Shown here piece by piece: positions 1-25,055 of a stretch of DNA of 25,055 nt. The notes beneath the pieces are model-generated. The model had not been told where the DNA came from, searched no databases, and saw nothing but the letters and a program-made list of their open reading frames with translations. This stretch comes from an uncultured Dehalococcoidales bacterium (lineage in GTDB: Bacteria > Chloroflexota > Dehalococcoidia > GIF9 > AB-539-J10). Numbering within the stretch: position 1 is the first letter of the stretch; the number at the start of each line of letters is the position of its first letter. The stretch covers positions 1 to 25,055 of the forward strand of contig CAZILT010000068.1 of assembly GCA_964540185.1 (NCBI GenBank), in the 5' to 3' direction. The position numbers and the translations under genes were made by a program.

Positions 1-230
1 GTACGTAAATACCAAGCCAGCCCCATACCCAGGTAAAAAGGTACGCTGGCCGCAATAGCAAAAATTGCCAGCAGTAGCCAGGAAATCGGCTCCAGGCCAA
101 TGGCGACGTTCGCAGCATCGCCAATGATCCCAAGTAAGGCAAATATGACGCCGAGAAACCAACCGACGTGAGCCCACAGCCCCACTACACGAACATCAGA
201 CATCTGTTTACGATCTTCCCAACGATACAT
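1..230 (-). CDS. Small hydrophobic membrane protein, hypothetical; 3' end runs off the window
   Basis: Not in the ORF track. SD AAAGGAGGTG at 237-246 precedes ATG at 230. The frame stays open to the window edge: MYRWEDRKQMSDVRVVGLWAHVGWFLGVIFALLGIIGDAANVAIGLEPISWLLLAIFAIAASVPFYLGMGLAWYLR..., with 2-3 hydrophobic stretches. Confidence 0.8.
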   Translation of the reverse strand, partial: MYRWEDRKQMSDVRVVGLWAHVGWFLGVIFALLGIIGDAANVAIGLEPISWLLLAIFAIAASVPFYLGMGLAWYLR

Positions 231-265
231 CAATATCACCTCCTTTAAACCGATTTAAGGAAAGT

Positions 266-312
266 AAAAAGGGCACAACTAACCGCCATTGAACAGGCGA
301 TTCCGTGCCCTT
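266..312 (-). terminator. Terminator-like hairpin within the 5' leader of the small membrane-protein gene
   Basis: On the minus strand: AAGGGCAC...GTGCCCTT 8-bp stem enclosing a CGCC/GGCG inner hairpin, with a U5 tract at 266-270. It lies between the promoter and the SD. Confidence 0.5.
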
Positions 313-365
313 ATTCCCTCCTCTCTCCTCCTAAACCAGCATGCTATTCACATACCGACAGTTTA

Positions 366-394
366 AGCATACTCCCTATCTCTGTGGTTGTCAA
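366..394 (-). promoter_or_regulatory. Sigma70-type promoter
   Basis: TTGACA (394-389), 17-nt spacer, TATGCT (371-366). Confidence 0.7.
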
Positions 395-572
395 TAGATA
401 ATTTGGAGCCTCATATCAACCAGTCTAAAGCTCTTGCCCAACACAGATGAGAAGCCCTCCGAAATTATGTGGTGCGGCGGTAAGAATCTAGCTGTTATGC
501 GGCCGAAGAGGAGTTATTGGTCTTTGGTCACTGCTCCAGGTCCGGTTGCTGCCATTTATCTGTTAAGACACC

Positions 573-1382
573 TCATTTACAAGACTGACAATTAGGGCAG
601 AAGTAGGTGCCTCGGTTTCGCACCAAAATCCGCTCAATAGGAGAATGGCAAACAGGGCACGGCTGCCCTTTCCTATGGGCAACTTTAAAATCAAACTGGG
701 CACGGCCGAGCTGCCCCTCTGGGCGGACATAGGTATCAACGCTGGCGCCTTTATTGCCAATGGCTGATGCCAGGACATCACGAATAGAGTGATGTAATCT
801 CTGAATCTCCTTGGCTGATAGGGTGTCTGTCCTTCTCAAAGGGTGAATTCGAGCAGCGAACAGAATCTCATCAGCATACATGTTGCCAATCCCAGCAATG
901 AACTTCTGGTCAAGGAGAGCTGCTTTTACAGGGATATGGTGTTCCCCTAGCAGTTTTGACAATATTTCGGAGGTAAAGCCCTTGGCTAATGGCTCAGGCC
1001 CCAGCTTACCAATGATAATCCTGGCATCTTCTACCAGCTGGATTACACCTAATCGGCGTCGGTCGCTGAAAACAAGCCGCGCACCGTTGGGAAAATGGAA
1101 AACCGCTCTGGCATAGTGGTCAACACTCTCTGGATTTAATAACAGCGCCCCGGTCATTCTAAGATGCATGATTAACGACAGTTCACTCGATAGATGAAAA
1201 ATGAGATATTTCCCTCGCCGCTCCAGAGATTCCACCATTTGTCCAACTAGCTGCTGAAGTTCCCCAGCGGAAGGCCATCGTAGCAGCTTCTTGTCCAGAA
1301 GGGTAACCTGGGTAAAGCACTGCCCGATTATCCGGGGCAGAAGCTCAATTCTAATTGTTTCTACTTCAGGTAATTCAGGCAC
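573..1382 (-). CDS. mutM: Formamidopyrimidine-DNA glycosylase / AP lyase
   Basis: N-terminal PELPEVE (GTG start at 1382), RRGKYL, HLRMTG, GIGNMYADE H2TH region, and C-terminal zinc finger CPVC...CPNC. Confidence 0.97.
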   Translation of the reverse strand: MPELPEVETIRIELLPRIIGQCFTQVTLLDKKLLRWPSAGELQQLVGQMVESLERRGKYLIFHLSSELSLIMHLRMTGALLLNPESVDHYARAVFHFPNGARLVFSDRRRLGVIQLVEDARIIIGKLGPEPLAKGFTSEILSKLLGEHHIPVKAALLDQKFIAGIGNMYADEILFAARIHPLRRTDTLSAKEIQRLHHSIRDVLASAIGNKGASVDTYVRPEGQLGRAQFDFKVAHRKGQPCPVCHSPIERILVRNRGTYFCPNCQSCK

Positions 1383-1573
1383 TTTTCCCAATCAGTATAG
1401 CAACATGAGCCTCAGGATAGAAGCCGCAGGCTGCTAGAATGCAGTGCGGATGTAGCAAGAACATGCCATTGATGGAACAAAATCCCTTTGGTAGGATTCC
1501 AGTGGAGATATAGCAGTAGTTATCGCTGTTTGAGGGCTTGTCCTTGTCTAAATAGCAGAGGGGAGGGGATAGA

Positions 1574-1603
1574 TTGAAAACCCCTTGGGTAGTGGGGTAT
1601 AAT
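1574..1603 (+). promoter_or_regulatory. Probable sigma70 promoter of the CoA-ligase/lyase operon
   Basis: TTGAAA (1574-1579), 18-nt spacer, TATAAT (1598-1603). Strong SD AAGGAGGT precedes ATG 1715. Confidence 0.55.
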
Positions 1604-1714
1604 TGAATGAGTATGAGGGGAACTTCTGGGGGCATTGAGGAAGATACGGGATCATATTAATTAAAAGCACTACGCAGAAGAAGGGGGAGTGTATTAAGTT
1701 TAAAGGAGGTGTAA

Positions 1715-2962
1715 ATGGCTAGGTTATTCGAATACCAAGGGAAGGAGTTTCTCAAGGATGCTGGGATTGCGATTCCAACAGGGGGAGTTGCCTCTACCGC
1801 GAAAGAAGCATCTGAAGTTGCCGCCAGAATAGGGAAACCAGTGGCGGTAAAGGCGCAAGTTTGGGTTGGAGGTCGGGGAAAAGCCGGTGGGGTAAAACTT
1901 GCTGATACACCGGAAGAGGCCGAGAAGGCAGCTAAGGCTATTTTAGGAATGGAAATAAAGGGGTTCCCTGTCCGAAAGGTGCTGGTAGAAGAGAAATTGG
2001 ATATCGGGAAGGAATATTATGTGGGTATAATTCCTGACGGTTCGTGGGAGAGCAGATGTCCAGTACTTATGTTCAGCACCGAAGGGGGGATGGAGATAGA
2101 GGCAGTTCCTGAGGATAAAATTTTCCGAGCAAAGGTTGATTACCTTGAAGGGTTCCCCTTCTATGATGCTTTGGATATGGCTAGCAGTGCAGGTATTCCG
2201 AACGAGTTGCTTAAGGAAATGGCAGGAGTGATTTCTAAGCTGGTGGCAGTCTTTAAGAAGCGTGACTGCAATATATTGGAGATCAACCCTTTAGTAGTAA
2301 CTAAAGAGGGTCAGGTGATTGCAGGAGACTGTCGTATGAGTATTGACGATAGCTCGAGCTTCCGCCACCCCGAGATGGGGATCACTATCCCTAGAGAGTT
2401 TCCCTGGGAACCAACTGATTTTGACCTAGTTGGTTGGGGAATTGAAGAAACTGACCTTCGTGGCTCAGGCTTTGTTATGAAGATGACACTGGATGAAACA
2501 AGTCCCGGATTTATTGGCTTCCACGCCATTGGTGGCGGAGCAGCTATGATAGGGATGGACGCACTCAGCAGAGTGGGTCTCAAACCGGCAAATTTTGCTG
2601 ATACAAGTGGCAATCCAGTGGGTTCCAAAATTTACCGAGTGGCCAAAGTAGTTCTAGCCCAGCCCAACATTGAAGGTTACCTGCTGGCTGGCTTTCTAAT
2701 TGCTAATCAGGAACAGTGGCATCACGCTCATGCCATAGTCAAGGCTTTAAGAGAAGAACTTCCTAAAAGGCCAGGGTTTCCTTGTGTCCTTCTTTTGGCC
2801 GGGAATAAAGAGGAGGAGTCTTTACAGATACTGAAGGAGGGTCTGAAAGGTCTGCCTGGGCGTATCGAAATTTACGGGAGCGAGCGTGTAGAGGATAGTG
2901 ACTTCATTGGAAAGAGGATGGTGGCGTTAGTAGAAGAATATCGTAAGGAAAAAGGAAGATAA
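1715..2962 (+). CDS. ADP-forming acyl-CoA synthetase beta-like subunit (ATP-grasp; SucC/citryl-CoA synthetase/ACL superfamily), substrate unknown
   Basis: ATP-grasp N-terminus LFEYQGK...KAQV..GGRGKAGGVK, EINPL, GDCRM. C-terminal domain has GGGAAM, ANFADTSGNP and GFLIANQEQW instead of SucC GAGLAM, FLDVGGG and NIFGGIVRCD. Confidence 0.85.
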   Translation: MARLFEYQGKEFLKDAGIAIPTGGVASTAKEASEVAARIGKPVAVKAQVWVGGRGKAGGVKLADTPEEAEKAAKAILGMEIKGFPVRKVLVEEKLDIGKEYYVGIIPDGSWESRCPVLMFSTEGGMEIEAVPEDKIFRAKVDYLEGFPFYDALDMASSAGIPNELLKEMAGVISKLVAVFKKRDCNILEINPLVVTKEGQVIAGDCRMSIDDSSSFRHPEMGITIPREFPWEPTDFDLVGWGIEETDLRGSGFVMKMTLDETSPGFIGFHAIGGGAAMIGMDALSRVGLKPANFADTSGNPVGSKIYRVAKVVLAQPNIEGYLLAGFLIANQEQWHHAHAIVKALREELPKRPGFPCVLLLAGNKEEESLQILKEGLKGLPGRIEIYGSERVEDSDFIGKRMVALVEEYRKEKGR

Positions 2963-2978
2963 GGGAGGGTCTATTTCC

Positions 2979-3266
2979 ATGGAATTTGAAGAAAGAACCA
3001 TTAAAGTAATCATTGATACAACTAAGTGCCCTGATTGTGTAAGCAAAGCTTGTGTAGAGGCCTGTAAGCTTTACAGCCGAGGAATTTTGCGATTAAGCGA
3101 TGGGAAGCCCTCTGTGAGTCATCTTAGCCCTGAAGAGGTGAAGCGGAAGGGCACGGAATGCCTGGCGTGTGAGTATGCATGCTGGCAACGTGGCAATAAT
3201 GCCATCCGTATCGAGATTCCTATTAAGGGCCTCGGTGATTATCTGAGGAAACGCAATCTTAAATAG
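2979..3266 (+). CDS. Ferredoxin-like Fe-S protein (7 Cys)
   Basis: C17xxC20xxxxC25xxxC29 and C61xxC64xxxC68 in 95 aa. Has its own SD (GGGAGG) and sits between the beta and alpha genes. Confidence 0.8.
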   Translation: MEFEERTIKVIIDTTKCPDCVSKACVEACKLYSRGILRLSDGKPSVSHLSPEEVKRKGTECLACEYACWQRGNNAIRIEIPIKGLGDYLRKRNLK

Positions 3267-3275
3267 GGGGTAAAA

Positions 3276-4172
3276 ATGTCGATTCTTATTAATGAAAATA
3301 CCACGGTAATTGTCCAAGGGATAACTGGCCGGGAAGGTTCTCTCCGATCTAAGTATATGAAAGATTACGGCACCAGGGTGCTAGCAGGCACCTCTCCCGG
3401 CAGAGGTGGGGAGGAGGTGGCTGGGATTCCTGTCTATAATACTGTTAAGGAAGCAGTGAAGGCCCAAGGTCAGATAGATATGAGTGTCACCTTTATTCCA
3501 GGCCCGGGATTGAAGATGGCGGCACGGGAGGCCATTGATGGTGGCATCAAAATTATTGTCTGTCCAGTAGAGAGGGTGCCCCTTCATGATATCATGGAGA
3601 TGGTGGCACTAGCCAAGAAGGCAGGAGTTATGATAGTCGGGCCAGGGTCCATTGGTGTTATAAGCCCGGGGAAGGCTGTTGCTGGATGGTTGGGGGGGAA
3701 TATAGAGTGGGCGACTAAGCTATTTCATCCTGGTCCAATTGGAGTTTTATCTCGGAGCGGTGGTGAGTCTGGGACAGTACCCTGGGTTCTCAAGCAGGGT
3801 GGGATTGGTGTAAGCACAGCTATTCATACAGGCACTGAACCAATTCTTGGAATGTCTTTTGCTGATTTTCTTCTCCAGTTTGAGAAAGATGAACAGACTC
3901 TGGCTGTAGCTGCTTTTGGTGAGATTGGTGGCAGTCAGGAGGAAGAGGCCGCTGAGCTTATCAGGGCTGGTAGAGTTACCAAGCCTTTCGTCATCTACAT
4001 TGCTGGCGCAGCAGCTCCTGAAGGACAGCGCTTTTCTCATGCATCTGCCATAGTAGAACGAGGGCGTGGGACGGTGGAAGGCAAGGTAAAGACTCTTCGT
4101 GAATCCGGGGCTTACCCGGTGGAAACACCTAAAGAAATCGTCCCAACGCTTAAAAGGGTGTTAAAATTATAA
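3276..4172 (+). CDS. ADP-forming acyl-CoA synthetase alpha-like subunit (SucD-like, CoA-binding)
   Basis: VIVQGITGREG CoA-binding Rossmann motif, GPGSIG, SRSGG, IGGSQEE, and phospho-His motif RFSHASAI (SucD: MGHAGAI). Confidence 0.88.
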   Translation: MSILINENTTVIVQGITGREGSLRSKYMKDYGTRVLAGTSPGRGGEEVAGIPVYNTVKEAVKAQGQIDMSVTFIPGPGLKMAAREAIDGGIKIIVCPVERVPLHDIMEMVALAKKAGVMIVGPGSIGVISPGKAVAGWLGGNIEWATKLFHPGPIGVLSRSGGESGTVPWVLKQGGIGVSTAIHTGTEPILGMSFADFLLQFEKDEQTLAVAAFGEIGGSQEEEAAELIRAGRVTKPFVIYIAGAAAPEGQRFSHASAIVERGRGTVEGKVKTLRESGAYPVETPKEIVPTLKRVLKL

Positions 4173-4258
4173 TATAGGAGGTGTGTTGATATGTAGTGTG
4201 GCGATATGTTGAGGTTTTTCCGGGGTAGTCAAAATTTAAATTCATAGGAGGTAAGGAT

Positions 4259-5155
4259 ATGCCAGTACTGCGTTCAGTGTTTTATGTTCCAGGAAATAAG
4301 GAGGAACTAATTGCCAAGATTCCAAGGATACCGGCGGATGTTATTACGCTGGATATCGAGGATTCTGTGCCCCCGGCAGAGAAGCAAAAGGCACGAGAAT
4401 TGAGTCATAAGAATCTCAAATTTGCAGCATCATCGGGAGCAGATGTTTATTGTCGTGTCAACAACTGGGAAACGGGTATGACCAATGCTGATTGTGAAGC
4501 TATAGTTGATAAGGGACTTGCGGCTGTCTGCCTGGCTAAGTGTGGTGGGGCCGATGATGTAAAGCGCCTGGCCTGGAAACTAGAAGAAATGGAACAGAGG
4601 AAGGGGTTAGAGGTAGGGAGCGTAAAAATTCAGCTATTGATTGAAACCGCTAAGGGCATGATGAATGTTTACGCGGCTGCTACTGCAAGTCCGAGGGTCA
4701 ATTCACTGATTTTTGGAGCAGTGGACTACACCACAGATATGAGAGTTACACTGACTCAGCCGATCGGTGAGGAACAAAAGTGGGCCAGGGCACGCATGGC
4801 CTGTGCCGCTAGAGCTGCCGGCATTATAGCCATCGACTGCCCCTACGTAGCTTTCAAGGATACTGAAGGTTTTGAGAAGGATACACTCTACGGGCGGCAG
4901 TTAGGCTTCGAAGGAAGGATGCTGATTCATCCCAGCCAGATTGAGCCTTCTCATAGAATCTACTCCCCCGCACCTGAGAGGGTAGAGTGGGCTAGAGAGG
5001 TTGTCAAGGTGTTTGAGGAGGAGGGAATTGCCAAGGGGTCGGCAGCAGTGTCATACAAAGGCAAGATGGTGGATACTCCTGTTTATATCGGAGCCAAGAA
5101 GATTCTTGATGCCCAGACGGAGATCGAAGCCAGGGAGAGAAAAAGAGCAGGGTAG
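4259..5155 (+). CDS. CitE/HpcH-HpaI family acyl-CoA lyase (citryl/malyl/citramalyl-CoA lyase type)
   Basis: RSVFYVPGN, LDIEDSV, RVN, LIETAKG, FGAVDY, LIHPSQI, GKMVD motifs. SD AGGAGGT. Confidence 0.9.
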   Translation: MPVLRSVFYVPGNKEELIAKIPRIPADVITLDIEDSVPPAEKQKARELSHKNLKFAASSGADVYCRVNNWETGMTNADCEAIVDKGLAAVCLAKCGGADDVKRLAWKLEEMEQRKGLEVGSVKIQLLIETAKGMMNVYAAATASPRVNSLIFGAVDYTTDMRVTLTQPIGEEQKWARARMACAARAAGIIAIDCPYVAFKDTEGFEKDTLYGRQLGFEGRMLIHPSQIEPSHRIYSPAPERVEWAREVVKVFEEEGIAKGSAAVSYKGKMVDTPVYIGAKKILDAQTEIEARERKRAG

Positions 5156-5230
5156 TAGTGCAGTGCTAAAACAGCTGTGTCTGAAATAGTGCCCCAGTTG
5201 GCAAGCGAATTTGAAAAGGAGGTAATCAAT

Positions 5231-6616
5231 ATGGGTGTAATAACTGCAGCTAAATTACAGGATGTTGTTGGTAAGGATTGGGTGGTAACAGCAGCAGAAC
5301 AAATGATGGACTATATGCAGGATGCAGTGATGGGAGCTGTAATCCCTAAGCCTGCCAAAAACATCATCGTGGCAAAACCAGCTAATGCACAAGAGATATC
5401 AGAGATATTGAAGCTGGCAAATAAGAAGAAATTCCCCGTCATCGTCAGAGGTGGAGGAAGTGGAATGGCTGGTGGTGCTGTACCAAATATAGACTGTGTG
5501 CTTCTCTCACTAGAAAGAATGAACAAGATTGTAGAGATAAGCAAAGAGGATTTAATGATCACCGTTGAAGCAGGCAAGCCTTACGGGGAGATGTGCGAAG
5601 CTGTAGAAGCTGAGGGTATGTTCTTCGCCCCCAGGCCAGGGGATTTGGGTGCTCATTGTGGTGGCATAGTAGCAACCAATGCCGGTGGGTCAAGAGCAGT
5701 GAAGTATGGTGTCACAAGGGCTTTCCTGAAAGGCATGGAGGTTGTGACCCCCGCTGGCGAAATATTGCATCTCGGTGGAAAGCTACTTAAGTATTCTATG
5801 GGTCTTGATTTAGCACATTTGTTTGTGGGCAGCAAAGGAACTTTGGGTGTAATAACTCAGGTTACCTTCAGGCTGGCGGTCAAGGCACCCTTTAGTGCCC
5901 TTCTGCTGGCATCATACGATGATCGTCTTGAATGTATGAAAGTTGCTCCACACGTAACTGCAGCAATGATAATTCCTCTGGCCGGGGAGTACATCGATCA
6001 CGACTTGGCCGTCGATACTGCCAAGTACCTGGGCCTTGAGTGGCCTGCCAAGAAAGGGAAGGCTCACATATTTTTTGTCAGCGAAGGACCAAATGAGGAT
6101 GTAGTATACGCTGAGCTCGAGAAAATATCTGGGATATGTGAGGAGCATGGAGCCATCGATATACTGATGGCGGAGAGAAAAGAAGAGCAGAACGCCGTTT
6201 TATCGTCGAGGGGTGAGACAGGCTCAATGCAGAAGGCGGCCGGTAATATAGGGGACTTCATGGATGTAGCTGTGCCTCCGTCTCGTGTGGCAGACCTCTT
6301 TGCGGGAATACTAGATCTCGAGAAGAAATACAACACCTGGATACCCACCTGTGGACATGCAAGCGATGGTAATTTACATCCTACGCCGCTGAAGGAACTT
6401 GCAGATAGAGGCGTGCTTGAGGATTGTAAGACTGACATGTACAAGAAAGTTATCGAGTTAGGCGGGGTTTTAACTGGCGAACACGGCATAGGGACAATCA
6501 GGCTTCACAATACTCCTTTATGGCCTGAGCCCCAAGTGTGGGAATATATGAGAAAGGTCAAAAAGGCATTTGACCCGAACAATATATTAAATCCGCAGCG
6601 TGAGATTCCGGACTAA
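5231..6616 (+). CDS. FAD-linked 2-hydroxyacid oxidoreductase, GlcD/LctD/D-lactate dehydrogenase family
   Basis: RGGGSGMAGG, GGIVATNAGG..AVKYG, GSKGTLGVIT, GHASDGNLHP, GEHGIG, FDPNNILNP. Start reassigned from 5177 to ATG 5231, behind SD AAGGAGGT. Confidence 0.9.
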   Translation: MGVITAAKLQDVVGKDWVVTAAEQMMDYMQDAVMGAVIPKPAKNIIVAKPANAQEISEILKLANKKKFPVIVRGGGSGMAGGAVPNIDCVLLSLERMNKIVEISKEDLMITVEAGKPYGEMCEAVEAEGMFFAPRPGDLGAHCGGIVATNAGGSRAVKYGVTRAFLKGMEVVTPAGEILHLGGKLLKYSMGLDLAHLFVGSKGTLGVITQVTFRLAVKAPFSALLLASYDDRLECMKVAPHVTAAMIIPLAGEYIDHDLAVDTAKYLGLEWPAKKGKAHIFFVSEGPNEDVVYAELEKISGICEEHGAIDILMAERKEEQNAVLSSRGETGSMQKAAGNIGDFMDVAVPPSRVADLFAGILDLEKKYNTWIPTCGHASDGNLHPTPLKELADRGVLEDCKTDMYKKVIELGGVLTGEHGIGTIRLHNTPLWPEPQVWEYMRKVKKAFDPNNILNPQREIPD

Positions 6617-6644
6617 CCCTTTTCACTTCTTCATCTGTATTGGA

Positions 6645-6688
6645 CAGGGGTTGTTCAGCTAGCAAAACGATTACCTGAACAACCCCTG
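6645..6688. terminator. Perfect 14-bp inverted repeat between convergent operons; probable bidirectional terminator or repeat element
   Basis: CAGGGGTTGTTCAG (6645-6658) / CTGAACAACCCCTG (6675-6688), 16-nt loop, no clear U-tract. Confidence 0.5.
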
Positions 6689-6810
6689 AGATTTACCAAG
6701 AATGGCAAAAGACTAGAGCGTCAGTCTCTCTGTAGAGGCAACAGGTGGTATGTGCTGAATTGAGAACCTCCAAGCAATCCTAGGGCAGGTCGAGATACCT
6801 CACCTGGATA

Positions 6811-7071
6811 TTATTCGTCTGTTATCCCTTGGCTGTGAAGATAATCAACGGCGTCTTGGACAGTCCACATTTTTTCAGCATCTTCGTCGGCTATTTCTAG
6901 CCTCTTTCCCGGGAGGCTGAATTCCTCCTCTATAGCTGTAATCAGTTCAACTAAGTCTAACGAGTCGGCGTTAAGGTCATCCGTAAAGGATGTTTCCGTG
7001 GTTATCTCTTTCTGTTCCACTTCTAATTGTTCCACGATTACTTCCCTCAGACGTTCAAAAACAGTTGCCAT
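6811..7071 (-). CDS. acpP: Acyl carrier protein
   Basis: [13 protein letters not shown] phosphopantetheine-Ser motif, acidic 86 aa, SD GGAGGT. Confidence 0.96.
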
Positions 7072-7085
7072 TTTACCTCCTTGAA

Positions 7086-7517
7086 TTAGAGTTTCCCCAT
7101 CTGTGAGTTTCTCACGCTATATTTGGTTACTATTGAACCTAACACTCCATTAACCAACTGCGATGAACAATCGCTACCAAAGGTCTTGGCTAACTCCACA
7201 GCCTCATTTATAGCTACCTTAAACGGAGTCTTATTATCAAATAAAATCTCAAAAATGGCAAGACGCAGGATATTTCTATCGATGGCAGCCATTTGCTCTA
7301 CAGGAAAAGCAGGTGCGAAACACTTAATGAGGTCATCAAGGTTAGGTTTATTTTTAAGCACTCCTTGTATAAGCTGCTCACTAAAGTTGAGCACTTCTTG
7401 TGGCACTGCCTTCTCAGTTGCTAGATGAGATAAGGCCTCTTCTCCACTATGTGTAGTGCAGTCAAGTTCGTAAAGTATCTGAAGGGCAATAGCCCTTGCC
7501 TTTCGTCTGGAGCCCAT
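7086..7517 (-). CDS. nusB: Transcription antitermination factor NusB
   Basis: [41 protein letters not shown]. Confidence 0.96.
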
Positions 7518-7519
7518 AG

Positions 7520-8467
7520 TTAGATGTTTTTATTTGAATTTTTCAATTGTGTAATATCTGCGATTTCTGAGATGTTGAAGGTCCTTACTTCTGAGTTGAT
7601 TCGCTTAATCAAGCCAGTGAGCACCTTCCCAGGGCCAATCTCGTAGAAGGAAGTGATGCCATTATGTATCATATATTCAACAGAGGGCTGCCACTGGATG
7701 CAATGACGAAGCTGTTTTACAAGCTCCTCCTTTATAGAGTCGACATCAGTCAGTGGTTGAGCGGTTACATTGGATATTATGGGGATGGTTGGTGGTTGGA
7801 ATGTGAAATCTGAAATAACCTTGCCGAAGGCATCTATAATCGGTTCCATCAAAGCGGAATGAAAAGCCCCACTTACCTCCAAGGGAACAAGGCGCCGGGC
7901 ACCTTTCATTCTGGCCAGTTTGCTAGTTTCGGCTAAAGCATCAGCAGCACCACTGATTACAATCTGTCCCGGGCAGTTAATGTTGGAGATGTTACATTTA
8001 TTATGACGGCATATATCCTCAATTCCCTCTGTATCAAGTCCTATTATAGCTAGCATGCCTCCTTGCTTTTCCTGCCCTGCTTTATACATTAATTTGCCCC
8101 TTTCACGGACTAAGTTTGCAGCGTCGCCTAAACTAAGCACTCCGGCAGCTACCAGAGCGGTGTATTCGCCCAAGCTGTGCCCAGCGACGACGGTAGGGGG
8201 GGGCAAATCCTTATTACCACCTTGCCCAGCTGCCCTCAGACAGGCAATGCTGGTTACCAGAATTGCCTGTTGGACATTATCTGTTCTTTTCAGTTCCTCT
8301 TCTGGTCCTTCAAAGCATAGCTGAGAGAGGGGGAAGCCCAGGGCGGCCTCAGCTTCATCGAAAGCTTCTCTGGCCGATGGATACCTATTACATAGGTCTA
8401 ACCCCATGCCAACTCCCTGGGATCCTTGCCCGGGGAAAACATAAGCTGCCTTAAGCGGGTGAGTCAT
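7520..8467 (-). CDS. fabD: Malonyl-CoA:ACP transacylase
   Basis: FPGQGSQ, catalytic GHSLGEY, VSGAFHS, EIGPGKVL. Confidence 0.96.
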   Translation of the reverse strand: MTHPLKAAYVFPGQGSQGVGMGLDLCNRYPSAREAFDEAEAALGFPLSQLCFEGPEEELKRTDNVQQAILVTSIACLRAAGQGGNKDLPPPTVVAGHSLGEYTALVAAGVLSLGDAANLVRERGKLMYKAGQEKQGGMLAIIGLDTEGIEDICRHNKCNISNINCPGQIVISGAADALAETSKLARMKGARRLVPLEVSGAFHSALMEPIIDAFGKVISDFTFQPPTIPIISNVTAQPLTDVDSIKEELVKQLRHCIQWQPSVEYMIHNGITSFYEIGPGKVLTGLIKRINSEVRTFNISEIADITQLKNSNKNI

Positions 8468-8477
8468 ATATTCCTAG

Positions 8478-8672
8478 CTATCCCTTTCTCTTAGGTGCTT
8501 TGACCTCAATCGCTTGCCTATCATTATAGCTACCGCAAGTAGGGCAAACATGGTGAGCCAACTTAGGGCTATGGCATTTAGGGCAGATATCCAAAGCAGG
8601 TAAGGCAAGCCTAAGATGACTACGCCTTTTCCCCTGGCGCGCTTTGGCATATTTTCTTTTAGGCAGAGCCAT
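8478..8672 (-). CDS. rpmF: 50S ribosomal protein L32 (Zn-binding C+ form)
   Basis: MALPKRK...RRSH, CPKC...HHVCPTCGSY, SD AAGGAGGT. Confidence 0.95.
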   Translation of the reverse strand: MALPKRKYAKARQGKRRSHLRLALPALDICPKCHSPKLAHHVCPTCGSYNDRQAIEVKAPKRKG

Positions 8673-9123
8673 ATGAACTTACCTCCTTGATTCCACCACA
8701 ATCAGGTTGACAAAGTGGTTTCATGGGCAAATTTAACAAGGTATACTGGCGGATCAGTTCTCCTAAGTCAAGCATATTATTGCTATTAATGCTGAAGTCA
8801 CCCGATACAGGGAACAAGGCTGACCCGCTGGGTATGTCAATTGCAGGAAGGAATTCCTCTTCGATGTGGAAACTAACGGGATAAAGAAAAGCATCAAGGC
8901 AGCGACTGCATGTAAGTTCTACTTCAACGGTTAGTTCACCTTGAACCAAAATCTCTTGACCACCGTGGGTTAGTGTTACCTTTCCCCAGATAGAGTTTTT
9001 AGCTGGCCCACTGAATATTTCGCCTACGCGATAGCTGCGACTACAGCCAACGGGGGCTTTCAATAGTCGAGTCATATCTATTAAACCTTTGAAAGGCTTT
9101 CCATTAAGTTCTTCAGCTGTCAT
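8659..9123 (-). CDS. yceD: YceD/DUF177 family protein
   Basis: CSRCL and PMKPLCQPDCGG motifs, directly upstream of rpmF. Start trimmed from 9246 to ATG 9123 (the longer ORF would overlap the divergent gene and promoter). Confidence 0.88.
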   Translation of the reverse strand: MTAEELNGKPFKGLIDMTRLLKAPVGCSRSYRVGEIFSGPAKNSIWGKVTLTHGGQEILVQGELTVEVELTCSRCLDAFLYPVSFHIEEEFLPAIDIPSGSALFPVSGDFSINSNNMLDLGELIRQYTLLNLPMKPLCQPDCGGIKEVSSYGSA

Positions 9124-9165
9124 GGCTAACCTAAAGTAACACCTAGAAGTGTAAGCGAAAGGTAA

Positions 9166-9194
9166 AGTATAATAGTTAGTCTGAGGGTTTTCAA
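9166..9194 (-). promoter_or_regulatory. Sigma70 promoter for yceD-rpmF-fabD-nusB-acpP
   Basis: TTGAAA (9194-9189), 17-nt spacer, TATACT (9171-9166). Overlaps a plus-strand TATAAT at 9168-9173. Confidence 0.6.
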
Positions 9195-9197
9195 GCA

Positions 9198-10373
9198 TTG
9201 GAGACAGAGGGGTTAAAAACAAGAGTAAGGGATAAGGTAGAAGCACAACATCGAGAGCTTGTCCAGTTAAGCCTTAAACTTCATGATAACCCAGAGTTAG
9301 GTTTCCAGGAGAAAAAGGCAGCGGCTTCGCTCATCGCTTACCTCAAAGGCAATGGATTCCGAGTAAAGAAATGCATTGCGGGCTTGCCTACAGCCTTCCA
9401 AGCTGTATATGGGCACGGTAGTCCGAGGATTGCCTTGCTGGCTGAGTATGATGCTTTACCTAAGATAGGGCATGGCTGTGGGCATAATATAATAGCTGCA
9501 TCAGCAGTGGGTGCCGGTATTGCTAGCAAGCTTGCCATTGATAGTTTGGGGGGTAGCATTATAGTTCTAGGCACGCCTGGAGAGGAGATTTTTGGTGGCA
9601 AGATAGACATGGTCAATGCCGGTATCTTTAATGAAATAGACGTGGCGATGATGGTGCATCCTGATACTCGGAATCTGGCAACCATGCAGGCATTTGCTTG
9701 CATTTCCTTAAATGTAGAATTCATTGGCAAGCCCGCTCATGCTGCTGCCCAACCAGATAGAGGCGTAAATGCTCTCGAGGCCCTAATTTTAGCTTTTAAC
9801 TCTATAAATTCGTTACGTCAGCATGTAAAAGGAGAGGCACGCATTCATGGTATAATCACTGATGGTGGTGACGCTCCTAATATAGTGCCGGCTCATAGTG
9901 CTGCTAGCTTCTTGATACGTGCCTTAGATACTGCTTACCTTGGTGAACTGAAGGAAAAAGTGTTGAATTGTTTCCAAGGAGCATCTTTAGCTAGTGGAGC
10001 CGAGCTAAAGTATAGCTGGGGAGAAAAGACTTATGCTTTTATGAAAAATAATGGCACTTTGGCCGGGTTATTCAGCCAAAATATGGAGTTGCTAGGACGC
10101 CATATGGAAGTTTTTGACCCTCGTTTTGGCTGTGGCAGCACAGATATGGGAAATGTAAGCCAGGTGGTGCCCAGTATACATCCTATGGTGGCTATTGCGC
10201 CTCCTGGGGTGGTGATACATTCACCACAGTTTGCATCTGCGGCTGCTTCTGAGGATAGCCATAAGGGGCTGTTAGATGCGGCTAAGGCGATGGCAATGAC
10301 TGTCGTTGATATTCTTGGTCAGCCTGAGATGCTAGGTAAGATTAGGCAGGAATTCCGGAGTGGCCATGATTAA
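9198..10373 (+). CDS. M20D family amidohydrolase (AbgB/ACY1L2-like)
   Basis: LHDNPELGFQE, AEYDAL, GHGCGHN, GTPGEE, GKPAHAA, GSTDMGNVSQ..PSIHP. TTG start. Confidence 0.92.
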   Translation: METEGLKTRVRDKVEAQHRELVQLSLKLHDNPELGFQEKKAAASLIAYLKGNGFRVKKCIAGLPTAFQAVYGHGSPRIALLAEYDALPKIGHGCGHNIIAASAVGAGIASKLAIDSLGGSIIVLGTPGEEIFGGKIDMVNAGIFNEIDVAMMVHPDTRNLATMQAFACISLNVEFIGKPAHAAAQPDRGVNALEALILAFNSINSLRQHVKGEARIHGIITDGGDAPNIVPAHSAASFLIRALDTAYLGELKEKVLNCFQGASLASGAELKYSWGEKTYAFMKNNGTLAGLFSQNMELLGRHMEVFDPRFGCGSTDMGNVSQVVPSIHPMVAIAPPGVVIHSPQFASAAASEDSHKGLLDAAKAMAMTVVDILGQPEMLGKIRQEFRSGHD

Positions 10374-11349
10374 AGTGGGTATCCCGCGGGCTTTGCTTTA
10401 CTACCAGTATTATCCTATGTGGAAAACTTTTTTTGAAAGTTTAGGTGCAGAGGTAGTAGTATCGCCGCAAACTAATAAGGCCATACTAAATTCAGGCGTC
10501 ACCCGGGCAGTTGCTGATACCTGCTTGCCAGTAAAGCTTTTTCTGGGGCATGTTGTCTCTTTGATAGACAAATGTGACTATATATTTGCCCCGGCGGTTA
10601 TCAATCTGGGCAAGAAGACTTATAACTGCTCTAAAATTATCGGTTTACCTAACATGGTTAGAGCATTAATCCCTGAATGCCCTGTAGTTCTTGCCCCACA
10701 GATAGATGTGGGAAAGTGGCGCTATCATTTATATCACAATATTTATGAGTTGGGGCACCGTTTTACCTCCAGTCCGTTTAAGATCCAAAAAGCGGTTGAG
10801 GAGGCCTGGAAAAGCAACCTGACTTACCGAAATAAGATGTCCCAAGAAGGACTTACCTGCCTTGAGGCTATCAGTGAAGTGTGCCAAGAGGGATCGCGGT
10901 CAGCTTCTGGTTTTGATTCATCTCCACTGCTGACTATCGCTGTTATTGGGCATCCTTATGTCATCTATGATGATTATCTTAACCATCGCTTAATTTTGCA
11001 ATTGCAATCAATGGGGACTAAAATTCTCGTTCCCGAAATGGTGCCTGAGGAGGAGCTTGATGCCGCCGCAATAAGGCTGGTGGGTGCTCCTCATTGGGCA
11101 TTTGAGACTGACATTATCGGCGCTGGTGAATATTACTTGGAAGCGAAAGTCGATGGTCTCATTAATCTCTCTGTCTTTGGCTGTGGTCCTGATTCAATGA
11201 TGGTGAGCTTTGTAAAGCATCGAGCCCGAGAGCTTGGGATTCCCTTTTTACACCTTAGTCTGGATGAGCATGCCAGTGCAGGGGGAGTGCTTACTCGCTT
11301 AGAAGCTTTCCTTGACATGATTAAACGGAGGGAGAGGATATGCGTGTAG
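10366..11349 (+). CDS. DUF2229-type Fe-S subunit (2-hydroxyacyl-CoA dehydratase/PlsA reductase-domain-like)
   Basis: KVGIPRALLYY, DTCLPVK, NCSKIIGLP, IGHPYVIYD, FGCGPDS, LDEH...G..TRLEAF. Three conserved Cys. ATG 10366 follows GGAG. Confidence 0.8.
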   Translation: MIKVGIPRALLYYQYYPMWKTFFESLGAEVVVSPQTNKAILNSGVTRAVADTCLPVKLFLGHVVSLIDKCDYIFAPAVINLGKKTYNCSKIIGLPNMVRALIPECPVVLAPQIDVGKWRYHLYHNIYELGHRFTSSPFKIQKAVEEAWKSNLTYRNKMSQEGLTCLEAISEVCQEGSRSASGFDSSPLLTIAVIGHPYVIYDDYLNHRLILQLQSMGTKILVPEMVPEEELDAAAIRLVGAPHWAFETDIIGAGEYYLEAKVDGLINLSVFGCGPDSMMVSFVKHRARELGIPFLHLSLDEHASAGGVLTRLEAFLDMIKRRERICV

Positions 11350-12434
11350 GTATACCTCATTTTGGCAACGTCTATGTAGCTATAAAAAGCATGGTTTATA
11401 GACTGGGCGCCATTGATGGTGAGCTTGTGATCCCACCACCAATGACTCAGAGAACATTAGAGCTGGGAATCAAGTACTCACCGACGGAGGCTTGCTTACC
11501 TTATAAGCTTACTCTAGGCAGTTTAATCGAGGCCTGTGAGCTGGGGGCAGATACCCTGGCCCAGGCTAGAGGGACTGGCATCTGCCGTTTGGGCTACTAT
11601 GCCAAGGGGCAGGAACAAATGCTTTGTGACCTGGGTTATAATGCTCACTTCATCACTATTGATGTGTCTCACCATAAGATTGCTAGCATTCTGCAGCTTA
11701 TAAGGGACATGACCAATAATGCCCCGTGGCATGAAATTATTTCAGCGTTTTTCTTTGGTATAGGTAAGCTAGCTGCCTTAGATAGAGTGGAAAGGGTAGT
11801 CTGGAAGATAAGGGCAGTGGAATTGGAGAAGGGGGTGGCTAATCGAATCTACCGGGAAGCTGTTAAGGCCATTGATGGCGCGACTAGTAGCAAGGAAGTA
11901 AGAAGGATAACTAAAGAATACACTGACAGGCTAAATAAAGTTCCCAGGGATCCTGAGGCTGATCCGCTTAAGGTGGGCATAGTAGGTGAAATTTATGTTG
12001 TTATAGAGCCCTTTGCCAATATGGATATAGAGGTGGAGTTAGGCAAATTGGGGGTAGAGGTCGAGCGAACCATGACTATTTCTCGATGGATCAAATATAG
12101 CCTTTTCCTTAACTACTTAGGTGTAGATGAGTGGAAGGAGGTTCATAAGCTAGCTAAGCCTTACCTTGACCACGATGTTGGGGGTGATGGCTGGGAGTCG
12201 GTGGGTGAGAAGGTGCTCTACTCACAGAGGGGGTATGATGGAGTAATCCATCTAGCCCCTTTTACCTGTATGCCTGAAATAGTAGCTCAGAATATTATGC
12301 CATCGACCAGGGAAGATATACCGGTGCTTGCTGTCACTTGCGATGAACAAATGGCTAAGCAGGGGATGTTGACCAGGCTTGAGGCCTTTGTGGACCTGCT
12401 TGGCTTTAGAAGGAGGAGGCGGGATGGGAGATAA
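11340..12434 (+). CDS. HGD-D-like Fe-S subunit (PlsR-like / CoA protein activase partner)
   Basis: EACLPYK, GICRLGYY, GIVGEIYV, PFTCMPE, DEQ...G..TRLEAF. Three conserved Cys. Paralogous to the preceding gene. Confidence 0.8.
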   Translation: MRVGIPHFGNVYVAIKSMVYRLGAIDGELVIPPPMTQRTLELGIKYSPTEACLPYKLTLGSLIEACELGADTLAQARGTGICRLGYYAKGQEQMLCDLGYNAHFITIDVSHHKIASILQLIRDMTNNAPWHEIISAFFFGIGKLAALDRVERVVWKIRAVELEKGVANRIYREAVKAIDGATSSKEVRRITKEYTDRLNKVPRDPEADPLKVGIVGEIYVVIEPFANMDIEVELGKLGVEVERTMTISRWIKYSLFLNYLGVDEWKEVHKLAKPYLDHDVGGDGWESVGEKVLYSQRGYDGVIHLAPFTCMPEIVAQNIMPSTREDIPVLAVTCDEQMAKQGMLTRLEAFVDLLGFRRRRRDGR

Positions 12435-12633
12435 ATTTGCAACGCTGGATAAGTTTGTCACAAGTAAGCAAATGATAGTGTTCTTTATTCTCATTACAAT
12501 TATTTCGGTTTTATTTTATCCCATCTTGAGTTTAAAGCGGAGAAGAGCACTGGAATTGCAGGAGAGTATCAAAACCTTCAATTGTGGTAGGCTTAAAAGC
12601 TTTGGCGGAACATCTCTTAAGAGAGTAGACTAG
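12424..12633 (+). CDS. Putative 69-aa single-pass membrane protein
   Basis: AGGAGG SD 7 nt before ATG 12424. MGDKFATLDKFVTSKQMIVFFILITIISVLFYPILSLKRRRALE... has one hydrophobic stretch followed by KRRR. Fills the gap between its neighbours exactly. Confidence 0.45.
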   Translation: MGDKFATLDKFVTSKQMIVFFILITIISVLFYPILSLKRRRALELQESIKTFNCGRLKSFGGTSLKRVD

Positions 12634-12641
12634 AGGGAGTT

Positions 12642-13607
12642 ATGAAAACTTATCTTGGTATTGATGTTGGTTCGGTTACCACCAAATTAGCTTTGCTTGA
12701 CGAAAGCAATGAGATTCTAGCATCTATCTATTTGCGAACTCGGGGTAATCCGGTTGATATGATAAAGGAAGGGTTGGAGGAGATAAGAAAGCAGATGCCC
12801 CCCGAGGCTGAAATTTGTGGCGTGGCTACCACAGGAAGTGGTAGAGCGCTGGCTGGCGTTATGGTTGGTGCCGACTTGGTGAAAAATGAGATCACTGCTC
12901 ATGCGGTCGCTGCTATGTACTATGTATCTGATGTGCAAACTGTGTTTGAAATTGGAGGACAGGATAGCAAAATTATCATAATTCGTGATGGCGTAGTTGT
13001 TGATTTTGGCATGAACTCAGTATGTGCTGCTGGCACTGGTAGTTTTCTTGAGCATCAAGCTGAGCGATTGAACATAAGGGTTGAGGATTTCGGGGGCCAT
13101 GCCTTGAGGAGCAGAAATCCAGCGCGCATCGCCGGGCGCTGTACTGTTTTTGCTGAATCAGACATGATTCATAAACAGCAGATGGGCTATCCCATTGATG
13201 ACATCATTTATGGATTGTGTCAATCAATGGTGCGTAACTATCTCAATAATGTTGCTTTAGGCAAAGAAATCCTGCCTAGAATGGTATTCCAAGGTGGTGT
13301 TGCTTTCAATAAAGGGATAGTCAGGGCATTCAATGAAACCTTCCACACGGAAGTTTATATTCCTCCTCACAAGGAACTCATGGGTGCCATTGGAGCTGCT
13401 ATGTTGGTGTATGAAGAAGTGAAGAATAATGGTCACATGACAGGTTTTAAAGGATTTAGTGTCAGCCAAACAGAATTCCAGATGTCCTCTTTTATATGTA
13501 AAGCTTGCCCTAACCTGTGCGAGATATCCCAAATTTCTGTCGATGGCAGGGTTCTGGCAAGATGGGGGGGACGTTGTGACATGTGGGAAAGGGTAGAAGG
13601 TAGATGA
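12642..13607 (+). CDS. ATP-dependent CoA-substrate enzyme activase (BcrAD/BadFG/HgdC ASKHA ATPase) with C-terminal Cys motif
   Basis: GIDVGSVTTK, TTGSGR, IGGQDSK, VCAAGTGSFLE, RCTVFAES, GAIGAA, plus C-terminal CKACPNLC...GGRC. Confidence 0.88.
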   Translation: MKTYLGIDVGSVTTKLALLDESNEILASIYLRTRGNPVDMIKEGLEEIRKQMPPEAEICGVATTGSGRALAGVMVGADLVKNEITAHAVAAMYYVSDVQTVFEIGGQDSKIIIIRDGVVVDFGMNSVCAAGTGSFLEHQAERLNIRVEDFGGHALRSRNPARIAGRCTVFAESDMIHKQQMGYPIDDIIYGLCQSMVRNYLNNVALGKEILPRMVFQGGVAFNKGIVRAFNETFHTEVYIPPHKELMGAIGAAMLVYEEVKNNGHMTGFKGFSVSQTEFQMSSFICKACPNLCEISQISVDGRVLARWGGRCDMWERVEGR

Positions 13608-14563
13608 GCAAGACTTATCAGGTAATTGTCATTGGTGGTGGACCTGCTGGTCTTACTGCTGGCTTGTATTGCGCTCGCTCAGGGCTTGATGTCTTGCTTA
13701 TTGAGAGAGGAGTGATGGGTGGGCAGATAACCTATGCTGAGAGGCTGGAGAATTATCCCGGTTTTCCCCAAGGAGTTTCCGGCATCGAGCTGGGGCAACG
13801 CATGCACCAGCAAGCCACTAGCTGGGGGTTGCAAACATTACTCGCTGAGGTCACCAGTCTGATCCCTCACATTCCCCGACAGATAAAGGGAGGTAGGGGA
13901 TGGGATTCTCCTTCGTATCACCTGGTCAACACTAGTGAAGGGGATTTCATAGCTGATTCGGTGATTATCGCCACTGGTTCGCAGTTCCGTAAGTTAGAGG
14001 TGCCTGGAGAAGATGAGCTTGTGGGTAAAGGGGTTTCCTACTGTGCTACTTGTGATGGTCCTTTGTTCCGTGATAAGGCAGTAGCCGTAATAGGGGGTGG
14101 AGATTCTGCTATCACCGAAGCTCTTTATCTAACTAAGTTCGCTTCCTCAGTTAAGATCATCCATCGTCGTAGCCAATTACGAGCTAGCAGGATACTGCGT
14201 GAAAGGGCCAGGATGGAACCCAAAATAGACTTTATCTGGAATTCTGTGGTGACTAAGGTAGAAGGTGATGGAGTGGTCAATCAAGTTAGATTGGAAGACA
14301 CAAAAAATGATACAATATCAGTATTGTCGGTAGCTGGTGTTTTTGTTGCTATCGGGTTAGAACCCAATACTGGCTATTTGCGGGGGATTGTGCCTCTAGA
14401 TGAACAAGGTTACATAATCACCAATGGGGTGATGGAAACGGGAGTGTCAGGAATATTGGCTACAGGCGATGTTCGCCATGACTCAGCCAGGCAGGCGATA
14501 ACTGCTGCTGGCGATGGCGCTACTGCTGCTGTATCAGTGGAGAGGTTTCTCAGTTTACGATGA
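13604..14563 (+). CDS. trxB: Thioredoxin-disulfide reductase
   Basis: [37 protein letters not shown]...QAITAAGDG. Carries an extra loop of about 12-13 aa. Confidence 0.96.
13864..13894 (+). repeat. Copy 1 of a dispersed pyrimidine/purine palindromic repeat, in frame inside trxB
   Basis: CCCTCACATTCCCCGACAGATAAAGGGAGGT matches 18760-18730 (minus strand) at 26/31 nt without gaps. Confidence 0.6.
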
Positions 14564-15012
14564 AGGTCATCTTATTGAAGGATATTCCCGGGAAAGGAGA
14601 GGCTGGAGAGATAAAGGAGGTGAGCCAAGGCTATGCCAGGAATTTCCTTTTGCCTCAAGGCTTGGCCTCAGTAGCAACGCCGACGATTATAAAGCAGGTC
14701 GGGCTGGAGATTCAGAAGGAAAGAGGTCAAAAAACTGTTGACCAAACCAAGTTGGCTGAACTAGCTGGACAGATTGAGGGAAGCAGAATTTATTTTCATA
14801 CCCGTATAGGCGCAGGAGATCGTCTATTTGGCTCTATTACCGCTGCTGACATAGCTAAGGAGCTAAGTCGAGTCACAGGTTCTGTTGTTGATAAGAGGAA
14901 GATAGATATAGACAAGCCCTTGCGCCAGGGGGGTAATCACGAAATAATTGTCAAATTAGCTAAAGGGTTAGAGCCACAAATCACAGTGGTTATCGAGCCA
15001 GAGAGGGCTTAG
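14560..15012 (+). CDS. rplI: 50S ribosomal protein L9
   Basis: [43 protein letters not shown]. Confidence 0.97.
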
Positions 15013-15013
15013 C

Positions 15014-16393
15014 ATGGCACAAGAAAAATTACCCCCCCACGATATTGAGGCGGAGGAGGCTGTAATTGGCTCCTTGCTTATTGATCCTGATGCTATTTTG
15101 AAAGTTGCTATCTTTCTTAAGCCTGAGGACTTTTTTGAGGAGGCTAATCAGCTTATTTACCGAGCTTGTTTCTCCCTTTATCAGCGCAATGAAGCCATAA
15201 ATCAAATCACCGTAGCTCATGAATTGATGCGCCAGAATAAGCTGGAGCAAATTGGCGGTGCTGCCTATTTAAGCCATCTGATATCTATTGTGCCCACGTC
15301 TCTTCATGTTGAACATTATGCGCAGATAGTGTCTAACATGGCAGTAATGCGGCGGTTAATCGCTGCTGCGGGACAGATTGCTGCTATTGGCTATGATGCT
15401 GGACCAGATGTCGAGGCTAGCCTCAATAAAGCTGAAGAGCTCCTTTTCCAATTACGCATGAAGCAGGGAGCCAGGGATTTTGTTCTAGTTCGTGATGTTC
15501 TAGGCCAATACTTTGAAGAGGCTGGACAGCCTGCTGTGCCTCTGGAAGGGAAGATGCCTCACACTCTAACTGGTTTTCCTGGGCTGGATGCCCTCCTGGG
15601 TGGCTTACAGAAATCAGACTTGATTGTTTTAGCTGCCAGGCCTAGCATGGGTAAAACCAGCTTGGCTCTAAATATTGCCAGAAACGCTGCTGTCAACCAA
15701 GGAGCTTGTGTTGCTATATTCAGTTTGGAGATGTCCCGGGAATCAGTAGTTCAGCGTCTTCTGTCTAGCGAGGCAGAGGTAGATTCTAAGCATGTTCGTT
15801 TTGGACATTTTGAAGGAAACGATGAGGTGAGGGTCATGGAGGCCAGTGGAATCTTATCTGAAACGCCAATCTACATCGATGATTCACCTCAGATTCGAGC
15901 TATAGATATAAGAAGCAAAGCGCGGCGCCTTCACTTTGAGCACAATATTGACTTAATAATCGTTGATTACATACAGCTAATAGAGGGTGATGGTAGGAAT
16001 GAAAATCGGGTTCAGGAGCTCAGTAAAATAACTCGTTCATTAAAAATGCTGGCTAGAGAGTTGGATGTACCAGTGCTGGCCGTATCTCAACTTAGCCGGG
16101 CTGTGGAATGGCGAGCCTCCCATATGCCTCAGCTTGCTGACTTGCGCGAAAGCGGCACCATCGAACAGGATGCTGATATTGTTGTTTTTATCTACCGAGA
16201 TGACATGTATTATAAGGAGGAAGACTGGTATAAACTGCATGATATGGAGAAGGAGCCTTATCCGCGTGGCATCGCTGATATTATCGTATCTAAGCACCGT
16301 AACGGCCCTTTAGGGCAAGTTAAGTTGCGTTTCTTGAATAGAGTGGTTAAATTTGATAGCTTGGAGGGGGCCGAGTCAATTTCAGCTATTTGA
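15014..16393 (+). CDS. dnaB: Replicative DNA helicase DnaB
   Basis: PPHDIEAEEAVIG, AARPSMGKT Walker A, FSLEM, DYIQL, SQLSR, LRESGTIEQDAD, KHRNGP. Confidence 0.97.
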   Translation: MAQEKLPPHDIEAEEAVIGSLLIDPDAILKVAIFLKPEDFFEEANQLIYRACFSLYQRNEAINQITVAHELMRQNKLEQIGGAAYLSHLISIVPTSLHVEHYAQIVSNMAVMRRLIAAAGQIAAIGYDAGPDVEASLNKAEELLFQLRMKQGARDFVLVRDVLGQYFEEAGQPAVPLEGKMPHTLTGFPGLDALLGGLQKSDLIVLAARPSMGKTSLALNIARNAAVNQGACVAIFSLEMSRESVVQRLLSSEAEVDSKHVRFGHFEGNDEVRVMEASGILSETPIYIDDSPQIRAIDIRSKARRLHFEHNIDLIIVDYIQLIEGDGRNENRVQELSKITRSLKMLARELDVPVLAVSQLSRAVEWRASHMPQLADLRESGTIEQDADIVVFIYRDDMYYKEEDWYKLHDMEKEPYPRGIADIIVSKHRNGPLGQVKLRFLNRVVKFDSLEGAESISAI

Positions 16394-17106
16394 AAAACGG
16401 AAAGATGTTAAATAAAAAATTTACTGGTTTCCCAGCAGGAGTAACATTTATCTCCTTGCCTGACCTCTTCCTTACTCAGGTGATGCCTCAGATTCAAGAT
16501 GTGGCTGAGCTTAAAGTAACAATTTATATCTTTTATTTGCTCCATCGTAAGCGAGGGTATCCCTGTTTTGTTACATATAGGGAGTTACTGTCTGATAGGG
16601 TATTGATGGCTGGGGTGGGAGAGGGAGCACTTCGTCTTGCTTTAAGCTCAGCGGTAAACCGCGGCACTATTTTACATCTAAACTTAAATATAGATGGTAA
16701 CTGGGAGGATGTTTACTTTGCCAATATGGAAAGTGATAGGAAGGCTATTGATAACATCAAGCGTGGGAAGCTTCCTATTGATGAAATGAAACCCGGCGAG
16801 GAAAGGATACGACGTCCAGTACAATTACCTAACATTTTCGCCCTCTATGAGCAAAATATAGGGATAATAACGCCAATGATTGCTGAAGAGCTTAAAGAGG
16901 CGGAAAGATTATATCCCCCACAGTGGATTGATGAGGCTTTTGAGGAAGCAGTCCTGATGAATAAACGCAGTTGGAGATATATTGCTCGTATTCTTGAACG
17001 CTGGGCTAGCGAAGGTAAGGATAGTGGAAAGCATAGACAAGGTATTAAAAAGAATGACCCCGACAAATACATCAGGGGCAAGTACGGACATCTGGTCAAA
17101 AGATAA
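16390..17106 (+). CDS. DnaD domain protein
   Basis: C-terminal NIFALYEQNIG.ITPMIAEEL...WIDEAFEEAV..NKRSWRYIARILERW DnaD domain. TTGA overlap with the dnaB stop; alternative ATG at 16405. Confidence 0.85.
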   Translation: MKNGKMLNKKFTGFPAGVTFISLPDLFLTQVMPQIQDVAELKVTIYIFYLLHRKRGYPCFVTYRELLSDRVLMAGVGEGALRLALSSAVNRGTILHLNLNIDGNWEDVYFANMESDRKAIDNIKRGKLPIDEMKPGEERIRRPVQLPNIFALYEQNIGIITPMIAEELKEAERLYPPQWIDEAFEEAVLMNKRSWRYIARILERWASEGKDSGKHRQGIKKNDPDKYIRGKYGHLVKR

Positions 17107-18448
17107 ACCTGCTGGCCGTTCTGAGCGTAGCGAAGAATCTCATGGTGCCGAGAGCAAGTCCTACGCTGGGGAAGGAACCTGTCCTATATGTAAAGGAGCT
17201 GGCTTTGTGCATCCGCTACTGGCTTCAGGACAGCCTGATTTTAGTCGGGTGGTGCCTTGCCAGTGTGAAAGAGAAAAACGACAGGGGAGAAAGTTACAAT
17301 ACCTTAAGAAATACAGCAATCTTGGTTCCCTGTCACGGCTTACATTTGGCAATTTATCGCCGAAGGGAAACAGAGACGACGCTGTTTCACAGGAGCGCTT
17401 TAGTTGTGCTTACCAGGTGGCCAAAACCTTTGCGGATAATCCCCAAGGGTGGCTTGTCCTTTCCGGTCCTAGCGGCTGTGGCAAAACTCACTTAGCTTGT
17501 GCTATTGCTAATCACTGTTTAAGTGCGGGACAGCCGGCCTTTTATATCGGAGTTGCCGATCTTCTAGATCACCTCCGTTCTGCTTTTAGCCCCACAAGTA
17601 ATATAACCTACGATGAGTTATTTGAGCATGTAAAGAATACGCCCCTACTGGTGCTTGATGACCTAACTATGGAAGGTGCTACATCCTGGGCAAGGGAAAA
17701 ATTGGAGCAACTTCTCAATCATCGTTTCAATGCTAGGTTAGCCACTGTGGTTACCACAGATGTGCCATTGGAAAAGTTTGGTGAGCGTTTGCACGGGCAT
17801 TTCAGAAATGATGAATTTTGCCAGGTATGTGCAGTGGGGCAAAAGTCGTCCTTAGAACGATTGGGCACATTGCCGCCGGGACTATTGCGGAATATGACCT
17901 TTGATAAGTTTGACTATAAGCGATTGAACCTATCTTTGGAGCAGCGTCAAAATCTACAACAAGCTTTTCATCTAGCAGCGGATTTTGCTCATAATCCGGA
18001 AGGTTGGCTAATATTTAGCGGTGTTAACGGTTGTGGCAAAACCCATCTAGCAGCAGCTATTACTAATTATCGGTTAGCACAGGGCAAGCCGACTTTCTTT
18101 GTTGTTGTTCCTGAATTGCTTGACCATTTACGCTCTACCTTCAGCCCGGAGAGTAGGGTGCCATATGATGAATTTTTTGAGGAGATTAAACAAAGCCCGC
18201 TGCTGATACTCGATGATTTTGGTGAACAATCAGCTACCTCATGGGCTCAAGAGAAGCTATATCAATTGATTAACCATCGCTATAATACTACATTACCGAT
18301 GGTAGTTACCACATGCCTTTCGCTGGATGAGATTGAAACCCGAATCAGTTCACGAATGGTAGATCCGAGCCTAAGCCTGGTTTTTAATATCATCGCTCCT
18401 GATTATCGTGGTGATGTAAAGACTAGTCGGCGGGCTAAGCGCTACTGA
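17024..18448 (+). CDS. DnaC/DnaI/IstB-family helicase-loader-like ATPase with two tandem AAA+ domains
   Basis: N-terminal CPICKG...PCQC; two Walker A (GPSGCGKTHLA, GVNGCGKTHLA); two Walker B (LLVLDDL, LLILDDF). Start tentatively GTG 17024 after GAAGGTAAGG; the exact start is uncertain. Confidence 0.85.
   Translation: MESIDKVLKRMTPTNTSGASTDIWSKDKPAGRSERSEESHGAESKSYAGEGTCPICKGAGFVHPLLASGQPDFSRVVPCQCEREKRQGRKLQYLKKYSNLGSLSRLTFGNLSPKGNRDDAVSQERFSCAYQVAKTFADNPQGWLVLSGPSGCGKTHLACAIANHCLSAGQPAFYIGVADLLDHLRSAFSPTSNITYDELFEHVKNTPLLVLDDLTMEGATSWAREKLEQLLNHRFNARLATVVTTDVPLEKFGERLHGHFRNDEFCQVCAVGQKSSLERLGTLPPGLLRNMTFDKFDYKRLNLSLEQRQNLQQAFHLAADFAHNPEGWLIFSGVNGCGKTHLAAAITNYRLAQGKPTFFVVVPELLDHLRSTFSPESRVPYDEFFEEIKQSPLLILDDFGEQSATSWAQEKLYQLINHRYNTTLPMVVTTCLSLDEIETRISSRMVDPSLSLVFNIIAPDYRGDVKTSRRAKRY
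17118..17141 (+). repeat. Half-copy of a GTCATT(C/G)...AGCGAAG(C)AATCTC-type palindromic repeat inside the loader gene
   Basis: GTTCTGAGCGTAGCGAAGAATCTC, read in frame as RSERSEES. Shares AGCG-N-AGCGAAG-(C)-AATCTC with 19636-19609. Confidence 0.6.
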
Positions 18449-18699
18449 TTGACCTTCGCTGGGGGGCCGCTGTAGGCCTGGGCTATGTGGACCAGGCCAC
18501 TACTTACTTGATGGAACAATTGTGCACCAATAGACTGACCGTACAAGAGGCGGTAAAGAACACCATGGCTACCATGGGCCCGGATCCGCAATATGGCGCC
18601 AGGTTGAAGTATCTCCCATCCCAGAGCAGCAGTAAAACACTGGATGAGCTGCTTGCTTCTCAGGGGATTCAGCTTCCTGAGCGCATTTCATTATTGTAG
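18439..18699 (+). pseudogene. Probable C-terminal fragment of a lost gene (alternatively a 70-aa hypothetical from GTG 18487)
   Basis: The frame is open from 18439 (ALLIDLRWGAAVGLGYVDQATTYLMEQLC...GPDPQYGARLKYLP) with protein-like composition, but there is no SD before GTG 18487. Confidence 0.4.
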
Positions 18700-18729
18700 T
18701 GCGACCCTGATGAAGGATGTTCACCCTTC

Positions 18730-18760
18730 ACCTCACCTTATCTGTCGAGGGACGTGAGGG
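18730..18760 (-). repeat. Copy 2 of the dispersed palindromic repeat, just downstream of panC
   Basis: CCCTCACGTCCCTCGACAGATAAGGTGAGGT matches the trxB copy at 26/31 nt. Lies between convergent genes. Confidence 0.6.
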
Positions 18761-18773
18761 TATCAGGAGTATC

Positions 18774-19607
18774 CTATGCCAGCAGGACATTATCTATCAG
18801 CCTCGTTCTACCTATCCTGACTGCCAGCAAGGCCAGGGCTGGTCGGTCAATTACCTCCAGTTCCTCCAGGGTATCGGCATCAGCAATGCTGACATAATCA
18901 ATTCTGGCCAGAGGCTTCTTGCGTATAACTGATTTCATTTCGCGCCGAAGCTTATCGCCGTTTTTTTCACCATCCTGCCATAATTGCCTGGCTAAGAAGA
19001 GAGCCCTGAACAGAACGGTCGCTGCCTGGCGTTCCTCAGAATTGAGGTAACCATTGCGGCTGCTCATAGCCAGGCCATCGCCTTCCCTCACCGTGGGCAC
19101 AACCATAATCTCCATGTTCATATTAAGGTCAGCCACCATCCTCTTGATGACCACCACCTGCTGGGCATCCTTCTGTCCGAAGTAAGCCCGGGTGGGCTGG
19201 ACGATGTTTAATAGTTTGGCTACCACTGTAGCCACTCCTCGGAAATGTCCCGGACGAGATGCTCCCTCAAGACGCTCCGTTAATTTCTTCACATCCACCC
19301 AGGTGCTGAACTCCTGGGGATACATCTCTGCGTCAGAAGGCACAAAAGCAATGTCCGTTCCCTCCTGCTCCAGTAGCCTCAGGTCGCGGTCAATGTCCCG
19401 TGGGTAGGTGGCCAGATCCTCATTAGGACTAAACTGGGTGGGATTAACAAAAATGCTAACCACAACGGTGTCATTTCCCACCCTAGCTTGCTTCATCAGA
19501 GCTAGATGACCTTCATGAAGATAGCCCATAGTGGGCACAAAGCCGCCCGAGCCGCTGAGCTTTTGTCTCAATTCCCTTATCTCGGCGATTGTTTTTATTA
19601 CTTGCAT
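18774..19607 (-). CDS. panC: Pantoate--beta-alanine ligase
   Basis: FVPTMGYLHEGH, SIFVNPTQF, RPGHFRGV, YFGQKDAQQ, GLAMSSRN, RLIDN. Confidence 0.97.
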   Translation of the reverse strand: MQVIKTIAEIRELRQKLSGSGGFVPTMGYLHEGHLALMKQARVGNDTVVVSIFVNPTQFSPNEDLATYPRDIDRDLRLLEQEGTDIAFVPSDAEMYPQEFSTWVDVKKLTERLEGASRPGHFRGVATVVAKLLNIVQPTRAYFGQKDAQQVVVIKRMVADLNMNMEIMVVPTVREGDGLAMSSRNGYLNSEERQAATVLFRALFLARQLWQDGEKNGDKLRREMKSVIRKKPLARIDYVSIADADTLEELEVIDRPALALLAVRIGRTRLIDNVLLA

Positions 19608-20455
19608 TGAGATTGCTTCGCTCCGCTTGCAGTAACATCGCTGAGGAGGCTTTCATCCATAGTATAGCTCTGCTTTGCGGTAGGGAAACTAGCAGATTTA
19701 ACTTCAGTTACATAATCAGAGACAGCGGCCTCTATTTCTTCAGCCAACTTAGCATATTGCTTGGCATGCTTGGGCACAAAAGTGGAGTAAAGGCCCAGAA
19801 TATCGCTGATCACCTGAACCTGACCATCACAATCAGGTCCAGCTCCAATGCCAATCGTGGGGATATTCGCCTTCTGTGTAATCAGCTTAGCAAGAGGCGA
19901 TGGAACACACTCCAGAACAACGGCAAATGCGCCCGCTTCCTCCAAGATACAAGCATCTTTAAGCAGCCTTTCAGCTACCTCTAGCGTTTTCCCCTGCACC
20001 TTAAAGCCGCCCAACTGATGGATGGATTGCGGAGTAAGCCCGATATGCCCCATAACCGGGATGCCACAATCAACAATACGCTTTACCACTTCAGACACAG
20101 CTTCACCCCCCTCCAGTTTGACTGCCTGCGCCCCACCTTCCTGGATGAAACGCCCCACATTATGCAAAGCCTCAGGTAGGCTGACATGGTAGGTCATGAA
20201 AGGCATATCGCCTATTATCAAGGCCTTCTTAGCCCCCCTGACCACAGCCTTTGTGTGGTGCAGCATCTCCTCCATAGTCACAGGAATGGTGGAGTCATAA
20301 CCCAACATCACCATCCCCAGACTATCCCCAACCAATATCAAGGGCACACCAGCTTCATCAACCATCTTAGCAGTTATATAATCATAAGCGGTAAGCATAG
20401 GTATCTTCTCCCGCTTACGCTTCATCTCCTGTATTTCAGTAATAGTAACTCGCAT
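19598..20455 (-). CDS. panB: 3-methyl-2-oxobutanoate hydroxymethyltransferase
   Basis: MLTAYD, LVGDSLGM, DMPF, VKLEGG, GHIGLTPQ, IGIGAG.CDGQV. Confidence 0.97.
   Translation of the reverse strand: MRVTITEIQEMKRKREKIPMLTAYDYITAKMVDEAGVPLILVGDSLGMVMLGYDSTIPVTMEEMLHHTKAVVRGAKKALIIGDMPFMTYHVSLPEALHNVGRFIQEGGAQAVKLEGGEAVSEVVKRIVDCGIPVMGHIGLTPQSIHQLGGFKVQGKTLEVAERLLKDACILEEAGAFAVVLECVPSPLAKLITQKANIPTIGIGAGPDCDGQVQVISDILGLYSTFVPKHAKQYAKLAEEIEAAVSDYVTEVKSASFPTAKQSYTMDESLLSDVTASGAKQSQCK
19609..19636 (-). repeat. Half-copy of the AGCGAAGCAATCTC palindromic repeat forming the PanB C-terminus
   Basis: GTTACTGCAAGCGGAGCGAAGCAATCTC on the minus strand, translated as VTASGAKQS. Confidence 0.6.
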
Positions 20456-20471
20456 TTTATCTCCCCCTCCC

Positions 20472-20568
20472 TAAAAAATTAAAAGTCAAACATAAAAAAT
20501 CAAAGTGACTACTTAAAATGTAAAATTTTTTAGATTTTGCTCTGTATTTTTGCATTTTAATCTTTTAT
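20472..20568. repeat. AT-rich imperfect palindrome between panD and panB
   Basis: On the minus strand, an A-tract arm (AAAATGCAAAAAT...AAAATCTAAAA) is followed by a T-tract arm (TTTTACATTTT...ATTTTTTATGTTTGACTTTT). Far more AT-rich than the rest of the window. Confidence 0.4.
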
Positions 20569-20952
20569 TTACATTTCTCGTCTAGGAAGAGCGACTGTAG
20601 GTGAGGGCTCGATAATTCTATTTTTATCATCCACATAAACCACAGCCGGCTCCATAGCTATAGCCTCATCATCGGCAACCTGGTAGTAGGAGAGAATGAT
20701 AACTATATCCCCTTTAGCCACTAGCCTGGCAGCAGCACCGTTAAGCCCGATTATCCCTGAATTTGCCCCGCCTTCAATAACATAAGTGCTGAACCGGGCT
20801 CCGTTATTGATATTAAGCACCTCTACCCGCTCAAACGGCAGAAGGTCGCTGGCCTCCATAAGCACTCTGTCAATGGTAATGCTGCCCTCATAATCTAAAT
20901 TGACCTCTGTGGCCCGAGCTCGGTGGATTTTACTTTTCAGCATAGTCCTCAT
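20569..20952 (-). CDS. panD: Aspartate 1-decarboxylase proenzyme
   Basis: [17 protein letters not shown] self-cleavage site, [18 protein letters not shown] 20952 follows SD AAAGGAGG. Confidence 0.97.
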
Positions 20953-21850
20953 TTCTTGCCTCCTTTGTATACTGTCTCGCCTCAAGATGGCAATGACTAT
21001 TTAAAATAGCTCCCAATTCCATGGCCCTACCTTCATCAATCCCGCCCCTGGCTAAAGCAATGGGAATGGTTTCAAATCCTAAGTCTTTGTAGATAGTTAG
21101 CAATGAGGAATTCCAAGCTTCAAGAGCATTTACATGCTTGCTTATGGTGCTTAAGTCACCACGGGCAATGGGGCCGGTGAGGCAGTGGGGCAAGCCAACA
21201 TTATCAATATTATTCACCGTTCCCTTGAGCAAAGGAAGCAAGGATTCTGTTGCCTCCTTCGGTGACACGCCAAAGCTGCGCCATAAATCCAGGGCTAACT
21301 TAATCAGGGTTACTACATAATTAGAGACAAAGACAGCCGCTATATGATATAGCACTTTGTCTCCCGGCTTAAGCTCCACCCAATTGCCATACAAACTGGA
21401 ACACAGTTCCTTCAGCCTTGATAGCAGAGGTTCTTCGGCTTCTAGGGCAAACGTGGAACCGGGTAGGTTATGGATTGCTTCATCAATGCTGGCAAAAGTT
21501 TGCAGCGGGTGGAAGGAAGCTACATTGGCGCCAAGTCGTTCAGCCGACTCCAGAATATCAACGGAATGAGCTCCGCTGCAATGTATGACATTCTGCCCTT
21601 TATGCCATTTAACCTCACTCGCTACATGAGAAATAAAATCATCAGGGGTGGTGATAAACACTAGTTCAGCGACATCAGCTACTTCCTGGGCTGTTTGGCA
21701 AGGGCGACAATTAGCCACCAACCCTGCCAGCTTCCGTGCCGAGGTCAGACTTCGACTGGATACAGCCACTACTGGACTCCCCCGCTGAGAAAGGCTTACT
21801 GCCAAGGCTGTGCCCACCGTTCCAGCACCGACAAAGCCAACTGTTAACAT
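20930..21850 (-). CDS. panG: Rossmann-like + DUF2520 oxidoreductase; probable PanG-type ketopantoate reductase
   Basis: [41 protein letters not shown]. First gene of the pan operon, which lacks panE. Confidence 0.8.
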
Positions 21851-21885
21851 CTCCTTATATCCCTCAGCAGCATAATAAACTCAAC

Positions 21886-21916
21886 AAAAAACCCTCTCAA
21901 CAATACCGAGAGGGTT
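21886..21916 (-). terminator. Intrinsic terminator (attenuator) upstream of panG
   Basis: AACCCTCTC-ggtattgtt-GAGAGGGTT 9-bp stem, with a U6 tract (21891-21886) overlapping the base of the stem. Confidence 0.85.
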
Positions 21917-22017
21917 AATAACCTGACCTTTGTCACCGTCTCGGTCGTTGCCGATCCAAGCGGAAGTTCCTTATATATCCTAGTCTCAAGCTCACTGCCC
22001 CTAAAGGTCAGTGGCCA
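21886..22017 (-). ncRNA. Cis-regulatory leader RNA of the pan operon; probable pan RNA motif with attenuator
   Basis: Lies between the promoter and panG. Contains a CACTG/CAGTG hairpin, two GAGAC motifs, alternative complementary segments and a terminal terminator. The pan motif is known upstream of pan genes in Chloroflexi; no covariance-model search was run. Confidence 0.62.
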
Positions 22018-22023
22018 ATTTTA

Positions 22024-22052
22024 ATACTAGCAGATTTTCTCTATCCAGTCAA
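22024..22052 (-). promoter_or_regulatory. Sigma70 promoter of the pan operon
   Basis: TTGACT (22052-22047), 17-nt spacer, extended -10 TGcTAGTAT (hexamer 22029-22024). Confidence 0.65.
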
Positions 22053-22079
22053 TAATTTGTTGACCAGCCCGTATAAAAG

Positions 22080-22109
22080 TTGCCAACGTGGAAGTCGAGG
22101 GGCTATACT
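22080..22109 (+). promoter_or_regulatory. Probable sigma70 promoter of dnaJ
   Basis: TTGCCA (22080-22085), 18-nt spacer, TATACT (22104-22109). Confidence 0.45.
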
Positions 22110-22132
22110 AATAAGATTAAGGGTAACTAACC

Positions 22133-23212
22133 ATGGCCGTAAAACGAGATTATTATGAAGTGTTGGGAGTGCCTCGAAACACTAGTGATGAGGAAATTAA
22201 GAGGGCGTTTCGTAAGCTGGCTTTCCAGTATCATCCCGACCATAACAGGGAATCAGGGGCAGAAGATAAATTTAAGGAGATAAACGAGGCATACCAGGTA
22301 CTTTCTGACCCTGAGAAGAGAAATAGCTATGACCGTTACGGCCGAGTGGATATTAAAGGGCTAGAAGGATTTCCCGATTTTGGCTTTGGCGGACTAGGTG
22401 ATATTTTCGAATCCTTCTTCGGCGGCTTTGGTGAGACTCCGTTTGGCAGGACTGCTCAGCGCACTCCACAAAAAGGGGATAGCCTGCGAACTCAGCTCAC
22501 CCTTTCTTTCGAGGAAGCGGTGTTCGGCTGCCAGAAAGAGATTGAAATACAGCGCATTGAGCTTTGTCCTTTATGCCACGGCATCGGTAGTCAACCAGGC
22601 ACAAATCCCCAGACCTGCCCAGAGTGTCGAGGGACGGGGCAGGTAAGAAAAGTTCAACAGAGCATTTTTGGCCGCTTCAGCCACATTACCACCTGCCCCC
22701 GATGTAAGGGCAGCGGCACTATAATAACCAACCCCTGTTCCCAATGTCACGGAAGGGGGAAAATTAAGGTAACGCGCAAGCTAACAATAGATATTCCTGC
22801 CGGCGTGGATGATGGCTATCAGATGCAACTTAGAGGGCAGGGAGATGCTGGCTTATATGGAGGAGCACCTGGTGATGTCTATATTGACCTTTTAGTCAGG
22901 CCACACCCCTTATTCCACAGAGACGGCATCGACATTCTGTGCGAATTACCCATAAACTTTGCCCAGGCTGCCCTGGGAGATGAAATCGAGGTGCCATCCT
23001 TAGACGGGAAGACAAGCCTGAGAATACCGCCAAGCACCCAAAACGGAAAAATCCTCCGCCTTAAAGGCAAAGGAGTGCCACAGCTTAATGGCAAGGGGAA
23101 AGGAGATCTACTGGTAAAAGTTGTAATAGTTACTCCGCAACATCTAAACGGGAAACAAAGACAGCTCTTCCAGGAGTTAGCTAAGACCTTGCCTCAACCG
23201 AAACTATCCTGA
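22133..23212 (+). CDS. dnaJ: Molecular chaperone DnaJ
   Basis: J-domain with HPD, G/F-rich region, four CxxCxGxG repeats, C-terminal domain. Confidence 0.97.
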
Positions 23213-23225
23213 GATATTTATCCTG

Positions 23226-24194
23226 TCATCCTGAGGCTCTTAACGAGGTTAACTTACCAAAATCTGCCAGCGCTTCAGTTGCCGGCAAGTTTTCAAAAAG
23301 GACTTGATAAATAAGATTGATAATAGGAGTTTCCAAGTTCAACTTCTGGATTATTTGATGAACTGCCATAGCCGTATTAACCCCTTCAGCGACCTGTGAC
23401 ATAGAAGCAGTTATTTCTTTCAGTGATCGCCCTTTAGCTAACTCATAACCAACATAATGATTTCGGCTCAAAGTGCTAGCGCAAGTGGCTATTAAGTCAC
23501 CCAAGCCAGATAAACCGGAAAAGGTACTAGCCTTAGCTCCCAGGGCCACCCCCAGGGAAATAGCCTCAGCCCAACTCCAGGTGACAAAGGCAGCCTTAGC
23601 ATTGTCACCCAAGTTCAAGCCATCAATCATTCCCGCACCCAAAGCTACAATATTTTTCAGGGCTCCTCCCAATTCTACGCCGATGACATCATCAGTGGTA
23701 AACAGAAGAAATTCGGGCGAACTCATCAAATCTCGCACTCTTTCAGCTACAGTTACGTCCTGTGCAGCCACCATCGAAGCAGCAGGCAGGCCAAGAGCAA
23801 CTTCCCTGGCTAAATTGGGGCCGGAGAGAACACAGATGCGCTGTTCTAAAGCCGGTGCAATTTCCTCTGCCATTACCTGAGACATTCTCTTGCCACTATC
23901 CATCTCTAACCCTTTGGCAGCACTCACCAACAACATTAAGTTGGTTAAGTAGTCTTTAGCTAGAGCGACATTTTGTCGCAATTTCTGCGAGGGAACCACC
24001 CAGATTACAAGGTCGGATCCTTTCAGCGCTTCCTCGATATGACTGGTAGAAGAATAGCTATATAATTTCCTGTTCAGCCCCTCAGCTTCTACTTGGCTGC
24101 GCGCCCACAACTTTACCTCCACCCCCTTGCTGCTTAGCAAGGCAGCTAAAGTATTGCCCCAAGTGGTATTCCCTATGATGGTAGCTTTAGGCAT
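23226..24194 (-). CDS. gpsA: NAD(P)H-dependent glycerol-3-phosphate dehydrogenase
   Basis: KGLE, LSGPNLA, GVELGGALKN, GLSGLGDL..TC...SRN, AEGV. Divergent GNTTWG nucleotide-binding loop. Confidence 0.95.
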   Translation of the reverse strand: MPKATIIGNTTWGNTLAALLSSKGVEVKLWARSQVEAEGLNRKLYSYSSTSHIEEALKGSDLVIWVVPSQKLRQNVALAKDYLTNLMLLVSAAKGLEMDSGKRMSQVMAEEIAPALEQRICVLSGPNLAREVALGLPAASMVAAQDVTVAERVRDLMSSPEFLLFTTDDVIGVELGGALKNIVALGAGMIDGLNLGDNAKAAFVTWSWAEAISLGVALGAKASTFSGLSGLGDLIATCASTLSRNHYVGYELAKGRSLKEITASMSQVAEGVNTAMAVHQIIQKLNLETPIINLIYQVLFENLPATEALADFGKLTSLRASG

Positions 24195-24220
24195 GGCCTA
24201 AGATCAGCTTGCATTCCCCC

Positions 24221-24862
24221 TCACCATAGCTGGCGTTCTGTGCCCAGTTGTAATCGCTTTACATTGTCACGATGCTGGTAGACAAGAAAGGCTATGGCTG
24301 CTAAGCCATAAGCTAGATAAATTGGGGGAGAACCATAACTAATGGTCAAAGGTACCAACAAACACCAGGCAGCTATAGCTCCCAGAATGGAGCCTTTGGA
24401 CATTTGCCGGCTACGCAGCGCCGATATAGCTATAACTTCAGTTCCAAATATAGCAACCGGTGGAGAAATAATAAATAATGTACCAAAGTAGGCAGCTACC
24501 CCGCGACCTCCTTTAAACCCGGCAAATACAGGCCAGTTATGTCCTGCCACGGCTGCCAAGCCAGCCATAACTTGAGCTATATGCAAGTACTGGAAGGATA
24601 CGCCTCCAATGGTCAATATACCGCTATCTACAATCACTTTAGCCAGCAGGACTGCTCCCGCAGCTTTAACCCCATCAAGGAGTAGGGTTAAAACGCCAAT
24701 CCTGGTCCCTACGGCTCGCATTACATTAGTGGCGCCAGTTTTGCCACTGCCATATTTTCTGACATCAATGCCACCCTTGAGCTTACCCATGAGCAGGCCG
24801 AAGGGAATAGAGCCCAAAAGGTAACCAGCAATCACCACAGCAATAAACCTGGCAACTATCAT
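24221..24862 (-). CDS. plsY: Glycerol-3-phosphate acyltransferase PlsY
   Basis: [27 protein letters not shown]...[16 protein letters not shown]. Confidence 0.95.
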
Positions 24863-25055
24863 GTTTTCACCACCTTAATACTCTTATTGCTTTTGCGCCT
24901 GGCCTTAGCGAAAATCAACCGCAAAGGGGTACCATGAAAACCGAAACTACAACGAAGTTTATTTTCTAGATAACGCTGATAAGAAAAGTGAACCAAGCGC
25001 GGGTCATTAACCTGCAAGACGAAGGTTGAATGCCTGGATTCACCTTGATAAGCAT
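24859..25055 (-). CDS. der: Ribosome biogenesis GTPase Der/EngA, C-terminal fragment (5' part outside the window)
   Basis: ...[39 protein letters not shown]... KH-like domain. TGA stop overlaps the plsY ATG; canonical der-plsY-gpsA order. Confidence 0.9.

Follow-up and report, generated by a model that had tools for sequence, protein, structure and literature searches.

The malyl-CoA pathway has been described enzymatically in Syntrophobotulus glycolicus (Friedrich and Schink) and in Moorella (Moorella sp. HUC22-1, Sakai et al. 2008), both cited in PMC8092247 and PMC6313629. Enzyme assays have supported the pathway since as early as the 1990s; these two articles assign no genes to it, and fermenters of glycolate and glyoxylate gain ATP at the malyl-CoA thiokinase step. 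The operon analyzed here, taken together with malic enzyme and pyruvate synthase, can account for this set of reactions, and orthologous beta-ferredoxin-alpha-lyase clusters with 60-66% identity occur in S. glycolicus and M. thermoacetica. The window, the whole stretch of 25,055 nt that was analyzed, belongs to a 1-Mb Dehalococcoidia genome and, in contrast to those two bacteria, the malic enzyme gene (C152:23-1258) is not linked to the operon. MtkAB and Mcl of the serine cycle belong to the same superfamilies as the window ligase and lyase, with the same proposed chemistry and a shared catalytic His in alpha. However, no ferredoxin-like gene separates the neighboring MtkA and MtkB genes in the alphaproteobacterial loci L094-L097, whereas the window ligase has one, and the physiological direction of MtkAB and Mcl is opposite to that proposed here. 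Succinyl-CoA synthetase (SucCD) has the two-subunit ATP-grasp and CoA-binding plan and the phosphohistidine mechanism in common with the window ligase, but the window family is distinguished by its ANQEQWHH signature, by an insert of 6 residues in alpha and by an additional, conserved 7-Cys subunit. In our assessment the operon is probably the core of an anaerobic malyl-CoA pathway that would yield ATP from glycolate or glyoxylate.

A preliminary description of the locus had listed five co-oriented genes, each with a Shine-Dalgarno site, behind one promoter and ending at a 14-bp inverted repeat. An ORF check of the window found the five ORFs at the coordinates given then, all on the + strand: the beta subunit of an acid-CoA ligase of the SucCD superfamily (1715..2962, 415 aa, ATP-grasp_2), a 7-Cys ferredoxin-like protein (2979..3266, 95 aa), the alpha subunit (3276..4172, 298 aa, CoA_binding and Ligase_CoA), a CitE/HpcH-family lyase (4259..5155, 298 aa, HpcH_HpaI) and a FAD-linked 2-hydroxyacid dehydrogenase of the LctD/GlcD type (5177..6616 as first given, FAD_binding_4 and FAD-oxidase_C). 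These domains bear out the general logic put forward at that time, in which an ADP-forming CoA ligase acts with a lyase of the CitE family and with a flavoenzyme for 2-hydroxyacids. The single upstream promoter has a counterpart in a promoter-like site, TTGAAA-18 nt-TATAAT, with 11 of 12 matches (1574..1603, + strand). Inspection of the start signals showed Shine-Dalgarno sites before the beta, ferredoxin-like, alpha and lyase genes, which are separated by 16, 9 and 86 nt, respectively. The start of the fifth gene had to be moved: ATG 5231 is preceded by the Shine-Dalgarno sequence AAAGGAGGT, whereas GTG 5177 has none. Translation from ATG 5231 (5231..6616) gives 461 aa, and the homologues are all 456-461 aa long. 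In a relative with 94-95% identity, metatranscriptome contigs show insertions of 2 nt within 5224-5230. ATG 5231 is most likely the start codon, and GTG 5177 probably is not. The inverted repeat 3′ of the fifth gene (6645..6688, + strand) is longer than described, with 17-nt arms (6645-6661 and 6672-6688) that contain one mismatch (94% complementary) and flank a 10-nt loop, and it did not pass a terminator scan because a clear T-run is absent after the repeat. Metatranscriptome contigs of the close relative, from three soil runs, span approximately 1656-6597 and cross all four gene junctions. They start at about 1656-1693, past the promoter-like site, and their depth is zero or near zero in the flanking bins, including the last bin (6546-6700). 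These contigs are consistent with a single transcript for the five genes in the close relative, although they are not proof of it.

Judged by gene order, by the clade of its beta subunit and by the seven cysteines, the window operon belongs to a conserved beta-ferredoxin-alpha-lyase module. This order, with or without the lyase, is kept in at least 80 loci or genomes of at least five phyla, the taxa being Chloroflexota, Bacillota, Desulfobacterota, Actinomycetota, Bilophila and Thiobacillaceae. The ferredoxin-like gene separates beta from alpha at each of 78 loci; alpha is retained at each of 77, and the lyase at 63 of 69. Comparison of the loci indicates that the conserved unit consists of the first four genes only. 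Synteny elsewhere, which the preliminary description had called for, was found for these four, but among the loci compared a GlcD-like gene follows the lyase only in the window and in one close relative. In the 49 loci with wide flanks, the neighbors include malic enzyme (29), GlcD-like (27), GlcF-like (25) and PFOR (7) genes, and malic enzyme or GlcD is near the module in 42. The layout is module-malic enzyme-GlcD-GlcF in Bilophila, module followed by malic enzyme in S. glycolicus DSM 8271 and M. thermoacetica, and GlcF/GlcD, TRAP transporter, module, GlcDE fusion, GlcF and PFOR in a Desulfofustis MAG. The beta gene of the module is the sole SucC-type gene of S. glycolicus. Within Dehalococcoidia the module is rare (4 of 301 genomes sampled). 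The host genome has two POR-type (POR_N) enzymes and an EtfBA-LctD set, and a search of it found no SucC/SucCD-type genes other than the operon pair.

In the malyl-CoA pathway that we propose, the LctD-type enzyme would most likely oxidize glycolate to glyoxylate and pass the electrons to EtfAB encoded on another contig, and the lyase would join glyoxylate and acetyl-CoA to form (S)-malyl-CoA. A three-subunit thiokinase (beta, the 7-Cys Fe-S-type protein and alpha) would then convert malyl-CoA, ADP and Pi to L-malate, CoA and ATP, turning over via a phosphohistidine on alpha. Acetyl-CoA would be regenerated by malic enzyme and pyruvate:ferredoxin oxidoreductase, the genes of which are elsewhere in the genome. 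We infer that the flux runs from glyoxylate to malate. This corresponds to what had been offered before as the reverse operation of the operon, in which glycolate is oxidized, glyoxylate and acetyl-CoA are condensed and ATP is gained by substrate-level phosphorylation; the forward operation, in which ATP would drive the cleavage of a 3-hydroxy acid, and the ATP-citrate lyase or citrate flavor given to the ligase now appear less likely. The claim of a new pathway fails because S. glycolicus and Moorella, for which the malyl-CoA pathway is described enzymatically (cited in PMC8092247 and PMC6313629), have the same module. The pathway is not new, and the uncharacterized part is the ligase family with its Fe-S subunit. 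Some features speak against our reading. They are the preference of the lyase for the citE model together with its scores below all curated cut-offs, the slight likeness of beta to ATP-citrate lyase and citryl-CoA synthetase, a malic enzyme gene that is not adjacent, the rarity of the module in the class, an Fe-S-type protein in a reaction without need of electrons, and a fifth gene that follows the module in the window and one close relative only, is nearest to a lactate dehydrogenase and has no adjacent GlcF.

The same enzymes could operate in the other direction, with an ATP-driven conversion of L-malate to malyl-CoA and then to acetyl-CoA and glyoxylate, as in the serine cycle. The reactions of MtkAB and of Mcl are both reversible. 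Such a route would be a source of acetyl-CoA or of glyoxylate, the latter for instance for glycine, and the substrate of the flavoenzyme would be glyoxylate/glycolate or else an unrelated 2-hydroxy acid. The 1-Mb genome with no other SucCD-type enzyme and with malic enzyme outside the operon fits this direction, as does one Chloroflexota relative in which the module adjoins acyl-CoA dehydrogenase genes instead of glycolate genes. We nevertheless consider it rather unlikely because genes for glycolate dehydrogenase, malic enzyme and PFOR recur beside the module and because the module is present in glycolate and glyoxylate fermenters, for which this step yields ATP.

The two enzymes downstream of the ligase bear on the identity of the thioester. 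The lyase scored 137 bits with HpcH_HpaI, above the gathering score of 25, and was below all curated cut-offs, with citE as the best model (201.8 against 443.4 bits), followed by RipC/Ccl (145 against 375) and Mcl (80.8 against 500). It is 33% identical to the serine-cycle Mcl and 66% identical to the lyase of the Moorella cluster, and we propose that it is an (S)-malyl-CoA lyase. Among solved structures, the product of the fifth gene is best matched by LctD (7qh2_C, 260.7 bits) from LctBCD, the electron-confurcating lactate dehydrogenase of Acetobacterium woodii. Relatives with 62-63% identity are located directly behind EtfB-EtfA. In contrast, the fifth gene of the operon has no etf neighbors and is joined to the malyl-CoA module instead, and the EtfBA-LctD set of the same genome is on contig C81, its LctD being 49% identical to the window copy. 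A role as the glycolate oxidase subunit of GlcDEF was rejected, as the score with the GlcD equivalog TIGR00387 was below the cut-off (301.8 against 567.9) and no GlcE or GlcF partner is adjacent at the locus. The S. glycolicus dehydrogenase is described as membrane-bound, whereas that of the window is a soluble LctD-type enzyme with no adjacent GlcF. We propose that the fifth gene may encode an Etf-coupled glycolate (or D-lactate) dehydrogenase. The lyase and ligase could instead act on another 3-hydroxy-dicarboxylate thioester, such as citramalyl-CoA (from pyruvate and acetyl-CoA) or beta-methylmalyl-CoA, and the LctD-like enzyme would then make pyruvate from D-lactate. Consistent with this are the score of the lyase with the RipC/Ccl citramalyl-CoA lyase model, human CLYBL as its second-best solved match, the closeness of the fifth gene to LctD and, in a close relative, a lactate operon (Etf-LctD-LarA) that precedes the module by 5 kb. 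Malic enzyme adjacent in 29 of 49 loci and the proximity of GlcD/GlcF point to malate and glyoxylate, however, and no citramalate-consuming genes were seen near the module, which makes another thioester improbable.

The preference of the lyase for citE also raises a two-step cleavage or synthesis of citrate by a citryl-CoA synthetase and a CitE-type citryl-CoA lyase. The beta subunit passes the Citrate_bind cut-off marginally (29 against 26.8 bits), is below that of Citrate_synth_N (51.2 against 83), and has Hydrogenobacter CcsA (6hxq_B) as its second-best solved match. These are weak signals of a likeness to CcsAB/AclAB. Ccl is citrate-synthase-like, whereas the partner lyase in the window is of the CitE type. 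The scores counted in favor of citrate fall well short of the equivalog cut-offs. In the tree, where AclB alone represented this group, AclB (25% identical to beta) forms a distant branch. The context of modules of this type is glycolate and malate rather than the reverse TCA cycle, with malic enzyme and glycolate dehydrogenase as neighbors and no TCA-cycle genes. We therefore regard a citrate pathway as very improbable.

Returning to the proposed malyl-CoA thiokinase, beta scored 193.6 bits with ATP-grasp_2 and was below the equivalog cut-offs of both SucC (NF001913, 265.9 against 370) and MtkA (NF010647, 187.5 against 604), and alpha was below that of SucD (NF004230, 273 against 336 bits). 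The best solved match of beta is the SucCD of Thermus aquaticus (3ufx_B). Beta is 60-66% identical to the S. glycolicus and Moorella betas and about 33% identical to MtkA. In the trees these betas do not group inside bona fide SucC, a grouping that by the preliminary description would have refuted its reading, and form their own clade (support 100/100) on a long stem (0.93-0.94), separate from SucC plus MtkA (99-100/99). The MtkA clade (100/100) leaves out the window beta and nests within SucC. Several genomes have both a beta of this clade and a bona fide SucC. In SucD and MtkB, the residue aligned with His255 of alpha is the catalytic phosphohistidine of the GHAGA loop. We propose that beta and alpha are subunits of a malate thiokinase (malyl-CoA synthetase); gene context and the physiology described for S. 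glycolicus and Moorella make malate/malyl-CoA the probable substrate. Public sources label the relatives of this ligase as "succinyl-CoA synthetase".

The small protein encoded between beta and alpha had been described as an embedded ferredoxin. Its seven cysteines (C17, C20, C25, C29, C61, C64 and C68, in the motifs Cx2Cx4Cx3C and Gx2Cx2Cx3C) are invariant in 45 orthologues, but domain searches gave no family match at E ≤ 0.01, and the matches at E ≤ 1 were to Fer4 only, all below the gathering scores. A standard bacterial 2x[4Fe-4S] ferredoxin was rejected, as the two CxxCxxCxxxC(P) motifs are absent and Fer4 is below threshold. The predicted model has a ferredoxin-like fold (pLDDT 86.8). 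A structure search with it returned no hits at E ≤ 0.001, and its resemblance in fold to small ferredoxins is weak (1siz_A, TM 0.66 normalized to the target). Natural fusions of beta with this protein occur in some genomes. The predicted beta/alpha/ferredoxin-like complex reached an ipSAE of 0.86 compared with 0.00 for the best control; among 80 solved complexes 58 attained this ipSAE mark, as did 2 of 110 mismatched pairs. From the cysteines, the fusions and the predicted complex, we propose that this protein is a third subunit of the ligase, of a putative Fe-S type. An ordinary SucCD interrupted by a chance small ORF, for which the public names and the status of the pair as the only SucCD-like one in the host genome could be cited, is contradicted by tree and synteny and is the least probable reading, given the missed SucC and SucD cut-offs, the separate clade with true SucC co-present in several genomes, and a small ORF that is conserved, invariant in its cysteines and fused to beta in places. 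The thiokinase reaction needs no electrons, yet the ligase always carries this embedded Fe-S-type protein.

All five co-oriented genes reported in the preliminary description were recovered on the forward strand, with small corrections. Comparison with Pfam and NCBIfam identified a SucC-like ATP-grasp subunit (beta, 1715-2962), a SucD-like subunit (alpha, 3276-4172), an HpcH/CitE-family lyase (4259-5155) and a GlcD-like FAD-linked oxidase (ORF 5177-6616, probable start at 5231). The second gene (2979-3266), which codes for a 95-amino acid ferredoxin-like protein with seven cysteines (Fd), had no family match at E ≤ 0.01 in either collection. A promoter-like site, TTGAAA-18-TATAAT, is located at 1574-1603, a Shine-Dalgarno site lies ahead of each gene (at ATG 5231 in the fifth), and a 17-nt inverted repeat that was not picked up by the terminator scan is found downstream at 6645-6688. 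The operon is flanked by unrelated housekeeping genes on the opposite strand (fpg, then acpP, nusB and fabD). Assembled contigs from three soil metatranscriptome runs, which represent a relative 94-95% identical to the window and not the window organism itself, covered approximately 1656-6597 and spanned all four gene junctions, while the depth in the flanking bins was zero or near zero. This coverage is compatible with a single transcript.

The preliminary description proposed a new ATP-linked pathway. The mechanism that it gave as the reverse reaction, where a 2-hydroxy acid such as glycolate is oxidized and condensed with acetyl-CoA with a gain of ATP, is the best supported; the claim of a new pathway was not upheld, since the operon, as read from its sequence, most probably encodes the known malyl-CoA pathway. 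The thiokinase/lyase clade is itself uncharacterized, as are its obligatory subunit of the Fe-S type and the recruitment of an LctD-type dehydrogenase in these bacteria. According to two papers (PMC8092247, PMC6313629), glyoxylate is metabolized via malyl-CoA in Syntrophobotulus glycolicus and fermented via malyl-CoA in Moorella sp. HUC22-1, and few anaerobic glycolate users are known, M. thermoacetica and Desulfofustis glycolicus among them. M. thermoacetica has genes for beta, a 96-amino acid protein, alpha, the lyase and malic enzyme, with products 62-66% identical to those of the window. The same five genes, i.e., the module beta-Fd-alpha-lyase plus malic enzyme, are present in S. glycolicus DSM 8271, followed by [FeFe]-hydrogenase genes. 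In the S. glycolicus genome searched, the one with a 100% identical match, the beta of the module is the sole SucC-type ATP-grasp gene, which leaves no other obvious candidate for the malyl-CoA synthetase activity that has been reported. The region directly after malic enzyme in this locus (16028-21275) encodes two [FeFe]-hydrogenase large subunits, a polyferredoxin and an NrfD-like membrane protein, a cluster that agrees with descriptions of membrane-linked hydrogen production in this syntroph.

The genome that includes the window (0.99 Mb, 90% complete) encodes malic enzyme and two POR-type oxidoreductases, so the cycle would be able to close, and no second SucC was found in it. A 909-amino acid ORF on another contig of this genome (C96:7588-9354) has weak ATP-grasp and alpha-like matches and may be an ADP-forming acetyl-CoA-synthetase-type fusion. 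Flux in the opposite direction through these same genes is less likely than the glycolate-oxidizing direction. Citramalyl-CoA or beta-methylmalyl-CoA as the substrate is also less likely than malyl-CoA. Citryl-CoA is again a less likely substrate; the lyase scored 202 against a cut-off of 443 with the citE equivalog model of NCBIfam. No assignment of genes to the anaerobic malyl-CoA pathway was found in a search of literature other than subscription journals, and an earlier one may have been published. This pathway is among the few described routes of anaerobic glycolate breakdown, and glycolate is a major algal exudate. Naming the module would make glycolate/glyoxylate fermentation recognizable in genomes and metagenomes, including those of Dehalococcoidia, Desulfobacterota and the gut bacterium Bilophila.

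A grouping of the ligase inside bona fide SucCD would, according to the preliminary description, have spoken against its proposal. A maximum-likelihood tree was built with 28 family members, eight SucC and four serine-cycle MtkA; the MtkA came from annotated loci on plasmids, in which sga, hpr, ppc and mcl are present as well. The family formed its own clade (support 100/100, stem 0.94), MtkA was nested within SucC, and several genomes encode a family member in addition to a true SucC; the ligase therefore stands apart from bona fide SucCD. When a Sulfurovum AclB (25% identical) was added, the family was still one clade, beside SucC plus MtkA, in a tree where the deep root is weakly sampled, with one ACL sequence and no CcsA. 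The NCBIfam equivalog models gave 266 against a cut-off of 370 (SucC) and 187.5 against 604 (MtkA) for beta, and 273 against 336 (SucD) for alpha. The catalytic histidine is kept in alpha, where His255 aligned with the histidine in the GHAGA loop. A plain SucCD is a less likely reading than a ligase of the malyl-CoA pathway.

With each species represented by a single genome, a scan found relatives of beta encoded in 418 genomes, and 80 loci were kept. The small Cys-rich gene was located between beta and alpha in all 78 loci that have space for it, alpha came next in 77 of 77, and the lyase was present in 63 of 69. The module was found in Dehalococcoidia and other Chloroflexota, Moorella/Neomoorella, Desulfosporosinus, Desulfitobacterium, Dehalobacter, Ca. 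Dichloromethanomonas and Gracilibacter, as well as in many Desulfobacterota (including Desulfofustis), Actinomycetota, Bilophila wadsworthia and a Thiobacillaceae MAG. Malic enzyme or GlcD was present in 42 of the 49 loci with wide flanks (malic enzyme, 29; GlcD-like, 27; GlcF-like CCG iron-sulfur gene, 25; PFOR, 7). The layout in Bilophila is beta-Fd-alpha-lyase-malic enzyme-GlcD-GlcF, and that in a Desulfofustis MAG is GlcF/GlcD, TRAP transporter, module, GlcD-GlcE fusion, GlcF and PFOR. Within the class of the window organism, the module was detected in 4 of 301 genomes sampled, and it was absent from all eight genomes sampled from the same family; this rarity indicates an accessory trait in the lineage. 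Ca. Dichloromethanomonas elyunquensis RM has beta-Fd-alpha-lyase-malic enzyme at LNDB01000006.1, 8001-12970. The paper on this strain may have missed this non-canonical module, although its proteome data favored a glyoxylate carboligase route.

The seven cysteines of the small protein were invariant among 45 orthologues, in the motifs C17-x2-C20-x4-C25-x3-C29 and G58-x2-C61-x2-C64-x3-C68; Fer4 matches were sub-threshold only. Its AlphaFold model, with a pLDDT of 86.8, is similar to small ferredoxins, for example the [3Fe-4S] ferredoxin of P. furiosus, but no hit at E ≤ 0.001 was obtained when this model was used in a fold search. Among 1.84 billion cluster representatives searched with a profile, only 145 relatives were recovered at E ≤ 0.001, which argues for a specific family rather than a generic ferredoxin. 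About 10 of these were 470-541 amino acids long, and the six that were checked were all beta-Fd fusions. The predicted beta-alpha-Fd complex had an ipSAE of 0.86 versus 0.00 for the best of three controls. Of 80 solved complexes, 58 reached this mark, as did 2 of 110 mismatched pairs; these counts hold only approximately because custom alignments were supplied. The predicted contacts would involve the C-terminal domain of beta (residues 235-376, among them the invariant ANQEQWHH stretch), the CoA-binding loop of alpha (residues 18-22), and the flank of the three-Cys motif of the small protein. These data support the small protein as a candidate third subunit of the ligase, and this subunit may carry an Fe-S cluster. 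An obligatory subunit of this type is unexpected, in that a CoA ligase moves no electrons and the superfamily is well studied, and it is directly testable.

The start of the fifth gene is probably ATG 5231, and the annotated GTG 5177 is probably wrong, since AAAGGAGGT precedes the former as a strong Shine-Dalgarno site and none is found at the latter, all homologues are 456-461 amino acids long, and the transcriptome contigs of the close relative have 2-nt insertions at 5224-5230. Its product scored 302 against a cut-off of 568 with the GlcD equivalog model (NCBIfam). Among solved structures the best match, at 260.7 bits, was 7qh2_C, the LctD subunit of the Etf-dependent lactate dehydrogenase, with a glycolate oxidase ranking below it; EtfB-EtfA genes are found directly upstream of relatives 62-63% identical, and the window's genome has an EtfB-EtfA-LctD operon (C81:1857-4932) with an LctD 49% identical to the fifth product. 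On these grounds the enzyme is read as a putative Etf-coupled 2-hydroxyacid dehydrogenase. Glycolate would be the substrate that suits the operon, and D-lactate is also possible. The EtfAB encoded at C81:1857-4932 is likely the electron-acceptor system for both LctD-type enzymes. The same gene is found 3′ of the lyase in only one close relative (87% identical), where the module is closely preceded by an Etf-LctD-LarA-TRAP cluster; in other close relatives malic enzyme is directly upstream instead.

We tentatively propose, as a possibility that we consider rather improbable as a whole, that the seven-cysteine protein is an Fe-S subunit seated on the C-terminal domain of beta by the CoA site of alpha, and that the LctD-type enzyme and EtfAB make up a soluble, possibly electron-confurcating, glycolate dehydrogenase. 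If so, the succinyl-CoA-synthetase superfamily would gain in this ligase its first member that depends on an Fe-S cluster. The subunit could be a redox or oxygen switch over the ATP-yielding step or, alternatively, its cluster could be completed by an invariant His of beta. A Dehalococcoidia bacterium with a 1-Mb genome would then be able to oxidize glycolate and dispense with the membrane-bound reversed electron transport that has been described in S. glycolicus.

Additional ligase copies were observed. One, on the minus strand of locus L106 (in the same genome as locus L004), is diverged (beta 52% and alpha 62% identical to those of the window) and falls within the family clade; its beta and alpha are about 430 nt apart, space enough for a small gene. 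Another is part of a second lyase-beta-alpha cluster in Neomoorella carbonis (G003:C1:1085000-1090000), where alpha immediately adjoins beta and a ferredoxin-like gene is lacking, and the beta, 36% identical, forms a long branch that lies near the base of the tree and is not part of the family clade.

Follow-up and report, generated by a model that had tools for sequence, protein, structure and literature searches.

Acid-binding loops mark a widespread relative of succinyl- and citryl-CoA synthetases, most likely a malate-CoA ligase of anaerobic glyoxylate oxidation

The ADP-forming acid-CoA ligases closest to the enzyme described here include succinyl-CoA synthetase (SCS, SucCD), the ATP-citrate lyase (ACL) and citryl-CoA synthetase (CCS, CcsAB) systems, and the MtkAB enzyme of serine-cycle methylotrophs. 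In human ACL (ACLY), citrate is bound by residues Ser343, Asn346, Thr348 and Arg379; the literature confirms their identities and numbering. Since the 1990s, enzyme assays have documented an anaerobic route that oxidizes glycolate and glyoxylate through malyl-CoA, and Friedrich and Schink, working on Syntrophobotulus glycolicus, as well as Sakai et al. in 2008, working on Moorella sp. HUC22-1, reportedly described the pathway including an ATP-forming malate thiokinase activity. Reports attribute this way of using glycolate or glyoxylate to Moorella sp. HUC22-1, M. thermoacetica, Desulfofustis glycolicus and S. glycolicus (PMC8092247; PMC6313629). In the literature searched, we found neither a gene assignment for the anaerobic pathway nor a mention of an iron-sulfur-type subunit in it, and, according to one recent paper, canonical malyl-CoA lyase genes are absent from an organism that carries and induces the gene cassette treated below.

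The window, that is, the whole 25,055-nucleotide stretch analysed here, belongs to an uncultured Dehalococcoidales bacterium and contains an ORF of 415 aa (1715-2962, + strand) that reads as the beta (large) subunit of an ADP-forming acid-CoA ligase, combining an ATP-grasp domain with an ACL/CCS-like acid-binding domain. The Pfam model ATP-grasp_2 matches it with 193.6 bits; its C-terminal domain passes Citrate_bind (PF16114) marginally, with 29.0 bits against a cut-off of 26.8, and remains below the cut-off of Ligase_CoA (17.0 versus 24.5 bits). Both SucC models fall short of their cut-offs (NF001913, 265.9 bits versus 370; TIGR01016, 242.8 versus 375.55), and the MtkA model NF010647 scores 187.5 bits, far under its cut-off of 604. 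The best PDB match of the whole protein is Thermus SCS-beta (232 bits), and that of the C-terminal domain alone is the CCS large subunit (54.5 bits). An AF2 model (pLDDT 83.9) retrieved the SCS/CCS/ACLY fold from the PDB with Foldseek, which placed Thermus SCS-beta first and did not discriminate among the three. The alpha (small) subunit, with its CoA-binding domain (3276-4172, +), scores 265 bits against archaeal SCS-alpha and 167 bits against the CCS small subunit; its phosphohistidine candidate is His255 in S-H-A-S-A-I (nt 4038-4040), aligned to G-H-A-G-A-I, and Glu216 lies within G-E-I-G-G. By these comparisons, alpha and the ATP-grasp half of beta are SCS-like, and the C-terminal domain of beta is ACL/CCS-like.

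Four loops of the C-terminal domain would form the acid site, the assignment of individual beta residues to the pocket being made by homology. The ORF reading places all of them, on the + strand, within positions 2500-2860, as proposed in an earlier note on this DNA. The first, H-A-I-G-G-G-A-A beginning at His270 (2522-2545), corresponds to N-G-A-G-L of SucC; the second, A-N-F-A-D-T-S-G-N-P (2588-2617), bears the ACL/CCS-type SGNP where SucC has D-I/V-G-G-G-A; the third together with its helix cap, located by profile-profile alignment, is GFLIANQEQWHHAH (G-F-L-I-A-N-Q-E-Q-W-H-H-A-H; 2690-2731); and in the fourth, V-L-L-L-A-G-N-K-E (2786-2812), Leu360 and Leu361 lie opposite ACLY Arg378 and Arg379 and the single Arg of SucC. 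All four SucC loops, the third and fourth of which read F-G-G-I-T/V-R and V-R-L-x-G-T/N, are replaced in beta. The citrate-type V-R-R-x-G-P and A-N-F-T are likewise absent, with Leu360-Leu361 in 71/71 betas drawn from 80 species genomes and A-N-Q-E standing for A-N-F-T. Among 117 full-length homologues, collected by homology search and not by motif, NQEQWHH is invariant (117/117), so that the NQEQW string singled out in the earlier note is family-conserved, and DTSGNP and H-x-IGGG occur in 116 and 115, respectively.

An hhalign comparison of the family with 14 ACL/CCS-type proteins reproduced the register drawn by eye, with G-F-L-I-A-N-Q-E-Q-W opposite G-T-V-V-A-N-F-T-D-I, and V-L-L-L-A-G-N opposite V-I-R-R-G-G-P; the master sequence of the 14-protein set aligns in turn to GGAIANFTDV and VRRGGP of Chlorobium ACL-B. 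Asn331 pairs with ACLY Asn346, Gln332 with Phe347, and Glu333 with Thr348, the last pairing depending on the profile alignment and not on a superposed structure. The alignment therefore upholds the substitutions listed previously, namely Thr to Glu, Phe to Gln and Arg-Arg to Leu-Leu, with Asn346 kept. A pairwise HMMER/MAFFT register, in which loop 3 is shifted by one residue, was set aside in favor of the profile alignment on a master with a loop of human length.

In a careful tree, the nearest clade is a ferredoxin-fused, CCS-like lineage (representatives P0127, P0129 and P0133; 80 loci, L083-L162), joined to the family at 82/79 support within a 99/92 clade. The proposal that the family is a sister lineage of citryl-CoA synthetase thus holds insofar as the closest clade is CCS-like, but that clade is distinct from the classical CCS/ACL clade of Hydrogenobacter; a join of the family's larger clade to ACL/CCS seen at 73 support in a quick tree was lost in the careful one. 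Both lineages share a ferredoxin-like partner, H-G-x-GGG, DTSGNP and Q-E-Q, whereas the sister lineage has the ferredoxin as part of beta and not as a separate protein, position 360 is Arg in 67/68, and QEQ is followed by an F/Y-H-S-A-R cap in place of W-H-H-A-H. Leu360-Leu361, Trp335, His337 and His339 are unique to the family with respect to the sister clade, position 360 being Leu in the family and Arg in SucC, the sister clade and ACL/CCS. The Arg pair of the citrate site is gone; since the sister clade also carries A-S-Q-E-Q, however, the replacements by Glu and Gln do not by themselves imply a loss of citrate binding, and it is not they that would keep citrate out. The 80 sister-clade loci contain no CitE, malic enzyme or GlcD gene; found there instead are a citryl-CoA-lyase homologue (6hxp, 179 bits), aconitase and isocitrate dehydrogenase, and this clade looks like a CCS/CCL system. 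Across the family and its sister clade, the pocket residues track the partner lyase.

In the window, a 95-aa ferredoxin-like protein with 7 Cys (positions 17, 20, 25, 29, 61, 64 and 68), encoded between beta and alpha (2979-3266, +), is a probable third subunit of the ligase; its gene holds the same place in 78/80 loci, and in distant relatives the protein is fused to the beta C-terminus. The ligase genes adjoin a gene for a CitE/HpcH-family acyl-CoA lyase (4259-5155, +; Pfam HpcH_HpaI, 137 bits), a probable malyl-CoA lyase whose PDB matches are Deinococcus radiodurans CitE, CLYBL and malyl-CoA lyases (107-128 bits). Next door lies a GlcD-like, FAD-linked 2-hydroxyacid dehydrogenase gene (5177-6616, +; FAD_binding_4 and FAD-oxidase_C), whose product is a candidate glycolate dehydrogenase producing glyoxylate; it scores 302 bits on TIGR00387 (glcD), below the cut-off of 568, and shares only some 30% identity with GlcD from elsewhere in the family's loci. 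The genome of the window encodes malic enzyme on another contig (C152) and two 2-oxoacid:ferredoxin oxidoreductases.

The order beta, ferredoxin, alpha, CitE is conserved across 80 species genomes of at least five phyla (Chloroflexota, Bacillota, Thermodesulfobacteriota, Actinomycetota and others); tblastn over these 80 loci located the ferredoxin gene in 78, alpha in 77, and citE after alpha in 69. Malic enzyme was found in 33 loci, immediately 3' of citE in 27, and GlcD- or GlcF-like glycolate dehydrogenase genes in 40, one or the other being present in 54. GntR/FCD and IclR regulators and TRAP DctP recur among the neighbours; aconitase and isocitrate dehydrogenase never do in the 80 loci. 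The hosts include Moorella/Neomoorella, Desulfofustis and Ca. Dichloromethanomonas.

Expression evidence comes from one organism, strain RM, whose cassette sits in locus L063, and from dichloroacetate, which yields glyoxylate indirectly, compared with dichloromethane (PMC8092247, Table S2). On dichloroacetate, all five cassette proteins increased (p<0.05), namely PROKKA_18948 (beta, 13.4-fold), 18949 (annotated as a hypothetical protein, 11.7-fold), 18950 (alpha, 8.4-fold), 18951 (CitE, 11.3-fold) and 18952 (malic enzyme, 6.7-fold), with abundances equal to or above that of glyoxylate carboligase; the authors preferred a glycerate route (PMC8092247). Protein 18949 is the ferredoxin-like protein of the cassette.

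With CitE in the company of glyoxylate and malate enzymes, malyl-CoA is the only fit among the known CitE-type substrates; from this gene context together with the induction on a glyoxylate source, the acid is most likely L-malate. The beta protein is thus probably the acid-binding subunit of an ADP-forming L-malate-CoA ligase (malyl-CoA synthetase, malate thiokinase) composed of beta, ferredoxin-like and alpha subunits, of a lineage apart from MtkAB. The earlier note had expected a less anionic acid that is neither citrate nor succinate; both of these indeed appear unlikely, and context and proteome now allow L-malate to be named. Gene context and the published physiology suggest the following route: glyoxylate would come from a glycolate or 2-hydroxyacid dehydrogenase, the CitE-type lyase would condense it with acetyl-CoA to L-malyl-CoA, the ligase would convert malyl-CoA, ADP and Pi into malate, CoA and ATP, and malic enzyme with pyruvate:ferredoxin oxidoreductase would restore acetyl-CoA. 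By homology with the SCS/ACL scheme, an acyl-phosphate would form at the beta C-terminal domain, its phosphate passing to His255 of alpha and then to ADP in the ATP-grasp domain. We infer from the alignments that an ACL/CCS-type pocket (GGG, SGNP and a long third loop) would have lost both Arg and gained the invariant W-H-H-x-H cap, with Leu360/Leu361 and the cap retuning it from a tricarboxylate to a hydroxy-dicarboxylate.

This gene set corresponds to the enzymes listed for the anaerobic malyl-CoA pathway, namely a 2-hydroxyacid or glycolate dehydrogenase, an acyl-CoA lyase, an ADP-forming ligase and malic enzyme, and the host genera overlap, although the pathway itself was defined by physiology and enzyme activities. 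The family would therefore be a candidate for the malate thiokinase of this pathway, to which the literature searched assigns no gene. Like MtkAB, it would carry out the EC 6.2.1.9 reaction alongside a malyl-CoA lyase, but it forms a separate TSGNP clade, has the extra ferredoxin-like subunit and likely works in the ATP-forming direction; the MtkA model gives 421 bits with a SucC-type representative, which suggests that MtkA itself is SucC-like. With ACL and CcsAB of Hydrogenobacter thermophilus (PDB 6HXQ) it has in common GGG, SGNP, the long third loop with its conserved Asn and an E-x-D-x-RG insert between the two beta domains; it differs in the R-R to L-L and F-T to Q-E changes and the W-H-H-x-H cap, in an ATP-grasp half and alpha subunit nearer to SCS, and in its lyase, which is of the CitE/HpcH type in 69/80 loci as opposed to the citrate-synthase type (CCL or the ACL-A C-terminal domain). 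With SucCD (Thermus aquaticus, 3UFX; archaeal alpha, 2YV2) it shares the fold, the ATP-grasp domain, the alpha phosphohistidine motif and the two catalytic Glu positions; it departs from SucCD in all four acid-site loops, a 30-residue insert, the third subunit and a context that is not TCA-like.

Since CitE/CLYBL-type lyases also take citramalyl-CoA and beta-methylmalyl-CoA, and the lyase of the window scores 145 bits with RipC and 125 bits with CLYBL, the acid might be another beta-hydroxy-dicarboxylate, either (S)-citramalate, made from pyruvate and acetyl-CoA, or beta-methylmalate. The GlcD-like protein, far under the glcD cut-off in a genome where GlcF was not found, would in that case act as a D-lactate dehydrogenase and provide the pyruvate. 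We regard this as unlikely: the pocket residues do not vary between this genome and those in which GlcDEF-type genes and malic enzyme flank the cassette, a glyoxylate-yielding substrate induces it, and its commonest neighbour is malic enzyme, not a citramalate-processing enzyme. It seems very improbable that the ligase is simply the organism's succinyl-CoA synthetase with unusual loops, as database names of its relatives (succinyl-CoA synthetase beta) would have it. The top PDB and fold matches to Thermus SCS-beta, the proximity of alpha to archaeal SCS-alpha and the standing of the beta gene as the sole SucC-like gene in the window's genome, Dehalobacter and strain RM speak for that assignment; nevertheless, both SucC cut-offs are missed, the GAGL, GGGA and GGITR loops and the conserved Arg are replaced, the genes are linked to a CitE lyase, canonical SucC coexists with the cassette in Bilophila (506 bits) and Desulfosporosinus (397 bits), and SdhA/FrdA was not found in the window's 90%-complete genome. 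That the ligase is a citryl-CoA synthetase, forming a two-enzyme ATP-citrate lyase with CitE as citryl-CoA lyase, is extremely unlikely in spite of the Citrate_bind and CCS large-subunit matches, the role of CitE as the citryl-ACP/CoA lyase subunit of citrate lyase and the CCS/CCL-like sister clade, because both Arg of V-R-R-G-G-P are Leu in every member, the genes nearby encode malic enzyme and glycolate dehydrogenase and never aconitase or isocitrate dehydrogenase, and a glyoxylate source induces the cassette.

The acid-binding loops mark a widespread relative of succinyl- and citryl-CoA synthetases that has had no name so far, and anaerobes most likely use this family to make ATP from malyl-CoA during glycolate and glyoxylate oxidation. 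With the cassette assigned, at least 320 species genomes would have their "succinyl-CoA synthetase" and "citrate lyase beta" labels put right, and anaerobic glycolate sinks would be pinpointed in sediments, groundwater and the gut (Bilophila). As SucC, the ferredoxin-fused CCS-like clade and the family differ at a few named positions that track the partner lyase, this three-lineage contrast provides a testable map of the determinants of acid specificity in the SCS/ACL superfamily.

We know of no cofactor-bearing third subunit in the SCS/ACL superfamily. A doubtful but conceivable role for the ferredoxin-like subunit would be to redox-gate substrate-level phosphorylation, or to couple it to electrons from glycolate dehydrogenase, with the W-H-H-x-H cap as part of this link; the cap might then, with equally low probability, serve the link instead of, or besides, malate recognition. 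The QEQWHH loop as a docking site for ferredoxin only was rejected, since a fused or associated ferredoxin occurs throughout the 38-row clade, also in P0152 and P0127, which do not have this loop. Apart from its predicted action on malate, the ligase may have a second role with succinate where it is the only SucCD-like enzyme, as in Dehalobacter, strain RM and the genome of the window, in which no second SucC was found. Finally, a promoter-like site (1574-1603, +; TTGAAA, 18 nt, TATAAT) lies 5' of the operon and agrees with the consensus at 11/12 positions, as a pattern match only.

The window's SucC-like beta subunit and its NQEQWHH-type homologues (hereafter, the family) probably constitute a ferredoxin-associated lineage of the succinyl-CoA synthetase (SCS)/ATP-citrate lyase (ACL) superfamily, most likely an ATP-forming malate thiokinase without earlier gene assignment; this proposal builds on domain composition, loop identities, gene context and co-expression on a glyoxylate source. 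Downstream of a promoter-like site (1574-1603), five co-oriented genes encode the beta subunit (415 aa, 1715-2962), a 95-aa ferredoxin-like protein with seven cysteines (Fd; 2979-3266) for which no Pfam or NCBIfam match was found, a SucD-like alpha subunit (298 aa, 3276-4172), a CitE/HpcH-family lyase (298 aa, 4259-5155) and a GlcD-like FAD dehydrogenase (479 aa, 5177-6616); the first four are referred to as the cassette, and the closest relatives of the window are Dehalococcoidia MAGs. The alpha subunit is SCS-like, scoring 265 bits against archaeal SCS-alpha versus 167 bits against the small subunit of citryl-CoA synthetase (CCS), and retains the phosphohistidine His255 (S-H-A-S-A-I) and Glu216; overall, a histidine and two glutamates sit at SCS catalytic positions. 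Beta is a mosaic of SCS-like and CCS-like parts. Its ATP-grasp half is nearest to Thermus SCS-beta (whole protein 232 bits; Foldseek rank 1), whereas the C-terminal domain alone scores slightly higher against CCS (54.5 bits) than against Thermus SCS (46 bits), and a ~30-residue interdomain insert with E-x-D-x-RG is shared with CCS but absent from SucC. The AF2 model of beta is confident (pLDDT 83.9), the insert excepted. Consistently with the ACL type, the C-terminal domain passes Pfam Citrate_bind (29.0 bits, cut-off 26.8) and falls below the SucC-type Ligase_CoA (17.0 versus 24.5 bits), while the whole protein lies under the curated cut-offs for SucC (266 versus 370 bits) and MtkA (187.5 versus 604 bits).

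Four acid-site motifs quoted in an earlier note were all found in beta within nt 2522-2812: loop 1, HAIGGGAA (2522-2545); loop 2, ANFADTSGNP (2588-2617); loop 3 with its helix cap, GFLIANQEQWHHAH (2690-2731); and loop 4, VLLLAGNKE (2786-2812). They are invariant across 19 relatives (63-87% identity). All 117 full-length homologues collected by homology search contain NQEQWHH, 116 of them contain DTSGNP and 115 contain H-x-IGGG; Leu360-Leu361 (window beta numbering) is present in 71 of 71 betas drawn from 80 species genomes. Pairwise HMMER (to CCS) and MAFFT placed loop 3 one residue off the register that the note had set by eye, which was nonetheless reproduced without a gap by profile-profile alignment of the family with 14 ACL/CCS-type proteins, whose master sequence has the loop length of human ACLY. 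Here, G-F-L-I-A-N-Q-E-Q-W pairs with G-T-V-V-A-N-F-T-D-I, and V-L-L-L-A-G-N with V-I-R-R-G-G-P; the master sequence finds its top PDB matches in Hydrogenobacter CCS (175 bits) and in Chlorobium ACL-B (155 bits), aligning in the latter to GGAIANFTDV and VRRGGP. Given this register and the human ACLY identities confirmed in the literature (Ser343, Ile344, Asn346, Phe347, Thr348, Asn349, Arg378, Arg379, Gly380 and Pro382), the alignment equates beta Leu328 with Ser343, Asn331 with Asn346, Gln332 with Phe347, Glu333 with Thr348, and Leu360/Leu361 with Arg378/Arg379. SucC likewise has an arginine opposite Leu360, in V-R-L. Sun et al. are said to have described, in 2010, Ser343, Asn346, Thr348 and Arg379 of ACLY as binding citrate.

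After a search of 1.8 billion cluster representatives, 77 proteins were placed in a careful tree (LG+C20 PMSF), in which the family forms a clade (99/99) joined at 82/79 to a sister clade (itself 100/99), both inside nested clades (99/92 up to 100/98). H-G-x-GGG and DTSGNP are common to all of these, whereas the central branch separates them from SucC-type and classical ACL/CCS (R-R) proteins. That the family is specifically sister to classical CCS was unsupported in this tree and reached only 73 in a quick one. Members of the sister clade have the ferredoxin-like domain fused to the beta C-terminus, as it is in P0121 and P0124, deep members of the window's clade, and in P0152, from a more distant subclade, which argues that the small ferredoxin-like protein would be a physical partner of beta. 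The context of the sister clade was assessed in 80 metagenomic loci (L083-L162; representative proteins P0127, P0129, P0133, P0135, P0137 and P0143), where alpha lies 3' of the fusion in 71; CitE, malic enzyme and GlcD-like genes were found in none of the 80, with one weak GlcF-like match. The commonest neighbor is a 259-aa, full-length homologue of the Hydrogenobacter citryl-CoA lyase (CCL; 179 bits to 6hxp, 34 loci), other common ones being aconitase large and small subunits and isocitrate/isopropylmalate dehydrogenase, so that the clade looks like an undescribed ferredoxin-bearing CCS/CCL system and probably handles citrate. Hence, of the earlier proposal of a sister lineage of CCS, the part that stands is that the nearest clade looks CCS/CCL-like, not a specific sisterhood with classical CCS.

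The sister clade also bears on the acid pocket. Its loops read A-S-Q-E-Q-F/Y-H-S-A-R-G and V-V-R-L-G-G-N (R in 67 of 68), and because they contain the same Gln and Glu, Gln332 and Glu333 are not what excludes citrate, contrary to the earlier reading of Phe->Gln and Thr->Glu. Leu360, by contrast an arginine in SucC, the sister clade and ACL/CCS, co-varies with the replacement of a CCL-type partner lyase by a CitE-type one, as do Leu361, Trp335, His337, His339, Lys/Arg365, and Phe327/Leu328, where small residues occur elsewhere; by homology, these positions may be regarded as candidate substrate contacts. The core idea of an ACL/CCS-like pocket for a less anionic acid survives with partly different diagnostic residues, and L-malate can be proposed as the substrate acid.

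When prokaryotic genomes were scanned, one for each species, 320 carried an NQEQWHH-type beta, and the best 80 were fetched. They include 33 Bacillota (among them Moorella/Neomoorella, Desulfosporosinus, Desulfitobacterium, Dehalobacter and Ca. Dichloromethanomonas), Thermodesulfobacteriota and other "delta" lineages (e.g., Bilophila wadsworthia and Desulfofustis), 10 Chloroflexota, Actinomycetota and one Thiobacillaceae MAG. The order beta-Fd-alpha-CitE is near-universal where the contig permits (fd 78/80, alpha 77/80, citE 69/80). Clustering and Pfam scanning of the remaining neighbors revealed malic enzyme in 33 of the 80 loci (immediately 3' of citE in 27), genes for GlcD-like and GlcF-like (CCG plus 4Fe-4S) components of glycolate dehydrogenase in 40, and recurrent GntR/FCD and IclR regulators and TRAP DctP. 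Desulfosporosinus shows one typical layout, IclR-GlcF-GlcD-GlcD-beta-Fd-alpha-CitE-malic enzyme, and Moorella, Dehalobacter and Dichloromethanomonas show another, beta-Fd-alpha-CitE-malic enzyme. This neighborhood matches the steps of the malyl-CoA pathway, which are catalyzed by glycolate dehydrogenase, a lyase that links glyoxylate to acetyl-CoA, a thiokinase that forms ATP, and malic enzyme; the anaerobic pathway has been reported in Syntrophobotulus glycolicus, Desulfofustis glycolicus, Moorella sp. HUC22-1 and M. thermoacetica (PMC8092247; PMC6313629), and our literature search found no gene assignment for it. At L002 (a close Dehalococcoidia relative) and L075 (Desulfofustis), a TRAP transporter (DctP and membrane parts) and extra GlcD/GlcF flank the cassette, a hint that a C2 or C4 acid is imported from outside the cell.

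Published proteomes of the glyoxylate fermenter Ca. Dichloromethanomonas elyunquensis strain RM, said to be without canonical malyl-CoA lyase genes and for which its authors proposed a glycerate route (PMC8092247), compare growth on dichloroacetate, whose dehalogenation yields glyoxylate, with growth on dichloromethane (Table S2, PMC8092247). The products of five consecutive genes rise together on dichloroacetate (all p<0.05; PMC8092247): PROKKA_18948 (SCS-beta-like, 13.4-fold), PROKKA_18949 ("hypothetical, no database hit", 77% coverage, 11.7-fold), PROKKA_18950 (SCS-alpha-like, 8.4-fold), PROKKA_18951 (citrate-lyase-beta-like, 11.3-fold) and PROKKA_18952 (malic enzyme, 6.7-fold). The single SucC-like gene of strain RM coincides in position with L063, a locus ordered beta-Fd-alpha-CitE-malic enzyme. 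Log2 intensities of the five proteins were 20.9-23.8, versus 20.65 for the glyoxylate carboligase emphasized by the authors (PMC8092247); by induction and intensity, the cassette, including its small Cys-rich protein, is thus abundant on a glyoxylate substrate.

By homology with SCS and ACLY, malyl-CoA and phosphate would yield malyl-phosphate where alpha meets the C-terminal domain of beta, the phosphate would move to alpha His255, and the His255 loop would swing to the ATP-grasp site and phosphorylate ADP. The context points to ATP formation as the physiological direction, with malic enzyme and pyruvate:ferredoxin oxidoreductase closing the cycle. The cycle so proposed would be complete in the window's own genome (~1 Mb, 90% complete), since it encodes two 2-oxoacid:ferredoxin oxidoreductases, a malic enzyme (contig C152, 5-1261; 41% identical to the cassette-linked enzyme of Desulfitobacterium) and a second GlcD-like FAD dehydrogenase (contig C81, 3568-4932; 49% identical to that of the window); neither a GlcF-like iron-sulfur subunit nor SdhA/FrdA was found in this genome. 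The cassette ligase is probably distinct from housekeeping SCS: Bilophila (506 bits) and Desulfosporosinus (397 bits) have a canonical, above-cut-off SucC beside the cassette. No canonical SucC was found in the Neomoorella carbonis genome, which carries a second non-canonical SucC-like gene (C1:1086455-1087639; SucC model 262 bits, below cut-off). Beta is the sole SucC-like gene in the window's genome, whose only further superfamily member is a 909-aa open frame (contig C96, 7192-10217; L082) that weakly resembles beta and alpha in its ATP-grasp and CoA-binding regions and probably encodes an ADP-forming acyl-CoA synthetase of the fused type.

Follow-up and report, generated by a model that had tools for sequence, protein, structure and literature searches.

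The closest described relatives of the locus analyzed here are the plasmalogen synthase PlsA/PlsR and the glycerol ester reductase Ger, both of which fall in the DUF2229 branch of ATP-driven Fe-S reductases. With these oxygen-sensitive enzymes, other anaerobes convert membrane lipids from esters to ethers. PlsA/PlsR of C. perfringens corresponds to CPE1194/1195, and single-gene PlsA forms are present in Listeria, Enterococcus and Lactococcus, according to Jackson et al. 2021 as relayed in PMC12838417 and PMC9702350. PlsA-type proteins have been shown to make plasmalogens (PMC12838417; PMC9702350) as well as alkyl ethers (PMC13159169), and a core of two activase domains fused to the reductase domain, termed BBD, is kept in every confirmed producer of alkyl ethers (PMC13159169). 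Ger is known from T. maritima (Tmari_0479) and from D. alkenivorans (PMC13159169).

The window, meaning the whole 25,055-nucleotide stretch of DNA under analysis, comes from a Dehalococcoidia bacterium with a small genome, in which a related module is encoded as three separate proteins. Four closely packed plus-strand genes at 10360-13607 specify two reductase subunits (RedA and RedB), a 69-aa open reading frame and an activase. The relevant features are these:

6811-9246, minus strand: divergent yceD-rpmF-fabD-nusB-acpP cluster of lipid and ribosome genes
6811-7071: acpP
7520-8467: fabD
8478-8672: rpmF
9198-10373, plus strand: M20 amidohydrolase, overlapping the start of RedA
10360 or 10366-11349, plus strand: RedA, 329 aa, Pfam DUF2229 plus the C-terminal end of HGD-D
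11340-12434, plus strand: RedB, 364 aa, weak Pfam DUF2229 match, paralog of RedA
12424-12633, plus strand: one-helix membrane open reading frame, 69 aa, no Pfam family
12642-13607, plus strand: activase, 321 aa, BcrAD_BadFG and TIGR00241
13497-13577, plus strand: four-Cys tail of the activase by alignment, C286-x2-C289-x3-C293 ... C312
13604-14563, plus strand: trxB, TIGR01292, with a CATC motif
23226-24194, opposite strand to the module: gpsA
24221-24862, opposite strand to the module: plsY

An earlier note on this DNA had described a DUF2229-type subunit, an HGD-D-type subunit with three Cys in each, and a single activase ending in a Cys motif, and had pointed to fabD, acpP, gpsA and plsY as lipid neighbors. 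All three module genes are present and intact, and the four lipid genes are real. The first subunit is indeed of the DUF2229 type, since Pfam finds the full-length domain in RedA (E 3e-57), followed by the final 60 positions of HGD-D (E 1.6e-9; profile positions 281-342 only). The description of the second subunit holds at the level of fold, but RedB gives no HGD-D match in Pfam and only a weak N-terminal match to DUF2229 (E 5.8e-10). RedB is approximately 23% identical to RedA, the two genes overlap by 10 nt, and RedA-RedB fusions of about 700 aa are present in relatives. Translation of RedA likely begins at ATG 10366, the start given in the earlier note, rather than GTG 10360, because the former is a closer fit to the family consensus start MxxVGIPR.

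The 69-aa reading frame between RedB and the activase was overlooked in the earlier note. It encodes one hydrophobic helix, is preceded by an AGGAGG site and shares 11 nt with the end of RedB. Copies with 65-68% identity occupy the equivalent position in two other genomes (G054 and G250), and the frame occurs in no genus but that of the window and a single sister genus; it is missing from ten other related loci inspected, and no Pfam family was found for it. Its product may serve as a membrane tether.

Both reductase subunits can be matched to parts of PlsA/PlsR. RedA is collinear with residues 670-982 of the Listeria protein and 662-974 of F. animalis PlsA (phmmer, BLAST), with 25-28% identity to these C-terminal domains over 98% of its length; a Dehalococcoidia fused form, at 26% identity to the Listeria protein, is not nearer to it than RedA. 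RedA thus corresponds to Red1, which forms the C-terminal domain of PlsA, and RedB to Red2/PlsR, and the paralogous pair is found in the same collinear order as in the Listeria, Fusobacterium, Collinsella and Haliovirga proteins. Exactly three Cys per subunit are invariant or nearly so, as the earlier note had counted, though the window proteins hold more: C55, C90 and C275 of RedA do not vary across 150 sequences, and C52, C82 and C310 of RedB are kept in 98% of 130 sequences, with named PlsA-type proteins included in both sets. Candidate cluster-binding Cys are thus conserved in both reductase modules, and split and fused forms have them in common.

The activase (BcrAD_BadFG, E 4e-51; TIGR00241, 198 bits against a cut-off of 125) is the sole PF01869 match in a genome that is 90% complete. 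It is closer to Act2 than to Act1 of the fused proteins (180 versus 75 bits for Listeria), and alignment reveals a C-terminal CxxCxxxC...C tail in common with Act2 of the Listeria, Fusobacterium, Collinsella and Haliovirga proteins, so that it is an Act2-type protein encoded by a single free-standing gene. The four-Cys tail is absent from HgdC, HadI and MbdQ, and the alignments with HgdC and HadI stop at residue ~261. The statement in the earlier note that this motif follows the activase domains of PlsA-type proteins and is missing from HgdC/HadI is therefore borne out by the alignments, which place it after the second of these domains.

These same proteins bear on whether the locus might instead encode a 2-hydroxyacyl-CoA dehydratase of the classical kind, an enzyme of the benzoyl-CoA reductase type or a double-cubane reductase. 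The predicted models of both subunits adopt the HAD/BCR/DCCP fold: the RedA model (pLDDT 90.7) resembles DCCP, HadBC and BzdNO, the RedB model (pLDDT 88.8) matches HadBC, DCCP and BzdNO/MbdON with TM 0.5-0.6, and the activase resembles HadI and HgdC (E 1e-37). In the systems HadBC-HadI, HgdAB-HgdC and DCCP/DCCP-R a homodimeric activase likewise works with a catalytic pair that bears clusters (fold TM ~0.55), but these systems have neither the regions specific to DUF2229 nor the tail on the activase, and the window shows no sequence-level membership among them. Sequence matches to PDB entries are marginal (E 0.004), and HGD-D matches no more than the 60 C-terminal residues of RedA and is without a match in RedB. 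A classical enzyme of this kind is accordingly regarded as highly improbable.

Each of the individual candidates was also considered and rejected. The model for double-cubane cluster proteins (NF040772) gives 19.6 bits against a cut-off of 350, leaving a likeness at the fold level only. Class I benzoyl-CoA reductase models give 79-111 bits against cut-offs of 313-578, and there is a single activase rather than a BcrA/BcrD pair, with no second activase-type subunit in the genome. For an HgdABC/HadIBC dehydratase, neither subunit carries a full-length HGD-D domain and the partner genes are absent, with no CoA-transferase or 2-hydroxyacid dehydrogenase in the window.

The module also differs from the described lipid enzymes. 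PlsA/PlsR resembles it in the order of homologous parts (RedA as Red1, RedB as Red2/PlsR, the activase as Act2), in the three invariant Cys per reductase subunit, in the four-Cys tail after Act2 and in its BCR/HAD-family fold. In PlsA/PlsR, however, two tandem activase domains are fused to Red1, whereas the window has one free-standing activase with every part a separate gene, so that no BBD core with tandem BcrAD/BadFG domains fused 5' of Red1 is found. Ger, which can be compared by description only, has Pfam parts PF01869, PF09989 and PF06050 in common with the window but is a BBDHDDH protein in one chain; its activity only under anoxia (PMC13159169) is consistent with the genome of an anaerobe. 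The published Ger search rule (E <= 1e-50, coverage >= 30%; PMC13159169) would miss a subunit such as the 329-aa RedA, whose E values against fused forms range from 1e-18 to 1e-42.

Fused Act1-Act2-Red1-Red2 proteins of ~1375-1450 aa are also encoded by Dehalococcoidia (for example P0237 and G166 L069:8090-12217), including the window's bacterial family. These have two activase domains in a single chain, are ~28-30% identical to RedA, and are as uncharacterised as the window's form. A gut bacterium that has been cultured, Monoglobus pectinilyticus (L060:4001-7218), has the same three-gene split layout as the window; its RedA and RedB are 33% and 32% identical to those of the window, and its activase carries the same tail. 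The Monoglobus module forms a separate lineage in the tree and has no lipid neighbors, and no lipid papers naming Monoglobus together with plasmalogens were found.

In a paralog-rooted tree of 85 rows, which takes in named PlsA-type proteins and leaves out Ger, all fused forms and the named PlsA-type proteins make up one clade (SH-aLRT 99). The clade that contains the window's proteins (39 rows, support 91) branches outside this clade of double-activase fused proteins, and thus outside the experimentally supported enzymes in the tree; the order in which the four lineages branch has no support. The window's form is therefore a sister variant of the fused-enzyme clade rather than a member of it. 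The earlier note's fully split, single-activase PlsA/PlsR-like module stands with regard to the collinear Red1/Red2 pair, the Act2 tail and the homology of all parts, whereas the phylogenetic placement it had called for sets the window, at 25-28% identity to PlsA/PlsR, apart from the clade with the named proteins.

This separation from all fused forms allows a different reading, in which the Fe-S reductase/dehydratase machinery is alike, a compound other than a lipid serves as the substrate, and the split clade is a sister family of PlsA/Ger with a function of its own. The solved relatives HAD, BCR and DCCP use soluble substrates, distant relatives have varied neighbors with no connection to lipids (none of the activase-less ones has lipid neighbors), and some genomes hold the split form alongside fused forms. 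Conversely, the Act2-type tail and both reductase subunits tie the module specifically to PlsA-type proteins, and gene order and distribution, given below, also argue against a non-lipid substrate. We judge this reading to be possible but on balance unlikely.

The genomic neighborhood provides part of this evidence. The module is divergent from yceD-rpmF-fabD-acpP, a cluster that is the classical yceD-rpmF-(plsX)-fab cluster minus plsX. Among 14 related RedA-RedB-activase loci, plsX lies directly after the activase in seven, which come from seven GTDB families. The downstream gene is a bona fide plsX (TIGR00182, 325 bits against a cut-off of 243), and in all five genomes checked the module-linked copy is the sole plsX; such a linkage in seven families counts against a non-lipid substrate. 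By comparison, the argument from gpsA and plsY carries little weight, because these genes are 10 kb off on the opposite strand, with replication and pantothenate genes between.

Two other genes flank the module directly. The trxB gene (TIGR01292, 361 bits against a cut-off of 343), whose first 4 nt overlap the end of the activase gene, encodes a genuine thioredoxin reductase, and it is a conserved downstream neighbor by gene order, being near the module in L034, L046, L048, L052, L081 and L087. The M20 amidohydrolase gene, which might hint at an acyl-amino-acid substrate and so at non-lipid chemistry, is independent of the module: it is present in a genome without the split module (G115), lies on another contig in G132 and was not found in G166. 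It is a neighbor by gene order only and is outside the system.

The presence of plsX, which makes acyl-phosphate, directly 3' of the module could also favor a lipid-linked enzyme with other chemistry or another substrate than PlsA/Ger, such as an early intermediate (acyl-phosphate, acyl-ACP or lysophosphatidic acid) or the sn-2 ester. A different lipid substrate would explain coexistence with the fused enzyme, as in G275 and other genomes where both forms are intact, and sn-2 ether bonds of unknown origin are reported in T. maritima (PMC8788747). Yet no sequence feature points to another substrate, and the distribution within the family favors overlap with the fused enzyme over a separate role, which makes such an enzyme improbable.

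That distribution was surveyed in 101 genomes from 20 genera of the family (f1). One or the other form is present in 39 of 40 high-quality genomes and in every genus, with the split form in 38 of the 101 genomes (34 intact, 4 partial) and the fused form in 61, although kinship among related genomes means that such counts overstate the support. Both forms occur together in 8 of the 101 genomes (both intact in 7), compared with ~23 expected under independence, and 10 have neither, 9 of which are <90% complete. Across the class, neither form is present in 123 of 201 sampled Dehalococcoidia, and in at least 9 of 29 holders of the split form the two forms coexist intact. Because some genomes hold both, the two are not strictly redundant, and this too speaks against placing the split form simply among the PlsA-type enzymes.

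Individual loci agree with the family counts. In G166 (genus g3), a 1375-aa fused gene sits between yceD/fabD and trxB-rplI-dnaB, which is exactly the slot of the window's module. In G246, two fused copies lie elsewhere and the slot holds only RedA and activase remnants, whereas in its congener G275 the slot is intact and split and fused forms coexist. Split and fused forms thus mostly replace each other in the family, once at the identical slot; this alternation, and the decay of the split module in a genome with fused copies, weigh further against a non-lipid substrate.

Given plsX after the activase in seven families and the replacement of one form by the other, the reduction of lipid acyl esters proposed in the earlier note is better supported than by its original argument, and we infer it on this basis. 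The locus probably, if by no means securely, encodes a complete three-subunit ATP-driven Fe-S reductase of the DUF2229 branch, with a membrane glycerolipid, reduced at its sn-1 acyl ester, as the likeliest substrate. Direct observation covers the integrity of the genes, their collinear homology to PlsA/PlsR, the fold, the conserved Cys, the Act2-type tail, gene order and distribution; oligomeric state, cofactors, substrate and product can be proposed by analogy. A homodimer of the single activase would bridge one [4Fe-4S] cluster through C128 and C167, which align with the cluster-bridging Cys of HgdC. A low-potential donor would reduce the activase, and ATP hydrolysis would drive electrons into a RedA/RedB heterodimer. 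As in HAD and BCR enzymes, each reductase subunit might hold a cluster on its three invariant Cys, with an open iron left for the substrate carbonyl. The sn-1 acyl ester would then be converted to an alk-1-enyl or alkyl ether, two products that the sequence does not separate.

A more speculative extension, which we consider a long shot, is that split and fused forms are both ether-lipid synthases that differ in position or product. The sn-1 ether might come from one form and the sn-2 ether or the saturated product from the other, and such a difference would explain the genomes that keep both. A radical SAM/SPASM gene lies immediately 5' of RedA in four related loci (L042, L045, L046 and L047). 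If the division by position or product were true, this gene would be a candidate tail-modifying partner, and the family would be an overlooked source of dialkyl and monoalkyl glycerol ethers in anoxic sediments.

On balance, the module in the window is best read as a split variant of the PlsA/Ger-type enzymes that has a homodimeric activase and would form an ether by reducing an acyl ester of a membrane glycerolipid. The DUF2229-type subunit, the HGD-D-type subunit and the single activase observed in the earlier note are confirmed, with their genes at 10360-13607. These genes lie in a packed plus-strand run (9198-18448) whose members overlap by 4-14 nt, in a genome of 0.99 Mb that is 90% complete and belongs to the class Dehalococcoidia.

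Genes of the packed run and its divergent neighbor
from 9198, plus strand: M20 amidohydrolase, first gene of the packed run
10360/10366-11349, plus strand: RedA, full-length DUF2229 match (E 3e-57) plus the last 60 positions of HGD-D
11340-12434, plus strand: RedB, weak N-terminal DUF2229 match, a RedA paralog (about 23% identity)
12424-12633, plus strand: 69-aa ORF with one helix, between RedB and the activase
12642-13607, plus strand: activase of BcrAD/BadFG type
after the activase, to 18448, plus strand: trxB, rplI, dnaB, dnaD and a dnaC-like gene, in this order
divergent from the module run, minus strand: neighboring cluster yceD-rpmF-fabD-nusB-acpP

No second DUF2229 gene or second BcrAD/BadFG activase was found elsewhere in this 90% complete genome. 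The DNA datasets that contain at least half of the sequence words of the window stem from two studies and are metagenomes of aquatic and freshwater-sediment origin, and no RNA datasets with this stretch are listed. The dnaC-like helicase-loader ORF that ends the run (16982-18448, 488 aa) carries two tandem IstB/DnaC-type ATPase modules (residues ~150-270 and 303-479). This doubled form is retained at 60-70% identity in loci L035, L068, L069, L076 and L081, and in the sister genus g2 (L034, L087) the match spans only ~270 of the 488 residues.

The 69-aa ORF consists of one hydrophobic helix followed by a conserved basic C-terminal half, and it belongs to no Pfam family. Copies occur at 12424-12633 in the window and at L034:10044-10253 and L087:7965-8159, so that the ORF is confined to the window's genus and g2 and can be dismissed as a general feature of the module. 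A complex prediction of this ORF with RedA and RedB scored 0.60, compared with 0.46 for a control in which RedB was replaced, a result that counts neither way.

The structural models of RedA and RedB are confident (pLDDT 90.7 and 88.8), and at TM 0.5-0.6 both match catalytic subunits from DCCP, 2-hydroxyisocaproyl-CoA dehydratase and the benzoyl-CoA reductases BzdNO/MbdON. Sequence searches with the two subunits barely detect solved structures (best E 0.004). Fusions of RedA and RedB of about 700 aa are common among relatives, which implies that the two proteins act together. Three cysteines are invariant in each type of module, over 150 Red1/RedA sequences and over 130 Red2/RedB sequences. 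In the activase, residues 5-261 align with HgdC and HadI, and C128 and C167 fall on the cluster-bridging cysteines of those proteins, the role of which is established for HgdC. Beyond residue 261, the protein ends in a 60-residue tail with C286-x2-C289-x3-C293...C312. An apparent selenocysteine in the RedA proteins of genus g2 can be set aside, as the in-frame TGA, which falls where the window protein has C328, is an ordinary stop codon.

Known ether-lipid enzymes of this type are organized differently: PlsA/PlsR carries Act1-Act2-Red1 plus Red2 (PMC12838417), and Ger of T. maritima has the architecture BBDHDDH (PMC13159169). Comparisons were made with named PlsA-type proteins from chromosomes filed as plasmids, which stood in for T. 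maritima Ger and C. perfringens PlsA/PlsR. These came from Listeria monocytogenes (1475 aa), Fusobacterium animalis (a two-gene form of 975 + 404 aa), Collinsella, Haliovirga and Paraclostridium; Listeria reportedly carries active pls orthologues (PMC9702350). Over its whole length RedA can be aligned with Red1 of the named proteins at 25-28% identity, and RedB aligns with their Red2/PlsR portion. Raw identity does not separate split from fused forms, given that the fused protein of Dehalococcoidia, too, shares just 26% identity with the one from Listeria. The window activase matches Act2 of the Listeria protein with 180 bits and Act1 with 75 bits. The Act2 alignment extends through the tail, with all four cysteines conserved in Listeria, Fusobacterium, Collinsella, Haliovirga and the Dehalococcoidia fused forms, and thus the cysteine-rich tail that the earlier note gave for PlsA-type activase domains proves correct for Act2.

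A tree of 77 Red1/RedA segments, which included the named stand-ins, was rooted with eight Red2/RedB paralogs. One clade (SH-aLRT 99) takes in every double-activase fused protein, the named ones among them, and the window RedA falls in a separate clade (support 91) made up of 39 activase-less forms that are either split or RedA-RedB-fused. Two more activase-less lineages stand beside these, one of the Moorellaceae/Armatimonadota type and the other from Monoglobus, and the tree gives no supported branching order among the four lineages. The Red2 outgroup divides in the same way. Because its clade is separate in the rooted tree, the window enzyme is a sister variant rather than a recently split PlsA. 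The window system has no fused double activase and lies outside the clade of fused forms, and with these two membership features missing it is treated as a variant of PlsA/Ger rather than as a member. A split three-gene module is also carried by the cultured bacterium Monoglobus pectinilyticus. Literature searches found no paper on the 'acyl-CoA dehydratase activase-related protein', and none on Monoglobus together with plasmalogens.

The distribution of the two forms offers clues regarding function. Among 201 genomes across the class, the split form (separate or RedA-RedB-fused genes without a fused activase) occurs in 29 and the fused form (Act1-Act2-Red1-Red2, ~1400 aa) in about 55, with both in at least nine and no match in 123. 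Within the window's family (101 genomes, 20 genera), the genomes are related and the counts are descriptive rather than a statistical test. Here the split form is present in 34 genomes intact and in four partially, the fused form in 61, and both in eight, where ~23 would be expected if the forms were independent; nine of the ten genomes with neither form are <90% complete. At least one form is found in 39 of 40 high-quality genomes and in all 20 genera, ten of which have only the split form, six only the fused form and four a mixture.

The site of the module also can be occupied by either form. In G166, a genome of genus g3, acpP-nusB-fabD-yceD is followed by a divergently oriented fused gene and then by trxB-rplI-dnaB-dnaD-dnaC, which puts the fused gene exactly where the window has its split module; this gene encodes 1375 aa and is 74% identical to a Dehalococcoidia member of the fused clade (P0237). 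In G246, of the same family and with two fused copies elsewhere, the interval from an intact M20 gene to trxB (L076:9847-10274) holds only module remnants, namely two RedA fragments (~60% identity) and the final 31 activase codons (84% identity). Its congener G275 has an intact split module at this site and, at a distance of 78 kb, a fused copy. Interchangeable enzymes would be expected to leave such a pattern, in which nearly all genomes have at least one form, one form takes the place of the other at the same site, and a form decays where the other is present. The overlap is not complete, since some genomes keep both.

Gene context was surveyed at 20 related Dehalococcoidia loci, whose conserved core is RedA-RedB-Act. 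Directly 3' of the activase is plsX in seven of the 14 full-core loci, spread over seven GTDB families, with matches above the equivalog cut-off; it is the sole plsX in all five genomes checked. In three of these seven loci trxB is found one or two genes further on, and therefore the activase-trxB junction in the window looks like the same arrangement minus plsX. The window genome has three plsX copies, all away from the module, and the module-linked plsX could be assigned to none of them (38-47% identity to all three). These paralogs, on contigs C154, C129 and C64 (L054:1221-2276, L056:1288-2319 and L055:3-869), share 50-66% identity; one is clustered with two MaoC-type dehydratases, a second ACP and an SDR, one lies beside a DegV fatty-acid-binding protein, and one is truncated where its contig stops. 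No lipid genes were found beside the more distant activase-less relatives. The main rival explanation is that the same machinery acts on a non-lipid substrate, which we consider possible but less likely. For the favored lipid ester substrate, sequence cannot reveal whether the product would be an alkyl or a vinyl ether, a limit that has also been stated in the field (PMC11868695).

Other neighbors are more variable. A radical SAM/SPASM gene of ~500 aa lies directly upstream of RedA at four loci (L042:8988-10493, L045:1011-2474, L046:6426-7991 and L047:6482-8038) and was not found in the window genome. Its product has a conserved soluble N-terminal extension of ~130 aa, reaches the cut-off of no NCBIfam model and so cannot be placed in a known family; it may be a modifier of lipid tails. 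At one locus (L053:8936-11241), a B12-binding radical SAM protein, whose best matches, each under its cut-off, are HpnJ-like and 'lipid biosynthesis B12/rSAM', and a class I methyltransferase directly precede RedA. An M20 gene is near the module in seven of the 20 loci, and was rejected as a functional partner because G115 has M20 without a split module and G132 has it on another contig; none was found in G166. Some modules depart from the core: L052:8957-11138 (G039) has a tandem RedB pair (55% and 52% identical to window RedB) between RedA and the activase, and in L042 a further RedB-like gene (40% identity) stands alone at a distance of 5 kb from the module. At two loci of genus g89 (0.8-1.0 Mb genomes), RedA-RedB lacks an adjoining activase (L036:86-5600, where it is a single 706-aa fused gene, and L037:3745-8738), and its neighbors encode a full-length HypF carbamoyltransferase and a MauE/DoxX membrane protein, the latter with thioredoxin domains in L037.

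In anoxic sediments and euxinic waters, Dehalococcoidia rank with the most abundant bacteria, and to our knowledge almost nothing has been reported on their lipids. Published surveys of ether-lipid producers search for long Ger/PlsA homologues (E <= 1e-50, >= 30% query coverage; PMC13159169, PMC11868695), a filter that a 329-aa subunit cannot pass, and therefore organisms with only the split form would go uncounted. If the split enzyme has this function too, candidate sources for sedimentary non-isoprenoid ether lipids would have to be listed anew, and a minimal three-protein system would become available for studies of mechanism and structure that is easier to handle than a 1400-residue fusion.

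Follow-up and report, generated by a model that had tools for sequence, protein, structure and literature searches.

What regulatory element precedes the pantothenate operon of this uncultured Dehalococcoidales bacterium, and how would it act on the operon? An earlier note on the 25,055-nucleotide stretch of DNA analysed here (referred to as the window) had proposed that the leader is a candidate for the orphan pan RNA motif and carries a terminator/antiterminator switch. The pan motif consists of tandem hairpins, with stems interrupted by two conserved bulged As, in the 5' UTRs of panB, panC and panD operons, and the tandem hairpin pair is its usual form outside the delta-proteobacteria (Weinberg et al. 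2010, PMC2864571). The available text of that paper covers the hairpins only and gives no terminator/antiterminator wiring (PMC2864571). The motif has been an orphan since 2010, and CoA is among the few universal cofactors without a known riboswitch.

Layout of the leader and its operon

The regulated operon, DUF2520-panD-panB-panC, spans 18774..21850 on the minus strand, the same strand as the motif, and dnaJ lies upstream of the leader in the divergent orientation. The features of the locus, in window coordinates, are the following.

22024..22052, minus strand: sigma-70-like promoter (9 of 12 matches, TG present)
21989..22016, minus strand: pan hairpin 1 (P1), GGC-CACUG-A-CC [UUUAGG] GG-CAGUG-A-GCU, from the Rfam alignment
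21964..21988, minus strand: A-rich spacer of 25 nt between P1 and P2, variable in length and sequence
21936..21963, minus strand: pan hairpin 2 (P2), CCG-CUUGG-A-UCG [GCAA] CGA-CCGAG-A-CGG, from the Rfam alignment
21921..21935, minus strand: tail or linker 3' of P2, UGACAAAGGUCAGGU, containing AAAGGUCAG, the 3' half of a 9/9 pair with 22011-22003
21905..21945, minus strand: putative antiterminator, ACCGAGAcGG (21945-21936) with CCcUCUCGGU (21914-21905), duplex of -13.2 kcal/mol
21883..21916, minus strand: intrinsic terminator, 12-bp stem AACCCUCUCGGU/GUUGAGAGGGUU with loop AUU, then UUUUGUU; isolated fold of -14.6 kcal/mol
21848..21865, minus strand: ribosome-binding region, GAGGG (21865-21861) and AAGGAG (21856-21851), and the ATG of the first gene (21850-21848)
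21850-20930, minus strand: DUF2520/Rossmann-like oxidoreductase (Pfam E 7.8e-34)
20985-20569, minus strand: aspartate 1-decarboxylase, panD (Pfam E 9.7e-48)
20455-19598, minus strand: ketopantoate hydroxymethyltransferase, panB (Pfam E 9.7e-119)
19607-18774, minus strand: pantoate-beta-alanine ligase, panC (Pfam E 7.1e-110)

Every sequence string quoted in the earlier note was located on the minus strand of the window at its given position, and the promoter placed upstream was found as well. It consists of a -35 element TTGACT (22052-22047), a 17-nt spacer and an extended -10 element TGnTAGTAT (22032-22024), and transcription is predicted to begin at about 22017-22016, where the motif has its first base; TTGAC(A/G) occurs at an equal distance in most related leaders. 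The terminator, previously put at about 21916-21886, is present with its 12-bp stem and U tract (AACCCTCTCGGT-ATT-GTTGAGAGGGTT at 21916-21890 in the DNA, followed by Ts), and it is the one terminator-like site between 21600 and 22400. The 202-nt leader as a whole folds at -63.1 kcal/mol, compared to -49.0 +/- 4.4 kcal/mol for dinucleotide shuffles (z = -3.2). The start ATGTTAACA of the window is shared by L021 and L022.

A second promoter-like sequence (TTGAGA, 17 nt, TATTAT; 10 of 12 matches) lies at window 21900-21872 on the minus strand, overlapping the terminator 3' arm and the U tract. It could provide unregulated transcription of the operon, or it may be a chance match, as four such sites occur in 800 bp when 1.1 would be expected.

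In many relatives, the first gene of the pan-controlled operon, before DUF2520, encodes an S58 (DmpA/BapA-like) aminopeptidase (L003:492-1493:-; N-terminus MYNAITDVPGIKVGHYTD), which is perhaps a source of beta-alanine. This gene was sought in the genome of the window (90% complete) with a MYNAITDVPGIKVGHYTD-type query from relatives and was not found. At another locus, L008, the DUF2520 gene opens with an apparent remnant of the S58 N-terminus (MRSSITDARKLKVGFIGAG), as though the S58 and DUF2520 genes had become joined there through a deletion. NCBIfam gave no name for either the DUF2520 protein or the S58 peptidase.

The leader belongs to the pan family

The Infernal search with the Rfam pan model, which the earlier note had recommended, was positive. 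Window positions 22016-21932 (minus strand) match RF01749 with 46.1 bits, against a gathering score of 36.2 bits, over model positions 1-92 of 92 (E of about 3e-5 in the window and 3e-7 per genome). No other Rfam family gave an above-threshold match in the whole window, and the 1-Mb assembly contains a single pan match, at the leader. A second P2-like hairpin in the genome (C15 match, CCGCTTGGGC) turned out to be an unrelated hairpin; a loose pattern finds the pan locus only.

The leader carries tandem hairpins with two bulged As per stem (22008 and 21992 in P1, 21955 and 21939 in P2), and it occupies the 5' UTR of a pan operon. In isolation, P1 folds at -12.6 kcal/mol and P2 at -13.5 kcal/mol. 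The hairpin CACTG/CAGTG, as it had been described before (22013-22009 paired with 21997-21993), is a true pairing but merely the middle of the longer, bulged P1 (22016-21989). Compensatory changes are also present in the stems, since 10 of 21 pairs change on both sides, mainly in P1.

The same motif was found in 32 of 41 close relatives, in 119 of the 151 genomes of the order and in 40 of 151 genomes of the class. When 51 distinct leaders were aligned to the Rfam structure, 94.1% of the cells were paired, versus 24-46% with the partner slid. Within these 51 leaders, 8 of the 10 P1 pairs change on both sides, and P2 is paired in 99.5% of cells with a nearly invariant sequence. The leader is a member of the known pan family, displaying all of its defining features that can be examined in silico, and it adds no new class of element. 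The motif itself does not differ from RF01749; what differs is the operon, which here begins with a DUF2520 oxidoreductase. The value of the leader is that of a further well-resolved example of an orphan regulator, ordinary as a kind.

The ten bases 3' of hairpin 2 (window 21935-21926, minus strand) follow the consensus NNAAUARGG among 123 related leaders, where position 4 is A in 99 leaders and position 6 is A in 107; the window has C at position 4. In the Rfam model, these bases are represented by a conserved, unpaired tail. A strand that could pair with the consensus was not found, and the tail may belong to the effector site.

Complementarity between hairpin 2 and the terminator

The earlier note had read ACCGAGA (21945-21939) and TCTCGGT (21911-21905) as the two strands of an antiterminator. 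Their complementarity is confirmed, and the antiterminator is longer than had been claimed (21945-21936 with 21914-21905), comprising 7 bp, a C.C mismatch and then 2 bp; it is mutually exclusive with P2 and with the terminator. Its duplex energy is -13.2 kcal/mol, and the mean of 68 terminator-like hairpins from this genome is -3.4 kcal/mol (sd 2.4), the only comparable hairpin among the 68 being the pan terminator itself. Pairing of the linker between P2 and the terminator with the terminator 5' arm showed no excess over shuffles (mean z = -0.24; 6% of leaders with p <= 0.05).

This arrangement is common among relatives. An intrinsic terminator lies 4-31 nt after P2 in 125 of 129 parsed Dehalococcoidia leaders, and the four exceptions come from one genus. 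An antiterminator of -8 kcal/mol or lower is predicted in 98 of the 125 leaders, versus 3 of 67 background hairpins, and a complementary run of at least 6 nt occurs in 88 of 125, versus a single one of the 68 background hairpins, again the pan terminator. On a MAFFT alignment of 46 leaders, 87% of the antiterminator cells are paired, as compared to 38-59% with the partner slid.

One could argue that the pan hairpins are real, acting through RNA stability, processing or translation, and that the terminator is a fixed, leaky barrier. The complementarity would then be a by-product, with the terminator being an old duplicate of P2, and the terminator arms do resemble the P2 arms (CCCUCUCGG versus CCGCUUGG; CCGAGAGGG versus CCGAGACGG). 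Both antiterminator strands are almost invariant within Dehalococcoidia and covariation is thin. In the MAFFT alignment, in which L024 is misplaced by one column, not a single pair has changed in both partners and column shuffles are not exceeded, which counts in favour of a by-product. Also in line with this explanation, the antiterminator is weakened by an internal C.A/A.C mismatch or a bulge in approximately a fifth (about 22%) of the leaders (a subset of genus g21, L011, L017, L031-L033 and the coaX leaders).

However, three observations speak against it. First, the terminator 5' arm is unusually conserved (CYYUCUCGG) across the whole order and complementary to the P2 3' arm, whereas ordinary terminator stems drift freely. 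Second, L024, the one clearly compensatory lineage, carries a double change, with CCAGGA in P2 and UCCUGG in the terminator arm. Its cognate duplex is predicted at -12.2 kcal/mol, versus -4.9 and -6.4 kcal/mol with swapped partners, and its terminator 5' arm makes Watson-Crick pairs with the changed P2 3' arm but includes a wobble when paired with its own 3' arm. L015 resembles L024 in this compensation, and the remaining variants are compatible via G.U pairs.

Third, in Bacillaceae (120 loci, L053-L172, from a public-genome scan for Bacillus-type P2), the 3' strand (GACAGAGGG plus a variable tail) and the terminator 5' arm (CCUUCUG...) both differ from those of Dehalococcoidia, and the two are still complementary, with a mean of -10.7 kcal/mol versus -7.0 kcal/mol for shuffles. 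They also covary: terminator arms match the tail class of their leader (AGGGAU, AGGGUC, AGGAAU, AGGGUU and others), and 0 of 300 label permutations reached the score, although this covariation should be taken as support rather than proof because relatedness inflates the permutation test. With these observations, we consider a fixed barrier with incidental complementarity unlikely.

The comparison of leaders thus supports the reading of the locus as a putative terminator/antiterminator switch. The transcription attenuation proposed in the earlier note is supported by the terminator present in 125 leaders and its complementarity to P2 in most of them, by the L024 compensation and by the Bacillaceae covariation. 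Covariation among homologous leaders, which the same note had taken as one criterion, was seen in the L024 lineage and in Bacillaceae, but not in the MAFFT count, which has no double-sided changes.

Several variants of this arrangement were noticed. In a sub-lineage of genus g21 (L185-L190, L196, L203, L243 and L248), the terminator arm is changed to CCUUCCCGG/CCUGGAAGG, which introduces a central C.A mismatch into the antiterminator, and hairpin 2 has not changed to match; either the switch is weaker there or some other alternative pairing is used. In Bacillaceae panB leaders, it is the base of hairpin 2 together with the conserved single-stranded tail (GACAGAGGGAU) that is complementary to the terminator 5' arm, so that the register lies further 3' than in Dehalococcoidia. 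A subset of the Bacillaceae leaders (e.g., L059, L068 and L074) has no terminator within 75 nt and instead a longer, different downstream structure. In the available part of the 2010 supplement, a Geobacter construct has UCUUGGU downstream of ACCGGGA, as seen by eye (PMC2864571).

Direction of switching

The leader is probably a pan-family, cis-acting transcriptional OFF attenuator of the DUF2520-panD-panB-panC operon. What we observe is its family membership, its structural elements, the conserved complementarity and a limited covariation; from these we infer the direction of switching and the dependence on an effector. In the mechanism that we propose, transcription would start at the first base of the motif, and the bulged-A hairpins P1 and P2 would form. 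The P2 3' arm, ACCGAGAcGG, could then either complete P2 by pairing with its 5' arm or engage CCcUCUCGGU, the terminator 5' arm. An effector that holds P2 (and P1) folded would leave the terminator 5' arm free, and the terminator would form, stopping RNA polymerase before the first gene. When the effector is absent, the perfect 7-bp (+2) antiterminator would compete with the bulged, wobble-containing P2, and read-through would result.

When transcripts are truncated before the terminator 3' arm, about half of the leaders are predicted to occur mainly in the P2 state and most of the others mainly in the antiterminator state. In the leader of the window, the P2 state is predicted to be favoured over the antiterminator state by 3.1 kcal/mol. 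Near-equal energies of the two states, as the folding model predicts them, are what a switch would require.

The opposite direction was also considered, in which termination is the default and an effector made under CoA/pantothenate shortage opens P2 or stabilises the antiterminator, making the leader an ON switch. By nearest-neighbour energies, P2 plus terminator is 3-4 kcal/mol more stable here, which, taken literally, makes termination the default; the dominance of P2 in about half of the truncated-transcript ensembles points the same way. However, the conserved, sequence-specific part of the leader is the folded hairpins with their bulged As, i.e., what an effector would recognise, and biosynthetic operons are usually repressed by their own end product.

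A further argument against an ON switch comes from genus g34, in which the folded P2 would hide a start codon. Its members (L038 (1556-1600:+), L039, L043 and L049, with genomes of 3.6-4.3 Mb) have pan leaders without a terminator. In this genus AGGAG lies directly 5' of P2, a UUG inside the P2 5' arm is the only canonical in-frame start of DUF2520, and the first eight DUF2520 codons are encoded by the conserved RNA. Judging from this layout, hairpin 2 would serve as a translational operator, with the folded P2 hiding the start codon. The terminator platform and the buried start codon, two independent architectures, therefore both suggest that folded P2 means OFF. All considered, an ON switch appears quite improbable, and we retain the OFF attenuator as the preferred reading.

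Other pairings in the window

The OFF attenuator described above is wired differently from the scheme of the earlier note, in which the antiterminator strand is held by a TCGG/CCGA hairpin (21954-21941) and hairpin 1 has a competitor, the 9/9 helix CUGACCUUU:AAAGGUCAG, which would add another layer to the switch. Both pairings are present in the window sequence, CTGACCTTT at 22011-22003 being complementary to AAAGGTCAG at 21931-21923, and the 9/9 duplex, at -11.4 to -13.8 kcal/mol, is matched by only 2% of linker shuffles. Hairpin 2 would indeed sequester the antiterminator strand, the P2 3' arm being the putative switching strand, but the TCGG/CCGA register is wrong: it conflicts with the family P2 of the Rfam alignment (the 99.5% of paired cells in the 51 leaders), and it fails in relatives with the loop CAGCGAUG. 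Even the closest relatives lack the 9/9 pair (mean of -6.4 kcal/mol for cognate and -6.75 kcal/mol for non-cognate pairs, mean z = 0.13, in 45 leaders), and any role as competitor would be idiosyncratic to the genome of the window. In addition, forcing the 9/9 pair costs 5.5 kcal/mol, and its coexistence with the antiterminator needs a pseudoknot. In its exact form, this wiring is very improbable, and the 9/9 helix is rejected as a component of the mechanism of the family.

GAGAC occurs twice, at 21987-21983 and 21942-21938, as had been noted before. The copy in the inter-hairpin spacer is part of UUGAGAC (window 21990-21983, minus strand), a near-copy of the switching strand that pairs with the terminator 5' arm in predicted folds, with hairpin 2 staying closed. 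Conservation of this spacer copy, the second GAGAC, was sought in relatives, and none was found.

The frequent U.G pairs in the stems (in P1, 21 CG and 20 UG at column pair 6/28; in P2, 47 UG at pair 76/93) show that the element works as RNA on the minus strand rather than as a DNA palindrome. Two tandem imperfect palindromes just 3' of a promoter might instead suggest operators in the DNA, bound by a dimeric transcription factor. This is scarcely credible, because the stems keep G.U/U.G pairs that are mismatches on the other strand or in DNA, the bulged As break DNA symmetry, and the repeats are located 3' of the predicted start, in association with a terminator.

Effector

The effector of the OFF attenuator might be a small molecule late in the pantothenate/CoA pathway, to which we give somewhat less than an even chance; a dimeric RNA-binding protein is a serious though slightly weaker candidate, and something else altogether is unlikely. 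The discoverers of the motif, in view of its simple, tandem structure, thought of a dimeric protein (PMC2864571). Among the genes of the operons examined (S58 peptidase, DUF2520, panD, panB, panC, coaX and coaBC), no candidate for a cognate RNA-binding protein was found.

The earlier note had offered probing with CoA, pantothenate and beta-alanine as though it were new. According to the available part of the 2010 supplement, in-line probing of a single-hairpin Geobacter pan RNA with pantothenate, CoA and beta-alanine at 1 mM had already been done (PMC2864571). In the literature found, as far as its accessible text goes, there is no report that any of the three binds to the Geobacter pan RNA. 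The earlier statement that pan has no validated ligand agrees with a 2022 review, according to which no CoA riboswitch is known, and with the literature that was found. A search for pan, CoA or pantothenate riboswitches returned nothing beyond the 2010 paper and two 2022 reviews, and in a 2024 paper on CoA biosynthesis in B. subtilis the words riboswitch, RNA switch, RNA motif, terminator and untranslated are absent.

In one genus (L045:652-1592:- and L048; 4 of 5 genomes), the pan motif precedes the type III pantothenate kinase gene coaX and then coaBC, not pan genes. In these leaders, the terminator begins 4-8 nt after hairpin 2 and has little of the usual antiterminator complementarity. As pantothenate kinase and coaBC are here placed under the motif, a signal downstream of pantothenate would fit better than pantothenate itself.

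A more specific idea, which is possible but which we hold only tentatively, is that pan is the missing RNA sensor of the CoA pathway. The two bulged-A hairpins would cooperate, in the manner of guanidine-II, in binding a late-pathway compound such as 4'-phosphopantetheine, dephospho-CoA or an acyl-CoA; binding would lock hairpin 2 and lead to termination or to blocked initiation, and none of the three compounds of 2010 would be the ligand.

These comparisons have the following consequences: the wiring drawn from about 125 relatives, with the hairpin 2 3' arm as the switching strand, tells which state an effector should stabilise and which mutations to make; the same logic recurs on different platforms, i.e., a terminator in Dehalococcoidia and, with different sequences, in Bacillaceae, and a buried start codon in one genus; and the suggested candidates are a protein or compounds late in the CoA pathway rather than pantothenate itself.

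Comparison with known regulators

By analogy, the pan leader would work like a PyrR-type attenuator or like an OFF riboswitch. In PyrR attenuation of the Bacillus pyr operon, a conserved hairpin holds the antiterminator strand, and when the effector-loaded protein is bound, no antiterminator forms and the downstream terminator stops transcription. The pan leader would share the hairpin-held antiterminator strand with this system. However, the pan hairpins are unrelated to it in sequence and form a tandem pair, and we know of no binding protein, known or predicted, for pan.

In the SAM-I and TPP OFF riboswitches of Firmicutes, which control the biosynthesis of the cofactor that they sense, a ligand-stabilised aptamer helix and a terminator compete for a switching strand, and the pan leader would have this competition in common with them. 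In contrast to SAM-I and TPP, pan has neither a multi-helix junction nor an obvious pocket, and it has no validated ligand. With regard to overall form, there is a likeness to the guanidine-II (mini-ykkC) riboswitch, in which very small tandem hairpins, which could pass for a protein site, cooperate in binding a small ligand. The tandem small-hairpin form is like that of pan, but guanidine-II binds its ligand via conserved ACGR loops and acts on translation, whereas pan has variable loops, conserved bulged As and a terminator platform.
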